Positions 1 to 64,000 of a DNA stretch of 64,000 nucleotides are shown piece after piece; the first letter of the stretch is position 1, and the number at the start of each line of letters is the position of its first letter. The position numbers and the translations under genes are program-made. This DNA is from an uncultured Bacteroidota bacterium (GTDB lineage Bacteria; Bacteroidota; Ignavibacteria; UBA10030; UBA6906): assembly GCA_963700635.1 (NCBI GenBank), contig CAVOYH010000001.1:448001-512000 (forward strand). The letters are read 5' to 3'. The notes beneath the pieces are model-generated. The model made no database searches. It was given only the letters and a program-made list of their open reading frames with translations, and was not told where the DNA came from.

Positions 1-8
1 GCCTTGCG

Positions 9-917
9 ATGACCATCTCTCCCCGCACACGTCACCGTCTTTACATTTTTGCCCTTGTTGCGCCGGCTTTTGTTGTGCTCTTCGGCGTTGTCGTGTATCC
101 CTTTTTCTACAACGTCATTCTCTCCCTTTCGAACATGAGCCTGCGCCACATCAAAGATTGGGAGATCATCGGATTTGGTCAGTATGTGAAGGTCTTTACG
201 GAACCGTCTCAGCCGGATTTTTATATGGTGTTCGTGAAGACGATTATCTGGACGGTCGTCAACGTTGTGTGTCATGTCGTCATCGGGGTTTTTCTGGCGC
301 TGGTGTTGAACCAGAAAGAAATCCGGGGGAAGGGCATTTTCCGGGCGATCCTGGTGCTTCCGTGGGCTGTGCCCCAGCTTATCGTCGCCCTCACCTGGCG
401 CGGCATGTTCAACTACGAGTTCGGGGCCATTAACCTGATGCTGACACAGTGGCTGGGGGTTGAGGGGGTGCAGTGGCTCCGGCAGCCGCTGGAGGCCTTC
501 CTCGCCGTGATCATCACCAACGTCTGGCTGGGTTTTCCGTTTATGATGGTCATCGCGCTCGGGGCGCTGCAGAGTATTCCGCACGATCTGTATGAGGCGG
601 CGGATATTGACGGCGCCTCCTGGTTGCACAAGCTCCGCCACATCACCATTCCGCTTATACAACCCGTTATGGTGCCGGCGATCACCCTGGGTACGATCTG
701 GACATTCAACAACCTGAACATCGTCTGGCTGGTGAGTAATGCAGGCGAGCCGTCGGATCAAACCCATCTGCTCGTCTCATTTGTCTACAAGGCTGCGTTC
801 AATTTCTACCGGTATGGATACGGCGCGGCGCTGTCCATGATAATCTTCTTTGTCCTGCTGGCGTTCAGTCTCGCCTTCATGCGCAAATCAAACGTCACAC
901 AGAATGTGTATTCCTGA
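9..917 (+). CDS. Sugar (maltose/maltodextrin-type) ABC transporter permease, MalF-like
   Basis: Multi-TM protein with EAA motif (LYEAADIDGAS); followed by a second permease. Confidence 0.9.
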   Translation: MTISPRTRHRLYIFALVAPAFVVLFGVVVYPFFYNVILSLSNMSLRHIKDWEIIGFGQYVKVFTEPSQPDFYMVFVKTIIWTVVNVVCHVVIGVFLALVLNQKEIRGKGIFRAILVLPWAVPQLIVALTWRGMFNYEFGAINLMLTQWLGVEGVQWLRQPLEAFLAVIITNVWLGFPFMMVIALGALQSIPHDLYEAADIDGASWLHKLRHITIPLIQPVMVPAITLGTIWTFNNLNIVWLVSNAGEPSDQTHLLVSFVYKAAFNFYRYGYGAALSMIIFFVLLAFSLAFMRKSNVTQNVYS

Positions 918-929
918 GAGGTGGTCGCT

Positions 930-1772
930 ATGGTGCGGAGCAAATCGGCAACAACGATTCGGTTGATCGCCAGTTATACGGTGCTTGTGATCTTTGCGAT
1001 CATAGCGCTGTATCCCGTCCTCCAGATTGTCAACATTTCACTCCGTCCGGCGGACAGGCTTCTCTCAACCTCGCTCGAGTTGATACCCGAACATGCGTCG
1101 CTGGACAACTACGTCGCGCTGTTCACGGAGCGCCCCTTTCTTGTGTGGTTGAGCAATAGCACGTTGGTCGCTCTTGTTGTCACCCTCACAGGGGTGGTTC
1201 TGGCTTCCACGACGGGATATGCATTTTCGCGTTACTCGTTTGTGGGGAAGAGGGCGGGGTTGCTGAGTCTGCTCGTTACGCAGATGTTTCCTGCCACGAT
1301 GCTGCTCCTGCCGATGTATATCATGCTCGTAAAACTCCATTTGATAAACACCTTTCTCGGCATCGTGATCATGTATTCCGCCACGGCGCTGCCATTCTGT
1401 ATCTGGCAGATGAAAGGATATTACGACACGTTGCCCGTCAGTCTGGAAGAAGCGGGCAGGATTGATGGCGCATCGCAGATGCAGATCTTTTTCAGAATTA
1501 TCCTGCCTCTGGCCGCACCGGCCCTGGTCATCACGGCGTTGTTTTCGTTTATGGCTGCCTGGACAGAATATGTCGTGGCGGCGCAGATCCTGCAGGACAC
1601 GGAGCTCTGGACGCTCCCCCTCGGCCTGAAGTCGTTTGAGTCCAATATGGGTTCTGAATGGGGGCTCTACGGCGCCGCTTCGGTGATGGTCACCATCCCG
1701 GTCGTGCTGCTTTTCCTCTCTCTCAGTCGCTGGCTGGTGTCGGGGTTGACGCTGGGCAGCGTAAAAGGGTAA
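930..1772 (+). CDS. Sugar ABC transporter permease, MalG-like
   Basis: EAA motif LEEAGRIDGAS, C-terminal GLTLGSVKG; ATG 930 follows a GAGGTGG RBS (ORF track starts at GTG 921). Confidence 0.9.
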   Translation: MVRSKSATTIRLIASYTVLVIFAIIALYPVLQIVNISLRPADRLLSTSLELIPEHASLDNYVALFTERPFLVWLSNSTLVALVVTLTGVVLASTTGYAFSRYSFVGKRAGLLSLLVTQMFPATMLLLPMYIMLVKLHLINTFLGIVIMYSATALPFCIWQMKGYYDTLPVSLEEAGRIDGASQMQIFFRIILPLAAPALVITALFSFMAAWTEYVVAAQILQDTELWTLPLGLKSFESNMGSEWGLYGAASVMVTIPVVLLFLSLSRWLVSGLTLGSVKG

Positions 1773-1802
1773 CAACGATTCATCTGAACGAAAGGCCTTT
1801 CG

Positions 1803-3119
1803 ATGGCCACGCCGCGTTTGTCATTTGTACAGATCTGGAATATGAGTTTTGGCTTTTTTGGAATTCAGTTCGGCTGGGGACTGCAGATGGCGAACATGAG
1901 CGCCATCTACGAATACCTGGGGGCGCGCCAGGATGAGATTGCATGGTTATGGATTGCGGCACCGCTGACCGGACTCATCGTCCAGCCAATCGTGGGCTAT
2001 TACAGCGACCGCACGTGGAACCGGCTCGGCCGGCGTCGTCCCTTCTTTCTTGTAGGGGCTGTCCTCTCCACGCTGGCTCTGATTGCCATGCCCAATTCAT
2101 CTGCGGTATGGATGGCTGCCGGCCTGCTCTGGGTGCTTGATGCGAGCATCAATATTACGATGGAACCGTTTCGGGCATTCGTCGGCGATCTGCTGCCCCG
2201 GGAACAACGCACCACAGGGTTTGCAATGCAGAGTCTGCTGATCGGACTCGGTGCCGTCCTCTCCTCGGCCTTGCCCTATGTGCTTACCAACTGGTTCGGG
2301 GTTACCAGTCAGACCGGCGCGGGGGTGATACCGGCGCCCGTACAGATTGCCTTCTATGTGGGCTCGGCGGTGTTCATGGCATCCGTCCTGTACACCATTC
2401 TTACCACAAGGGAATACCCCCCCACCGACATGGAGGAATTCGAGCGGCAAAAGGCACAGTCTGCCGGATTCGGGAACGCCTTCACCCAGATCATGCGCGG
2501 CATCGGAACCATGCCGAAAGCTATGCAGCAGCTCGCACTCGTCCAGTTTTTTACCTGGTTTGCTCTCTTCTGCATGTGGATCTATTTTGTTCCGGCTGTG
2601 GCCACGACAGTGTTTGGCGGGGCACCGGGTTCGCCGGAGTACCAGCGGGGGGTTGAGTGGGGGGGTGTCTGTTTTTCTCTCTACAATGGTGTTGCGTTTG
2701 TCTTCGCCTTTGTGCTCCTCGCACTGGCGCGCCATGTCTCACCGCGGGTGATTCACCGGCTTGCATTGGTTGCGGGGGGTGGTGGACTGATCCTGGCGGC
2801 TGCGCTTCAGGAGCAGTATGGGTTGCTCTTCTCGATGACACTGGTCGGGATTGCGTGGGCGAGCATCCTCTCCATGCCGTATGCCATGCTTTCCAATGCC
2901 ATCCCTGCGGAAAAAATGGGCTTCTACATGGGTGTGTTCAACTTCTTCATTGTGTTGCCGCAGATTCTTGCCTCGGCCGGACTCGGGCTGCTGATGCACT
3001 CGCTGCTTGGTGAAAATCCGATGAACGTCATCCTCCTCGGCGGTGGATCAATGGTGCTTGCAGGGTTACTCGTAGGTTTTGTTTCAAAAGAGGTTGAGGA
3101 CTTTGCGCCCCGGGGCTGA
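1803..3119 (+). CDS. MFS sugar transporter (maltose/sucrose GPH-like)
   Basis: WNMSFGFFGIQFGWGLQ, SDRTWNRLGRRRPF and MEPFRAFVGD motifs; multi-TM. Confidence 0.85.
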   Translation: MATPRLSFVQIWNMSFGFFGIQFGWGLQMANMSAIYEYLGARQDEIAWLWIAAPLTGLIVQPIVGYYSDRTWNRLGRRRPFFLVGAVLSTLALIAMPNSSAVWMAAGLLWVLDASINITMEPFRAFVGDLLPREQRTTGFAMQSLLIGLGAVLSSALPYVLTNWFGVTSQTGAGVIPAPVQIAFYVGSAVFMASVLYTILTTREYPPTDMEEFERQKAQSAGFGNAFTQIMRGIGTMPKAMQQLALVQFFTWFALFCMWIYFVPAVATTVFGGAPGSPEYQRGVEWGGVCFSLYNGVAFVFAFVLLALARHVSPRVIHRLALVAGGGGLILAAALQEQYGLLFSMTLVGIAWASILSMPYAMLSNAIPAEKMGFYMGVFNFFIVLPQILASAGLGLLMHSLLGENPMNVILLGGGSMVLAGLLVGFVSKEVEDFAPRG

Positions 3120-3154
3120 TGACCGGCATCGGGATCCGGACCGGGCTGCGCATA

Positions 3155-3694
3155 TCAGAGCGGATCTTCTTTCAACTTTCCATAGATCAGCAGATCCGTC
3201 ATCCGTCCATCCTTGCACACGGCCTGCCGCATTCGTCCCTCAAGGGTAAATCCCGCCTTCTCCAGCACTCTCGCCGATGCGGGATTCCATCCGAATGTAT
3301 TTGCGAAAATGCGGTTGATCTCCAGGTTGTTGAACCCCCACTCCGTGATTGCCCGCACAGCAAGGGTGGTAATACCTTTTCCCCAGTATGGTTCGGCCAG
3401 CCAGTAGCCCAGCTCGGCACTCCGGCGTAATACATCCGGCTGCGGATGGAGCCCGATTCCGCCGATAACTTCCTCCTTGGTGGCGATCGCAAATGCAGAT
3501 TGGGGTTTCATGGCCTGGACTTCTTTCAACCAGGCCTCGGCATGATGGACTTCGTAGGGGTGGGGGAAAATGTCGCGCAGATTCAGCCAGATGTTTTTGT
3601 TGTTGGCATACCGCAGCAGGTTGTTGATATCCTCCCGACGAAATGTCCGGATCATATACTCCCCGATGGGAAGCACCAGTTCGGGCTGGATCAT
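3155..3694 (-). CDS. GNAT N-acetyltransferase (RimJ/RimL family)
   Basis: ELGYWLAEPYWGKGI and NPASARVLEKAGF motifs. Confidence 0.88.
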   Translation of the reverse strand: MIQPELVLPIGEYMIRTFRREDINNLLRYANNKNIWLNLRDIFPHPYEVHHAEAWLKEVQAMKPQSAFAIATKEEVIGGIGLHPQPDVLRRSAELGYWLAEPYWGKGITTLAVRAITEWGFNNLEINRIFANTFGWNPASARVLEKAGFTLEGRMRQAVCKDGRMTDLLIYGKLKEDPL

Positions 3695-6600
3695 GGTACA
3701 ACGAGCTCATCGTAGATATTCGAGTCTGCCGGATTGATCCGCCCGCCTCCGTGCCACTCACCCCGATCGGCATGGACCATTCGGAATTCACCGATACCGG
3801 CTCCGCCGTGATCATCCTGCCCTCCTGTAACAACGACAAATCTCCAGAGCGGCGTCGGAGTGCCGAGCATCGAAAGGGGGAGCGAGAAGCGTATGGTTCC
3901 TGCGACACTATTTCCTATCGGGTTTGCCACATCCTCCGGTAAAGGAACGTACTCCGCCAGGATCTTTCCGGTGTGATCTTCTATTCGCATCCCGCCTCCC
4001 ACGAGTATCAACCGTTCATATCCCAGGCCTCCGGGCAGGGCATAGTGTGCCTGCGCGGGCAGGTGTGTGCTGCCAGTTCCCATTTTCCCGTCTGTGTCTA
4101 TGGCAATCGCCACCAGGGTCAGCTGGAAACCGTATTCGGGATGCCAGCCGGGATCCGAGAGCGCCTTCAACTGTATCGTAAAGGAGGCATTCGTGGAATT
4201 TGTATCAACGGTGAACCTGGTGATATCAAACGATCCCGGCCGGAAATTCACGTTTGCAGGATACGTCAGTCGTCCACCGCGATCCGCAACTGCGCCGGTT
4301 CCGGTGTCATCTCCTGACGGATCGTGGACATCCAGGAAGGGTGCTGTCGTGCCGACCGCCGCCGTGACCTGTGCGTGTGTAAGCAGTGGATGGGCCGGAC
4401 CCCTGATCGTCTGTAGTCCGGGCGCCAGGGAGGGGGTAGCAAAGTGCAGGGCACCGGAGTTGTCAGCTGCAGCGCCTCTGTTGCTTCTCTGTGACGCAAT
4501 AAAATGCTGCTCTCCGTTCACCACGAGACCTGCTGTGGAATCATCCCGGTTCCACACCACGACTGTTCCTCCCGTGTACGGAAACGATATCGAAGAGGCC
4601 GAGGAAGGCCCTGTCGGGAGTTCAACGTTGACTCTGTATCGTGAGCTCAGCGGGGGGGCGGTCAGCGTGATGCTTGCAGGATGTGCTGTTGCATTGACCG
4701 TGACCCCCACTGTTTTACCCCCGACCGTGCATCGGGCTTCAACATTTCCGAGCGCTCTCGGGATTCGCGGGCGGATGGTTATGCTCCGGTCAAGTTCACG
4801 CACGGTGAGTCCCACATAATCATCAAAAACATTTCTCACGAATTCTGCGAGATTCCATGCCTGGGAGACCGTTCCGGAAAGCCGGGGCTCCCGTTCTCCG
4901 GGGCGCGTGAGCGCGTCCAGTAGTTCGGATTGTGTGCCCACTGCACCACGGCGGAGAATTTGATGAACGGAATTCATCGTGAGAATGAAGGCCGTGTCCT
5001 GTCTGCCGGCGGAACACAACTCCGAGATCACCGGGCCCTGCAGCCAGGTCCATACTGTACCGTTGTGGTACGCCGCATCCTTGGGATAGTACGGTGGATA
5101 TTCGTGATACGGGTGGAACTGCTTTTCCGTCTGAGCGAGGGAGGCTACACCGTACGGATAGGTGAGTTGTGTCATCACGGTACGCAGCATTGCCCGCCGA
5201 TTCGCCTCGGCAAGCAGGGGGGCGGTGAACACCTGGTTGGGCCTGACGTGAAGGTCAGGTATGCCGTCCGGACGGAGATGATCTGCAATACCATCCGGCC
5301 GGACGAACAAATGTGCAAATGAAGTCCGGAGTTGCTCAAGGACCGTGTGCCAGGCCCGGGCGGATTGGACATCCCCGAGGCGCGTGGCAAACCATATCCC
5401 CGCCTCCAGTTGCTGCGCCCAGAGTGCCTGAATATCATTGGCGCGATTTCCCCGCGGGCTCCACGGTCCGGAAGGGCCTACCGCATCCATCCACGTTTCT
5501 GCATCCCCGTGGGTAAGGAAGCCGAGACTATCCGTATGATACCGGAGTGTGCCTTCGATAGCCCTGAGCACGACCGGATAGAGTTCGAGCAGGAATGCTT
5601 CATCGCCGGAGCGCTCCACATACTCGCGTGCCATTTTTACAAAGCGGGGTGTTCCGTCTGCGGTGTTGAAGGCGGTGTCCGTTGTGGTCACGATATTGGG
5701 AATCCGGCCGTAGTCCATTGAGAGGGAATCACGTTTCTGGAATGCGCTGAAGGAGCGTAAAATTTCCCTTGCCTCAGCGTATGCGCCGGTAACGAGCGTT
5801 GCACCCGGCAGAGCAATGAATGTATCACGCCCCCAGTAGTTGTTGAACCAGGGTAATCCCGCAAAAATCCCCTTGCCTGTCTGGTTCATAATTAACGCAG
5901 AAAGGGAAAGTCTGGCCCAGGCCAATGCCTTGTTAAACTCCGTGTGGCCGGTGTTCACATATCCGCGTGAAAGTTCGGATTCCATTCGCTGCCGGCGTTC
6001 AGAGCGGAACCGGATCTCTTCGTGTGTGTAGGCCTGCAGGAGGCGGCTCACCTCCGACTCGTCGCGGCCCACCGCAAAGAGGAACAAGTGTTTCCGCGCC
6101 CTGGGTGCATACACCCTGACAGGAGAATACTGGCGGCCGACCCGGGTGTCAAGAGTCTCCGGTAGAGCGTTCGTCCCGCTGATTCCCATCCAGAGGGGAG
6201 TGCCCGGGGCACGGGCACGACGAAGATCGTGTGTCCGGGCGAGTATGGCGGCACCGGGTAAAAGCCGAATGACAAAGTCCTGACGGGAGTGCACGTCTGC
6301 AAAAAGAGGGACAATACCAGCATCGACAGGTGCGGGGAAGGTAAGAGTGATCGCCAGCAGAGCGATACTATCGGCCGGCCAGACCTCTTCGAGAATACCG
6401 CCGGGATAATGCCGTTCCAGGTGATCCGGAAATACGACGGTTCTGCTGGACGAAGTGCGTGGGAAGTCCTTTCCTTCCACAAGCATTAGATAATCGTCGA
6501 GGAATTCCTGTCCACGGACGTTAAAACCCTGCCAGCTGGCAGTATTGGGTCCGCCGGTTTCGCCATAGTAAAAGGCATCAATGGTATTTGTGTAGACGAA

Positions 6601-6705
6601 CGGACGTGAGTCCCCGCTGACCTCTATACCGAGTGTGGAAAGCGGCTGACCGGATGCGACACTCCCCAAGATGAGCACGATTGCGGAAAAACGCGTCGGG
6701 AGCAT
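3691..6705 (-). CDS. Amylo-alpha-1,6-glucosidase/glycogen debranching-like enzyme with signal peptide and C-terminal glucodextranase (DOMON-like) domain
   Basis: IFAGLPWFNNYWGRDTFIALPG, TWMDA, AYHNGTVWTWL, QAWN motifs; C-terminal DPSGDDTG...YP...GSFDI; hydrophobic N-terminus. Confidence 0.8.
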   Translation of the reverse strand: MLPTRFSAIVLILGSVASGQPLSTLGIEVSGDSRPFVYTNTIDAFYYGETGGPNTASWQGFNVRGQEFLDDYLMLVEGKDFPRTSSSRTVVFPDHLERHYPGGILEEVWPADSIALLAITLTFPAPVDAGIVPLFADVHSRQDFVIRLLPGAAILARTHDLRRARAPGTPLWMGISGTNALPETLDTRVGRQYSPVRVYAPRARKHLFLFAVGRDESEVSRLLQAYTHEEIRFRSERRQRMESELSRGYVNTGHTEFNKALAWARLSLSALIMNQTGKGIFAGLPWFNNYWGRDTFIALPGATLVTGAYAEAREILRSFSAFQKRDSLSMDYGRIPNIVTTTDTAFNTADGTPRFVKMAREYVERSGDEAFLLELYPVVLRAIEGTLRYHTDSLGFLTHGDAETWMDAVGPSGPWSPRGNRANDIQALWAQQLEAGIWFATRLGDVQSARAWHTVLEQLRTSFAHLFVRPDGIADHLRPDGIPDLHVRPNQVFTAPLLAEANRRAMLRTVMTQLTYPYGVASLAQTEKQFHPYHEYPPYYPKDAAYHNGTVWTWLQGPVISELCSAGRQDTAFILTMNSVHQILRRGAVGTQSELLDALTRPGEREPRLSGTVSQAWNLAEFVRNVFDDYVGLTVRELDRSITIRPRIPRALGNVEARCTVGGKTVGVTVNATAHPASITLTAPPLSSRYRVNVELPTGPSSASSISFPYTGGTVVVWNRDDSTAGLVVNGEQHFIASQRSNRGAAADNSGALHFATPSLAPGLQTIRGPAHPLLTHAQVTAAVGTTAPFLDVHDPSGDDTGTGAVADRGGRLTYPANVNFRPGSFDITRFTVDTNSTNASFTIQLKALSDPGWHPEYGFQLTLVAIAIDTDGKMGTGSTHLPAQAHYALPGGLGYERLILVGGGMRIEDHTGKILAEYVPLPEDVANPIGNSVAGTIRFSLPLSMLGTPTPLWRFVVVTGGQDDHGGAGIGEFRMVHADRGEWHGGGRINPADSNIYDELVVP

Positions 6706-6711
6706 ACAGGT

Positions 6712-6930
6712 TTACCTCCCGAAAAGGATCGGAAGGAGGATATACGCCGCACTGAGACCGGAGATGATAAGGGTCACGAACATCCCAACAGTCCAGAAGA
6801 ACATGCGGAGATCCCCATCTTTTTGATTGGCTACGGCCAGAGCCCTTCGGAAGCACCATACCGAGGTGGCGAGCGTGACGAGGCTGATCGTTCCGAAGGC
6901 AAGCAGTAGTATGAGGTCAAGACGCGCCAT
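6712..6930 (-). CDS. Small 2-TM hypothetical membrane protein
   Basis: Two hydrophobic helices; ends 6 bp before the glycosidase start; ATG 6930 chosen. Confidence 0.6.
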   Translation of the reverse strand: MARLDLILLLAFGTISLVTLATSVWCFRRALAVANQKDGDLRMFFWTVGMFVTLIISGLSAAYILLPILFGR

Positions 6931-6973
6931 GAGAAAATATACAAAACGACGCCACAGTATCCAAGTGGGAGAG

Positions 6974-7002
6974 TTGCAGTTCATTTTGGCTCTGGGTATA
7001 TT
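6974..7002 (+). promoter_or_regulatory. Putative sigma70 promoter
   Basis: TTGCAG-N17-TATATT upstream of the receiver gene. Confidence 0.45.
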
Positions 7003-7030
7003 ACAGCAAAAATGTCAAATGCAGGAGTGA

Positions 7031-7417
7031 ATGATGTCGAAGGCACGTGATGGGGGGATCCTGATTGTTGAAGACGAGCATGAACTGCGCAGTCTCTTTG
7101 CACTGCTGTTGGAGGTTGAGGGATATACGGTATACCAGGCAGACGACGGAAAACAGGGTCTGGAAGTCCTGCGGGCTCATGCCGGGGATATCGGGTTGCT
7201 TATCACCGACCTTAATCTTCCCCAGCTTGCGGGTATAGACCTCATCAGTCACGCCAGAACGATCAACCCTTCTGTCAAGATTGTCGGGACCAGCGGTATG
7301 GGTGGAACCGCCATCCGTGAGATGGTTCTGAAGGCGGGGGCAGACGTTTTTTTGCCGAAGCCGTTTCAGCCACAGGAGGCGATCCGCATGCTCAACTCCA
7401 TCATGGGAAAACCATGA
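7031..7417 (+). CDS. Single-domain response regulator (CheY-like receiver)
   Basis: [16 protein letters not shown] (phospho-Asp), FLPKPF. Confidence 0.88.
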
Positions 7418-7827
7418 AATCCGCTACGGAGTATTTGTGGTTCAACACCCGCACAAAACGCGAGTATATCAACGTAACGGCTCAGGTCCAGGGTATTGTG
7501 GACAAAAGCGGCATCCGTGAAGGGATGGTGCTGGTATCTGCGATGCATATCACGGCAGGAGTGTATGTAAATGATGCCGAAGACGGCCTGATACAGGATA
7601 TCGACGAGTGGCTGGAACAGCTGGCCCCCTTTAACGAGAATTACCGCCATCATCGGACGGGCGAAACCAATGGTGATGCGCATCTCAAGAGTCTGCTGGT
7701 CCATCATGAAGTGATCCTGCCGGTTACCAAAGGTGCCCTGGATTTGGGCCCCTGGCAACAAGTGTATTATGCCGAGTTTGACGGCAAGCGGCGCAAACGT
7801 GTTATCGTCAAGGTTATGGGGGAATAG
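7414..7827 (+). CDS. yjbQ: YjbQ/UPF0047 family protein
   Basis: [37 protein letters not shown]. Confidence 0.88.
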
Positions 7828-7918
7828 CCGGATCCGGCGAACCCCTCGCCACGCCATCGGTGTCTTAATGCAAGAGGACATCGTCAATGCTGTTTCATCT
7901 TTATGTGTAGGAGCATCC

Positions 7919-9289
7919 ATGGGACTTCTGTGCCGCATTAGTGTGATTTTCATTGTGCTTGTATCCGGTGTTATGCCCTCGGGGGCTCAGACCATCTCCC
8001 CCTCTGAACCGTTTAGTGTCTCAGCGGATGTGTATCGTTTCCGGGGCGGGGATGACGATCATGTGCTTATTGAGATCGCCTATGCTTTTCCCGAACGAAC
8101 GCTGACCTACCAGCCGGACGCATCCGGTTTTACCGGTGCGGCGGACGTGACCATGAGCATCACGCTCAACGATTCGGTTGTACGGGCAGACCGGTGGTTG
8201 GTTCCGCACACGGTGCCGGACACGTCAGTTTTTTCGCGGGGCATGAATCTCGTGGGAGTGCACAAATGGCAGCTGCAGACGGGCGAGTACATTCTCCGGG
8301 TGCTGGCCCGTGACCGTCATGACCCTGACCGGCGCGATAGTATAACGATGCGTCTGCCGATCCGCACCTTTTCCACCGCGGCGCCCTCACTCAGCGATGT
8401 GGAACTCGCCTCCGTGATCCGCCAGGGAAATCAGGAGGGGATCTTCTATAAGAATACCCTGGATGTGGTTCCCAACGTCGGCGGGATGTTCAGCGAGGAC
8501 CAGCTCTGCTATTACTACGCCGAAGCATACAACATGTTAGCCCTTCCCGATACGGGAGGGTTTGTCGTCCGCACCAGCGTCTATAATGCCGTCGGACACG
8601 AGATCATTTCACGCGAACGCCCGAAAAAAATCGTCGGTGAGTCCAGCGTGATTATTGATCAACTCTCCGTGAAAAACCTCCGTACGGGTACGTACTCTCT
8701 GGTCGTCTCGCTTCTCGGCGATGACGCCAGTGTGATGAGCACTGCAGGCAGGAAGTTGTTTGTGTTTAATCCTACGCTGGGAGTGGATTCGACATTGCTG
8801 GCCTCGGCATCCGCCATGCCGATGGCACAGTACATGGCAATGGATGAAGCAGAGCTCGATCGTGAATTTCAATGGTGCCGGTATGTCAGCTACGACGACG
8901 AGAAGGAGCAATTCAACGCTCTGAAGGGCGCGGATGCGAAACGAAAATTTCTCTCGGATTTCTGGCGGCGGAGAGCCCCGGGTGACAGGGAAGAGTACCT
9001 TGCACGGATCGCCTACGCAAATGCAAACTTCCGGGTATTATCACGTGATGGGTACCGAACGGACCGGGGACGTGTGCTGGTCATGTATGGGTACGCCGAT
9101 GATATCGATCGGCATCCAAACGAAACGGAGACCCGTCCGTACGAAATCTGGTCGTACAACAACATCCAGGGTGGTGTGGTCTTCGTTTTTGTTCTCCGTA
9201 ACGCCGCGGGAGACTATGAACTCATCCATTCCACGCATCGTAACGAGCTCCACGACGAGAATTGGGATCGCGTCGGGGTTACGCGGTGA
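7919..9289 (+). CDS. GWxTD domain-containing exported protein
   Basis: Signal peptide; C-terminal FLSDFWRRR...ANANF...GYRTDRGRVLVMYG...YEIWSY; AGGAG RBS before ATG 7919. Confidence 0.8.
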   Translation: MGLLCRISVIFIVLVSGVMPSGAQTISPSEPFSVSADVYRFRGGDDDHVLIEIAYAFPERTLTYQPDASGFTGAADVTMSITLNDSVVRADRWLVPHTVPDTSVFSRGMNLVGVHKWQLQTGEYILRVLARDRHDPDRRDSITMRLPIRTFSTAAPSLSDVELASVIRQGNQEGIFYKNTLDVVPNVGGMFSEDQLCYYYAEAYNMLALPDTGGFVVRTSVYNAVGHEIISRERPKKIVGESSVIIDQLSVKNLRTGTYSLVVSLLGDDASVMSTAGRKLFVFNPTLGVDSTLLASASAMPMAQYMAMDEAELDREFQWCRYVSYDDEKEQFNALKGADAKRKFLSDFWRRRAPGDREEYLARIAYANANFRVLSRDGYRTDRGRVLVMYGYADDIDRHPNETETRPYEIWSYNNIQGGVVFVFVLRNAAGDYELIHSTHRNELHDENWDRVGVTR

Positions 9290-9299
9290 GCAGTAGGGA

Positions 9300-10223
9300 G
9301 TGATCCCCTTTCTCGAATACATTCTGTTCCGGATGCTCGCTGCACTCGTAAGCCGTCTCCCGTACAGGATGGCGGGAGCCCTGGGTGCCGGATTCGGGAC
9401 AGCCGTACTGTCCCTGACGGGCTACCGGAAAGCGGTCACTTTTGACAATCTCAAACGGGCGTTCCCTGAAAAATCGGACCCGGAGATCAGTCAGATCGCA
9501 CGCGGAGCATACCGGAACTATGGCAGGGCGATTCTGGAAATGCTCTGGGCGGGCGGACAGGGTCCTGACGCCCTGAGGGCAAAAATTCATCCGCGTAACC
9601 AGCAGCTCCTGGACGACGCGCTGCGCGAAGGCCATGGCGTTGTCCTCATGTCCGCGCATTACGGGTCGTGGGAATTCCTTCTCAACGGTCTGAAGCTTCA
9701 TATCCCCACCCCCTTCATGGCGATCGCCCAGCGCCAGCGTAATGAACGGATCGATGCCCTGATCGACAGACGCCGCCGGCGGTTTGATGTGACCACCGTC
9801 CCGATGGGACCGTCGGTCCGCGAGGTTCTCCGGGGATTGCAGAACGGAAACATCGTCCTCATCCTCGGGGATCAAAGCGGCCCGCGTGAATCAGTCTTTA
9901 TTCCATTCTTCGGCAGACCCTCTGCAACGCATCGCGGCGCTGCAGCGTTTGCGCTTCGCGCGGGCGCTCCTATCATCATGGTCTTCTTGCTCCGGCGGGC
10001 TGACGGGATGCATGAGGCCGTCTTCGAACGGGTAAATACTGGCGGCCTCAGCGGCGACAGGGAGGACCAGATAGTTGAACTCACGAAACGGCATATGGCA
10101 ACGCTGGAACGGTACATCCGCATGAGGCCTGACCACTGGCTGTGGATGCACAAACGCTGGAAGCATACACCCGGTTATGAACATGAACAGAACGCCGGAG
10201 CACGGGAAGCGGGAGTTGTATGA
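9300..10223 (+). CDS. Lipid A late acyltransferase (LpxL/HtrB family)
   Basis: SAHYGSWE, LGDQ, PFFGRP, PDHWLWMHKRWK. Confidence 0.88.
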   Translation: MIPFLEYILFRMLAALVSRLPYRMAGALGAGFGTAVLSLTGYRKAVTFDNLKRAFPEKSDPEISQIARGAYRNYGRAILEMLWAGGQGPDALRAKIHPRNQQLLDDALREGHGVVLMSAHYGSWEFLLNGLKLHIPTPFMAIAQRQRNERIDALIDRRRRRFDVTTVPMGPSVREVLRGLQNGNIVLILGDQSGPRESVFIPFFGRPSATHRGAAAFALRAGAPIIMVFLLRRADGMHEAVFERVNTGGLSGDREDQIVELTKRHMATLERYIRMRPDHWLWMHKRWKHTPGYEHEQNAGAREAGVV

Positions 10224-11284
10224 GCGACGATCATCGGTTCCTGATCTTCCATACTGCATTTGTCGGAGATCTTGTTCTGACGCTGCCGGTGACACAAACG
10301 ATCCGTGCGGTCTGGCCGGAAGCATCTATCACGATTGTCGCCATTCCTGAAGCTGCCCGGGTTTTACGCGGACATCCGTCGATTGACCAGGTTATTGAAT
10401 ACGATAAAAAGGGCAGGGACAGAGGGTTGAAGGGATTCGTGCGACTTGTGCGCACGCTCTCTGCATTACACTTCGGATGTGCCGTGGTTCCACACCGTTC
10501 GATACGCAGCGCCCTTGCCGTCTGGTGCGCGCGCATTCCCCGCCGCATCGGGTTTTCCACAAGTGCAGGAAAGCTGCTGCTCACCGATGTGGTGCTGTAC
10601 GGATCCGGGATTCATGAAACCGAACGGAATCTGGCACTCCTTTCGCCGCTGGGAATCCTCACACGTGAACACGCCCGCCCGCGTCTCTTTCCCGCTGCCG
10701 ACGATGTGCGCAGTGTGGATGACCTGATTGCCGCGCATAGGCTGCGTGCGCCGGCTTTTCCTCAGGAGCTGATGGTGGCCCTGGCACCGGGATCCGTGTG
10801 GTTCACGAAACGGTGGCCGGAGCAACACTATGCGGAAGTTGTGCGTTTGCTTGCCGCCCGGGACGCGGGTGTCGTTCTGGTGGGCGGCGCGGATGACAGA
10901 GATCTCTGTGCCGGAATCGCCGAAAACACCGGCGGGGGGACTGCCGTGCTCAATGCAGCGGGCCGCCTGACTCTGTTGCAGTCCGCTGAACTTATGCGAC
11001 GCTGCCGCGTTGTGGTCACAAATGACAGTGCCCCCCTGCATCTGGCAGGCGCGGTCGGGACACCCGTTATTGCCCTCTTCGGCGCAACAGTTCCGGCTTT
11101 CGGGTTTGGCCCGCTGGGTCACCATGACCGTGTGCTCGAACTCCAGGGCCTGAGCTGCAGGCCATGTGCCATCCACGGCGGTCATCACTGTCCGATCGGG
11201 ACTTTTGTGTGTATGCGTAATCTGACTCCAGCGAGCGTCTTTGCGACCATCCAGGATTTCTTACAAGACCATCGGGAGGGTTAA
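10220..11284 (+). CDS. waaF: LPS heptosyltransferase II (GT9)
   Basis: VGDLVL, APGSVWFTKRWP, VTNDSAPLHLA, LSCRPC. Confidence 0.82.
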   Translation: MSDDHRFLIFHTAFVGDLVLTLPVTQTIRAVWPEASITIVAIPEAARVLRGHPSIDQVIEYDKKGRDRGLKGFVRLVRTLSALHFGCAVVPHRSIRSALAVWCARIPRRIGFSTSAGKLLLTDVVLYGSGIHETERNLALLSPLGILTREHARPRLFPAADDVRSVDDLIAAHRLRAPAFPQELMVALAPGSVWFTKRWPEQHYAEVVRLLAARDAGVVLVGGADDRDLCAGIAENTGGGTAVLNAAGRLTLLQSAELMRRCRVVVTNDSAPLHLAGAVGTPVIALFGATVPAFGFGPLGHHDRVLELQGLSCRPCAIHGGHHCPIGTFVCMRNLTPASVFATIQDFLQDHREG

Positions 11285-11950
11285 GTGGCCCTGACCATGA
11301 AGGTATCCCTCGCACAACCTGAAGACAAGGCACTCTTACTTGCCGCTGAAGTCATTCAGGCAGGTGGGGTGATCGTTTATCCGACGGAGACCGTATACGG
11401 TATTGGGACAAATGCCTGGGACGGGTCTGCGATTGCCAAGGTGCGGGCGCTCAAGCACCGCACGGACCAGAAGCCGATTCTGGTCATTGCCCGTTCGCAG
11501 GACCAGCTGCAGTCGTTAACGGACGAAATATCTCCTCTTGCGCAGCGCTTCATGGACGCATTCTGGCCCGGACCACTGACGCTGGTCTTCAGGGCGTCAA
11601 AGTCTGTTCCCGATCTCCTCTCACGGGGCACCGGAACGATCGGTGTGAGGATTCCCTCGAGTCCGGTCTGCCTCCGTTTGCTGGAACTTGCCGGATGTCC
11701 CCTGACATCCTCGAGTGCGAATATTTCGGGGCAGCCCCCGCTCCACACCGTAGCGGATATTGTACGCGCAATACCCAAGGGAGTGGATCTTATTCTTGAC
11801 GGGGGTCAGCTTCCACCGTCCGAGCCGTCTTCCGTACTCGATGTCACCGGCCCCACGCCGCGGCTTCTGAGAAAAGGAGCAATCGGTGAGGAGCTCTTGC
11901 GCAACGTGGACCCCCGCCTGGTGGTGGTGCAACCTCAGAAGAAGAGCTAG
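11285..11950 (+). CDS. tsaC: L-threonylcarbamoyladenylate synthase (YrdC/Sua5)
   Basis: YPTETVYGIG, FWPGPLT, IGVRIP, SSSANISG. Confidence 0.92.
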   Translation: MALTMKVSLAQPEDKALLLAAEVIQAGGVIVYPTETVYGIGTNAWDGSAIAKVRALKHRTDQKPILVIARSQDQLQSLTDEISPLAQRFMDAFWPGPLTLVFRASKSVPDLLSRGTGTIGVRIPSSPVCLRLLELAGCPLTSSSANISGQPPLHTVADIVRAIPKGVDLILDGGQLPPSEPSSVLDVTGPTPRLLRKGAIGEELLRNVDPRLVVVQPQKKS

Positions 11951-12004
11951 AAGGGGAGTGTAAACCGGGCCTGTCGCAGGATGTAGCGAGGGTTGCCGGT
12001 GGTC

Positions 12005-12033
12005 TTGCTTCCCGAGCGGATGTTTTGTATCTT
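12005..12033 (+). promoter_or_regulatory. Putative sigma70 promoter of tRNA-Arg
   Basis: TTGCTT-N17-TATCTT. Confidence 0.5.
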
Positions 12034-12089
12034 TTTTGGCAGTCTCGTGGGGGGGCCATCCACGCAGCATCCGGATGGGGGGCTGAGAC

Positions 12090-12166
12090 GCGCCTGTAGC
12101 TCAATTGGATAGAGTGTTGGCCTCCGGAGCCAAAGGTTTCGGGTTCGACTCCCGACAGGCGCACCA
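12090..12166 (+). tRNA. tRNA-Arg(CCG)
   Basis: Acceptor stem GCGCCTG/CAGGCGC, anticodon arm TTGGC-CT-CCG-GA-GCCAA, TTCGA T-loop, encoded CCA. Confidence 0.97.
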
Positions 12167-12204
12167 AGTACACTCTTCAGGCAGCACATACTCTACGGAT
12201 CCCT

Positions 12205-12894
12205 ATGCTCACACCCAAGAAAAAAATAGCCAAGCGCGAACACAGGCAGGACAAGCTGTATGCCTCGTACATGAAGGCCACGTCGTTTTACGAGGAAAAC
12301 AAGAAACTGATCAGCATCGGCATCACCGTGGTCGCCGCGGTCATTATTGCGCTGGTCATCTACTTCAAGAACCAGGGGGAAAACAACGAGCGTGCGACGA
12401 CACAGCTGGCGGCGATCCATCCGTTTTATGACAACGCGCAGTACCAGCAGGCAGTTGACGGTGTGCCGGAACGGAATATCGTCGGGCTGAAAGCTATTGT
12501 GGACAATTATGGTGGCACCCGGACTGGGGACATGGCTCGTTTTTACCTGGCGGATGCATACTTTCAGCTGGGCAAGTACACCGACGCATTAAATGAGTTT
12601 GACGACTGCGATCCATCGGCTGCATTGTTACAGGCCTCGCGTCTCGCCGGAATTGCCGCAAGTCACGAAGCGCTGGGTAATCACAAAGATGCAGGCGTCT
12701 ATTTTGAGAGGGCTGCGGGAAAAGAGCCCACTCCAGGGACGATTGCAGAATACCTCAACAATGCTGCGCGCAATTTTGCTCAGGCCGGAGAGAAGGAGCG
12801 TGCGCTCGAGATCTTACGACGTCTTCAGAAGAATCATCCCACGACGACCTACGGGCGGGAAGCGGAGCGCTTCATCTCCCAGCTCTCGGTATAG
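12205..12894 (+). CDS. Membrane-anchored TPR protein (YfgM-like)
   Basis: Single N-terminal TM followed by TPR-like helices (ARFYLADAYFQLGKY). Confidence 0.75.
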   Translation: MLTPKKKIAKREHRQDKLYASYMKATSFYEENKKLISIGITVVAAVIIALVIYFKNQGENNERATTQLAAIHPFYDNAQYQQAVDGVPERNIVGLKAIVDNYGGTRTGDMARFYLADAYFQLGKYTDALNEFDDCDPSAALLQASRLAGIAASHEALGNHKDAGVYFERAAGKEPTPGTIAEYLNNAARNFAQAGEKERALEILRRLQKNHPTTTYGREAERFISQLSV

Positions 12895-12936
12895 CCCCGG
12901 TTAACGGGCATTAAGCGGGGATCATGGCAGGAGTGC

Positions 12937-14286
12937 ATGAAACTTCTACCTGAAAAAGCGCTTACCCGCTCCGTTCTGAAAATCTCCACTCCGGCAGTTG
13001 CGGGGCTCTCGTTACAGATGGTTGTGACGGTGGCAGAAACTGCCATGGTCGGGCGTCTGGAGAACACAAAGGTCGCCCTTGCCGCAATGGCCCTGGCTTC
13101 ACTTGCCGGATGGGCGATCACCAGTGCGTTCTCAAGCCTCGCAACGGGAACCCATGTTCTTGTTGCCCGCCGCTACGGGGAGCGTGACCGCCCCGGCGCA
13201 GGTAATGTGCTGAACAACTCCCTCCTCCTCTCATTCGCTGTCGGACTCCTGACCGCGCTACCTGGTTATCTCTTCTCCTATGATGTTATCAATTTTTTTG
13301 CGGCCAACCCTGAAGTTGCGATTGCCGGGACGGGCTATATGCAATGGCGGTTTATCGGGATAGGCGTCTTCCTTTTTGTCGTGTCGTATCGTGGTTTTTT
13401 TAACGGCATCGGTCACACAAAAGTGTTCATGTATTCCGCGATCATCATCAGCCTCTCGAACATTATTTTCAACTATGTGTTCATATTCGGGGCGTTCGGG
13501 ATCCCCTCGATGGGACTCACCGGTGCGGGTCTGGCCGTGGCTCTTTCCAATGTCCTGGGATGTGCGTTCTTTCTTACTGCAACTTTTCAGCCGGGATATC
13601 GAAAAACCTACAAGTACTACTCGAGGCTGCAGATCCGCATGGAAGTCCTTCGCCAGATTGTACGGATCTCGCTCCCGGTGTCATTCCAGAATATTCTGAT
13701 ACTGCTTGGATTTCTGGTTTTTGCAGCCATTGCGGGGTATGTCGGCACGACCGAACAGGCGGCGACGCAGGTGGTCATCACTGCCCTGTTTATGTCATTT
13801 CTCCCCTGTTTCGGTTTCGGCATCGGCGCTCAGACACTGGTCGGGCAGAGTATGGGGAAATCCCAGTTTAAGCTTGCCCATCAATACGGAATGGAAGCAT
13901 CGCGGATCGCAACATATTTTACATTTGTGCTTGGCTGTGTGTTTATTCTGCTGCCGGACGCGGTTATCAGTGTTATTACCAATGACCCTGAAGTTGCCGC
14001 CATTGCCCGGCCGCTCCTGCAGATTGCCGGTGCAGCGCAGATGTTCTACGCGCCCGGTATCGTGCTGGCGCATGCCCTCCAGGCCGCCGGGGCGACGGTC
14101 TACGTCATGTGGGTGGAAGTGCTGACCCATTGGGTCATCTTTCTTCCCGTCTGTTATCTGCTTGGAGTCACGTATGGCGGAGGCATCCAGGGAGTATGGA
14201 TGGCTCTCCCCGTCTACATTATTGCCTACAGTGCCCTCATATACATGAAGTACCGGAAGGGTACCTGGCTCCACATTAGGGTTTGA
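12937..14286 (+). CDS. MATE family transporter
   Basis: ETAMVGRL, GTHVLVARRYG, MGLTGAGLA; two-fold multi-TM architecture. Confidence 0.88.
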   Translation: MKLLPEKALTRSVLKISTPAVAGLSLQMVVTVAETAMVGRLENTKVALAAMALASLAGWAITSAFSSLATGTHVLVARRYGERDRPGAGNVLNNSLLLSFAVGLLTALPGYLFSYDVINFFAANPEVAIAGTGYMQWRFIGIGVFLFVVSYRGFFNGIGHTKVFMYSAIIISLSNIIFNYVFIFGAFGIPSMGLTGAGLAVALSNVLGCAFFLTATFQPGYRKTYKYYSRLQIRMEVLRQIVRISLPVSFQNILILLGFLVFAAIAGYVGTTEQAATQVVITALFMSFLPCFGFGIGAQTLVGQSMGKSQFKLAHQYGMEASRIATYFTFVLGCVFILLPDAVISVITNDPEVAAIARPLLQIAGAAQMFYAPGIVLAHALQAAGATVYVMWVEVLTHWVIFLPVCYLLGVTYGGGIQGVWMALPVYIIAYSALIYMKYRKGTWLHIRV

Positions 14287-16406
14287 GGATGATGAAGTTC
14301 CGGCGGTTCATTTTTCTGGGCGGGGCATTCCTGCTGCTCCTCGTAAAGTTTGCGGTTGATGTTATCCGCAAAAACGTGGAGCTGGAGGTGGGCGGCCTCA
14401 TGGTCCTCCGTGAACTGAGCGCAGCCGGGGCATTCCTTCTGATCTTTCTCGCCATTCAGGCGTCTTTCTCGGACCGGAGTATCAACCCCGTACGGCGCCT
14501 GGGAATTCTTCTGGTTCTTGTCGCCGCCTTCCTGATTTCTGCGGTGCTCCTGAATTACTTCCCGGCCAACGGTTTTGACGCAAAGGACTTTGGCCTGTTC
14601 GCGCTGGACTATGCAACGCTGTTCATGGCGTCCCTCTTTGGCCTTGTCGGAGGCACATTTGCTCTGCTGAATCTGCATTTCCTCCGGGATCTGGTCCTTG
14701 TGTCGCGAAAAAAAGGGACCCTGCGGAATTTTAGAATCTTCGTTGTCCTGTTGCTCGCCACCGCGGTCTCGTCGCTGTTTGTCCGCCCCCTGCAGTCAAG
14801 CTCTATCACCTCGGTGCTCTACGCCCTTACGATCACGATGGCAATCGTGAATGCCTTCCGGCTTCCGTGGATCGTGTATCTGACGAAGCGGGAGAAAATC
14901 CTGACGCTGATCTTTTCCTTCTTCCTTTTTGTGTTCCTCACCACGGCCAATATTCTGTTGAGTCAGAATGATCTGCTCTCACGAGCCCTGGTGTACTACT
15001 CCCGTCCGGTTCAGGAGTTGATCTCGCTTTCGTTGTGGTTCGGGAACATCTTCAGCGGGATGGCATTTGTGAGCACGCTGTTTTACCTGCCGACCGCCGA
15101 GGCATTTGACAGGAAACGGTCAGAAGTAGCGTCGATCCATACGCTCAGCAAACTTCTGACGCAGGTTCTTGATTTTGATGAGCTTACAGAGACCGTGACA
15201 ACGATGACCCTGCAGGTTGTGGAGGCACAGAGTTGCTGGCTGGAACTCCTGCCGTCACAGGAGGAGCTTCGGGAGAGCACCGACCCGGATCGTGCTCTTA
15301 CCGGGCAAACACAGATTGTTGGAGTAAAGAACATTACAAGAGCCGAGATCGAGGATCTCCTCGGATCGGGGCTGCAGTACCTGCGTACGACAGTGTACCG
15401 CGAAGGGAAACCGGTTGTCATTGACTCGGTGGGGAAGGACCCGCGGTTCACGGAAGGCCCCGAAGGCACACCCCGGCCCGGGTCGCTCGTGATCGTGCCT
15501 CTTGCCTCACATGCCGGGCCCTTTGGATTTCTTTACGCGACAAAGGCGGCGGAGTACGGTTTTGTGAAGGATGATGTGGAACTTATCTCCACGTTCGCCG
15601 ACCAGGCGACCATCGCCATCGATAACTCCCGCCTGATCAAAAAATCAATCGAACGGGAGAGACTCGTTCGCGAGATGACACTCGCGCAGGAAATGCAACG
15701 CAAACTCCTCCCGCAGCATGTGCCGGTTGTCCGGGGAGTGGATATTGATGCAATCTCAACACCGGCATTTGAAGTGGGAGGGGACTATTACGACTTCGTG
15801 CAGCTCTCCGATGACGTGATAGGAATTATCGTCGGGGATGTCTCGGGCAAGGGAGTTCCGGCCGCCTTCTATATGTCGGAAGTCAAAGGAATTTTCCAGT
15901 CCCTGAGCCCGCTCTATCCCTCTCCCCGGGATTTTATGGTGCGCGCAAACTCCGTCCTCACCGAATCTATTGACAAACACTCCTTTGTTAGCTTACTTTA
16001 TGGGATTATGGACATACGCACAGGACGATTTACGATCGCACGGGCGGGGCATTGCCCGTTGCTGCACGTCGGTGGATCGACCAGTACGTACCTCCGGCCC
16101 GATGGGATGGGGCTCGGTCTCGCCAACCAGAAGCTCTTCGCAGAATCGATCGAAGAATTTACGCTGGAACTCAGTCCGGGCGACGTCTGTGTACTGTACA
16201 CCGACGGGGTCACCGAGGCGCACCGGAACGGTGAAGAGTTCGGATACGAGCGCCTGCGTGCGGCATCAGGCGTTGCGGACGGTAAATCGGCCGGACGTGT
16301 GAAGGAAGAGATTCTTCATGCTGTCGACGCCTTCATTGAACACGATGTGCCCCACGACGATATGACACTCGTGGTCGTCAGGTGGCTCGGTTCGCCGGCA
16401 CAGTAA
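14283..16406 (+). CDS. Membrane PP2C/SpoIIE (RsbU-like) phosphatase with GAF domain
   Basis: Multi-TM N-terminus, GAF-like segment, VGGDYYD, GDVSGKG, LYTDG, DDMT. Confidence 0.9.
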   Translation: MRMMKFRRFIFLGGAFLLLLVKFAVDVIRKNVELEVGGLMVLRELSAAGAFLLIFLAIQASFSDRSINPVRRLGILLVLVAAFLISAVLLNYFPANGFDAKDFGLFALDYATLFMASLFGLVGGTFALLNLHFLRDLVLVSRKKGTLRNFRIFVVLLLATAVSSLFVRPLQSSSITSVLYALTITMAIVNAFRLPWIVYLTKREKILTLIFSFFLFVFLTTANILLSQNDLLSRALVYYSRPVQELISLSLWFGNIFSGMAFVSTLFYLPTAEAFDRKRSEVASIHTLSKLLTQVLDFDELTETVTTMTLQVVEAQSCWLELLPSQEELRESTDPDRALTGQTQIVGVKNITRAEIEDLLGSGLQYLRTTVYREGKPVVIDSVGKDPRFTEGPEGTPRPGSLVIVPLASHAGPFGFLYATKAAEYGFVKDDVELISTFADQATIAIDNSRLIKKSIERERLVREMTLAQEMQRKLLPQHVPVVRGVDIDAISTPAFEVGGDYYDFVQLSDDVIGIIVGDVSGKGVPAAFYMSEVKGIFQSLSPLYPSPRDFMVRANSVLTESIDKHSFVSLLYGIMDIRTGRFTIARAGHCPLLHVGGSTSTYLRPDGMGLGLANQKLFAESIEEFTLELSPGDVCVLYTDGVTEAHRNGEEFGYERLRAASGVADGKSAGRVKEEILHAVDAFIEHDVPHDDMTLVVVRWLGSPAQ

Positions 16407-16439
16407 TGAATTGTGGCCTGTTAATGGAAGGAAGAAGGT

Positions 16440-16802
16440 ATGAGTGAGTTCACGATAGCGCAGAGAGAGCGCGAGAGCATCCAGGTCCTTGAGCTCAAAG
16501 GATATCTGGATGCACACACCGCGCCAAAACTCGAAGAGGTGTTTCAGTCTCTTCTAAAATCTGAACGCTATAATATCATCATCAACTGCAAAGATCTCTC
16601 GTATATCAGCAGTGCAGGCCTGGGCGTGTTCATGGCGTACATCGAGGATGTACGGAAGAACAAGGGCGACATCAAACTTTCCAATATGTCGGCCAAGGTC
16701 TACAATGTGTTCGATCTCCTTGGATTCCCCCTGCTGTACGAGATCACAAAGGATGAACAGGAAGCCTTCAGTAAGTTTGCCGGACCACGACTCGAGCCGT
16801 GA
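16440..16802 (+). CDS. STAS anti-sigma factor antagonist (RsbV-like)
   Basis: LKGYLDAHTAP, YISSAGLGV phospho-Ser motif. Confidence 0.92.
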   Translation: MSEFTIAQRERESIQVLELKGYLDAHTAPKLEEVFQSLLKSERYNIIINCKDLSYISSAGLGVFMAYIEDVRKNKGDIKLSNMSAKVYNVFDLLGFPLLYEITKDEQEAFSKFAGPRLEP

Positions 16803-17218
16803 ACCCCCGTACTCTTCATATTGAAAGTCGGACGGAACGACTGATCGCCGTACGGGAATTTGTCTCGGACGAGGCGCGCGAATTCGGATTCACGGATGAG
16901 GACGTGAGCAAAATCGCGCTGGCGGTGGACGAGGCATGCACGAATATCATCAAACACGCCTACCGCTTTGATCCCAATCGGGATATTACGGTTACGGTCA
17001 AAAGTAAGAACGGGGCATTTGAGATCACCATACACGATTCCGGCGCGGGCTTCGACCCGTCGCGGCTTCAAGCGCCGGATATGAAGGACTATTTCTCGAA
17101 CTATCGAAAAGGCGGACTGGGCGTCTATCTCATGAAACGGCTCATGGACAAAGTGGAATATGAGATTAAGCCGGGCAAACGGAACGAAGTACGCCTGACC
17201 AAATACCTCTCCCGCTGA
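16799..17218 (+). CDS. Anti-sigma factor Ser/Thr kinase (RsbW-like)
   Basis: AVDEACTNIIKHAY, DSGAGFDP, GGLGVYLMKRLMD. Confidence 0.92.
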   Translation: MNPRTLHIESRTERLIAVREFVSDEAREFGFTDEDVSKIALAVDEACTNIIKHAYRFDPNRDITVTVKSKNGAFEITIHDSGAGFDPSRLQAPDMKDYFSNYRKGGLGVYLMKRLMDKVEYEIKPGKRNEVRLTKYLSR

Positions 17219-17219
17219 G

Positions 17220-18944
17220 ATGAGACGACCCCCGCCATCCTACGAAAGCCACTTCGAACACGCCGCCCTGTTTGAATTCAGCACACTGATTAACGGTTCA
17301 CTGGACCTCCGCTTTATCCTCGGCCATATCCTCCTTACACTCATGGGCAAACTGCTCTCCTCAAGGGGAATGGTTCTGCTCGCAGATGCTGAAGGAAAGT
17401 ACCACGTCGAGATGACCAAGGGCATGTCTCCCGATCTGAAAGGACATACCCTGAAAATCTCTTCCCTGCCGGCCACGATCCAATACGCCGATCGTGTGCA
17501 CGCCGGACGGGCACCCTGGGTGAAGTTTCTCCGGGAACAGGACCTGCATGTCCTGATCCCGCTTACGAGCTCAAAGAGGGCGATCGGTATGCTCGTCTTC
17601 GGCAAACGGCTTAACCGGAAGCCGCTGAAGAAACGGGAAGAGACGTACCTGCTCTCTCTGGCAAGTATCGCTTCCACCGCGATCGAAAAATGCCACAAGA
17701 TCGAAGAACTCGGGTTGGTCAACCGGAAACTCGACCGGAAGATACAGGAATTGAATACACTGTTCGAGCTGGGCAAGGAATTTGGACTGGTCCTCGATCC
17801 CGATAAACTTGTGCGCCTGCTGGCGCTTTCCCTCATGGGACAGGTGGGGGTAAACCGGTATTTGATTTGCGTGAAGGAGGGAGGTTCCATGCGGATAGCT
17901 GCTTCGCGACTGGATGGGCCGCTGCCACAACCGGAACTTCTGACGGGTCTTGCGCGAATCAAGGCGGGGATACGGATCGAGGATATCGTGGTCACAGGCG
18001 CCTCTGATCCGCGGCCCGTCCTCGGCGCACTCGATCTCAAGGTTATCGTCCCCATGGAACTGCAGGGGCAAACCAAGGGGATCCTTCTGCTCGGCGACAA
18101 ACTGAATCGTGATCCATTTGCAAAAGAGGATTTTGAATTCCTCTCTGCATTGTCAAGTCTGGCCATGATCGCCCTGGAAAACGGAAGGTTGTTTCAGGAG
18201 GCGATCGAAAAGCAACGAATGGAAGATGAGCTGGTTATTGCCCGGGAAATCCAGAAAGGTCTGCTGCCGAGTGTGCTTCCTGCTGTCCCCGGAGTGGAGA
18301 TCGGAGCCGCGAATTTTTCCTCGAAGCAGGTGGGTGGGGATTATTACGATGCCATACAGCTGGACGACCACCGGCTCATCCTGGCGATCGGTGACGTTTC
18401 CGGAAAGGGCACGCCGGCTTCACTGTTGATGGCCAATATTCAGGCAACCATACGGGCTCTTGTCCCGTTAAACCTGCCTCTGGGTGAATTAACTGCCCGT
18501 GTGAACGATCTGATGTGCATGAATACCGGCGACAGCCGTTTTGTGACGTTTTTCTGGGGATGCCTGGATTTTCACACGCGCCGCTTCACGTACGTCAATG
18601 CCGGGCATAATCATCCTTTCGTCATGCGGGCAGACGGGACGGTGGAGCGCCTGGACAAGGGGGGGATGATCCTGGGTGTTATGGAGACCATCATTCCCTA
18701 TGAAGAGGGATCGGTGGACTTGTGCACGGGGGATCTGCTCGTGCTCTTTACAGATGGTGTGAGCGAGGCAATGAATATCCGGAGCGAAGAGTATGGCGAA
18801 GATCGGCTGGAGACGGTGATCCGGAAGGCGGGGGGGTGGGGTGCTCAAGGCCTTATCGATATCATTCATCAGGATATCACCGCCCATGCAGAAGGTGCTC
18901 CGCAGTCCGATGATATCACGATGATGGTGATCCGAATGGTGTAA
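17220..18944 (+). CDS. Soluble GAF-GAF-PP2C/SpoIIE phosphatase
   Basis: Two GAF-like segments; VGGDYYD, GDVSGKG, FTDG, SDDIT. Confidence 0.9.
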   Translation: MRRPPPSYESHFEHAALFEFSTLINGSLDLRFILGHILLTLMGKLLSSRGMVLLADAEGKYHVEMTKGMSPDLKGHTLKISSLPATIQYADRVHAGRAPWVKFLREQDLHVLIPLTSSKRAIGMLVFGKRLNRKPLKKREETYLLSLASIASTAIEKCHKIEELGLVNRKLDRKIQELNTLFELGKEFGLVLDPDKLVRLLALSLMGQVGVNRYLICVKEGGSMRIAASRLDGPLPQPELLTGLARIKAGIRIEDIVVTGASDPRPVLGALDLKVIVPMELQGQTKGILLLGDKLNRDPFAKEDFEFLSALSSLAMIALENGRLFQEAIEKQRMEDELVIAREIQKGLLPSVLPAVPGVEIGAANFSSKQVGGDYYDAIQLDDHRLILAIGDVSGKGTPASLLMANIQATIRALVPLNLPLGELTARVNDLMCMNTGDSRFVTFFWGCLDFHTRRFTYVNAGHNHPFVMRADGTVERLDKGGMILGVMETIIPYEEGSVDLCTGDLLVLFTDGVSEAMNIRSEEYGEDRLETVIRKAGGWGAQGLIDIIHQDITAHAEGAPQSDDITMMVIRMV

Positions 18945-18959
18945 CCCCGTTCTGCGGCG

Positions 18960-18978
18960 CCGGAGTGCAGCACTCCGG
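18960..18978. other. Perfect 9-1-9 inverted repeat (terminator-like hairpin or operator)
   Basis: CCGGAGTGC-A-GCACTCCGG between phosphatase and recombinase-like genes. Confidence 0.5.
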
Positions 18979-19044
18979 TTGCCTTGATTGTTGCCCCGAC
19001 TTTCCTTAGCTTCTGTTATTGCAAACCCCCGGTTGATCACTCAC

Positions 19045-20013
19045 ATGCCCGACCCCATACTCCGACAGGTCCGTCTCTCTTCCAGGGCGCTATCCCGGCA
19101 TTTTCAGGGCTTTGTGAGGAGTTTGCGTGGTTCGTCCCCCGAAACAAAAGGGACGTATGTGCGTGCCCTGCGGGAGTTTGTCCGATGGTACCCGCGCGAC
19201 GGGACGTTCCGGTTCCGGGTAACGGACGTCCGGCGATACAAACGGCATCTCGAAACCCGCAAACGCCTCGCTGCCGTGAGCGTTTCCACCTATCTGACGG
19301 CATTCCGGCGCTTCTGTGACTATCTGGTACGCTCCGGCGTCCTGAAAGAAAACCCCGGCCAGTACGTCAGCGGAAACAGCCGGCCTGTTGTCCATTCGCG
19401 GGAGTATCTTTCGCCCGGGGATGTTGCTGCACTCCTTGCCGCCGTTCCGGCGGAGGATCTGAGGGGAACGCGGGACCATGCCATGATCCTCCTGATGCTC
19501 CGCTCTGCTTTGTCCGAGATAGAATTGATCCGGGCAGACGTTGGCGATCTTGAAGTGGATGGAAACAGATGCTGGATGATGGTTCAGGGGAAGGGCCGTA
19601 CGGCAAAAGACGAACGTGTGTTGATATCCCCCGAGGTCATGACGGCCATCAAACGGTATCTTTCCCTCCGGGGATCCGTGAGCCCGGCAGAACCCCTTTT
19701 CGCCAGTGCCGGGAACCGCACCCGGGGAAAACGGATGACGACGCGCGGCATACGCGATCGGATCAACGCGAACCTTTCGGCAGCGGGCGTCAAAAAAGGG
19801 AAGACCCGCCGGATAACCCCGTACTCCCTGCGCCACACCGCTGCGCTTATGATGGCTCGCAGCGGCGCCACGGCGGATGAAATCCGCCGGCGGATGAGGC
19901 TCGGAAGTAATAGAACAGCCGAATTGTACCTGCAGTATGAAGACTCGCAGGGTACACAACACCCCACCACGACAAAGGAACAGCACGGTGCCCTACCCGT
20001 TCACTACGATTGA
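19045..20013 (+). CDS. Tyrosine recombinase (XerC/D-like) homologue with degenerate catalytic residues
   Basis: N-terminal SAM-like domain, [21 protein letters not shown]; ATG 19045 chosen. Confidence 0.85.
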
Positions 20014-22567
20014 AGCAAAGTGGCAGAAATACTGGGAACATCACCAAACGTTTCGAACGGAACCGCTGTCGACGAAACCCAAACTCTTTATCCTGGATAT
20101 GTATCCGTATCCATCCGGCGCAGGTTTGCATGTGGGACACCCGGAAGGATACACGGCAACGGACATCTTTGCACGCTACAAACGTATGCGCGGATTTCAT
20201 GTGCTGCATCCGATGGGATGGGATGCCTTCGGCCTTCCCGCCGAACGGTATGCAATGCAGACGAACATTCATCCGAAGAGTACGACCGAGCAGAATATTG
20301 CAACGTTCCGCCGCCAGATCAAGATGCTCGGACTGAGTTATGACTGGGAACGCGAGGTGGATACCACCGATCCGGGATATTACCGGTGGACACAGTGGAT
20401 CTTCCTTCAAATCTTCAACTCCTGGTATGATCCCCGGCGGAACAAGGCGCGGCCGATCGAGACGCTGGCAGAAGAGCTTTCTCAACACGGCTCCGCGGTG
20501 CTGCCCGATGAACCGCCCTTCACGGCGGCAGAGTGGAATAGGATGTCGTCCAAGGAACACCATGATCTCCTTGCACACTACCGGCTCGCTTACGTCGCAG
20601 AAATCCCCGTAAACTGGTGTGAGGGATTGGGGACCGTACTGGCAAACGAGGAAGTGGACGAATGGGTGGAAAAGGGGTATTCCGTCGAACGGCGCCCCAT
20701 GAAACAATGGATGATGCGCATTACGGCTTATGCCGAACGTTTGCTGGAGGATGCGGGTGAACTTGACTGGCCGTCCTCGACACTGGACCAGCAACGGAAC
20801 TGGATCGGACGGTCGGACGGCGCGGAAATTGATTTTCCACTGGCCCGCGGAGCCGGACGGCTGCGCGTCTTCACCACCCGTCCCGACACAATCTTCGGGG
20901 CAACCTACATGGTTCTCGCTCCCGAGCATCCGCTCGTGGATCAACTGACACTACCGGCACAACGAAGTGCCGTGGGGGAATACCGGGAGGTCGCCCGGCG
21001 AAAAAGCGAGCGCGACCGCGACATCGAACAGGATAAATCCGGAGTGGCCACCGGGGGCACCGTCGTCAATCCCGCCACGGGAGCGGAAGTCCCTGTCTGG
21101 ATTGCCGACTATGTGCTTATGGGGTATGGCACCGGAGCGATCATGGCGGTTCCGGGGCATGACGAACGAGACTATACATTTGCACGAAAATACGGTCTCC
21201 CGGTTGTCGAAGTAGTCCGTGGTGGCGATCTCAAGCACGAAGCGTACACCGGCGAAGGCACAGGGGTGAACTCGGCCAATGCGGAAGTCTCCTTGAATGG
21301 CCTGCCAACGCCCGAAGCCAAGTCCCGCATTATTGCCTGGCTCGTCGAAACAGGGTACGGCAGGGGAGTCGTACAGTACAAGCTGCGCGACTGGCTCTTT
21401 TCACGGCAGCGCTACTGGGGGGAACCGATCCCGATTATCCATCTCGAAGACGGGACCATGAAGAGCCTTCCGGAGAGCGATTTGCCCCTGTTGCTGCCCG
21501 ATCTGAAGAAGTTTCAACCAAGCGGCACGACGGAATCACCCCTGGCGCTCGCTACGGAATGGGTGAACGTCACCGATGCCGCAACCGGACTTCGCGGGCG
21601 CCGCGAGACCAATACCATGCCTCAGTGGGCGGGATCCTGCTGGTACTATCTGCGCTTCATCGATCCCCGGAACGACAGGGTGTTCTGTGATCCCGAGCTT
21701 GAACGATACTGGATGCCGGTAGACCTTTACGTTGGCGGATCCGAGCATGCGGTGCTTCACCTGATGTACGCCAGGTTCTGGCATAAAGTGCTGCATGATC
21801 TGGGACATGTCAGCACGAAGGAACCGTTTGTAAAACTCCGGCATCAGGGGATCATCCTGGGTGAAGATGGCCGCAAGATGTCCAAATCCCGCGGTAACGT
21901 GGTGAATCCGGATGATGTGGTGTCGCAGTATGGCGCCGATGCCATGCGGCTCTTCGAAATGTTCATGGGTCCCCTGGAAGAAATGAAACCGTGGAGCACG
22001 CGCGGCGTGGAGGGCGTCTACAGGTTCCTCAATCGCGTCTGGCGTCTTTATCTCGACGAGGCCGGAAATCTTGATCCCCGCCTGTCAACCGCCCCACCAT
22101 CGGCGGATCTGGAGCGGGTGTACCATGTCACGGTCAAGAAGGTGGGGGATGACATCGAGGGACTCCGCTTTAATACCGCAATCTCCCAGTTGATGATTTT
22201 CGTCAATGAAGTGATGAAGACAGACGAACGTCCGCGTGTTCTGCTTGAACCTTTTGTGCTCCTGCTCGCCCCCCTTGCTCCCCACCTGGCAGAGGAGCTC
22301 TGGTCCGCCCTCGGCCATGAACACAGTCTGATGCACGAGCCGTGGCCGGTATTCGACGCGGCAAAAATTGCGAGCGAGACCGTCGAAGTTGTTCTCCAGG
22401 TGAACGGGAAGATCCGCTCGAAAATGACCGCACCGACGGACGCTGCGGAAGCGGACCTCCAGCGGGATGCGCTTGCCGACGAGAACATACAGCGGCACGT
22501 CCAGGGCAAACAGGTGATCAAAACGATTGTCGTAAAGAACAAACTCGTCAATATTGTGGTACGGTAA
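19988..22567 (+). CDS. leuS: Leucine--tRNA ligase
   Basis: [16 protein letters not shown] (HIGH), [17 protein letters not shown]; GTG 19988 after AAGGA. Confidence 0.98.
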
Positions 22568-22570
22568 CCT

Positions 22571-23392
22571 ATGGATCGACTCTCCGTTGTCCTCGTGACC
22601 TACAACGAGGAAAAGAATATCGATCGGTGTCTCGGCAGTATGCGCTGGGCCGACGAGATTGTCGTGGTGGATTCGTTCAGTACTGACCGGACGGTCGAGC
22701 GTGTCCGGGTCTATACCGACAAAGTGTTCCAGCACGAGTATCCCGGCACCAGCAAGCAGGTCGAACGGGGCATCGGGTATGCAACCGGAGACTGGATTTT
22801 CGTCATTGACGCTGACGAAGAAATATCGCCGGAATTGAAGGCAGAAGTGCAGCAGGTGCTGCGCGATGGATCGGACAAGGACGGTTTTACATTTATCCGG
22901 AAACCGAAGGCCTTTGGACGGTGGATCGAACACGGAGGATGGTTCCCGGATTTTCAGTTCAGGTTTTTTCGCCGGGAACGGTACTACCCGGAGCATCAGG
23001 AAATCCATGGCGGCTTTAACACCAGAGGATCCAAAGGAGCCCTGCAGGGTTACCTCTACCATCATACCTATGAGACCATCTACGCCTATGTGGAGAAGAT
23101 GAACGATTACACCTCTCTCCACGTCTCGAACAAGTTGAAAGATACACCTGTAAAAGACGTCCGCTGGCGACACCTGATTCTAAACCCCCTCTCCCATTTT
23201 CTTCGTATGTATTTTTCACGCAAGGGGTACAAGGATGGATTTCACGGTTTTGTGCTGGCGCTGCTCGATGCGAATTATGCCATGTTGATGTATGCAAAAC
23301 TCTGGGAATACAGAATGCGGCAGGAAGAAGGTGAGGGGCATCTTCCACCGATCACGAACGCGGAGCTGAACGTTTTGAAGAGACGCACATGA
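22571..23392 (+). CDS. GT2 glycosyltransferase (WaaE/KdtX-like)
   Basis: TYNEE, VDSFSTDRT, IDADE, GYKDGFHG. Confidence 0.88.
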   Translation: MDRLSVVLVTYNEEKNIDRCLGSMRWADEIVVVDSFSTDRTVERVRVYTDKVFQHEYPGTSKQVERGIGYATGDWIFVIDADEEISPELKAEVQQVLRDGSDKDGFTFIRKPKAFGRWIEHGGWFPDFQFRFFRRERYYPEHQEIHGGFNTRGSKGALQGYLYHHTYETIYAYVEKMNDYTSLHVSNKLKDTPVKDVRWRHLILNPLSHFLRMYFSRKGYKDGFHGFVLALLDANYAMLMYAKLWEYRMRQEEGEGHLPPITNAELNVLKRRT

Positions 23393-25236
23393 TCATATAC
23401 CGCAGGGTTCTCCGGTATCTCCGGCCGTACTGGCACAAGCTGGCGGCATCCATGGCGTGCTCCGTCATGTTCTCACTGTCCAGCGGCCTGTCCATTTATC
23501 TGACCATCCCGCTTCTCGAAACGTTGTTCTTCACCCCCTCCACCGACGCTCCGGTGGCGCCGGCTGCAACACCGGCATTGTCCATAATGCCCGGCTGGAT
23601 GGTTACGCTGAAAGACGATGTGTCGCATCTCTTTCAGGAGCTGATCTTCCGGGACAACCCGGCCGATTCGCTGTTTAATATCTGCATTGTGGTTGTTGCA
23701 GCATTCTTTCTCCGGAATATTTTCGGATATCTCCAGTCAAATTTGATGGTGGCCGTGGAACAGGGACTGATCCGTGATCTGCGGAATTCCCTCTACGGGC
23801 ACATCCATGCATTGCCCCTGGCCTATTTCACCAATGAGCGCACCGGCAATCTCATTTCGCGGATCATGAACGACGTCCCTGTCATTAATACGGGCATATC
23901 CGCGACGTTTCAGACACTTATCCGCGAACCGATGCTCATTACTGTGTACCTGACGATCACACTGATCATCAGCTGGAAACTGACGCTGATTGCATTTGTC
24001 GTGTTTCCTCTCGCGCTGCTGGTGATTGCCGGAATCGGGAGGCGTGTGCACCGCGAATCGGGGTTTGTGCAGGAACGAATTGCCGATCTGACTTCGGTGC
24101 TGCACGAGACGATCTCGGGAGTCAAGGTGGTGAAGGCGTTCGGGATGGAAGAGTTTGAGAACCGGAAGTTTGCCCGCGAAGGGCAGGGGTATCTCGACAC
24201 CATTCTTCGTGTCACCCGCATCCGGAACCTCGCGTCACCCAGCACCGAGTTTCTGAGCGCTGCCGCAGGAGCCGTCATCATCTGGTACGGCGGCATGCAG
24301 GTGCTGGAACATGGCACACTCAAAGCGAGCGAGTTCCTGGGATTCCTGTTTGCGATTTTCCAGTTGATGCCGCCCATCAAAGAACTGAGCGGGGTCAACA
24401 ACCGGATTCAGGAAGCCACTGCAGCCGGAAGACGGGTCTTTGAGATCCTGGACACGGAACCCGGAATCAAAGACCCGGCGGTGCCCGTCCGGATCGGTGA
24501 ATTCTCTTCGTCGGTAGAATTCCATCAGGTCGCCTTCCATTATGTAGTGGGAGATCCGGTCCTTGTGGATCTCTCCCTGACCATTCAGAAAGGGGAGGTC
24601 GTGGCCATCGTCGGCCCCAGCGGAGCCGGGAAATCGACGCTGGTGGACCTCGTCCCCCGGTTTTACGATCCCACAGCCGGCAGTATCACGATTGACGGTG
24701 TGGATCTGCGGGATATCGAAGTGAAGGCATTACGCGACATGATCGGCATCGTCACCCAGGAAACCATACTGTTTAACGACACCGTGCGGAACAACATCGC
24801 GTATGGTCTGGACGACTGTTCGATGGAGAGTATTGTGGCGGCGGCAAAAGCCGCGAACGCCCATCGGTTTATCACACAGATGCCCGACGGCTACGAATCC
24901 CGGATAGGAGAACGCGGGGTGAAGATTTCGGGCGGTGAGAGGCAGCGGCTCGCGCTCGCCCGGGCAATCCTGAAGAACCCGCCCATTCTGATCCTTGATG
25001 AAGCAACCTCGGCCCTTGACACCGAATCCGAGATCCTTGTCCAGGAAGCCATTGAACGGTTGATGGCCGGGCGCACGTCCATCGTGATAGCGCACCGGCT
25101 TTCAACAGTGCAGCATGCCGACCGCATCGTGGTTATCGAGGGAGGGCGTGTCGTGGAGAGCGGAAAACATACCGATCTCCTGAAGCAACGGGGGGGACTG
25201 TACAAAAAGCTGTTTGACATGCAATTCAGGGTATAG
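23389..25236 (+). CDS. msbA: MsbA-like lipid export ABC transporter
   Basis: TMD plus NBD: GPSGAGKS, ISGGERQR, ILDEATSALD; LPS context. Confidence 0.75.
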   Translation: MIIYRRVLRYLRPYWHKLAASMACSVMFSLSSGLSIYLTIPLLETLFFTPSTDAPVAPAATPALSIMPGWMVTLKDDVSHLFQELIFRDNPADSLFNICIVVVAAFFLRNIFGYLQSNLMVAVEQGLIRDLRNSLYGHIHALPLAYFTNERTGNLISRIMNDVPVINTGISATFQTLIREPMLITVYLTITLIISWKLTLIAFVVFPLALLVIAGIGRRVHRESGFVQERIADLTSVLHETISGVKVVKAFGMEEFENRKFAREGQGYLDTILRVTRIRNLASPSTEFLSAAAGAVIIWYGGMQVLEHGTLKASEFLGFLFAIFQLMPPIKELSGVNNRIQEATAAGRRVFEILDTEPGIKDPAVPVRIGEFSSSVEFHQVAFHYVVGDPVLVDLSLTIQKGEVVAIVGPSGAGKSTLVDLVPRFYDPTAGSITIDGVDLRDIEVKALRDMIGIVTQETILFNDTVRNNIAYGLDDCSMESIVAAAKAANAHRFITQMPDGYESRIGERGVKISGGERQRLALARAILKNPPILILDEATSALDTESEILVQEAIERLMAGRTSIVIAHRLSTVQHADRIVVIEGGRVVESGKHTDLLKQRGGLYKKLFDMQFRV

Positions 25237-25238
25237 TC

Positions 25239-26408
25239 ATGGTCTCCTTCAGGTATCTGATAACCGGACTGCTGTTCATTTTTGCGGCGTCCTGTTTCTT
25301 TTCGATCGCCGTGAATTCCCTGGCGCTCGGCCTCCTCGCGCTCATCTGGGCTGCCGAGATGATCGCCGGGCGGAGATGGAGTGTCTCTCCCACCCCCTAC
25401 GACTGGTTCTTCCTTGCGTATGTCGCCGCCGAGTTACTGGCCACGCTCTTTTCGGCCAATCAGGCACAATCATTGCTCTTTTCGAAGCGCGTTTTGCTGA
25501 TCGGGGTTGTCTATGCCGTAGTCACCCATCTGCCAGAGGAACGGGATGTCCGTCGGTTTCTGGTCGTCCTGCTCGGAAGCGCTACGGTGGTGGCTACGAT
25601 CGGTGTCGCCAAGCTGATCCTTGCGGATCCGGCGGACGTGGTACGGCTTGGCATCTTTCAATTCTACATGACGACCTCCGAATTGATGATGATTGCGCTT
25701 CTGCTTGTCCTGCCCTTCGTGATCACTCCGGGGACGCCGCGCGGGGTCCGGATTGCGGGGATACTCGCGCTTATTCCGCTGGCGGTCGCACTCTATGCAA
25801 CGGTGACGCGCGGTGCATACCTTGCCGCAGCCGCGGGAGCGCTCTTTATTAGTGTGGTGAGGAACAGGAAGATGCTGCTGCCTCTTGCCGGTATCATCCT
25901 TCTTGTGATTCTCTTTGCGCCTCCCTATGTTGAACAACGACTCCAGAGTATCGTGGATCCCGGGCACCCGGAAAACGCCACCCGGATTGCACTCTGGCAG
26001 ACGGGATGGACGATCTTCAAGCACTATCCGGTGTTCGGCGTGGGTGACATCGACCTCAGGGAAGTGTACGATGCGTACACGGAAGTTGAGAACCCTGAAC
26101 ACCACGGACACCTTCACAGCGTTCCCCTGCAGATACTCGTGACACTCGGCGCCGTCGGGTTTATCGCTCTTTATGCCCTGTTCTTCCGGATCGCGGTGGT
26201 GGAATGGAAGACATACCGGCAGGTGAAGGAAGACTGGTTCCGGGGTTCTGTTGCCCTGGGTGCCCTCGGCGTGTTTGTGGGCTTTCACGTTATGGGACTT
26301 ACCGAATGGAGTTTCGGGGATCAGGAAGTCGTGATTCTGTTCTGGATATCGGTGGGTCTCTCTCTCGCGGCTGGACGTTTGCCTGCGCACACGAACGACA
26401 AGGAATAA
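25239..26408 (+). CDS. O-antigen ligase family protein
   Basis: Multi-TM; TRGAY, RIALW, PVFGVG, HLHS. Confidence 0.8.
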   Translation: MVSFRYLITGLLFIFAASCFFSIAVNSLALGLLALIWAAEMIAGRRWSVSPTPYDWFFLAYVAAELLATLFSANQAQSLLFSKRVLLIGVVYAVVTHLPEERDVRRFLVVLLGSATVVATIGVAKLILADPADVVRLGIFQFYMTTSELMMIALLLVLPFVITPGTPRGVRIAGILALIPLAVALYATVTRGAYLAAAAGALFISVVRNRKMLLPLAGIILLVILFAPPYVEQRLQSIVDPGHPENATRIALWQTGWTIFKHYPVFGVGDIDLREVYDAYTEVENPEHHGHLHSVPLQILVTLGAVGFIALYALFFRIAVVEWKTYRQVKEDWFRGSVALGALGVFVGFHVMGLTEWSFGDQEVVILFWISVGLSLAAGRLPAHTNDKE

Positions 26409-26420
26409 GGGCCAAGCGCC

Positions 26421-27215
26421 GTGGCGACACTGACGGTTATAACGCTGACGCTGAACGAAGAGCAGAACATCGTTCCCTGCCTGGAAAGCGTGCGATGGGC
26501 TGACGAGATTCTGGTCATCGATTCCGGCAGTACGGATAAGACCGTGGCTCTGGCGCGCACCTTTACAGACCGGATCTATACGGTACAATGGGAGGGATAC
26601 GGAGCGGCCCGTAATGTGGGGCTGACTCATGCATCGGGCGACTGGATCCTCTGGCTGGATGCCGATGAACGGGTGACGCCCGGACTGGCCTCCGAGATCC
26701 GCGACATCATCACGGAGAATGCAGGTGAAATCGACGGGTATGCCGTGGCCCGCAGGGCATATTTCCTCGGCCGGTGGATCCGACACTGCGGGTGGTACCC
26801 GGGGCGGGTGACGCGACTGTTCCGCCGCGGCAAGGGGAGATTCAGCGAGACCCGCGTGCACGAACAATTGTCCATCGATGGACCTGTGGCCCGCACGCGG
26901 CATGATCTGATCCACCTCACCGATCCGGACCTCCAGCACTACCTCCGGAAATTCAACCGTTATACCTCTCTCGCGGCGGAAGATCTGGCTGCATCGGGCA
27001 GAACGTTCTCGATCTTTGATCTCCTCTTCCGCCCGGCATTTCAATTTGTGAAAATGTATATCCTGAGAAGGGGATTTCTGGACGGAATGGAGGGATTTAT
27101 CCTGTCGATACTCTCGTCGGCATATGTGTTCACGAAGTACGCAAAACTCCGGGAACATTTGCACCATCAACGCACCCGGCCGGCACCAGAACGTGTGCCC
27201 TTATCCGAAGGTTGA
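26421..27215 (+). CDS. GT2 glycosyltransferase (WaaE-like)
   Basis: LNEE, DSGSTDKT, LDADE, VHE, GFLDGMEG. Confidence 0.88.
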   Translation: MATLTVITLTLNEEQNIVPCLESVRWADEILVIDSGSTDKTVALARTFTDRIYTVQWEGYGAARNVGLTHASGDWILWLDADERVTPGLASEIRDIITENAGEIDGYAVARRAYFLGRWIRHCGWYPGRVTRLFRRGKGRFSETRVHEQLSIDGPVARTRHDLIHLTDPDLQHYLRKFNRYTSLAAEDLAASGRTFSIFDLLFRPAFQFVKMYILRRGFLDGMEGFILSILSSAYVFTKYAKLREHLHHQRTRPAPERVPLSEG

Positions 27216-27238
27216 CCAACACCCCGCGGAGGTTCCGA

Positions 27239-27502
27239 ATGGAAGAAGCGCAGAAGTATCAACTTCTTTTTACCCAGCTGGTGATCATGTTCCATGCCGC
27301 CTGCATGCAGCAACTGGGGAAGGTCAAACATCCTGTTACCGAAAAACTCGAAAAGGATCTCCCCGCCGCCCAGAGCACGATTGACCTTCTCGACATGCTC
27401 CATGCAAAGACCAAAGGAAATCTTTCGCAGGAGGAGGAGCAGCTGGTCACACAGGTGGTCCAGGAGCTCAAGCTCGCATACGTGCAGGAAAACAAGCCAT
27501 GA
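27239..27502 (+). CDS. DUF1844 family protein
   Basis: QLGKVKHPVT...TIDLLDMLHAKTKGNL; GGAGG RBS. Confidence 0.8.
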   Translation: MEEAQKYQLLFTQLVIMFHAACMQQLGKVKHPVTEKLEKDLPAAQSTIDLLDMLHAKTKGNLSQEEEQLVTQVVQELKLAYVQENKP

Positions 27503-28377
27503 AACTCTCCATCATCGGAAACCTCGAAAAGCCCGGCCTGCAGGATGCGGTGGCGAAGCTGGTGAGGAGTCTCGGCGAAGGGAATGGTGATTTTGTGGTT
27601 GATGAGCAGATCGGCCCCTTGCTGCGCGGAGCCGGCGTCAAGCTGGCCGACCACCACCTCTGTTCTTTTGACCAGTGTGTAAAGGAGGGTGACCTGCTTG
27701 TCGCGTTCGGGGGAGACGGGACCATCCTTGCCGCTGCAAGCGCAGTCGGTTCCCGCGGGATCCCGATTCTCGGTGTGAATCTCGGGAAACTGGGATTTCT
27801 TGCGGAGCTCTCTCCGGATGAACTTCCGGCGGTGACCGGAGACCTTCTGGCGGGGCGATTCCTTGTGGAAGAACGGCTCGTGCTCGAGGCCAGCTCACCC
27901 GCACTCTCCGGACCGTCCATCTATGCAGTCAATGACATCGTCGTCTACAAATCGCGGTCCTCCCGGCTTATCGACGTGCATACCCACATCAACGGGGCGT
28001 TTGCCGTGACCTACCGGGGTGATGGGTTGATTGTATCAACGCCTACGGGATCAACAGGGTACGCACTCTCCAACTTCGGACCGATCGTCATACCGACGTG
28101 TAATGTTTTTGGCATCACGCCGATCTCTCCACACACGCTGAACGGCAGACCCATCATCGTGCCCGATACAAGCCAGATCCGGATCGTGGTGGAATCAGAC
28201 AGTGATGAGGTGCTGTTATCAGCCGATGGTCAGGAAGAGGCTCTGGCGAAACCTCCTCTGGAAGTGGTAATCGGAAAGGCGGGGTATCCGGTGCGGCTGG
28301 TGAAACGTGTGGACCGTTCGTACTTCGATGTGTTGCGGGCAAAACTCTTCTGGGGCGCCGATGCCCGGTCTGTTTAG
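27499..28377 (+). CDS. nadK: NAD kinase
   Basis: GGDGT, GVNLGKLGFL, GDGLIVSTPTGSTGY. Confidence 0.95.
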   Translation: MKLSIIGNLEKPGLQDAVAKLVRSLGEGNGDFVVDEQIGPLLRGAGVKLADHHLCSFDQCVKEGDLLVAFGGDGTILAAASAVGSRGIPILGVNLGKLGFLAELSPDELPAVTGDLLAGRFLVEERLVLEASSPALSGPSIYAVNDIVVYKSRSSRLIDVHTHINGAFAVTYRGDGLIVSTPTGSTGYALSNFGPIVIPTCNVFGITPISPHTLNGRPIIVPDTSQIRIVVESDSDEVLLSADGQEEALAKPPLEVVIGKAGYPVRLVKRVDRSYFDVLRAKLFWGADARSV

Positions 28378-28805
28378 TTGTTGAGGGCTCCTTCGCCGAT
28401 CCAGGCACGGATGCCGGTGATCTGATTCTGGTTTAATGCCCTGCGGTTCAGCGGCATTTGGGACCCGACCCTTCCTTCTATCCTCATCACAAGCGTACTC
28501 TGATCTGGCTGTCCCCTGACGATCACAAGTTGCCCGCCGAACATCAGGTTGTCATACGACGTGAGCCGGAGTCCGCTCTGCTGTTGCCCGTCGGCGTGAC
28601 AGCCCGTCAGGGCACAGGTCTGATTAAAAAGCGGCTGGACATGCTGGGTGAAGCTCACATTTGCAACCGGAAACACGATATTCGAAGGGCTGTCGCCGTC
28701 AACGGGGTTCTCATCTTTACAACCAATTCCCGACAGCAAACAGGCGGAGAGAATCAGCAGAGCGATTCGTGTACTCACGTCATTCTGCCTCGTTTTTTTG
28801 CGCAT
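28374..28805 (-). CDS. Lipoprotein with planctomycete-type cytochrome c domain
   Basis: Lipobox GIG-C; VSFTQHVQPLF, CALTGCH, MP axial ligand, WIGEGA. Confidence 0.75.
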   Translation of the reverse strand: MRKKTRQNDVSTRIALLILSACLLSGIGCKDENPVDGDSPSNIVFPVANVSFTQHVQPLFNQTCALTGCHADGQQQSGLRLTSYDNLMFGGQLVIVRGQPDQSTLVMRIEGRVGSQMPLNRRALNQNQITGIRAWIGEGALNN

Positions 28806-29448
28806 CCAGATACAATATCCCGCTCATGTGTGCCGAAACGACATAACTGTAGAACAGCGTGAAGAACATGCCCACGCCAAAAAGGAGAATTCCCGCTGGT
28901 GCCAGGGACTGAATCCCGACGGCGATGAGCGCGACAATAAGCGCGTTCTGCCAGTGCGCGGTAAATAGTCGGACGACGCGGACAACATCGATCGCGTCGC
29001 TGATATGTTCCCGCTCTGCAAACCGGTAAAGGATGATGGGAGAAATCAGCGTTAAGACCAGTCCGTAGGGGATCAGGAGCAGCGTGACACCGAACATGTA
29101 GATTGTAAAAATGATGGGGATTGCCTCGGTCTCATCTCCGGCGCTGCCTGCGATCAGCAGGCCGGCTACCGGAACGAGCAGCACCACCAGGACGGGAGTC
29201 AGGTACACCGCAAAGGACACGCAAAGTTTGAATCCGAGCACGATCTTCTTGCCGATATTGTTCCATGGCGGAAGTACCGGCTCTTCCTGGCGGATAACCC
29301 GCTGTGTGACCTGTACGAAATAGCCGGCGAGAACCAGGATGCCGATGCCGAAGAAACTCAGGATCATCCAGAGTGCGGCGCCGGCGGTTTTTGAAGGCCA
29401 GGCCGGATCCTTGAAAAACGAAGAGAATGCTTTTCCAATATCGTTCAT
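28780..29448 (-). CDS. DUF4013 family membrane protein
   Basis: DIGKAFSSFFKD...W, GYFV, LPPW; several TMs. Confidence 0.75.
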   Translation of the reverse strand: MNDIGKAFSSFFKDPAWPSKTAGAALWMILSFFGIGILVLAGYFVQVTQRVIRQEEPVLPPWNNIGKKIVLGFKLCVSFAVYLTPVLVVLLVPVAGLLIAGSAGDETEAIPIIFTIYMFGVTLLLIPYGLVLTLISPIILYRFAEREHISDAIDVVRVVRLFTAHWQNALIVALIAVGIQSLAPAGILLFGVGMFFTLFYSYVVSAHMSGILYLDAQKNEAE

Positions 29449-29524
29449 GAGAGTTCGGAGGTGTCCCTTGTAGAAGAAGTATACGGAAGGTTGGTCTTGT
29501 ATTCAAGCGCCTCATCGAATCCCA

Positions 29525-29553
29525 TTGCTTTTTTCACGCCTTTTCAGTATTCT
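29525..29553 (+). promoter_or_regulatory. Putative sigma70 promoter of tRNA-Ala
   Basis: TTGCTT-N17-TATTCT. Confidence 0.5.
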
Positions 29554-29610
29554 ATGGTGGAATCTGTGCAGTTGGTCGTGCTGTGTTTCCCGATTCGGAT
29601 TATCTCGTGC

Positions 29611-29683
29611 GGGGCTGTAGCTCAGTTGGGAGAGCGCGTGAATGGCATTCACGAGGTCAGGGGTTCGATCCCCCTCAGCTCCA
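29611..29683 (+). tRNA. tRNA-Ala(GGC)
   Basis: GGGGCTG/CAGCTCC acceptor stem with G3:U70, anticodon GGC in CGTGA/TCACG arm, TTCGA T-loop; 3' CCA tail not encoded. Confidence 0.97.
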
Positions 29684-29796
29684 CATAAGTCAGACTAAGA
29701 ATTCTGGATTCTCCATCGAGAATTCAGGGTTTCCTGGGACCTTCGTCGGGTCCCTTTTGCGTTTTGTAGGCAGGCCCGAACAACGTGGGAGCAACC

Positions 29797-31932
29797 ATGA
29801 GCCACCCTTCAAACACTAACCGGCTGGCAGCAGAAAAGAGCCCTTATCTTCTCCAGCATGCTACCAATCCGGTGGACTGGTACCCCTGGGGAGAAGATGC
29901 CTTTACCCGTGCCCGGACAGAGGACAGGCCGATATTTCTTTCCATCGGGTACTCTACCTGCCATTGGTGCCATGTTATGGAAAAAGAGTCCTTTGAAGAT
30001 CCCGCAATTGCCGGATTGCTTAATAGTCTGTTCATCCCGATCAAGGTGGATCGGGAAGAACGTCCGGATGTTGACCGCATGTATATGGCCGCGCTCCAGG
30101 CGATGGGACATAACGGCGGCTGGCCGATGTCCCTGTTTCTGACCCCTGACCTGCGTCCGTTCTACGGCGGTACATATTATCCGCCCGAGAACCGGTACGG
30201 ACGCGCCGGTTTCCCCCAGGTCCTCCGCAAGATTGATGAAGTCTGGCGGACCGAACGGAACACGGTGCTTGAGTCAGCCGGGAAGATCCTGGCCTACCTC
30301 GAGGAGGTCGCCGGTGCAACAGGTGAATCGCAGGTTGCGGCTGAGGGTATCGCCGCACGGTGTTTTGACGAGTTTGTGAGCACTTTTGACAGCGATCACG
30401 GTGGATTCGGGGGAGCACCGAAATTCCCCAGGCCCTCCGTCTTCCACTTCCTGGCCCGGCACCATTACCACACAGGGAACCGGGAAGCGCTCAGGATGAC
30501 GGATACCTCCCTGCGCGCCATGGCACGCGGGGGAGTCTACGATCACGTCGGGGGAGGATTACACAGATACTCCGTGGACGCCGGGTGGAGGGTGCCTCAT
30601 TTCGAGAAGATGCTCTATGACCAGGCCCAGTTTGTTCACGCCTGCCTGGATATGTTCCAGATCACCCGCGATCCCTTCTTTGCCTCCCTGGTTTCCGACA
30701 CGCTCGGGTATGTTCTGCGCGACCTGAAAGGAGGAGACGGGGCCTTTTTTTCCGCTGAGGATGCCGACAGTCCGCGCCCGGAAAACCCGGTGGAACATGG
30801 CGAAGGTGCGTACTACATCTGGACCGGACAGGAAATCAAGAGCCTGCTGCATGATGAAGCATCAGTCTTTTCTTATCACTACGGCGTTGAGGAAGACGGC
30901 AACGTTCCCGTTGATCCCCAGCATGAATTCACCGGACGGAACATTCTCTACCGCGCCAATGCAGAAGATGACACCGCACGGTTTGCCGGATGCACTGTTG
31001 AAGAACTCCGGGTGCGACTGGCTGCATCCCGCCGGAAGTTGTTTGAGGCCCGGCTTGCGCGCCCGAGACCACAACGTGATGACAAGGTCCTGACCTCCTG
31101 GAATGGGCTGATGATAGGCGCTGTTGCCAGGGCGTCGTTTGTTCTGGACATCCCGGCATATCTGCATGCGGCGGTTCAGGCTGCAGAGTTTGTGTTTTCC
31201 ACGCTCTATGATGTCTGGGGCGGAGTGCTGAAACGCCGGTACCGCGATGGTGAAGCGCGCCATGAAGCTCATCTGGAAGACTACGCCTTTTTGTCCAGCG
31301 GAATCCTCGCCCTGTATCGCGCTTCCGGAGACGTCACATGGCTGGAACGCGCCGTCGATCTGACGGCGACACAGGTGAGCCTGTTCTGGGATCAGGAACG
31401 CGGGGGGTTCTTCGATACATCGGGCAGGGACAAATCCGTTCTCGTCCGGATGAAAGAGCGGTATGACGGAGCGGAACCATCAGGCAATGCGGTGGCGGCT
31501 GAAAACCTGATCCAACTCGCCGCGCTTACGGGAAACCCTGAGTACCGGGTAAAAGCAGGAAAGATATTCACCTCACATTCACCCTGGCTCGAACGTCAAC
31601 CCTCGATCATGCCGTACATGGTGTCGGTTGTCGCTGTCGAGGCAGCCGGGGATTCTCAGCTCGTCATCGTGGGAGCGAATGACGATCCGCGCACACACGC
31701 ACTCCGGAAGGAGTTCGCTGTCCGGTTTCTCCCGGCGACTGTGCTTGTGCATGCTGGAGATGGTAAGGATCAGAAACGTGTTGCGGCGCTCTCTCCCGCA
31801 GCAGCCCGGCTGACACAGCACGCGGAGGAACCCACAGCATATCTCTGCGAGAATTTTACCTGCAAGCTTCCGGTTACTTCCCCCGCTGAGCTCGGGACGC
31901 TGCTTGACACAATGCAGCGTCCGCCCACGTGA
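29797..31932 (+). CDS. YyaL/SPATA20 thioredoxin-domain protein
   Basis: NRL...[33 protein letters not shown]. Confidence 0.92.
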
Positions 31933-31935
31933 GCC

Positions 31936-32673
31936 TCAGGCCGGAGTGGCCTCACCCAGAGTCAGATTAAGCGTGTAGGTCCTGCGATCGATCACCAGTG
32001 TCGCCTGCTGATTCCCGAGGAATGTGATCGTGGCAGTATAGGCGAAAATATTTCCGGTGCTGGTTTGCCCGCTCATGGAAAGCGTCGCAGTTCCGCTGGT
32101 GATCTTCTTCGTTGCCTTGTCAATCTGAAGTGCCGAGAACGCGAATGTGATGGTGCTGCTGAAATGCACCTTATTCCGCACCTTGGATGTCTGGGTACCA
32201 TAACGATTGTAGACGCCGGTAATCGAATACGCCTGGCCTGAGAGCAGATTTGACGCCTGTAACGTTGCCCATGCCGAATCGTTTGACGACATTCGCGGCG
32301 TGTCATAGACGCCCTTCATGGAGTAGGCAAAGTTAAACTGGTTCGCGTTGGCCAGCCCGTAACTGTACCGGAAGGTGTACGTGAAACTGTAGGTGCCGAG
32401 CCGCTGGCGGGTGATCGTGGTGTCGAACATGACGCCGGATGAGGCGTCAACTTTTCCGATACCACCCCCTCCCGCCGCTGTCGCCAATTCCTCAAGTTGT
32501 GTGGTCAATCCGCTTGTGGTTGTCCCCCCGCCGAGGGAACTGGCGAAAGCATCGGCGGCATCGTCTGCGCTGAGTGTGATGGCATCATCAAGATCTGTCC
32601 CCGCGCCGTCATTACAGCCAGAAATCAACACCAACGCAAGAAGAAGTACCGGGATGAAGAAAAGGGATTTCAT
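31936..32673 (-). CDS. Hypothetical Ser/Thr-rich lipoprotein
   Basis: Lipobox ISG-C; beta-rich mature part. Confidence 0.75.
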   Translation of the reverse strand: MKSLFFIPVLLLALVLISGCNDGAGTDLDDAITLSADDAADAFASSLGGGTTTSGLTTQLEELATAAGGGGIGKVDASSGVMFDTTITRQRLGTYSFTYTFRYSYGLANANQFNFAYSMKGVYDTPRMSSNDSAWATLQASNLLSGQAYSITGVYNRYGTQTSKVRNKVHFSSTITFAFSALQIDKATKKITSGTATLSMSGQTSTGNIFAYTATITFLGNQQATLVIDRRTYTLNLTLGEATPA

Positions 32674-32742
32674 GATTGAGCGCTCTCGCTGTGATTGAAG
32701 ACGAAGCGTTTTGCTCTATCATAGCACAACTGGTGTGCCAGT

Positions 32743-32782
32743 GAAAAACCAGCGAAACCGGGTGCGGATTCGCTGGTTTTTT
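32743..32782 (-). terminator. Rho-independent terminator (possibly bidirectional)
   Basis: AAAAACCAGCGAA...TTCGCTGGTTTTT hairpin with T-runs on both strands, downstream of the MFS gene. Confidence 0.65.
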
Positions 32783-32819
32783 GGTGTTCTCGGACAGGCA
32801 ATAAAAGGCAATCAACCAA

Positions 32820-34298
32820 TCAGGGATTTCGGCGGCGTGAAATGTACAATCCTCCACCTCCGAGAAAGAGCATGATAAATGCCTGGACTGCAGTACGGTA
32901 GGCAACCTCCGGCCCGGCAAAAAGAGCCTGATACAGAAACCACGCTCCAAGGAGCACAAGAACCGAGTACAAGCCCGTCATAATGCTCTTTGCCCGTGCC
33001 TGTGTCGCGGGTGTGTCAACCGCAAAAAAACGGTTGTATAATATCAGCCCGGCCATCGCCACCACGCCGAGGCCCGCGAAAATGAGCCAGAATACCTGAA
33101 AATGTCCGGCCGCGCCCTCTGTTCCGACTACGGGTTTCAGCATGGCTTCGTACAACACGCCACCCAGCGTCGATCCCACGAGGCTTCCGATTACGCCATA
33201 GAGGAATGCATACCCCATGTACACCGCTTTCCTGTCCTGCGGTGCCACAAGGCCCACGTAACTGTAGTATTTGGGATGTGCAGTCATCTCCCCGATGGAG
33301 AAAACGGCTATCCCGAGGATAAAGATCCAGGCGTGCGTGGCGAACGAGAGGCAGACAAACCCGAGGATTCCGATCGAGATGCCTATGATCATCGCACGCA
33401 GGGGCGGGACTTTTTTTACAAGACGGCTGACGAGCACCTGGAGCAAAATGATCGTCCCGGCGTTGATCACCGTGACATGCTCGGCATCAAATTGAAGAGG
33501 TATTCCGAAGGAGGCAAAAAAGGAGTTTACCGGTTCGGGGTTTACAAAATCACGGAGGAACCAGAGTACCGAACCGAAGTTCTGGAAATAGAGAATCCAG
33601 AATCCCGAGTACACGAAGATCATCAGCATAAAGCGCGCATCACCCAGCACTTCGGCCGCACCGGAAAGCACCTCGCGCACCGTCTTGGTATTCTTCGGCC
33701 GGGGAGGATCGCGGAATATGAACACCGTGGGAAGAAGCATGAGCGCGCAGTACAACGAGGATGCGGTGAACACCCAGGTCCATGAAAAACCTTTGAGGTA
33801 GCTTACAACAAGGGGAGCCAGAAATGCCCCGAGGTTGATCATCCAGTAGTAAATGCCGAATCCGAATCCGGAATTTTCTTCCGTTGTCGTGCGCGCAATG
33901 GTTCCCGAAATGATCGGCTTGAACAGTCCGGATCCCGTTGCCATGATCAGCAACGCGGCAAACACCATTCCGTATCCCGACATGTGACCACTGAGGAAGT
34001 ATCCCGCGGCCAGAAAGGAGAAGGCAATCAGGAGCATACGCCTGTATCCGTACCGCTCCGCCAGGGCGCCTCCCAGAATAGGGATGACATAGGTGCAGGC
34101 GTAAATCAGTCCCTGCAGAAATCCCACCGATTGTTCGGTGAATCCGAGCCCGCCCTCGGCGACGCTGTCGGTAAGATAGATCGCCAGTACAGAGTTCAGG
34201 CCATAATACGCGGCCCGTTCAAACAGCTCCATAACATTGGCGGTCCAGAACACACGCGGATAACTCCGCAGGAGACCGAATCCCCGGGATGTGGCCAT
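32820..34298 (-). CDS. MFS transporter, POT/peptide-like
   Basis: ELFERAAYYG (ExxER), GSGLFKP, YYWMINLG. Confidence 0.85.
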   Translation of the reverse strand: MATSRGFGLLRSYPRVFWTANVMELFERAAYYGLNSVLAIYLTDSVAEGGLGFTEQSVGFLQGLIYACTYVIPILGGALAERYGYRRMLLIAFSFLAAGYFLSGHMSGYGMVFAALLIMATGSGLFKPIISGTIARTTTEENSGFGFGIYYWMINLGAFLAPLVVSYLKGFSWTWVFTASSLYCALMLLPTVFIFRDPPRPKNTKTVREVLSGAAEVLGDARFMLMIFVYSGFWILYFQNFGSVLWFLRDFVNPEPVNSFFASFGIPLQFDAEHVTVINAGTIILLQVLVSRLVKKVPPLRAMIIGISIGILGFVCLSFATHAWIFILGIAVFSIGEMTAHPKYYSYVGLVAPQDRKAVYMGYAFLYGVIGSLVGSTLGGVLYEAMLKPVVGTEGAAGHFQVFWLIFAGLGVVAMAGLILYNRFFAVDTPATQARAKSIMTGLYSVLVLLGAWFLYQALFAGPEVAYRTAVQAFIMLFLGGGGLYISRRRNP

Positions 34299-34332
34299 AG
34301 GGATAACTTTCAAAGTTGAAATGAGAGAAGGA

Positions 34333-34623
34333 TTAGTGCGGGGGCCGGCGGAGCGTCCACCCGGGTTTGCGATTCTTGATGAGGTCGGGTCCGTCTGTCA
34401 GGTCGGCTGTCAGCTGCCTGGCAAAGGTCTTTGCCTGATCCCCGTCCAGGAACCAGTCAGAGCTGATCAGGCGTCTGAAAAACAGAGCCCGTCTTTTGTA
34501 CGTCCGTACTACCCAGGGCGAACCGATGTCCTTGCGGTGCTGTACGACGACGGTATACCCGTGCGGGGTCTTTGTATTGGTATCCACGGCATGACTTGCG
34601 GTATCTGAGGAAAAAGCTTTCAT
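34333..34623 (-). CDS. Hypothetical protein
   Basis: 96-aa ORF filling the gap, divergent from arfB. Confidence 0.55.
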   Translation of the reverse strand: MKAFSSDTASHAVDTNTKTPHGYTVVVQHRKDIGSPWVVRTYKRRALFFRRLISSDWFLDGDQAKTFARQLTADLTDGPDLIKNRKPGWTLRRPPH

Positions 34624-34658
34624 TAGTATACTCAGAACATTGGAGAAGAGCAAGCAGC

Positions 34659-35078
34659 GTGCCGGATCTGTTTGTCAATGCAAGGTTGACCATTCCTTCA
34701 GCCGAAATCCGCTTCCGTTTTGCACGGAGTGGAGGTCCGGGTGGCCAGAATGTGAACAAGGTTGAAAGCAGGGTAGAAGTTCTCTTCGACGTGCAAAACT
34801 CTGCGGCATTGTCAGACCTCCAGCGGCACCGCCTCCTTGCTGTATTACGCTCACGGCTGGATTCAAAGGGAGTGTTGCACATCATTGTTCAGGACTCCCG
34901 GAGTCAGTACCAGAACCGGGAAAGTGCGCTGGTCCGGCTGGCAGAACTCCTGCGTGCGGCGCTCGTTCCGCGCAAAAAACGCGTCCCCACCAAACCCTCC
35001 CGCGGTTCCCGGGAGAGAAGAATTACTACGAAGCGCAAACGGGGGGAGCAGAAACGGGCGCGCAGGTCCCTCGAATAA
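34659..35078 (+). CDS. arfB: Alternative ribosome rescue peptidyl-tRNA hydrolase
   Basis: RSGGPGGQNVNKV, RSQYQNR, basic C-terminal tail; GTG 34659. Confidence 0.93.
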   Translation: MPDLFVNARLTIPSAEIRFRFARSGGPGGQNVNKVESRVEVLFDVQNSAALSDLQRHRLLAVLRSRLDSKGVLHIIVQDSRSQYQNRESALVRLAELLRAALVPRKKRVPTKPSRGSRERRITTKRKRGEQKRARRSLE

Positions 35079-35210
35079 TCCATCACTCCGCAAAGCCAAA
35101 CCCCGGTTTCCATCCTGCGGGAACGATTTCAGGTTCAAAGTCGTTATATTAAGCAAGGTTCGTTTTGGCCGATTTAGATGAAATGACTTATAATTTGGAA
35201 TGAACAACCA

Positions 35211-37490
35211 TTGAAACGTCTCCTTTTTCTTGTTTTTGCAGCCATTCTCATACATTCCGCCGCATCCGCCCAGACGGGCTCGATAAGCGGCATCGCCATC
35301 GATCAATCCACACAAGAGGCCCTGCCCCTTGCCGTGGTGCAGGTTCTGGGAAGCCCCTTCGGGACGTCGGCAGGCGTGGATGGGAAATTCTCCATCACGA
35401 ATATCCCCGTTGGAATCTACCAGATACGCGCATCACTCATCGGGTATGAACCCATGATCCTGAGCGATATTGTCGTCGCCACAGGACGTCCTGCCGAACT
35501 GCGGCTTCAACTGGTTCAATCGGACATCGGCCTGGAGGGTGTCGAGGTCCGCTCTTCCTATTTCCAGAAATCACCGGACGCGCCGGTCAGTGTCCAGAGA
35601 CTCTCGTACGAGGAGATCCGCCGGTCCCCCGGTGGATTTGAGGATGTTGTCCGGGCTATCTCCGTTCTGCCCGGCGTGGCCCAGGTACAGGCCGGTCGAA
35701 ATGATCTGGTGGTGCGTGGCGGGGCGCCATCAGAGAATCTCTTTACAGTTGACAATATCGAAATCCCGAACATTAACCACTTTGGCACTCAGGGATCCGG
35801 CGGAGGACCGCTGAGTTTTATTAATCTGGATTTTGTCCGTGAGACCTCATTCTCCACCGGCGGTTTTGGTGTCCGATACGGTGACCGTCTTTCTTCCGTG
35901 CTGAATATCAATCTGCGCGACGGTCGATCGGATCGTGTGGGAGGGAAAGCCACGATCGCTGCAACCCAGTTCGGACTCAATCTGGAAGGCCCGCTGGGCG
36001 GGGATGGTTCCTTTGTTGTGTCCGCACGGCGCAGTTACCTGGATTTTATCTTCAAGGCCGCCGGGTTTTCGTTTGTTCCCGAATACTGGGACTTTCTCGG
36101 GCGTGTGAATTACCGGCTCGACTCGCACAATGAGCTCACGTTTCTTGTGCTGGGTGCCCTGGATGACATCAACATATTTGACCGGGACGCCGACGACCGT
36201 TTTAGCAACTCGCGTATTCTCGGGACCGAGCAACGACAGTATGCGTCCGGGATCTCACTGCGCCACCTCTTCTCGCGCGGATTCGCAACGTTCACGCTCG
36301 GGCGTTCATTTGTCCGATACGACGGAATCCAGCGCGATTCGCTGCTGAATCCCGTTTTCGTAAACAAATCGGATGAAAGTGAAACAAGCCTTCGTGCGGA
36401 CGTTGTCTATAAGGTTTCTCGCTCCGCAGAATTGTCTTTTGGTTCCATCGTAAAACGTGTCAGGTTCCGGTCCAACCTCGCCCTGCCCGGATATGTAACG
36501 TCATTCGGCGACACTCTGCAGGTCCGTGTCGAGGAATACGCGACCGCCGCGACCAAAGCAGCTGCGTACGCACAATTCTCCCAGCGTCTGTTCGGGAACA
36601 TCGTTCTTACCGCCGGCGGCAGGCTTGAATATTTTGATCTGATCAGTTCTCAATTTGTATTCAGTCCGAGAGGTTCGGTCAGCTATGAGGTAAGCCCGCA
36701 GACCACAGTTACGGCAAGTGTCGGGTTGTATCACCAGAGCCCGTCATACATCTGGCTTGTGGCTCACCGTGCGAACAGGGATCTTGTTCCAGTGCGCGCG
36801 GTCCAGCACATCCTCGGTGTGGAGCACCTTCTCCGTCCCGACCTCAAGGTGCGGGTGGAGGGTTTTGTAAAAGACTACAGCAACTACCCGGCCAGTCTGG
36901 ACCGCACATATCTTGTCCTTGCCAACACAGGGGGCGGATTCGGCGGATCGGATGACAACTTTTCTTCGTTCGGACTTGATCGTCTCGTAAGCAGGGGAAC
37001 GGGACGATCCTACGGACTGGAGTTCCTTCTCCAGAAGAAGCTTTCGGAAATTCCCCTGTATGGCCTGGCCAGCTTCACGTGGAGCCGCACAAGATTTACA
37101 GCGCTTGACGGTGTCGAGCGGCCCGGAGCGTTCGATCAGGAGTACCTTGTTAACCTCACCGCCGGCTATCAATTTGACGAACGGTGGGAGGCAAGCATGA
37201 GGTTCCGTTATGCCACCGGACGCCCCTACACCCCGTTCACGAACACCGGCACCCAGAATGTCGCGGAATACAATTCTCAACGCATAAAAGCCGGCCACGG
37301 GCTGGATGTGCGGGTCGACCGGCGGTGGAATTTTTCAAACTGGGATCTGATCATCTATCTGGATGTACAAAACGTTTACAACAACAAGTTCTCGGGAGGT
37401 GTCCGCTGGAATGCCCGGGAGCAGCGTGTGGAAATAAACGACAGCGCCATCGGGATTCTGCCTTCAATCGGGGTGAGTGCCGAGTTCTGA
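35211..37490 (+). CDS. TonB-dependent receptor
   Basis: Signal peptide, N-terminal CarboxypepD-like domain, plug (VRGGAPSEN...NINHF), C-terminal Phe. Confidence 0.9.
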   Translation: MKRLLFLVFAAILIHSAASAQTGSISGIAIDQSTQEALPLAVVQVLGSPFGTSAGVDGKFSITNIPVGIYQIRASLIGYEPMILSDIVVATGRPAELRLQLVQSDIGLEGVEVRSSYFQKSPDAPVSVQRLSYEEIRRSPGGFEDVVRAISVLPGVAQVQAGRNDLVVRGGAPSENLFTVDNIEIPNINHFGTQGSGGGPLSFINLDFVRETSFSTGGFGVRYGDRLSSVLNINLRDGRSDRVGGKATIAATQFGLNLEGPLGGDGSFVVSARRSYLDFIFKAAGFSFVPEYWDFLGRVNYRLDSHNELTFLVLGALDDINIFDRDADDRFSNSRILGTEQRQYASGISLRHLFSRGFATFTLGRSFVRYDGIQRDSLLNPVFVNKSDESETSLRADVVYKVSRSAELSFGSIVKRVRFRSNLALPGYVTSFGDTLQVRVEEYATAATKAAAYAQFSQRLFGNIVLTAGGRLEYFDLISSQFVFSPRGSVSYEVSPQTTVTASVGLYHQSPSYIWLVAHRANRDLVPVRAVQHILGVEHLLRPDLKVRVEGFVKDYSNYPASLDRTYLVLANTGGGFGGSDDNFSSFGLDRLVSRGTGRSYGLEFLLQKKLSEIPLYGLASFTWSRTRFTALDGVERPGAFDQEYLVNLTAGYQFDERWEASMRFRYATGRPYTPFTNTGTQNVAEYNSQRIKAGHGLDVRVDRRWNFSNWDLIIYLDVQNVYNNKFSGGVRWNAREQRVEINDSAIGILPSIGVSAEF

Positions 37491-37498
37491 GCCGGCAG

Positions 37499-37527
37499 TT
37501 GACTCTTCAGGAAAATAGTTGTATACT
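37499..37527 (+). promoter_or_regulatory. sigma70 promoter of his operon
   Basis: TTGACT-N17-TATACT, near consensus. Confidence 0.75.
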
Positions 37528-37535
37528 CCTGTATT

Positions 37536-37610
37536 ATGAACATGAGCAAGACCATACGTTTTCATCATCATCACCATTGTACCCCCCGCGCCAAGGCACC
37601 TGGTGGTTGA
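37536..37610 (+). CDS. hisL: His operon leader peptide MNMSKTIRFHHHHHCTPRAKAPGG
   Basis: Five consecutive His codons (37563-37577) between the promoter and a hairpin upstream of hisZ; alternative ATG at 37542. Confidence 0.85.
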   Translation: MNMSKTIRFHHHHHCTPRAKAPGG

Positions 37611-37641
37611 TGGAATGGTATGCTGAGCAGACTGTAACGCA

Positions 37642-37674
37642 GAAGCCCTTCTTGGAACCCCAAGAGGGGCTTTC
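37642..37674 (+). terminator. His attenuator hairpin
   Basis: GAAGCCCTTCTTGG-AACC-CCAAGAGGGGCTTTC; short U tract. Confidence 0.7.
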
Positions 37675-37690
37675 GACATTAAGAGGGCCC

Positions 37691-38656
37691 ATGGACACAC
37701 TTTCTCCAGGTTTGCCGCCAGGTTTCAGAGACCTGACGTTTCACGATGCCGCGCGCCGCCGGAAAACGGAGGCACAACTGGCGGCACTATTCGAATCACA
37801 CGGGTACGGCGAAGTGCTCCCTTCCAGCATCGAATTCCTGGATGTGTACACACGCGGGAATCAGGTTATATCGGATCGGGCTTTCAAGTTTCTGGACAGG
37901 GAAGACCGGCTCCTCGCGTTACGCGCCGATTTTACCCCTGCGGTCGCCCGGATGGTAGCCACCCGGCTCGGGGGTGGACCGGAGACCCTGCGCGTCTGGT
38001 ACAGCGGCAACGTCTTCCGGCGCGTGCAAGCCCGTAACGGGGGGTATGCCGAATGCTGGCAGGTTGGCGCCGAACTTGTCGGGGACAGCACCGTAGAACA
38101 TGATTGTGAGATATTGTCGATCGCGCTGGAGAGCCTCTCCGCACTTGGCATGCAGACGGCCGGAGTCCACCTGAATCATGCGGGAATATTCCGGGGTATT
38201 CTTCATTCGCTGGAGCTTCCCGAGTCGGCTCGTGACAGGCTCAAATCTGAGATCGATCACAAGGACGCGCGGGCACTGGCGAATCATCTTGAGGAACTTG
38301 GCGTCCCGGGCTCCATCGGGGAGCAGGTCCATGTTCTGGCCCGGTGTATCGGGGGTGTTGACGTGCTGCATGAAGCTGCGGCGGTTCTGAAGGACGAGGA
38401 GTCGCAGGCGGCCATCGCCCATCTACAGCTGGTCGCGGAGGGCCTCGGCGGGCGGCGAGAACGCGTGACGTTTGATCTGACCGAAATTGACGAAATGGAA
38501 TACTATACCGGCATCATGTTTACGCTATTCAGTCCCACCCGCCGGAGCCCCCTGGGTACAGGCGGGCGGTACGATTCACTGCTGCGGGCCTTCGGCAGTG
38601 ACCGACCCGCCGTCGGGTACTCCTTGTCCATGGATAGTGTTCTGGAGGGACGATGA
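37691..38656 (+). CDS. hisZ: ATP phosphoribosyltransferase regulatory subunit
   Basis: LPPGFRD, LALRADFT, QVGAEL, YYTG, GGRYDSLL; ATG 37691 after AAGAGG. Confidence 0.92.
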   Translation: MDTLSPGLPPGFRDLTFHDAARRRKTEAQLAALFESHGYGEVLPSSIEFLDVYTRGNQVISDRAFKFLDREDRLLALRADFTPAVARMVATRLGGGPETLRVWYSGNVFRRVQARNGGYAECWQVGAELVGDSTVEHDCEILSIALESLSALGMQTAGVHLNHAGIFRGILHSLELPESARDRLKSEIDHKDARALANHLEELGVPGSIGEQVHVLARCIGGVDVLHEAAAVLKDEESQAAIAHLQLVAEGLGGRRERVTFDLTEIDEMEYYTGIMFTLFSPTRRSPLGTGGRYDSLLRAFGSDRPAVGYSLSMDSVLEGR

Positions 38657-39288
38657 GGAATACATTGTTGATCGGCCTTCCGAAGGGGAGATTGTTCGAT
38701 CCTGCGATCACGCTTATCACCCGCGCCGGCATTACGACGGATGGCGGGCAGGGGTCGCGCAAACTGACATTTTCGGACGCCGAAGGAAGATACGAGTTCG
38801 TCTCCCTCAAACCCGCCGACATACCCGTGTACGTCGAATCCGGTGCCGTCGATGCCGGCATCGTGGGCAGTGACATTCTCCGTGAACAGGAGTACGATGT
38901 GTACGAACCGCTTGATCTCCGTATCGGGTTGTGCCGCCTGGTTCTGGCGGCCCGGGAAGGAGTGGATGTGCATGGCATTCAACATCCCCGTATTGCGACG
39001 AAGTATCCGCGGACGGCGACACGCTTTTTTTCCATCCGTAACCGGCATCCCCATATCGTCCGGCTGGAAGGTTCGGTAGAGATTGCTCCGCTGCTCGGCC
39101 TGGCGGATGCGATCGTGGATCTTGTCGAAACAGGCAGGACCCTCCGCGAAAACGGGCTCCGGGTTGTAGAGGATGTAGCGTCCGTCAGCGCCAAATGTAT
39201 TGTCAACCGGACCGCCATGAAAACCCGGAATACGGCGGTCCGATCCCTTATCACTCTCCTGGATGCGGTGGTCTATGCAAACTCTTGA
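38653..39288 (+). CDS. hisG: ATP phosphoribosyltransferase, short form
   Basis: PKGRL, IATKYP, GSVEIAP, DLVETGRTL; 211 aa without regulatory domain. Confidence 0.95.
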   Translation: MRNTLLIGLPKGRLFDPAITLITRAGITTDGGQGSRKLTFSDAEGRYEFVSLKPADIPVYVESGAVDAGIVGSDILREQEYDVYEPLDLRIGLCRLVLAAREGVDVHGIQHPRIATKYPRTATRFFSIRNRHPHIVRLEGSVEIAPLLGLADAIVDLVETGRTLRENGLRVVEDVASVSAKCIVNRTAMKTRNTAVRSLITLLDAVVYANS

Positions 39289-40561
39289 GTACCCGGCGGA
39301 ACAGGACATCCTGTTCCGTGTTCTGCGGAGACGTTACACTCTTGATGAAACGTCAGTTGCACGCGCGCGCGAAATCCTTCAGGATGTCGAGCAGAATGGA
39401 GATGAAGCCGTCCTCCGGTACACGCGGAAGTATGATTGCCCGGAAATCGGGACGCTGGGTTTACGGGTGGATGAGCAAGAGATCGCTGCGGCATATACTT
39501 CGGTGGAGCCGGGGTTTCTGCGATCACTCCGCCGCGCCCGGCGTGCCGTGGCGCGGTTCCATAAAAAACAGATTCCCGATTCCTTTGTCCTGAATGAGAA
39601 AGGGCTGCGTCTGGAGCAGCGGTTTCTCCCCCTCGATCGTGTGGGTATTTATGTGCCGGGCGGAAAAGCGGTGTATCCTTCCACGGTAATCATGAATGCA
39701 GTCCCTGCCCGAATCGCCGGGGTCAGGGAAATCGTGATGGTCTCGCCTGCGGGGCGGGACGGCCGTCTTGCTCCCGAGGTCCTTGTGGCGGCGGCCGAGT
39801 GTGGCGTGACCGAACTCTACCGGATCGGCGGGGCACAGGCCATTGCCGCCCTGGCATACGGAACGGCAACCATACGGCCGGTCGATAAGATCACCGGACC
39901 CGGCAACGTCTACGTTGCCGCAGCCAAACAACTCGTGTACGGTCGTGTCGGGATCGACATGATCGCCGGACCTACGGAAATCGTGATCATTGCCGATGAA
40001 TCTGCCGATCCTTCCTTTGTCGCAGCGGACCTTATCGCCCAGGCCGAGCACGATGAGGAGGCCACCCCGATTGCGATCGTGACATCCGACCGCCTTGTGC
40101 CGGAGATTGTCGCGGAGATTACACGGCAACTGGAATCAAATCCCCGGCGCGGAATTGCGGGCAAAGCGTTTGAACAGAATGGATATATTGTTGTGGTCCC
40201 GACTCTTCGCGACGCGGTTACCATCGTAAACACGATTGCCCCGGAGCATCTGGAAATCATGACCAGAAATCCGCGCCGGGTTGCGCGGAGGGTCCGGCAT
40301 GCCGGAGCGATTTTCCTGGGCAGATGGACGACAGAGTCACTGGGCGACTATATCGCGGGTCCCAACCATACGCTCCCGACCTCGGGAACTGCCCGGTTCA
40401 GCTCTGCCCTGAGTGTGTATGATTTCCTTAAGTTCACCAATATCATCGAATGTAACCGTAAACGATTTTTGAAGCTGGCGCCTCACGGCGAAACGCTGGC
40501 AACGGCGGAAGGTTTGTACGGCCACGCTGCCTCCATGGCGATCCGGAGAAAGTCCCGATGA
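39275..40561 (+). CDS. hisD: Histidinol dehydrogenase
   Basis: YVPGGKAVYPS, DMIAGPTE, QAEHD, APEHLE, GPNHTLPT. Confidence 0.96.
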   Translation: MQTLEYPAEQDILFRVLRRRYTLDETSVARAREILQDVEQNGDEAVLRYTRKYDCPEIGTLGLRVDEQEIAAAYTSVEPGFLRSLRRARRAVARFHKKQIPDSFVLNEKGLRLEQRFLPLDRVGIYVPGGKAVYPSTVIMNAVPARIAGVREIVMVSPAGRDGRLAPEVLVAAAECGVTELYRIGGAQAIAALAYGTATIRPVDKITGPGNVYVAAAKQLVYGRVGIDMIAGPTEIVIIADESADPSFVAADLIAQAEHDEEATPIAIVTSDRLVPEIVAEITRQLESNPRRGIAGKAFEQNGYIVVVPTLRDAVTIVNTIAPEHLEIMTRNPRRVARRVRHAGAIFLGRWTTESLGDYIAGPNHTLPTSGTARFSSALSVYDFLKFTNIIECNRKRFLKLAPHGETLATAEGLYGHAASMAIRRKSR

Positions 40562-41616
40562 CACAGATTCTGCGGCCTGAAATCCTCACCCTTGCGGAGT
40601 ATCATCTCGCAGAGTTTCCTCACAGGATCAAGCTCAACCAGAACGAAAATCCGTATGAACTGCCTCCGGACATCAAGAATGAAATCCTGAACCGCCTTGC
40701 TGCCGTATCCTGGTCGAGGTATCCGGCGTTTGTTCCGCAGGCGCAGATAGACCTTGTAGCACAGCACGCAGGCTGGATACCGGAGGGCACATTGCTGGGT
40801 AACGGCTCGAATGACCTTCTCCAGCTGCTTTTTATGTCCGTGCTGGAACGCGGCAGATCGCTCGTCATCAGCCAGCCCACCTTCACGCTCTACAAACTTC
40901 TTGCCCGCGGCCTGGGTGCGGATGTTCGGGAAGTACCGATGACCGCAGAGTTTCATTTTGACGTGTCCGGCATCATTACCGCTGCCCGTGAATCCGACGC
41001 TGCCATGATCGTGCTCTGCTCGCCCAACAACCCGACGGGAACCCTGATGGAAGAAGCAGATGTCATCCGGGTGATTGAATCCACCTCATCGCTCGTTGTA
41101 CTTGACGAGGCATACGTGCATTTTGCTCCCCGATCCCTGCGTCATCTCCTTTCCCGTTATGATCGTCTGGTGATCCTGCAGACTTTTTCAAAGGCGATGG
41201 GAGCTGCAGGGTTGCGGTTCGGCTATGCGCTCGCCGCACCGGCATTCGCCCGCCAGCTGAGCAAGATCAAGTTGCCGTACAGTGTAAATATCTTCACCCT
41301 GCTCGGCGCAGAGGTGCTGATTCGCCGCTGGGAGCTGATCCGGGAATGGATAAACGTCATCCTGAAGGAGCGCGAACGCGTTCGCGCAGCCCTTTCTGCG
41401 ATGCCGGGAATTACGGCACATCGCTCGAGCGCAAATTTCCTTCTCTGTGAATTGTCAGAACGATCTCCGCGTGAAATCTTTCTCCACCTTGCCGAACGCG
41501 GCATTCTGATCCGCGATGTGTCTTCGTATCCGATGCTCGGCAGGGGACTTCGCTTCACGATCGGCACGCCCGAAGAGAATACGGCGCTGCTGGCAGCCCT
41601 TCAGGAGGTTTTGTGA
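40558..41616 (+). CDS. hisC: Histidinol-phosphate aminotransferase
   Basis: LNQNENP, SPNNPTG, DEAY, TFSKA. Confidence 0.95.
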   Translation: MTQILRPEILTLAEYHLAEFPHRIKLNQNENPYELPPDIKNEILNRLAAVSWSRYPAFVPQAQIDLVAQHAGWIPEGTLLGNGSNDLLQLLFMSVLERGRSLVISQPTFTLYKLLARGLGADVREVPMTAEFHFDVSGIITAARESDAAMIVLCSPNNPTGTLMEEADVIRVIESTSSLVVLDEAYVHFAPRSLRHLLSRYDRLVILQTFSKAMGAAGLRFGYALAAPAFARQLSKIKLPYSVNIFTLLGAEVLIRRWELIREWINVILKERERVRAALSAMPGITAHRSSANFLLCELSERSPREIFLHLAERGILIRDVSSYPMLGRGLRFTIGTPEENTALLAALQEVL

Positions 41617-42197
41617 ACCGCTCCGCACACATTACCCGTACAACAAACGAAACCACAATCGATCTGCGACTCGATCTCGACTCGCGGGAGCCCGCCCACA
41701 TTGATACCGGGGTGGGCTTCTTCGACCACATGCTCTCCCACGTGGCGAAGCATGGTAACATTCACCTTTCGGTCAGGGCCAAAGGCGACCTGCACATCGA
41801 CGAACACCATCTGGTGGAAGATGTGGGGATCTGCCTCGGGAAGGCATTCGCGGAAGCTCTGGGTGACAAGCGGGGGATCGAAAGGTTCGGCGCCGGTTTT
41901 GTGACGATGGACGAGGCCCTGGCGCGCACGGTCATAGATCTGAGCGGCAGGAGTTATCTGGTGTTCCATGCCACATTTTCACGTGAGATGATACAGGGCT
42001 TCGCACTGGAGATGATCAAAGAGTTCTTTCAGGCCGTTGCCAGCGAGGGACGGATGAACCTGCACATCGGCCTGCTCTACGGAGACAATGCGCATCATCA
42101 GGCGGAAGCGATATTCAAGTCCTTCGGCAGAGCCGTGCGGCAGGCAGTCCGGCTTACGGGGGACGCGGATATTCCCTCCACAAAAGGTGCCCTATGA
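41613..42197 (+). CDS. hisB: Imidazoleglycerol-phosphate dehydratase (monofunctional)
   Basis: FFDHML, DEHHLVED, NAHHQAE, PSTKG. Confidence 0.96.
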   Translation: MNRSAHITRTTNETTIDLRLDLDSREPAHIDTGVGFFDHMLSHVAKHGNIHLSVRAKGDLHIDEHHLVEDVGICLGKAFAEALGDKRGIERFGAGFVTMDEALARTVIDLSGRSYLVFHATFSREMIQGFALEMIKEFFQAVASEGRMNLHIGLLYGDNAHHQAEAIFKSFGRAVRQAVRLTGDADIPSTKGAL

Positions 42198-42790
42198 TCA
42201 CCGTTGTGGATTATGGAATGGGGAACCTCAGAAGCGTGCGCCGGGCGTTGCAGCATCTGGGGGCGGAGGTGCTGATTACGTCTGATCCGGCAATGATACG
42301 GAAGGCCTCAGCACTCATTCTGCCGGGTGTAGGGGCGTTTGGCGAGGCAGTCCGGCATATCGATACGCTCGGTCTCCGTGCCCCGATCCTTGATCATGCC
42401 GGGGCAGGGCGTCCGCTCCTGGGCATCTGCCTTGGCATGCAACTTCTGTATCCGGAAAGTGAAGAGTCTCCCGGAGTCCCGGGGCTCGGTCTGTTTCCCG
42501 GACGGGTGGTGAAATTCCGTGGTACATTGCCCGTGCCGCACATAGGATGGAACGATGCAACGCCCATCCGGCCTTCGCCGCTGTTCGAAATGAAGGCGGG
42601 GTGCTACTACTTCGTTCATTCTTTTTATGTTGAGACGGGGGCGGCAACAATCGCGACAACAACGTATGGAGAAACATTCGCCGCGGCCGTCCAATCTGAC
42701 AATGTGCTGGGGGTCCAGTTTCATCCCGAAAAATCACACAATGACGGGCTTGCGATGCTGAAAAAATTCTGTTCGGCGGATTACACGTGA
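42194..42790 (+). CDS. hisH: Imidazole glycerol phosphate synthase, glutaminase subunit
   Basis: DYGMGN, PGVG, GICLGMQ, QFHPEKS. Confidence 0.96.
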   Translation: MITVVDYGMGNLRSVRRALQHLGAEVLITSDPAMIRKASALILPGVGAFGEAVRHIDTLGLRAPILDHAGAGRPLLGICLGMQLLYPESEESPGVPGLGLFPGRVVKFRGTLPVPHIGWNDATPIRPSPLFEMKAGCYYFVHSFYVETGAATIATTTYGETFAAAVQSDNVLGVQFHPEKSHNDGLAMLKKFCSADYT

Positions 42791-43545
42791 ACGGACCACG
42801 CGATCATATGCACATTATCCCCGCGATTGATCTCAAGGGAGGGGCATGTGTCCGGCTGCGCCAGGGAAAAGACGATACGGCAACGCAGTATTCGGCCGAT
42901 CCCGTCCGCGTGGCGGGTGAGTGGTTCGAGCAGGGAGCCCATCGTCTGCATGTCGTGAACCTTGACGGGGCATTCGGTCGCGACTCCGGCCATCTGGACC
43001 TCCTCCGCGCAATGACCGCGCTGCATCCTGCACCGGTGCAGTATGGGGGAGGGTTACGCTCGGTCGCCTCTGTCGAAGAGGCGTTTCAGGCGGGCGCCGC
43101 AAAGGTGGTTCTGGGTACCGTCGCGGTGGAAAACCCCGCCTTGCTCAAGGAAATGATGCAGGTACGCGGACCCGCGCAGTGTGTCATTGCCGTGGATGCG
43201 GTGCAGGGGTACGTGGCCACCAGGGGCTGGACCAGCATCTCTCCCATTGCTGTTGTCGATCTGGTCCGCCGTCTGCTGGATGACGGAATTCGCGAAGTAC
43301 TGTATACCGACGTAGAGCGGGATGGAATGATGACGGGACCGGATGTTACAACCCTCGTTCAGCTTGCCTCAACGGGGATGAAGGTGATCGCATCGGGGGG
43401 AGTGTCATCAGTGGACGATGTGAAGTCTCTGGTTACGCTGAACAACCCCAACATCTCCGGCGTTATTATCGGCAAGGCACTCTACGAGAACCGCGTATCT
43501 CTTCCCGAGCTGGTTACCCTCGTAACCCGATCGGTTGAATCATGA
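42787..43545 (+). CDS. hisA: ProFAR isomerase
   Basis: IIPAIDL, VRLRQG, GGGLR, ASGG, IGKALY. Confidence 0.95.
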   Translation: MNGPRDHMHIIPAIDLKGGACVRLRQGKDDTATQYSADPVRVAGEWFEQGAHRLHVVNLDGAFGRDSGHLDLLRAMTALHPAPVQYGGGLRSVASVEEAFQAGAAKVVLGTVAVENPALLKEMMQVRGPAQCVIAVDAVQGYVATRGWTSISPIAVVDLVRRLLDDGIREVLYTDVERDGMMTGPDVTTLVQLASTGMKVIASGGVSSVDDVKSLVTLNNPNISGVIIGKALYENRVSLPELVTLVTRSVES

Positions 43546-43638
43546 ACACCCAATCCCGATCTCCGAACCCACTCCGGAACCGGATGTCCGACCCGGCCAT
43601 CCGGGAAAATCTCACACACAACCGGTCACAGAAATCCG

Positions 43639-44397
43639 ATGCTCCGTAAACGTATTATTCCCTGCCTCGATGTTCGTAACGGCATCGTCGTCAAGGGTGT
43701 GAATTTTGTCGGACTCCGCGAAATGGGAGATCCGGCTGTTCATGCCCGCTTTTACAACGACGAAGGGGCAGATGAGCTGGTCATACTGGATATCACCGCA
43801 TCGCGGGAAGCACGGGGAAGTTTGCTGCACGTTGTGGAAGCCGTTGCAGACACATTGTTCATACCTCTTACGGTCGGGGGGGGTATACGGACTGCTGATG
43901 ATGTGCGGGATATGCTGAATGCCGGGGCGGATCGTGTGAGTCTTAATACGGCCATGGTGCAACGCCCGGAACTCATCCAGGAATCCGCGGACCGGTTTGG
44001 TTCACAGTGTATCGTAGCGGCTATCGATGCGCGGAAGCGCCCCGACGCGCCGGGTTGGGAGGTATTCATCTACGGCGGCCAAGAAGCAACAGGCCGTGAT
44101 GTACTGGAGTGGGCGTGTGAGGTAGAAGAACGGGGAGCGGGGGAGATCCTGCTGACCAGCATGGACCGGGATGGGACCCAGATCGGGTATGATATCACAC
44201 TGCTGCGCACGCTCACGGCGGCGGTGCACATTCCTGTCATCGCCTCCGGCGGCGCGGGTACCCCCGAACACTTCGCCGAAGGCCTCCGGGCGGGCGGCGC
44301 CAGCGCGGTACTCGCCGCCTCGTTATTCCATACGCGCGCTCTGACCATCCCCCATCTTAAATCATATCTGCATAGCCTGGGAGTACCCATTCGATGA
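43639..44397 (+). CDS. hisF: Imidazole glycerol phosphate synthase, cyclase subunit
   Basis: [26 protein letters not shown]. Confidence 0.96.
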
Positions 44398-45056
44398 AAT
44401 CTGCTGGATTTCGCTTCGATGACGCCGGACTCATTCCGGCTGTCGTGCAGGACGTACAAAGCGGCGCCGTGCTGACGGTCGCCTACATGAACAGGGAGAG
44501 CCTGCAGCAGACGCTGGATACCGGCCAGACAGTGTTCTGGAGCCGGAGCAGGCGTGAACTCTGGCAGAAAGGTGCGACATCGGGGAACACGCAGCGTGTG
44601 GTGTCCATCAGTCAGGACTGTGATGCCGACGCCCTGCTCGTAAGGGTGGAGCAAACCGGTGTTGCGTGCCATACCGGAGAATATTCATGCTTCCACACGC
44701 CGGTGTTTACCGACAAGGACCAGCCCGGCACTCTGCCGTTGGGAGAAGTTCTTGGCGCTGTTGCGCGGGTGATCCGTACGCGTAATCGCGAGCGGCCGGA
44801 GGGATCCTATACGACAAAGTTGCTTTCGGCCGGACTGGACAAGGTGTTGAAGAAGATTGGTGAGGAGGCCGGGGAGGTGATTATCGCCGCAAAGAACCAC
44901 GCTCCGGCGGAGATTACCTGGGAGGTGGCAGATCTGCTCTATCATACGCTCGTGATGATGGAACTGGAAGGGATCGGCCTTGAGGATGTCGCGGCAGTGC
45001 TCGACCGGAGGCGTGGCGAAACTCCGGAGAAATCCCGGCCCACTACTTCCGGGTGA
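44394..45056 (+). CDS. hisIE: Bifunctional PR-AMP cyclohydrolase / PR-ATP pyrophosphatase
   Basis: WSRSR, KGATSGN, DCDAD, CHTG; [14 protein letters not shown]. Confidence 0.95.
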
Positions 45057-46143
45057 TCGGACCGGTCACGACAAACCGGGCCAGCGCGGCCCGGTTGCCG
45101 TTTATGATAATCTCGACCGTGTGCCTGCCCGGATGGTGCTTCCGGGTTGACAGGTCGGCGAACGCATGACGTTTGGTGATCGTATGGGACCCGGGCGTAA
45201 AACGTTTTTCAGAGAGTTGAAAAACCTTCCGGGATTCCCGCCCTCCGGGTCGTGCAAACGTGATGCCGTATTCCAGCCGGACTGTCTGCGTGCTCTTTCC
45301 TCCTATCTGCAGAACAAAACTCATTACCAGTGCTCCTCCGATGCGTATGCTGGCAGGTGAGAGTCGCAGGTTTTTGATTGCCGCTTTCGCCGCCGGAAAA
45401 AATCCGAACAGTCGCATGGCCTGACTGTTTCCGGACCGGAGCAGTCCGCGGCATGCATGTTTGAGAAGTTTGTCGGTGTTCGGAGAGACTCCGATCCAGC
45501 GTTTGCACAGGGCGATCACGGTCTGTGGATGGTCCTTTGCTATGTCGTTCAGATTGTTTGCGACGCTCCGGCGAACGGTTTCGGACTCATCATTTTTTAA
45601 TTTTTCCAGAAGCGGAAGAATTGGCGACGGATCCCTTTTGAATGCCGGCAGGCCCATAGCCCATGGTAACCGGGGCCGGCTCCCTTCACTGGCAAGACGG
45701 CGGACCCGGGGATCGGGGTCGTCAGCCCACCGCAGCAAATAAGGAATTGTCCGCTCAGGGTCACGATCCAGAAATGGGCGGATTGCAAATTCCGAACTGC
45801 CAAATTGCGTAAAATAGCCGAGCGCGGGAAGCGATCGATCCGGGTCTTCCTGACCGTAAAGCTCTACAAAGTCCGGACAGACCATCACCTCAAAGCCGTG
45901 CACGGAAGGGATAGACCGCTTAAGTATCTCCAGCGCGTCGCCATAATGCTGTGGCAACGTAGCACCGAGCGACCGTGTGATGTGGTGCATGCGATTTTTG
46001 AGTTCAAGTCCGCTCCAGGTTTGATCAAAGACGAGTGCGACGAACCGATCCGCATCGAATGCCGGGTAGACGTCCTTGATCGCCGAGGCAAATCGCAGGA
46101 TGGAATCGCGTGTGAGAAACTGGTCTTTTAACCGGTCGGCCAT
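45043..46143 (-). CDS. DNA alkylation repair protein (AlkC-like)
   Basis: [37 protein letters not shown], Ig-like C-terminus. Confidence 0.85.
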
Positions 46144-46153
46144 GATGCGGGCT

Positions 46154-47017
46154 TCAGTGTGATTGAGAGAGGGATCCGTCCAGATGGCGCAGGAAGGAGA
46201 TCCCGTCACGGATGAAGGCGGGGCCGTCCGGGCACACATTGTGGAACATCCCGCGCTCCATGGCAAAATCTCCGATGCCGGAATTGTATCCTTCAAGACC
46301 TACATACCCCGTAAACCCGATTGAATGGAGCGTGCGAAAGATATCCTCCCACGGGATGAGCCCACCCCCCGGTTTTCCCCTGTCGTTCTCGCATGCGTGG
46401 AGGGCAAAAAGGCGGGGTGCGACACGCCGGAGCGCTGCAGGGTAGTCGCGCACTTCGGTGACCAGATGGTATGTGTCAAAGAGTACACGCAGAGCCGGGT
46501 GATCGGCGAGCTGGATGAGATGCATGATCTGGTCGGGAGTGTTCACCATGTGTGACCGGAAATGACTCATGGGCTCGAGGGCGAGCAGCACGTTCCGCTC
46601 GGCTGCGTATTCGGCGAGCGCGTGCAGCCCTTCGGCAGTCCGGGGGTACTCGTCGGCTGGCGGCCGGCGCCGCTTGACCACACCGGGATGACCGTATGTC
46701 GCGCCTGCATACGCCACGGCTCCCAATTCGGCGGTCAGGTCGACAATGCGCTTATGCCATTCCAGGCCGCGCGCGCGATCGGCTGCCGAATCAGCGGAGA
46801 GATCACACTGGACGGGCCACTCTCCTCCCGGTCCCACGAGGAGATCCAGGCCGAGTTCCCGGGCATGCCGGCCGGTTGCCCGGGCATCAAAGAAGACATC
46901 GTCTCCCACGGAAAGTTCAAACATGTCCAGCCCGAGTGCACGCGCCGTATCAAGATGGTGGAGCTGGTCGTCGGCCCAGCGGGGAGTGAGGAGGTAACAG
47001 TGTGCGCCGTAGAGCAT
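46154..47017 (-). CDS. Sugar phosphate isomerase/epimerase (ketose 3-epimerase-like TIM barrel)
   Basis: ALEPMSHF, DTYH, HACENDRG, LEG. Confidence 0.8.
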   Translation of the reverse strand: MLYGAHCYLLTPRWADDQLHHLDTARALGLDMFELSVGDDVFFDARATGRHARELGLDLLVGPGGEWPVQCDLSADSAADRARGLEWHKRIVDLTAELGAVAYAGATYGHPGVVKRRRPPADEYPRTAEGLHALAEYAAERNVLLALEPMSHFRSHMVNTPDQIMHLIQLADHPALRVLFDTYHLVTEVRDYPAALRRVAPRLFALHACENDRGKPGGGLIPWEDIFRTLHSIGFTGYVGLEGYNSGIGDFAMERGMFHNVCPDGPAFIRDGISFLRHLDGSLSQSH

Positions 47018-47027
47018 GATTCCTGCG

Positions 47028-50000
47028 TCAGTAAGTGATAAGAAGAGTTACAATACTGTTCCGTTGTACGTCGAGGATGATGCGGTTTCCCTTAAAGGGG
47101 ACCGCCTCGCCCTCTTCCTCCAGAAAGTTCGAGCGTCGCACAAGCCGGGGAGTGGCCGGCAGCAGAAGCTCGGCCTGCGCGTCAATACCCTCGGCTTCAT
47201 ACAACTGATACGTCCAGGTGCCACCCGACTCCGATTGTTTGATGGTCGTGAGAATAAGATTGGAAGGCAGGAGAGTCCCGAAGGATGACGATAACGGGAG
47301 TACGCCGGTGTGACGGGAGGTCAGGGTGGTGATCAGGGGAGTGTTGTACTCATACCCCTTCTGCACGGTATTGGCATCCTGCCATGATCCACGATGCGGG
47401 TAGAGCGCGTAGTGGATCACATGTTTTCCCCGGTCCGCCGTCGGGTCGGGCCATTTCGGCGATCGCAACAGCGAAAGCCGCATAACGTTTCCTTTTATGT
47501 CGTATCCGTACTTGGACGTATTAAGCAGGCTGATTCCATAGTCGGGTGAAGACAGATCCGCCCACCGGAGGGCAGGGACTTCTTTTTTGGCGCGGTCAAA
47601 ACTTGTCACCGATTGCGTAGAGCGCCGGATCGAGCCGTACGGGATCTCGTACGTAGCCGCGGTGTCGGAGGTTGTAACGGGGAAGGCGACTTTGAGCATG
47701 GTGCGTTCCTCCCACCAGTCCACATCCGTCCGGAATTCCACAATGTCTTTTCCTGCAGTCAGAAAAACTTCCTGCGTGAAAAACGAACTCGGAAATCCCT
47801 CAGCCGGATAGTCGCGTTTGAACGACGGCCCCAGCATATCACGCCTGACCCGCAGAGAAATGCGGAGAGGGCCCCGCTCGCCGATCTCCACCGAGCGTAG
47901 TGTGGTCGGATAGACTGTTCCGGTCCATCCGATATTCCATGCGTCCCACGCCTTGGGTTTGTCTTCCAGAAGCTGGAGCTGATTGCCGTATCCGGCGAGC
48001 ACCTCTTTTCCCAGACGCTTATCCACGATGCTCTTAATCCAGCCGGAATCAGGATCGAGAGTGACTCTGAAAAATTCATTTTCCAGAGCTGACGGTGTCT
48101 GGGTCAGCCGGGTGGAAACGGATGCGCCCGGGGACGTCCTGAGTGTAAATGTACGGTACCCGAGGGGTGGTATACGTTTTGCCTCAAAGAGGAGCTTCCG
48201 GTTGTATGGTCCGGCTGTAACAATTTGAGAGGTCACCTCCACAGGTCCATCCATGACCGAGTATTCCTGCGTATCTCCTTCGGGCAGATCGACGACGGCG
48301 ATCTCTGACCGCTCCCAGGAAAGCGGATTATACACGATAAGCGGAGTTCCGCGGGTGATGGCTGTTGTTGTGATTTTATTGCTCAACGCAGAAAGTGCGT
48401 GGTGCAGGGCGACCCGGCTGGCCTGTTCCGTCTCAGCGTACCGCTCTGCTGCATCGACAAAGACTTCGCGGATGCTGGAACCGGGGAGGATGTCGTGAAA
48501 CTGATTAAACAGGAGATTTTCCCAGGCTTTGCGGAGGTCAGGATAGGGTGCGCCATAGCGTGCGGCAAACGAAGCAAACTTCTCCGCCGTGGTAAGCTGT
48601 ATTTCGCTCCGGCGGTTGGATTCTTTGGTTTTTGCCTGAGTCGTGAATGTCCCGCGGTGATACTCCAGATACAACTCATCGCGCCATACGGGGAAGAGCT
48701 CGGGGTTCTGCTCGCGGAGAAACGTAATATAGGACTCCGCCGTGGCAAAACGGACCTGCGGGTAGATATCAAGACCCTGCAGATAGTCCACGCGCGCGAG
48801 CATATCAGGCGTAGGTCCACCACCGTGGTCACCGACGCCGAAAAGGACCATCATGTGGGTAAGGCCGGTGTTGGCCTCAAACTGCCGAAGCCAGTCAACA
48901 AGCTGGAACGAGTCCGAAAGATCGTTGACATAGCTGAAGGGGAAATAGACAAGCACACGGGACCCGTCCGGGCCTTCCCACCAGAACACTCTGTGCGGAA
49001 AGACGTTCGTGTCATTCCAGCTGATTTTTTGGGTGATAAACGCATCGATCCCGGCATGCTGAAAAAACTGCGGCATATTCCAGGTATAGCCGAATGAATC
49101 GGGATTCCAGCCAAGGCGCGGCATAAAGCCGAATGTCTTTTTGAAATACGTCTGGGCATACAGGAAATGCCGCATCCAGGCTTCCCCTGCGGGGAGGTTA
49201 CAATCGGGTTCGACCCACATCCCTCCGGTGATCTCCCACCGTTTGTCCTTTACACGCTCGCGGATACGTTTGAACACATCAGGGTGATCCTTCTCCATCC
49301 ATTCGTAGTACTGGGCAGCACTCTGTGAGTATGTAAAATCCGGCCGCGCGTCCATCATGTTGAGAACAGACGTAAAGGTATTTTTGGCGACGAGTTTTGT
49401 TTCCCCCTCACGCCATAACCAGGCCGCGTCAATATGGGCGTTTGAGGTGAATGTGAGCGTGAACCGTTTGGCGAACGCCGCAATGGGTGCCAGCCGGAGA
49501 CGCATCGATTCGAGAGACGCCAGCAGCGGTTCTATCTCGCCCCGTTGTACCGACTGGTAATCGACGGCTGAGGTAATCTCTTGTAGGAGTGTATTCAACT
49601 CCAGCCGCTCGGAACGCGGGACAAACGTCTTGTCAATGCCAGGATCTTCCTTCTGACCGGAGTAGGCATTCTCCTGGTAGGTATCGAGACTGAGCAACCG
49701 CTGTCCGACGGTAATGCTGAGGGCAAAATCTTTCATGGTCTTCCGTATTTCCCGGGTGGACTCCATGTCCAGTTCTGCCCGGACCAGGCGGAGGGGTCCT
49801 CCGGTATTGACCGCACGGATTGCAACAAGAAAACGGTCACCCGGTCTGGCATTTTCCGTCAACACAAAGGCGCCGTCCCACAGGAACTTCCCCCGGGACT
49901 CACCGTTCACCCACAGGGAACCGTAGTCATCCACGGTCAATAGGAGGCGCACCGGCCCGCGCACGGGGGTACCCAGAATCCGGTCCGGAAGAATAATCTC

Positions 50001-50255
50001 CCTGCGAAGCCAGCACGAGTCAGGATACACGGATTTCCCGAGTGTAAGCATTTCCCATGTCCCGTCGTTGAAATCAGAAGCCGCAGGCGCAAGACCATCA
50101 ATCCGGGCATTCTTGAGATCCGGGCTCATCCGCCATTGATCAAAGGACACGGTGGAGAGTGAATCAAGCGTGTGGACCAGTCTCTCGACAGGGGACAGTG
50201 CCAGTGATTGTGAAATCAAGAGCAGTGTCGGGACAAGGAGCAGCACCGGTTTCAT
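47028..50255 (-). CDS. Exported alpha-mannosidase (GH38)
   Basis: NAHIDAAWLW, WNPDSFGY, GVGDHGGGP, LYLEYHRG, NQFHDILPGS; signal peptide from ATG 50255. Confidence 0.92.
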   Translation of the reverse strand: MKPVLLLVPTLLLISQSLALSPVERLVHTLDSLSTVSFDQWRMSPDLKNARIDGLAPAASDFNDGTWEMLTLGKSVYPDSCWLRREIILPDRILGTPVRGPVRLLLTVDDYGSLWVNGESRGKFLWDGAFVLTENARPGDRFLVAIRAVNTGGPLRLVRAELDMESTREIRKTMKDFALSITVGQRLLSLDTYQENAYSGQKEDPGIDKTFVPRSERLELNTLLQEITSAVDYQSVQRGEIEPLLASLESMRLRLAPIAAFAKRFTLTFTSNAHIDAAWLWREGETKLVAKNTFTSVLNMMDARPDFTYSQSAAQYYEWMEKDHPDVFKRIRERVKDKRWEITGGMWVEPDCNLPAGEAWMRHFLYAQTYFKKTFGFMPRLGWNPDSFGYTWNMPQFFQHAGIDAFITQKISWNDTNVFPHRVFWWEGPDGSRVLVYFPFSYVNDLSDSFQLVDWLRQFEANTGLTHMMVLFGVGDHGGGPTPDMLARVDYLQGLDIYPQVRFATAESYITFLREQNPELFPVWRDELYLEYHRGTFTTQAKTKESNRRSEIQLTTAEKFASFAARYGAPYPDLRKAWENLLFNQFHDILPGSSIREVFVDAAERYAETEQASRVALHHALSALSNKITTTAITRGTPLIVYNPLSWERSEIAVVDLPEGDTQEYSVMDGPVEVTSQIVTAGPYNRKLLFEAKRIPPLGYRTFTLRTSPGASVSTRLTQTPSALENEFFRVTLDPDSGWIKSIVDKRLGKEVLAGYGNQLQLLEDKPKAWDAWNIGWTGTVYPTTLRSVEIGERGPLRISLRVRRDMLGPSFKRDYPAEGFPSSFFTQEVFLTAGKDIVEFRTDVDWWEERTMLKVAFPVTTSDTAATYEIPYGSIRRSTQSVTSFDRAKKEVPALRWADLSSPDYGISLLNTSKYGYDIKGNVMRLSLLRSPKWPDPTADRGKHVIHYALYPHRGSWQDANTVQKGYEYNTPLITTLTSRHTGVLPLSSSFGTLLPSNLILTTIKQSESGGTWTYQLYEAEGIDAQAELLLPATPRLVRRSNFLEEEGEAVPFKGNRIILDVQRNSIVTLLITY

Positions 50256-50357
50256 GGAATCCTCGCGTGCAGGTGGGGAGCATAAATCATGTTGAAGATA
50301 GGGAAGCAGGACCCCAAATGCCACCCGGGAGGATCAAAGGCTCTCGCGGCGTATTTC

Positions 50358-50396
50358 TGTGGGATTTGCCTACAGGGGGTGTTGGGATTCCCCCCA
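50358..50396 (+). promoter_or_regulatory. Putative tandem enhancer (UAS) sites for a sigma54 activator
   Basis: TGTGGGATTTGCCTACA and TGTTGGGATTCCCCCCA, 22 bp apart, about 90-125 bp upstream of the -24/-12 element. Confidence 0.55.
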
Positions 50397-50481
50397 CCTT
50401 TCGAGTGCTGGGAACTGGTCAGCACAATGAGATTCACCGTAACTCGTTATGGAATAACGTTTATCAATATACCCTGTGTCC

Positions 50482-50497
50482 GGGCACGGAGCTTGCA
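50482..50497 (+). promoter_or_regulatory. sigma54 (-24/-12) promoter
   Basis: GGGCACGGAGCTTGCA = GG-N10-GC, close to TGGCACG-N4-TTGC(A/T). Confidence 0.75.
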
Positions 50498-50551
50498 GTG
50501 TTGAGCCAGGAAGGGTCGAAATCTTTTTCACATTTCTGGAAAGGAACTCCA

Positions 50552-50785
50552 ATGTTCGAATTGTCGGATCCCCGCACATGGCAGATCATCACCAACCTGC
50601 TGCTCGTAACTGTCGCCCTTGTGGCTGCGACGTACATCGGCATCGGTGTGTACAAACAATCCCGTGCGAAGTCACGACGGGTATTTCACGCCCATCCGGA
50701 CCATGACACGCACACGCTGATCCTCCCCGACCTCGGCATTACCATGGCCGATGGTGGTGAAAAGCTTGACGATAAAAAATCATGA
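50552..50785 (+). CDS. 77-aa single-TM protein with C-terminal GITMADGG motif
   Basis: AAGGA RBS, TM helix, basic patch; motif shared with two downstream proteins. Confidence 0.8.
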   Translation: MFELSDPRTWQIITNLLLVTVALVAATYIGIGVYKQSRAKSRRVFHAHPDHDTHTLILPDLGITMADGGEKLDDKKS

Positions 50786-50819
50786 ACTCCTATACCGGCG
50801 TCCAGTAGAGGCGATCACC

Positions 50820-51794
50820 ATGCGATGTCCATTTCTGCGGGAAGTACGAGTCAAATCCTGCCGCGCCTCGAGCTGCCGAAAGATGATAGCTCAGGTGTCG
50901 GGTCAGCCTGCAATGGAACGATGTGTCACTCCGGCGTATCTGGAATGTCCGGAGGCGAAGCCCCTTCTCGAAAAGAACGTCACGCTCGACCGGTGTCCGT
51001 ACCTTCATGAGTCCCTCATGCAGTATTGTAGCGCGGCGTCCCAGACAAAATATATTCCGTACAGCGAAGCAATCCTGTCCCAGTGTGGTACGGATAGCCA
51101 CCGTTACTGTTATCTCTTCCTGGCATTCGCACAACCCGACCGCCATAAGGAAATCTCAGCTGTGGACACCGTTCACCCGGAATTGTCCACACCCGGAAGG
51201 GAAGTTGATGTGGATGGGATTGGTGTGCGAACGGATCTTCTGTACACTCCGAACCATATGTGGGCGGATATAGGCGAGGACAATACGGTGCATGTCGGCA
51301 TAGATGCGCTGCTGGCGGGACTGCTCGGAGACGCGGACCAAATTACGTTTGTTACGGTGCGGGGAAAACAACGGCCGACCGTGGTGTTCAGCGTGAATGG
51401 AACCGACCTGCCGGTGATGTTTCCCTACAAAATGTCCATCACTGCAGTGAACACATCCCTGCGCGCACATCCCTCAGACCTGTTCGCGGATCCATATACC
51501 CATGGCTGGCTGTTCGAGGGGACCGAGCTGGAAGTGCCGGCGTCTTCGGAAGAGACGCCAGGACACCCCCTCTTGCTTCCCGGATCCAGGGCGCCGGTGT
51601 GGATGCGCAATGAACTCCGGCACGTTGCGAAAGTGGTTCATGAACTGTCCCATGCGTCTGACAGTTCAGGCGTGGTTCTTATGGCTGATGGTGGCAATCC
51701 GCAACCCGGCGTCGCACAACACCTGAAACGGAACGAACTGTTGCATCTGTTCAACGATATGTTCTCGCCTCTGGCGGGATGGAGGAATGTGTAG
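50820..51794 (+). CDS. GcvH-like protein with duplicated N-terminal Cys4 module, no lipoyl-Lys
   Basis: LLYTPNHMW...VHVGID...AVN...DPYTHGWL (H-protein fold); LMADGG near C-terminus. Confidence 0.8.
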   Translation: MRCPFLREVRVKSCRASSCRKMIAQVSGQPAMERCVTPAYLECPEAKPLLEKNVTLDRCPYLHESLMQYCSAASQTKYIPYSEAILSQCGTDSHRYCYLFLAFAQPDRHKEISAVDTVHPELSTPGREVDVDGIGVRTDLLYTPNHMWADIGEDNTVHVGIDALLAGLLGDADQITFVTVRGKQRPTVVFSVNGTDLPVMFPYKMSITAVNTSLRAHPSDLFADPYTHGWLFEGTELEVPASSEETPGHPLLLPGSRAPVWMRNELRHVAKVVHELSHASDSSGVVLMADGGNPQPGVAQHLKRNELLHLFNDMFSPLAGWRNV

Positions 51795-52381
51795 TGAAAC
51801 AGCGAGGTGTTATAGTATTTCTCGCAGGAGTGGTCGCGTCGCTTGCGCTGGGCTGGTTCGTTTTTCCGATGGCCCTGTACCGTACCGAACTCCAGCCTAT
51901 CGGGTTCAACCACGTGGTCCATACGGGGGAACAGAACGGGATGACGTGTGACATGTGCCATGAGTTCACCGAAGAAGGTAGATTCACGGGCATTCCCCGC
52001 ACGGCAAAATGCGCGGAGTGTCACAGCACAGCGCTCGGAACGACGGAGATCGAGAAGCAACTTATCGAAGAATTTATCACCCCGGAGAAGGAGATTCCCT
52101 GGAAAGTATATTCCCGGCAGCCGGACAATGCCCATTTTTCGCATGCAAGCCATGTGACCCGGGCAGAGGTGCCGTGCGAGGAATGCCACGGCCCGCACGG
52201 CGCCAGTGCCGAATTGCCTCCCTACCAGCGTAACCGAATCACCGGGTACAGCAGGGATATCTGGGGGAGGAATATCTCCGGCATTCCGTCAGAACCATGG
52301 CAGGGAATGAAAATGGATCGTTGCGTGCGGTGCCATGCCGATCGTAACAGAGTGGATGGTTGTGTTGCCTGTCACAAGTAA
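51794..52381 (+). CDS. qrcA: Membrane-anchored pentaheme cytochrome c, QrcA-like
   Basis: Five CxxCH; GWFVFP...QPIGFNH, YSRQPDN, GYSRDIWG; GTG after GGAGG. Confidence 0.8.
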   Translation: MKQRGVIVFLAGVVASLALGWFVFPMALYRTELQPIGFNHVVHTGEQNGMTCDMCHEFTEEGRFTGIPRTAKCAECHSTALGTTEIEKQLIEEFITPEKEIPWKVYSRQPDNAHFSHASHVTRAEVPCEECHGPHGASAELPPYQRNRITGYSRDIWGRNISGIPSEPWQGMKMDRCVRCHADRNRVDGCVACHK

Positions 52382-52393
52382 TCGAAAGACACA

Positions 52394-54544
52394 ATGAAAC
52401 TCACGCGGAGAGATGTTCTACGTTTGGCCGGAGGTTCGGTAGTCGGGGCCATGTTTACGCCTGTACCCTGGAAGTTGCTGGATGACAGCTCCATATGGAC
52501 GCAGAACTGGTCGCTGGTGCCGCCTCTTCCGCGGGGCCCCATGAGCACCCGCTATTCCCACTGCAATCTATGTCCGGCCGGCTGCTCGCTCAAGGCCCAT
52601 TGTGTCAACGGCATACCAGTACGTCTGGCGGGTGTTCCGAACGGTGTTCTGAAAAACGGTACGTTGTGTGCCGTGGGGCTTGCCGGTCATCATGTGGCGT
52701 ACCACCCGCTGAGGTTGTCCGGGCCCCATACATTCACGGGGAAAGCCGACGGCAGTTTTCTACTGCCCGTTACCATAGATACCCTCGTGGCAAATCTGGT
52801 TCCAAAATACCGCCGCGCGATGTCTTCCTCGTCTGCCGGTGTCGTCGCGGTCCTTGACCAACGCCCCGGCCGGGCCATGTCGCGCAGATATCAGGAGTTT
52901 CTGAGCGCATTCCCCGGGAGTATGTACATCGTCCCGCCTTCGGGTGAGGATGGTATGCTCCGCACCATGCAGGGGCTTTCCACTGAACCGTGCGCATCCC
53001 TGGGGTTTGATTTTGAGCACTCCCGTACCATACTCAGTATCGGTGCACCACTTCTGGACGGATGGGGCGTCCCCGAGCGGATGCAGGCGCTGTTTGCGGA
53101 CCAAACGTCTTCGGGCAGAACCCTTATTCAGGTCGAAAGTTCACAGTCCAGAACCGCACGCGCTGCGGCGATCTGGCTGCCGGTCGTCCCTGGAGCGGAA
53201 GCGGCACTGGTCTTGAGTCTGGCCAACGTTATCGTCAGAGAGGGACTCTATCCCAAAGAGGTTGAGCGTACGATAATAGACTTCTCCAGGTACCGGGACC
53301 TGGTATTACGATATCATCCTCATCCGGTCTCTTCCCTTGCCGGTGTGAGTCCGGGCGCGATTGTCGAAACAGCCCGGGCTATTGCTTCCTCCCCCTCGAT
53401 TGTGATCGCCGGGGCCGATCCTGCCGGAGGCCCCATGGCGCAAGCGACAGAGATCCTTGTAGCCGGATTGAATCTGCTTCTCGGAAATCCTGGAAGGAAA
53501 GGTGGCATTGTCTATCGCCGTGAAACGCCGGACGCATCTGCCAGCGGCGTGCCGGAGATCGCCCTTCACCAGATTCCAGACCACTCGATCGAACTCCTGA
53601 TTATGGACGGAGCAGAAGCCGGCCAGACTTTCCCGTCGTCATTGTTAAAACGGAAGATGGTGCGTGATGGCGGGACGGTGGTGCTTCTCTCCCCGCATCT
53701 GTCACCACGCTCCGCATCGGCGGATTATCTGGTCTCCACACCCGCGCCCTTTGAATCCTGGGACGAAACCCCAGCGTCCCCGGGGTCCCCGGTTGCGTCT
53801 TTCGGCGTTTCGATGCCGCTGATGGCTCCGCGGACGAGCAGTGTGGAGGCAATAAGTTTTCTCTCTCTGCTTTCCAGTGCAATCGGCCATGTTTCAGAGG
53901 GGGCAGGTTCGCTGGAGCAGTTGCTCCGCCGGAAGGCAGATGCCATTACGGCCGCTGGCCGGGGTATGGCGTACCCGCCGGACGGATCCGGTGGCACCCC
54001 CGTCTCTTCATTTGCTGATGCGGAGGCACTGTGGGAAATCCTCAAAGAGGGCGGAAACTGGGTGGATGAACCCGCTCCTCCGGCAAAACGCGGACAGTTC
54101 AAGATTCTCGGGTCTCTGACCGACGACACCCTTACCTCCGCCGCGCATCTGCACCAGCCGGAGGGGGGGTCCATCACGTTGACACCCTTTGGAGTGCGCG
54201 CCGCCCTTGCCAGTGGCGCGGTGTCTCCGATTCTCAGCAAAATTTTCCAGGAATCAGATCTCCGCAATAGCGGCGGCACTGTGCTGATAAACCCGGCGAC
54301 GGCGTCACAGTTCGGGTTGCTGGACGGGGACCGTGCCGCGATCCGGACCAGGAACGGAAGTATGCGTGTGCGTGTGTTGCTGGATCCCGCCGTCAGACCA
54401 AACATGCTCCATGCCGCAGTAGGTCCATTGCCGAATGGAACCCCCGACGCCGACGAATTAACTGGAGAGGGTGTGCTGGCGCTCTGTGTCGTACAGAACG
54501 ACGGGACCTGGCGTTTCACTGATGTGACGATTGAGAAGGCTTAA
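52394..54544 (+). CDS. qrcB: Molybdopterin oxidoreductase-like subunit, QrcB-like
   Basis: Tat motif TRRDVL; TPVPWKLLDDSSIWTQNW; CNLCPAGC...C; C-terminal molybdopterin-dinucleotide-binding-like domain. Confidence 0.8.
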   Translation: MKLTRRDVLRLAGGSVVGAMFTPVPWKLLDDSSIWTQNWSLVPPLPRGPMSTRYSHCNLCPAGCSLKAHCVNGIPVRLAGVPNGVLKNGTLCAVGLAGHHVAYHPLRLSGPHTFTGKADGSFLLPVTIDTLVANLVPKYRRAMSSSSAGVVAVLDQRPGRAMSRRYQEFLSAFPGSMYIVPPSGEDGMLRTMQGLSTEPCASLGFDFEHSRTILSIGAPLLDGWGVPERMQALFADQTSSGRTLIQVESSQSRTARAAAIWLPVVPGAEAALVLSLANVIVREGLYPKEVERTIIDFSRYRDLVLRYHPHPVSSLAGVSPGAIVETARAIASSPSIVIAGADPAGGPMAQATEILVAGLNLLLGNPGRKGGIVYRRETPDASASGVPEIALHQIPDHSIELLIMDGAEAGQTFPSSLLKRKMVRDGGTVVLLSPHLSPRSASADYLVSTPAPFESWDETPASPGSPVASFGVSMPLMAPRTSSVEAISFLSLLSSAIGHVSEGAGSLEQLLRRKADAITAAGRGMAYPPDGSGGTPVSSFADAEALWEILKEGGNWVDEPAPPAKRGQFKILGSLTDDTLTSAAHLHQPEGGSITLTPFGVRAALASGAVSPILSKIFQESDLRNSGGTVLINPATASQFGLLDGDRAAIRTRNGSMRVRVLLDPAVRPNMLHAAVGPLPNGTPDADELTGEGVLALCVVQNDGTWRFTDVTIEKA

Positions 54545-54548
54545 CAGT

Positions 54549-55298
54549 ATGGAACACGGAGCAGTAAAGAAGTCGCGGTACGGAATGCTTATCGACCTTG
54601 ACCGCTGTAATGGGTGCGGGGCGTGTATGATTGCCTGTGCTGTGGAAAACAATGTAGCCCCTGCCGAAAACAAAGCAACCGCGCGCACCGGTGTCACCTG
54701 GCTGCGCGTCGCCCCTATGACCAACGGGGCGGAATTTCCTGCGACGGACACCGTGTACGTGCCGATGCCCTGCCAGCAATGCGAAAAGGACACTCCCTGT
54801 GTGGCAGTGTGCCCCCAGAATGCTGTTGACCTCGATCCGGTAACCGGGATAGTCGGACAGGTGCCGCAACGTTGCCTCGGCTGCCGGTATTGTATGACGG
54901 CATGTCCCTATCATGCACGGTACTTCAACTGGTGGGATCCGCGATGGCCGGAAGGGATGGAACAAACCCTGAACCCCGATGTGGCTCCCCGCATGCGGGG
55001 TGTGGTGGAGAAATGTAATTTCTGCCATGGCAGGTTACATGCAGCGCGTGCCAAGGCTGCAGCGGACGGGCGAGCGGAGATCGCGGCGACAGACTATGTG
55101 CCCGCGTGTGTAGAAGCCTGCCCGGGCAAAGCGATCAGCTTTGGAGATCTGGATGATGCCTCGGGTGAATTGGCTCATGCCATCAGGCATCCCCACGTAT
55201 TCCGCTTTCTCGTAAAACTCGGGACGGAACCGAAAGTGTACTATCGCTCCTCCAAACAGTGGGTGCGGGACAAAGTGGCATCGTTACAAACGGTCTGA
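54549..55298 (+). CDS. qrcC: Fe-S electron-transfer subunit, QrcC/NrfC-like
   Basis: IDLDRCNGCGAC, CQQC...PCVAVCP, CLGCRYCMTACPY, EKCNFC. Confidence 0.82.
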   Translation: MEHGAVKKSRYGMLIDLDRCNGCGACMIACAVENNVAPAENKATARTGVTWLRVAPMTNGAEFPATDTVYVPMPCQQCEKDTPCVAVCPQNAVDLDPVTGIVGQVPQRCLGCRYCMTACPYHARYFNWWDPRWPEGMEQTLNPDVAPRMRGVVEKCNFCHGRLHAARAKAAADGRAEIAATDYVPACVEACPGKAISFGDLDDASGELAHAIRHPHVFRFLVKLGTEPKVYYRSSKQWVRDKVASLQTV

Positions 55299-55321
55299 CG
55301 ACGACAAATAGGAGTTGCCTC

Positions 55322-56554
55322 ATGGATAAGCAGTTCATACCGCGCGGTCTGCGGCGCACCACGTTTGGAAAGTTTTTGATCTGGCTTGTTCCCTGGATTT
55401 TGCTCCTCGGATTCGGGCTCTATGCGATTTATCTCTGTCTGGCCGAAGGGCTGTTTCACACCAATATGGACAACCGTTTCGCGTTCGGACTCTGGATCTA
55501 CCTTGATCTGACGATCATCGCCCTGGGCGCAGGAGCCTTTTTCACCGGGTTTCTTCTGTATATTCTGCGGCGTGAGGAACTCCGGGCTGTCATTAACAGT
55601 GCGGTGGTGCTCGGGCTTATTTGTTACAGCGGCGCCGTTGCCGTTCTTATGGTGGATGTGGGTCAGCCCCTCAGGGCCTGGTTTACGTTCTGGCACCCGA
55701 ACACTCATTCCATGCTGACCGAGGTGACCTTCTGTCTGACGTGTTACCTCACGGTGCTTCTGATCGAGTATCTTCCGGTTGTGCTCAAGAACCGGAAGCT
55801 CCGGCAGATTCCCCGCTTTCTGGTCTTTGAGTTTCAACTCCATAAAGTTATGCCTGTTCTTGCCGGCGTAGGCGCGTTTCTTTCCTTTTTCCATCAGGGC
55901 TCATTGGGCGGGTTGTATGGCGTCTTGCAGGGAAGACCGTTTGCCTATCGCGAAGCCCTGGGAATCTGGCCTTCCACGTTCTACCTTTTTGTCCTTTCCG
56001 CCGCAGCCGCAGGTCCAAGCTTTGTGCTCATTACTACCTGGCTGGTCCAGCGGATATCGGGGAAGACGCTCGTCAAACCGGAGGTCTTCCAGTTGTTGGG
56101 AAAAGTGTCGGGCATGCTTCTTATCGTCTACATCTTCGCGAAGGCCATCGATACATTCGTCTGGATCAACTATACATCACCAAGCGCAGGTTTTGCCGCA
56201 TTTGCCTTCTACCAGGAAGGTTCGTTCGGTACGTGGATTCTTGTCCTCGAGATTGTCTTTCTCGGACTCATTCCGGCAGTGATGTTGTTGAACAGGAAGA
56301 TGCGTGGCAGACCGGCCGTGCTGGTCAGTGCGGCATTTCTGGCCTGCTGCGGGGTCATGCTGAACAGATTTGTTTTGACGATACAAACGCTCGCGCTTCC
56401 CACGCTTCCGTTCGACACGGTCCTTAGTTATGCTCCGAGTTGGCAGGAGGTGGCCGCCTTCCTTGCGGTCGTCGCGTACGGGGTGCTGCTCTACTCTTTG
56501 TCATACCGGTACCTGACATTGTTCCCGCAGGAAAAAGATATCAGACAACATTGA
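55322..56554 (+). CDS. qrcD: NrfD/PsrC family membrane subunit, QrcD-like
   Basis: TNMDNRFAFGLWI, DVGQPLR, SMLTEV, HQGSLGG, LNRF. Confidence 0.82.
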   Translation: MDKQFIPRGLRRTTFGKFLIWLVPWILLLGFGLYAIYLCLAEGLFHTNMDNRFAFGLWIYLDLTIIALGAGAFFTGFLLYILRREELRAVINSAVVLGLICYSGAVAVLMVDVGQPLRAWFTFWHPNTHSMLTEVTFCLTCYLTVLLIEYLPVVLKNRKLRQIPRFLVFEFQLHKVMPVLAGVGAFLSFFHQGSLGGLYGVLQGRPFAYREALGIWPSTFYLFVLSAAAAGPSFVLITTWLVQRISGKTLVKPEVFQLLGKVSGMLLIVYIFAKAIDTFVWINYTSPSAGFAAFAFYQEGSFGTWILVLEIVFLGLIPAVMLLNRKMRGRPAVLVSAAFLACCGVMLNRFVLTIQTLALPTLPFDTVLSYAPSWQEVAAFLAVVAYGVLLYSLSYRYLTLFPQEKDIRQH

Positions 56555-56566
56555 TGGAGGTATATC

Positions 56567-57400
56567 GTGTTTCCATGGATCTATGAATTCCGCTGGAGTC
56601 TCGGGCATCTTCTGTTTCTGGGAGTGTTCTTCGCCGTTGCCGGTGTTGTGGTCTCCACCCTGGTGCTCGCGCTGCGCAGAGCACAGAAGTCCATGGCGGA
56701 CGGGCGTCACGAAGTGCTTCAATGGAAGACGGAGTTCGAAGACCTGCCTCTGGCCAGCCGGGCATGCAGGCATCAGCTTACAGGAGAAATGAAAGAGCGC
56801 ACGTGCCACCACGAATTTGACTGTGCCACCTGCGCGACCCATTCCAGGCTGCTCATGCTCAATACTCCGGCACTATGTACTGCTGTCCCCGGGGAAGACC
56901 TTTTTGGGCTGGCTATGCCAATGGACCGGTACTATCACCGGGGGCATACCTGGGTGAAACCCGAAGAAGATGGAACGTACACGATAGGGCTTGATGCGTT
57001 TGGTACCCGGATGATCGGTGTTCCCGATGCTGTTGATCTTCCGGACGTGGGGACCAGACTGAGAGCAAATGGTACCGGCTGGAAGATGCGCAAGCGTGGT
57101 TCTTTATTGCGTGTACTGGCGGCCGTTGATGGGGTCGTTGTGGAACAGGGTGGACCGCAAAAAGGGTGGTATGTGCGGATTCGTCCGGAAGGGTCCGAAC
57201 CGCAATTCCGTCATCTCCTGCGGGGAGAAGAAATCCGGCCCTGGCTGATGCGCGAACTGGAGAGGCTTCAATTTGCCCTTCCTGCTGACGGCATTGGCAT
57301 GAGTCTGGCAGATGGCGGCGAGCTCATGCCGGATGCGTGGAAACATGCGCCGGAAGTCGACTGGGAAGGCGTCTGGGGCGCAATGCTCCTCCAGGCGTAA
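56567..57400 (+). CDS. Membrane-anchored GcvH-like protein with Cys/His cluster, no lipoyl-Lys
   Basis: TM; CRH...C...CATC; YYHRGHTWV...IGLDAF...LP.VG...GW; GMSLADGG. Confidence 0.8.
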   Translation: MFPWIYEFRWSLGHLLFLGVFFAVAGVVVSTLVLALRRAQKSMADGRHEVLQWKTEFEDLPLASRACRHQLTGEMKERTCHHEFDCATCATHSRLLMLNTPALCTAVPGEDLFGLAMPMDRYYHRGHTWVKPEEDGTYTIGLDAFGTRMIGVPDAVDLPDVGTRLRANGTGWKMRKRGSLLRVLAAVDGVVVEQGGPQKGWYVRIRPEGSEPQFRHLLRGEEIRPWLMRELERLQFALPADGIGMSLADGGELMPDAWKHAPEVDWEGVWGAMLLQA

Positions 57401-57410
57401 ACCGTCCGGA

Positions 57411-58775
57411 TCATGGCCGCGGGAGATTGTGCTTTTTAAGCCGGTCATACAGAGTTGACCGATCAATGCCGAGGATTCCCGCGGCCTCAGAAATGTTCCC
57501 CCTGGTACGTTTGAGCGTAGCTGTAATGATGTGGTTCTCGGCCTGTTCAAGTGTCATGTCTGCCGGGAGACTCCACTCCTTATCATCCTGAACCCGCGTG
57601 GACCCGATAAACCCGCAGTCCTCCTCAGTGATGACCTTCGTTCTTGTTGTTACGATAGCCCGCTCGATCGCATTTTCGAGTTCCCGGACATTTCCCGGCC
57701 AGTCGTAGTTCATCAGGACTCGCAGTGCGCCCTCTGAGATAGCGGTGACCTCTTTGCCGAGTTCGTGCACAAGCCGTTCGATGAATGTTTCGACAAGCAG
57801 GGGAATGTCTTCCCTCCGCTCGCGGAGCGGGGGAATGTTGATGCTGATGACGTTGAGCCGGTAGAACAGATCATCGCGGAATGTGCCTTCCCGCACCGAA
57901 CGTTCGAGATCGACATTGGTTGCGGCAATAACCCGGACGTCCACGTGCAGTTCTTCCGTCCCGCCCACCCTGTAGAATGTCCTTTCCTGAAGAATACGCA
58001 ACAGATCCATCTGCAGCTTCGGCGAGATATCCCCGATCTCATCAAGGAAGATCGTCCCGCCGTGTGCCATCTCGAATTTTCCCTTCCGGTTCGCCACCGC
58101 TCCGGTGAACGCCCCCTTCTCGTGGCCAAAGAGTTCTGATTCGAGGAGTGTTTCTGCGAGCGCGGCACAGGAGACTCCTATAAACGGCTTGTTTGCGCGG
58201 TCCCCGGAATAGTGGATGGCGCGGGCAACAAGTTCCTTCCCGGTGCCACTTTCTCCCTGTATGAGTACCGTGCTGCGCAGACTTGCCACGTCGCGCACAA
58301 GCTCGAAGAGTTTCATCATTGCCGGGCTTTTGCTGATGATATCGTGCAGCTGGTACTGCTTTGTGAGCTTTTTGCGCAGGATAAGATTTTCCCGTTGCAG
58401 GTTTTTCACCTTGATGATGCGCCTGACAAGCAGCGAGATTTCTTCGGGGTTACAGGGTTTGACGATATACTCCTGTGCTCCCTCCTTCATTGCGGTGATT
58501 GCGGTATCGACGGTCGCGTACGCCGTCACGATGATGATGGGCGCGTCCGGATGGAGCTTGCGGACTTCCATCATGGTTTCAATCCCATCGATACCACCCG
58601 GCATCTTAAGATCCACGAAATAGATTGCGTAGTCGACGGATCGTGCCTTTTGGAGGGCCTCTGCTCCTGATGTTGCGGTTTCCACCGTATATCCATCTTC
58701 ACGGAGCCAGGCAGCGAGGGATTCGCGCATCACTTCTTCATCATCGACGACAAGAATCGGCCAGTGTGTTGTCAT
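57411..58775 (-). CDS. sigma54-dependent response regulator (NtrC/AtoC family)
   Basis: Receiver domain, GESGTGKE, GAFTGA, FLDEIG, WPGNVRELEN, Fis-type HTH. Confidence 0.95.
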   Translation of the reverse strand: MTTHWPILVVDDEEVMRESLAAWLREDGYTVETATSGAEALQKARSVDYAIYFVDLKMPGGIDGIETMMEVRKLHPDAPIIIVTAYATVDTAITAMKEGAQEYIVKPCNPEEISLLVRRIIKVKNLQRENLILRKKLTKQYQLHDIISKSPAMMKLFELVRDVASLRSTVLIQGESGTGKELVARAIHYSGDRANKPFIGVSCAALAETLLESELFGHEKGAFTGAVANRKGKFEMAHGGTIFLDEIGDISPKLQMDLLRILQERTFYRVGGTEELHVDVRVIAATNVDLERSVREGTFRDDLFYRLNVISINIPPLRERREDIPLLVETFIERLVHELGKEVTAISEGALRVLMNYDWPGNVRELENAIERAIVTTRTKVITEEDCGFIGSTRVQDDKEWSLPADMTLEQAENHIITATLKRTRGNISEAAGILGIDRSTLYDRLKKHNLPRP

Positions 58776-59353
58776 AGAGTCTTTCGTGCGGCATCCGAAC
58801 GGTCGTCCGTCAGCCGCATATGTGGTTTTCGTTCTTCAAACAGCGTGGCACAGGTTGCGCAGAGGTCCGGCCCCTTCGCGTCCACGTGCCGTACAGTATT
58901 GGAAAGAGACATGGGGCATCTGCTATCGGTGCAATGTATCAACCCGAAGGTATGGCCGATCTCATGGACGGCCTCCTTGACAGCCCGCGATTGCAGAAGT
59001 CCGGCATCAGGGGGGAGTCCGTAGAATTCCTGCCTGAGGCGCGCCAGCGAAATCGCAGCTGTCGGGCCGTTGAGTTGGGCCTGGCCCAGAACAAAACTCA
59101 GCATGGGAATAAAGAGATCCCTTTCGGTGACACCCAGTACCCTGATGGTGGAACCGGACACCTGCTCCAGGAGATCGCGCAGGATCAGCACGGAGCTGTA
59201 CTGGCCCCGTTGTGCATCGTACGCAAACGAAGGATCCGGGAGTGCGGGAAGCACACGCACAGGAAACTGGAATGCGCGTTGAAGGCCGCGTGTCACGGAA
59301 TCAAGAATGGTATCTTCCACGGATCCCAACGCAGCCAGGACGATGGCGTTCAT
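58772..59353 (-). CDS. Archaemetzincin (peptidase M54) zinc protease
   Basis: HEIGHTFGLIHC-x4-CPM...CATC; RGQY, FVLG; ATGA overlaps with both neighbours. Confidence 0.92.
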   Translation of the reverse strand: MNAIVLAALGSVEDTILDSVTRGLQRAFQFPVRVLPALPDPSFAYDAQRGQYSSVLILRDLLEQVSGSTIRVLGVTERDLFIPMLSFVLGQAQLNGPTAAISLARLRQEFYGLPPDAGLLQSRAVKEAVHEIGHTFGLIHCTDSRCPMSLSNTVRHVDAKGPDLCATCATLFEERKPHMRLTDDRSDAARKTL

Positions 59354-60978
59354 CCCGTATCGCTCACGGGAGCCGCCGTTTCCTCTTCCATGATCGGCAT
59401 GGTTACCCGGAATGTGGTGCCTTCTCCGACCTTCGTGTTCACGTCGATGTCCCCCCCATGCGAGCGTACAATGCCGTACACGACGGCCAGTCCAAGCCCG
59501 ACTCCTTTTCCCTCTCCCTTTGTGGTGAAAAACGGCGAAAAGAGATTTGCCATGTGTTCGGGCTGGATTCCGTCGCCGGAATCGTGCACTTCGAGGACGA
59601 GTGATTTTCCGGAAGTCGAAAGATTTGTCGTAATGCGTACACGTGCATCCGGGTGCCCCTGGGCAGCCTCCGCGCCGTTCATCACCAGGTTGATCAACAC
59701 CTGCTGCATCTGTGACGCGTCGCAATGAATGTTGGGAAGCCGGTCATCAAGCTGCAGGTCCATCTCGACGTTCATCAGTTTTAGCTTATGCCCGATCAGC
59801 GTTACCGTTGTCGAGACAACCGAGTTGAAATTGACATTCGCCCGCTGGTGCGGTTTGGAGCGGCGCGAGAATGAGAGGAGATCCTGCACGATTCTGCCTA
59901 CCCGTGTGGTCTCGCTGACGACCTGCGCAAGATACTTGCGGAATTCACCCAGCCGTGGTGGGGGGATGCCGTCATCCTTGACAATCCGCTGCATCAGCAT
60001 GGAAAGATTCAACACTCCGGAGAGTGGGTTGTTGATTTCGTGTGCGACGCTGGCGGAAAGCTGGCCGAGGGAAGCCAGACGGTCGCTGTGCAGCAGTTTC
60101 TGGTGCGCAGCCTTAAGTTGCTCGGTCCGCTCTTCAACTTTGATCTCAAGGTTCTGGGCCAGGCTGTTGAGTTGCTCAATGGCTGCCTTCAGCCGGAGTC
60201 GCATGATGTCGAATGACCTGGCAAGTTCCCCGAGTTCTTCGCTTGAACTGATCGTCACCTGCGTGTCCAGATTCATTGCGCTCACGGCCCGCGTGGCCTC
60301 AATCAACTGACGGATGGGTGCCACAACATACCGGCGGGTGAAGACCACGATGAACAGGACCAGCGATACGGACAGTGCAAAGGAGATGAGCAGGACGCGC
60401 GTCTGGATTGCGATGATCTCTTTGTCAACGGCCGACAGATCCAGTGCAACGTCGATGACACCGAGGACATTCATTGATGCGGGATGCGCATGGCAGCCCG
60501 CATTGCTGCACGCGGGTTCGTTATAGACCGGTGTGACGATCCCCAGGGTCCGTTTTCCCGTCGCGTCACGGAATACGCGGGCGCGTGACGGCACATCAAC
60601 CTTGACCAGCGGGCGGTCCGTGGCATGGCAGATGGAACATGCCTCCGCGTCCTTGTCGACACTTCCGGAATCACCGGACGCGGTTGAGAACATCACGCGG
60701 CCCTCTTTGTTGTAGATCCGGATCCGGTTGATCCCCTGTTTGAGGGCGATGGTTTGCATGATTTCGTACGCCGATTCGCGCTGGTCGGCCAGCATGGCAT
60801 GCCACGTGGCACTCGCAATACTCCCGGAAAGCTGGTCCGCCCCAATTATCATCGTATCCAGAAGTTGTGACTCCTGCGATTTCATGTGCACATATCCCGC
60901 GGCCAACCCTACGAGCGTCACCAGGAGGAGCAGCGGAATCATCAACTGAAGCCATAACTTTCGTGGTAGAAAATGCAT
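59350..60978 (-). CDS. Sensor histidine kinase with periplasmic heme c-binding domain and HAMP
   Basis: 2 TMs; CSICH and CSNAGCH; HEINNPL, N-box, FFTTK, GLGL. Confidence 0.92.
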   Translation of the reverse strand: MHFLPRKLWLQLMIPLLLLVTLVGLAAGYVHMKSQESQLLDTMIIGADQLSGSIASATWHAMLADQRESAYEIMQTIALKQGINRIRIYNKEGRVMFSTASGDSGSVDKDAEACSICHATDRPLVKVDVPSRARVFRDATGKRTLGIVTPVYNEPACSNAGCHAHPASMNVLGVIDVALDLSAVDKEIIAIQTRVLLISFALSVSLVLFIVVFTRRYVVAPIRQLIEATRAVSAMNLDTQVTISSSEELGELARSFDIMRLRLKAAIEQLNSLAQNLEIKVEERTEQLKAAHQKLLHSDRLASLGQLSASVAHEINNPLSGVLNLSMLMQRIVKDDGIPPPRLGEFRKYLAQVVSETTRVGRIVQDLLSFSRRSKPHQRANVNFNSVVSTTVTLIGHKLKLMNVEMDLQLDDRLPNIHCDASQMQQVLINLVMNGAEAAQGHPDARVRITTNLSTSGKSLVLEVHDSGDGIQPEHMANLFSPFFTTKGEGKGVGLGLAVVYGIVRSHGGDIDVNTKVGEGTTFRVTMPIMEEETAAPVSDTG

Positions 60979-61057
60979 GGAGAGCGACCTCAGGAGGCGG
61001 GAAGAGTTATTATCTAAAAGGAATGGAACGTTCTGCGAAACCGGCTTTTCTCTACAC

Positions 61058-61086
61058 AATGTACGGAAGAGGTTTTGGATATTCAA
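61058..61086 (-). promoter_or_regulatory. Putative sigma70 promoter of kinase-protease-regulator operon
   Basis: TTGAAT-N17-TACATT on minus strand. Confidence 0.45.
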
Positions 61087-61100
61087 CTTCAATCGGGTTC

Positions 61101-61136
61101 AAAAAAAAGCCGGCCGTCAAGCGTTGACGGCCGGCC
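61101..61136 (-). terminator. Rho-independent terminator of csp gene
   Basis: GCCGGCCGTCAAC-GC-TTGACGGCCGGC followed by T8 on minus strand. Confidence 0.88.
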
Positions 61137-61177
61137 GTTCATCCGCTCGCTGTGCAGCGAGGGAAGGTGTTGTAGCG

Positions 61178-61378
61178 TTAGACCTTCGTGACGCCGGTGG
61201 CCTGAAGACCCTTCGGTCCACGGGTGATTTCGAAGCTCACCTTGTCGCCCTCGTTAAGCGTCTTGTATCCGTCGCCAACGATTTCGCGGAAGTGGACGAA
61301 TACATCTTCGCCAGTTTCGCGTGTAATAAATCCGAAGCCCTTGGCCCCGTTGAACCATTTCACTGTCCCCTTTTCCAT
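61178..61378 (-). CDS. Cold-shock protein (CspA family)
   Basis: GTVKWFN, KGFGFI, DVFVHF; 66 aa. Confidence 0.96.
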
Positions 61379-61598
61379 GGAACAGATCCTTTCTGTTGCT
61401 GAACGTCCGCAACCGGCGGACTCGGTCATGCACGTCCCGATGTGTGCTTTAAACGAACAATCGCAACCACTTATGACCACCATGGTTGCGATTTTTGCTG
61501 TTCTGCAACGGGTTCGGACTCCGAACTCCAGCGAACCATGTCCCGGGTCACCCGGAACCGAAAAAGCCCTACAACGGTGTACATTAAAGCTAGTGGCA

Positions 61599-61627
61599 AT
61601 AATACAATTCTCCAAAACAAAAAGCAA
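61599..61627 (-). promoter_or_regulatory. Putative sigma70 promoter of csp gene
   Basis: TTGCTT-N17-TATTAT on minus strand. Confidence 0.55.
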
Positions 61628-61629
61628 GA

Positions 61630-62700
61630 CTATTTTTGACCCTGGCGTCTCCTGCGAAAAACAGCGAAAATGCCCATTCCCACAATGCCAAGCACCGCTA
61701 TGCCCGAAATGGCGACTGCCCACCCGTGTACCTCCCTCGACTCCACCCACAGGGTGTAATCACCGACATAGGCCATTGTTATGAAGCTCTCCCATGTAAC
61801 CCGGCTCCCCTCAACGTCTCCTGCGTTGGTGGCCGTGACGATCCCGGGGACCACCACGTGGACCTTGTGCGATGAGGTCAAAACACGTTGCTGGAAGTCC
61901 AGCCGGCTTCGAAACGCCTCAATGTTACTCCGGTTTGCATCCAGCGCCCGCCTGACAAGCGGTGTCCCCAGTATTTCAGCAAACTGCTGCTCCAGTTCCT
62001 CCAGATTTCCGCTTGTCCAGTCGAAACGCCTGGCCTTCGTAAAACACCGCTCCTTCTGCCCCTCCGCCATCGCCTCCGTAAGCCGCGGATCGGCGAGCAG
62101 GCGGATCCCCTGTTTGAACAGTCTGAAATATTCTTCGAAGGAATTGCGGCTATTCCAGGCATTGAACCGCTCACTGGATTCCTCTGACGCCAGGCTGTCA
62201 GATCCGGACAACACGGACTTTGGTCCCGAGATACGCAGCGCAAAGGCGTCAATCTCCGCCTTCGACAAATATTCGGACACAGGCACAACGTCGGTCGGAT
62301 TTAATTTTGACCAGGTTTCTTCATACCGGTATGTTGTGAAGAACCAGTAGAATGTCCTGGTGAGTCGCGGTTTGATGTCTATTTGGCGTCCGGGCGCCCC
62401 GGCAAGCGCTTCGCTCATCGCCTCCGCCGAGCTGTACGTCCGCGACGCAACGAGTGTCCGCTCCCGCTGTTTCACGGGAAAGTGTTCGACAGTCCATGCG
62501 CTGTCAATCCTGAACATCTGGATCCCGGAGGTCAGGCTTGAAGAATCACCCTTGATGGTGACGGATCGGGTTAACGAGCCATCGGAGTGTACCACGGTGG
62601 TCGTTTCCGTTTCAAGGCAGCCGCCAAGGAGCAGGGAGGCGATGAGAATCATCGCTGAACGGGACATGGTCAGACTGCTGAACACGATTTTCATTGGCAT
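61630..62700 (-). CDS. Hypothetical lipoprotein with C-terminal TM anchor
   Basis: LGG-C lipobox; C-terminal hydrophobic helix followed by RRRR. Confidence 0.7.
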
Positions 62701-62752
62701 CGTCCTTCATTCATGACAATGGAACGTACGAAAATGAATGATGGTATGGAAG

Positions 62753-62781
62753 TTGTTTTTCGGGCCGACCCTCGGTATATT
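62753..62781 (+). promoter_or_regulatory. Putative sigma70 promoter of dipeptidase
   Basis: TTGTTT-N17-TATATT. Confidence 0.4.
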
Positions 62782-62818
62782 GCTCCTTCTGTTGTTGATT
62801 ACCACGAGGGAAGGTCTT

Positions 62819-64000
62819 ATGAGACGATATCACCGCACGTTGCTGCTCCTGTTTGTTGTTTTCACTTTTGACCCGGCAAGTCTTCTTGCCTGCACGAATA
62901 TCCTTGTTACCAGAGGTGCGTCCAGGGATGGGTCCACGATGATTACCTACGCGGCGGACTCACATACCCGGTATGGCCAGCTCTATTTTTTGCCTGCCGG
63001 AGACCATCCCGCCGGTACCATGGTGGATATCCGCGACTATGGCAACGGTGCCTATCTGGGCAAAGTGAACCAGGTTCCGCACACGTTCTCCGTGGTCGGG
63101 TTCATGAATGAACATCAGGTGTCCATCGGCGAAACCACCTTCGGCGGTCGTCCGGAGCTTGTGGACACCGCCGGTATCATAGACTACGGCAGCCTGATGT
63201 TCCTGACGCTTCAACGCTCGCGTAACGCGCGGGAAGCCATCAAGACGATGGGGGCGCTGGTGGCGGAGTACGGCTACCGCAGCTCGGGGGAGTCCTTCTC
63301 CATCGGCGATCCGAACGAAGTATGGATCATGGAATTGATCGGGAAGGGATCCGGCAACAGGGGAGCCGTCTGGGTGGCCATGAGAATCCCGGAGGGATAT
63401 ATTTCGGGGCATGCCAATCACCCGAGGATCACGACGTTTCCGCTCAACGATACGGTGAATTGTTACTATGCACCGGACGTGATTTCCGTAGCCAGAGCAA
63501 AAGGGTATTTCTCCGGTACGGACTCCGAGTTCAGCTTCTCCGACGCATACGCCCCGCTGGATTTTGGAGGGGCACGATTCTGCGAGGCACGGGTCTGGTC
63601 AGTGTTTAATCGAGTGAACAGCACGATGGGCCGTTATCTGGATTATGCAAAAGGACAGGACCTCCGCCATCGGATGCCCCTCTGGATCAAACCTGACACG
63701 AAGCTGTCTGTCCATGACGTTATGGAACTTATGCGGGACTACTATCAGGGAACTGAGCTGGACATGAGCAAGGATGTCGGGGCGGGGCCGTACGGCTGTC
63801 CGTACCGCTGGAGACCGATGACGTGGAAAGTGGATTCTGTGGAATATCTGAACGAGCGTGCAATCTCAACCCAACAGACGGGGTTTTCCTTTCTCGCGCA
63901 GGGACGATCCTGGCTCCCTGATCATATCGGCGGAATTTTCTGGTTCGGTGTTGATGATACCTACCATACGGTCTACACCCCGATGTATTGCAGTATCACG
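62819..64000 (+). CDS. C69 family dipeptidase, truncated by window end (absent from ORF track)
   Basis: Manual translation: signal peptide, then CTNILVTRGASRDGSTMITYAADSH, MNEHQVSIGETTFGG, ERAISTQQT. Confidence 0.9.
   Translation, partial: MRRYHRTLLLLFVVFTFDPASLLACTNILVTRGASRDGSTMITYAADSHTRYGQLYFLPAGDHPAGTMVDIRDYGNGAYLGKVNQVPHTFSVVGFMNEHQVSIGETTFGGRPELVDTAGIIDYGSLMFLTLQRSRNAREAIKTMGALVAEYGYRSSGESFSIGDPNEVWIMELIGKGSGNRGAVWVAMRIPEGYISGHANHPRITTFPLNDTVNCYYAPDVISVARAKGYFSGTDSEFSFSDAYAPLDFGGARFCEARVWSVFNRVNSTMGRYLDYAKGQDLRHRMPLWIKPDTKLSVHDVMELMRDYYQGTELDMSKDVGAGPYGCPYRWRPMTWKVDSVEYLNERAISTQQTGFSFLAQGRSWLPDHIGGIFWFGVDDTYHTVYTPMYCSIT

Follow-up and report, generated by a model that had tools for sequence, protein, structure and literature searches.

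The type I cytochrome c3:menaquinone oxidoreductase QrcABCD of Desulfovibrio (DVU0692-0695) is encoded by four genes in the order A-B-C-D. Other described systems resemble further parts of the locus considered here. In the PspF/PspA pair, a sigma-54 activator is under the control of a membrane-associated partner, while in CysO/Mec+ and QbsE/QbsD, carriers with a Gly-Gly tail are processed by a metalloprotease encoded in the same cluster. The glycine cleavage H-protein GcvH and its relative GcvH-L have the fold of two proteins of the locus, H1 and H2. QrcD is placed by PMC8076601 only in 35 Deltaproteobacteria species. For the archaemetzincins (peptidase family M54), PMC3427221 gives the natural substrates as unknown and reports that no activity was detected with the enzyme of M. 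kandleri.

Within the 64-kb window (the whole stretch of DNA analysed), a qrcABCD set in the Desulfovibrio order forms part of one of two convergent operons: pep-H1-qrcABCD-H2 on the plus strand and kinase-M54-activator on the minus strand. Relative to the four Desulfovibrio qrc genes, the locus has three extra genes in the Qrc operon and a dedicated kinase, M54 and activator. Every gene listed in the preliminary description (peptide, two GcvH-like proteins, QrcABCD, kinase, archaemetzincin and sigma-54 activator) was recovered. QrcA (51779-52381, +), a membrane-anchored cytochrome c, and QrcD (55259-56554, +), an NrfD-family integral membrane subunit carrying the quinone site, exceed the NCBIfam equivalog cut-offs, the first at 213.4 bits (NF041781; cut-off 180) and the second barely (NF041784, 575.3 bits; cut-off 570). 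In contrast, the molybdopterin-oxidoreductase-like QrcB (52394-54544, +) and the four-cluster Fe-S subunit QrcC (54531-55298, +) have the QrcB and QrcC families as their best matches but remain below the cut-offs (257.8 versus 440 bits and 345.8 versus 400 bits, respectively). The twin-arginine (Tat) leader of QrcB (MKLTRRDVL), the four clusters of QrcC and the NrfD-family membership of QrcD are all shared with the Desulfovibrio complex. QrcA has five CXXCH motifs, at residues 57, 78, 133, 182 and 195, and no other haem motif, against the six given in Table 1 of PMC8076601; in D. vulgaris, QrcA is a hexahaem protein. The host also differs in that its genome contains no dsrA, suggesting that the physiological electron donor and role may not be those of the Desulfovibrio enzyme; multihaem cytochromes besides QrcA are present.

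A putative sigma-54 type -24/-12 promoter, GGGCACGGAGCTTGCA (50482-50497, +), precedes pep, its end lying 55 nt from the pep ATG. In this site, 10 of the 11 positions that TGGCAC-N5-TTGCA specifies are matched; the strict form TGGCAC-N5-TTGC has no match anywhere in the 64-kb window. Of 63 related loci, 31 have a site with at least 9/11 matches ahead of pep, as compared to 27 of 2000 random 260-nt windows, and the distance of these sites to pep is constant within clades. The promoter proposed earlier on the basis of this one sequence is thus a predicted site here that recurs in many relatives. Further upstream, two 13-nt direct repeats resembling TGTnGGnAwTnCC (50358-50370 and 50380-50392, +) are kept in an alignment of the window with loci L003 and L005, and may constitute the activator-binding site.

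The genes of the second operon overlap by 4 nt at both the kinase/M54 and the M54/activator junctions. The sensor histidine kinase (59350-61092, -; likely start at the ATG at 60978) consists of a transmembrane (TM) helix, a periplasmic domain, a second TM helix, and HAMP, HisKA and HATPase domains. Between the two TM helices (residues 50-68 and 233-251) lie two haem-c motifs, CSICH at 152 and CSNAGCH at 195; among orthologs, CX4CH is found in 41/41 and CXXCH in 34/41. With these motifs placed between two TM helices, the kinase may sense Qrc activity, as suggested earlier. The archaemetzincin (58772-59353, -) scores 160.1 bits against NF033823 (cut-off 145), and its profile matches 2x7m at an E value of 2.7e-41. 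Its motif, HEIGHTFGLIHC-x4-C-x-M...CATC, is complete: the protein reads HEIGHTFGLIHCTDSRCPM...CATC, corresponding to the signature HEXXHXXGXXHCX4CXM...CXXC, which is intact in all 44 orthologs. The NtrC-type activator (57411-58775, -), 69-87% identical across loci, combines a receiver (REC) domain (PF00072), an AAA+ domain with the GAFTGA motif (PF00158, 239 bits) and a Fis-type HTH (PF02954). That the locus combines an operon with two-component, sigma-54-dependent control is, in our judgement, very probable.

Published metatranscriptomic data are available for one ortholog, on the contig of locus L037. In the supplementary tables of PMC10564751, where a negative log2 fold change denotes higher expression under anoxia, qrcD (-4.38, padj 0.018), H1 (-4.73, padj 0.003) and the kinase (-4.69, padj 0.004) respond together. 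Hence, H1 and the kinase are co-expressed with qrcD under anoxia in this ortholog. Expression is very low in these tables (RPKM about 1 or less), with no reads for M54 and H2 and no significant change for pep, qrcA, qrcC and the activator.

The three accessory genes encode one small membrane peptide and two GcvH-like proteins. Pep (50552-50785, +) is a 77-aa single-pass membrane peptide with its TM helix at residues 16-34; its family comprises 460 clusters at 50% identity (E ≤ 1e-3), every member being 70-160 aa long. H1 (50820-51794, +; alternative ATG at 50751) is soluble and is built of a Cys-rich N-terminus, a GcvH fold (PF01597, 23.2 bits), a long helix, an ADGG loop and C-terminal helices. 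H2 (56567-57400, +; PF01597, 33.4 bits) has an N-terminal TM helix (residues 15-33), a Cys cluster, the GcvH fold, a helix, an LADGG loop and a 26-residue tail. Foldseek comparison of the H2 model with known structures returned GcvH proteins as the top matches (E about 1e-7; TM-score to target 0.66-0.79), with the GcvH-L of Streptococcus pyogenes (5a35) at rank 22, and the H1 profile matches GcvH chains at 1.5e-10. Both proteins nonetheless score far under the gcvH family cut-offs. Unlike GcvH, they carry an added TM helix or Cys clusters and a DGG tail, and the lipoyl-lysine column, defined by alignment to the genome's own GcvH (IEAVKAV), is occupied by glycine in both; neither is a lipoate carrier. 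Eight cysteines are invariant in H1 (C3, C14, C35, C43, C59, C70, C89 and C97) and four in H2 (C67, C80, C86 and C89, spaced C-x12-C-x5-C-x2-C), bearing out the earlier view that the two folds lack the lipoylation site and bear Cys clusters. Related folds occur elsewhere in the genome as REC-GcvH fusion proteins, whose genes adjoin a second NrfD cluster that includes a paralogue of the haem kinase.

What unites pep, H1 and H2 is a short motif, [LM]-A-D-G-G, in the strings LGITMADGGE, GVVLMADGGN and IGMSLADGGE, which read exactly as originally recorded. The motif-bearing parts of all three proteins are predicted to be cytoplasmic from TM positions, flanking charges and the 'NO_SP' annotations that a published table gives for orthologs. 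A crude proteome of the same genome (3570 ORFs totalling 1.30 M residues) contains 15 proteins with [LM]ADGG, of which three are pep, H1 and H2 and five are sigma-54 activators; the presence of the motif in three neighbours exceeds chance. ADGG is kept in 63/65 pep and 81/82 H2 sequences and x-DGG in 63/65 H1 sequences, so that the motif is conserved as had been supposed but its strict form is x-D-G-G rather than ADGG. Among the best 150 pep homologues of the 460-cluster family, 136 have TMADGG and none ends at GG. Both H1 and H2 continue past DGG with conserved residues that are predicted to be helical, and in 81/81 H2 proteins exactly 26 residues follow GG; such tails resemble a part of the protein's structure more than a propeptide that is cut off. 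The loop itself is a low-confidence stretch flanked by confident elements in both models (H2: mean pLDDT 85, but 53 at residues 241-250; H1: below 50 at residues 284-291). Read as a cleavage site, the loop could recall CysO/Mec+ and QbsE/QbsD, in that further residues come after a Gly-Gly pair and the gene of a zinc protease is close by. However, the fold is GcvH-like and not beta-grasp, no E1-like adenylating enzyme is encoded in the locus, and both the conserved H1 and H2 tails and the lack of GG-terminated sequences among those 150 pep homologues depart from these systems.

Hundreds of uncultured bacteria from soil and sediment retain the gene set. Among the 60 loci whose upstream sequence reaches 6.6 kb or more, 58 have the complete pep-H1-qrcABCD ahead of H2 (21 of 81 loci were excluded for short flanks). 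The kinase/M54/activator triad lies within 10 kb in 28 of the 41 loci with both flanks available, part of it in 3 more, and none of its genes in the other 10. Where the triad beside the Qrc-type operon is missing or incomplete, an M54 gene is found elsewhere in all ten genomes tested, and four of the first five contain the orthologous kinase-M54-activator triad. Among 151 genomes sampled from the same order, 38 have an H2 ortholog, with an M54 match no more than 10 kb away in 29 of these by a count read by eye from the result tables; since M54 is common in the order (117/151), co-occurrence there at the level of whole genomes is weak evidence. These figures agree with the earlier reading of all ten genes as a single conserved unit. 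Literature searches found no published description of a system combining Qrc, DGG proteins and the triad, which, as had been presumed, is undescribed in print as far as could be found.

This Qrc-bearing unit has a smaller and commoner cassette as its sister, which comprises a GcvH-like protein, an Fe-S protein, an NrfD protein, a second GcvH-like protein, kinase, activator and M54. Of 80 paralogous M54 sites, each fourth one was sampled (n=20); kinase-activator-M54 was found at all 20, and GcvH-like, Fe-S and NrfD genes lay upstream in 12 of the 17 with usable flank. The two modules share kinase type (CXXCH plus CX4CH in 13/13 cassette kinases), activator and M54 families, and GcvH folds with a TM anchor or a Cys cluster. 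An x-[D/E]-G-G tail is present on all 26 cassette GcvH-like ORFs listed, two of them reading EGG, both in locus L117. The soluble cassette protein has the C-x12-C-x5-C-x2-C cluster of H2, whereas the TM-anchored ones retain the DGG tail without a Cys cluster. The cassette differs in lacking QrcA, QrcB and pep, in an Fe-S protein with a C-terminal TM helix and no Tat leader, and in its kinase-activator-M54 order within the operon of the structural genes. In the M54 tree it has a clade to itself, the branch splitting 25 cassette-type from 30 Qrc-type rows having 100/99 support. This cassette with GcvH-like proteins and M54 is itself undescribed in print. The preliminary description made no mention of the relation, in which the Qrc unit is here called the derived form.

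These distributions bear on the earlier idea of the motif as a link between the accessory proteins and the protease or regulator. In its favour, DGG-bearing GcvH folds travel with M54 in two paralogous module types, each having an M54 clade of its own, and the REC-GcvH proteins of this genome, whose locus is devoid of M54, have no DGG. Against it, locus L004 has lost the M54 gene from between kinase and activator but retains the motif on pep, H1 and H2; one M54 gene is found elsewhere in that genome. The conserved H1 and H2 tails beyond DGG, with their predicted folding, likewise count against it. Support for the idea is indirect.

We propose, with somewhat better than even confidence, that the locus is a self-regulating respiratory unit of two convergent operons, in which DGG serves as a handle and M54 is its likeliest partner. 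The first operon, read from the sigma-54 promoter, would produce a Qrc-type complex passing electrons from periplasmic cytochromes c to menaquinone, together with three cytoplasm-side proteins each displaying an exposed hydrophobic-x-D-G-G loop. The second would supply the periplasmic two-haem sensor kinase, the archaemetzincin and the activator. We infer that the kinase responds to a periplasmic or quinone-linked redox signal, most likely under anoxia, and that the activator then fires the pep promoter; each physical contact supposed here is likewise putative. The GcvH-fold proteins may be the cytoplasmic signalling or adaptor arm of an NrfD-type module, with the Cys clusters as input, a place taken by the REC domain in the REC-GcvH fusions. 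The DGG loop is likely to be a shared handle through which pep, H1 and H2 all meet one partner. From co-occurrence, the co-inherited M54 is tentatively suggested as this partner, acting by limited cleavage, turnover or tight docking. The arrangement would work like PspF/PspA in that a membrane-linked protein on the cytoplasmic side reports the energetic state of the membrane to an AAA+ activator, but there is no homology, and contact of H1, H2 or pep with the activator is hypothetical.

It is also conceivable, if rather unlikely, that the Qrc-type complex permanently includes pep, H1 and H2 as subunits on its cytoplasmic side. The DGG loops would then join the three to one another or dock them on the cytoplasmic face of QrcD, and M54 would serve the two-component system (by processing kinase or activator, for instance) without relation to the motif. 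The genes of pep, H1 and H2 do sit in the structural rather than the regulatory operon, the TM helices of pep and H2 could pack against QrcD, the tails of H1 and H2 are conserved, fixed in length and predicted to fold, and locus L004 keeps the motif with no dedicated M54. However, GcvH-like proteins in the minimal cassette have the same tail and are always accompanied by an M54 from a separate clade, and in both models no part is less ordered than the loop; moreover, the fusion of GcvH folds to receiver domains in this genome points to signalling rather than scaffolding. A role as redox carriers appears improbable. The eight invariant cysteines of H1 and the four of H2, whose spacing recurs in the soluble cassette protein, might bind Fe-S clusters and exchange electrons on the cytoplasmic side, making Qrc a transmembrane electron link of the Hmc or Tmc kind; yet QrcD belongs to the NrfD family, which according to PMC8076601 carries no redox cofactor, leaving no evident electron route across the membrane. 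The TM-anchored cassette proteins, with DGG tail and no Cys cluster, argue in the same direction. Least probable is that the three proteins are chaperones of maturation or insertion, absent from the finished enzyme and removed by M54, for while the accessory genes are strictly co-inherited with the structural ones, the loops exposed and a protease always available in the same genome, such proteins are kept by the cassette, a much simpler two-subunit module, and we know of no need for cytoplasmic GcvH-fold proteins in the periplasmic insertion of haem c or of Tat-exported Fe-S cofactors.

Returning to the self-regulating unit, if M54 is indeed the partner of the DGG handle, the amount or state of the respiratory complex would be linked to its own regulator.

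The operon containing qrcABCD is preceded by a -24/-12 element, GGGCACGGAGCTTGCA (50482-50497, plus strand), recognized by sequence match. The gene lying next to this element (50552-50785, plus strand) encodes a 77-amino acid peptide, pep, with one predicted transmembrane helix and the string LGITMADGGE in the portion predicted to be cytoplasmic. It is followed by a gene for a protein (H1; 50820-51794, plus strand) whose N-terminus is rich in Cys and whose match to the GCV_H domain is weak yet significant, by qrcA, qrcB, qrcC and qrcD, identified with NCBIfam models on the same strand, and by the gene for a second GCV_H-matching protein, H2 (56567-57400, plus strand), which has a transmembrane helix, four cysteines and the sequence LADGG. 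QrcA and QrcD score just above their NCBIfam equivalog cut-offs and QrcB and QrcC beneath them. Facing the operon on the minus strand is a triad of genes. These encode a kinase (59350-61092) in which CSICH and CSNAGCH motifs lie between two transmembrane helices, with HAMP, HisKA and HATPase domains after them; an archaemetzincin (M54; 58772-59353) with complete metal motifs and a score above its own NCBIfam cut-off; and a sigma-54 activator of REC/AAA+/HTH architecture (57411-58775). The gene coordinates give a four-base overlap at each junction. The genome carries a single M54 copy and no dsrA gene was found in it.

Upstream of pep, 31 of 63 related loci have a sigma-54-like site with a score of 9 or more out of 11, as against 27 of 2000 random windows, and the distances of these sites to pep are constant within clades. 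The two closest loci share two conserved copies of a 13-nt direct repeat, located approximately 100 nt upstream. TGGCAC-N5-TTGC, the strict pattern, is absent from the 64,000-nt window, and a looser degenerate sigma-54 pattern matches there at chance level; GGCAC-N5-TTGC occurs three times (0.83 expected). The further matches to the latter lie at 25463-25476 (plus strand) and 34650-34663 (minus strand).

A profile search with H2 identified relatives in 362 species-level genomes. The best 80 of these belong to MAGs labelled Bacteroidota, Ignavibacteriota, Kryptoniota, KSB1 or Acidobacteriota, with one Synechococcus and one "bacterium". A 4.3-kb contig binned as a Synechococcus sp. MAG (L031), carrying QrcD and H2, probably reflects erroneous binning and not the presence of Qrc in cyanobacteria. 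When synteny was scored by tblastn across 81 loci, the pep-H1-qrcABCD set was complete in 58 of the 60 loci having 6.6 kb or more of upstream sequence, the two exceptions lacking H1 (L061) and pep (L074), respectively. Of the 41 loci for which both flanks were available, 28 had kinase, M54 and activator genes all within 10 kb, three had a partial triad and ten had none. This co-occurrence in other genomes supports the preliminary description in treating the components as one system. Genomes without a complete adjacent triad had an M54 gene elsewhere in 10 of 10 cases tested, and an orthologous triad in four of the first five. Within the window's own order, 117 of 151 sampled genomes carry M54 and 38 carry an H2 ortholog, with an M54 match within 10 kb in 29 of the 38 (tables read by eye). 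In an Ignavibacteriaceae MAG (L004, 11036-14094) the activator gene directly follows the kinase gene with no M54 between them; pep, H1 (as TLMDGG) and H2 all keep the motif. In another locus (L014), a 376-amino acid transposase-like ORF (11146-12276) separates H2 from the activator, and the triad is displaced about 2 kb further. Eight long M54 relatives, joined to kinase, activator or HypF domains, were rejected as fusions; all are singletons and most likely represent run-on calls of neighboring genes.

Both H1 and H2 align a glycine with the lipoyl-lysine of the genome's own GcvH, bearing out the earlier claim that neither protein has this lysine. The modelled fold of H2 resembles solved H-proteins in structure comparison. 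Searching the PDB with an H1 profile returned GcvH matches only, with none for the Cys-rich N-terminus, and matches to H1 in the ESM Atlas were exclusively "hypothetical protein" clusters with GCV_H. As to fused forms of H2, no relative longer than 485 amino acids was found.

The [LM]ADGG motif occurs in 15 of approximately 3570 crude ORFs of the genome; three of these are pep, H1 and H2, and five are sigma-54 activators. Across related loci, the pep motif reads ADGG in 63 of 65 cases and TDGG in the other two, that of H2 is ADGG in 81 of 82 (the sole exception being a truncated protein), and that of H1 takes the form x-DGG in 63 of 65, 45 of these being ADGG. The motif is real and conserved, in keeping with the preliminary description. 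A pep profile search yielded 460 clusters at 50% identity, small proteins throughout, and TMADGG was found in 136 of the best 150 of these relatives. Exactly 26 residues follow GG in all 81 complete H2 homologs; in pep the number varies from 4 to 34. AlphaFold models of H1 and H2 place the motif in a single poorly predicted loop, preceded by a long post-GcvH helix and followed by C-terminal helices.

The sequence F-E-[LM]-A-D-G-G-T lies directly before Walker B in five sigma-54 activators of this genome other than that of the triad. The idea that the accessory proteins mimic this element was set aside, as the triad's activator has AHGG and the D is variable among its orthologs; the sharing of [LM]ADGG by activators and accessory proteins may be a coincidence. 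Pup-like conjugation through GGE was ruled out, since many pep sequences have K or another residue after GG and none of the best 150 homologs terminates there.

The Qrc-type unit has a commoner sister cassette: some Acidobacteriota carry a second M54 gene in a single operon encoding a transmembrane GcvH-like protein (AADGG), an FeS protein, NrfD, a kinase, an activator and M54. A sample was drawn by taking every fourth site among 80 with a paralogous M54 (n = 20; 17 with usable flank). The order kinase-activator-M54 was found at all 20 sites; upstream of the 17, GcvH-like, FeS and NrfD genes were present in 12, FeS and NrfD only in one, GcvH-like only in two and none in two. The GcvH-like proteins of the cassettes are of two kinds, one membrane-anchored, the other soluble with a C-x12-C-x5-C-x2-C pattern identical in spacing to that of H2; both end with a hydrophobic-x-D-G-G tail. 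The branching order of H1, H2 and these two types was not resolved in a tree. CXXCH and CX4CH are both present in each of the 13 cassette kinases examined, and the cassette FeS proteins have no Tat leader. In L014, pep has two cassette-type GcvH-like genes and one FeS gene upstream of it in divergent orientation. In the M54 tree, 25 cassette-type and 30 Qrc-type rows are separated by a branch with 100/99 support, with the FCB group (Bacteroidota and Ignavibacteriota relatives) and Acidobacteriota present on both sides; each module type has therefore long kept its own protease.

The window's genome has a second NrfD cluster (L090; G000:C4:628000-647000), composed of genes for a Tat-FeS protein, NrfD, a multihaem cytochrome and a kinase paralog with haem motifs (CYACH/CWSAPCH) whose ORF stops before any HATPase domain. 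A sigma-54 activator is encoded divergently. Two receiver domain-GcvH fold fusions, one of them membrane-anchored, are encoded after the cluster (L090 6299-7564 and 7483-8313, minus strand). One has no tail and the other has DGD in the DGG position; the locus has no M54.

Expression values for orthologs on the very contig of locus L037 appear in supplementary tables of PMC10564751, where negative log2FC denotes higher levels under anoxia. In the tables available, values were -4.38 for qrcD (padj 0.018), -4.73 for H1 (padj 0.003), -4.69 for the kinase (padj 0.004) and -4.11 for the QrcB-position gene (padj 0.058). Those for pep, qrcA, qrcC and the activator were also negative, not significantly so; M54 and H2 had zero reads, and transcript levels were very low. 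Of this gene set, the main text names only qrcABCD. In the same source, genes 1834-1837 of MAG CO124 include an acidobacterial cassette-type M54/activator/kinase set adjoining HypF; here too, levels were higher under anoxia, with log2FC values of -4.18 for the activator (padj 5.7e-6) and -4.24 for the kinase. The singleton M54-HypF "fusion" P0126 probably stems from such an adjacency.

This evidence supports the view that the locus is a self-regulated Qrc-type unit under two-component and sigma-54 control, with the GcvH-fold and DGG proteins as its cytoplasmic adaptor or signalling arm. Two observations favor a possible contact between M54 and the DGG loop: they are inherited together in two module types, and the receiver-GcvH fusions offer a contrast. 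The case is weakened by L004, which has lost the triad M54 yet retains all three motifs, and by the conservation of the tails, always 26 residues in H2. Tentatively, and with doubt outweighing confidence, we suggest that bacterial archaemetzincins might have their long-sought natural substrates, or else tight ligands, in the x-D-G-G loops carried by pep and the GcvH-fold proteins. M54 would cut or capture these loops in a manner gated by the redox state of the Cys clusters, and this would be a novel means of reporting the state of the NrfD-type quinone module to the sigma-54 activator. If true, this would constitute a proteolytic feedback arm within a two-component system.

Qrc is regarded as a sulfate-reducer complex with four subunits. 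In the present genome, and in no fewer than 362 at species level, three additional conserved proteins and a dedicated regulator accompany it. The additional components and a host without dsrA imply that textbook accounts of what Qrc consists of, where it occurs and what it does are incomplete; PMC8076601 has QrcD from Deltaproteobacteria only. Each of Qrc, NtrC-type systems, archaemetzincins and the H-protein fold is known separately; their conserved combination is undescribed in the literature searched, in agreement with the preliminary description, and term searches of PMC8076601, PMC10564751, PMC6303296, PMC4641369 and PMC11841059 gave no account of either the accessory genes or the M54 link. 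Archaemetzincin structures have been solved, no natural substrate is known for these proteases (PMC3427221), and the DGG system provides them with named candidate partners. A GcvH fold without lipoate, fused to Cys clusters or receiver domains, would be a new type of signalling module on quinone-linked respiratory complexes.
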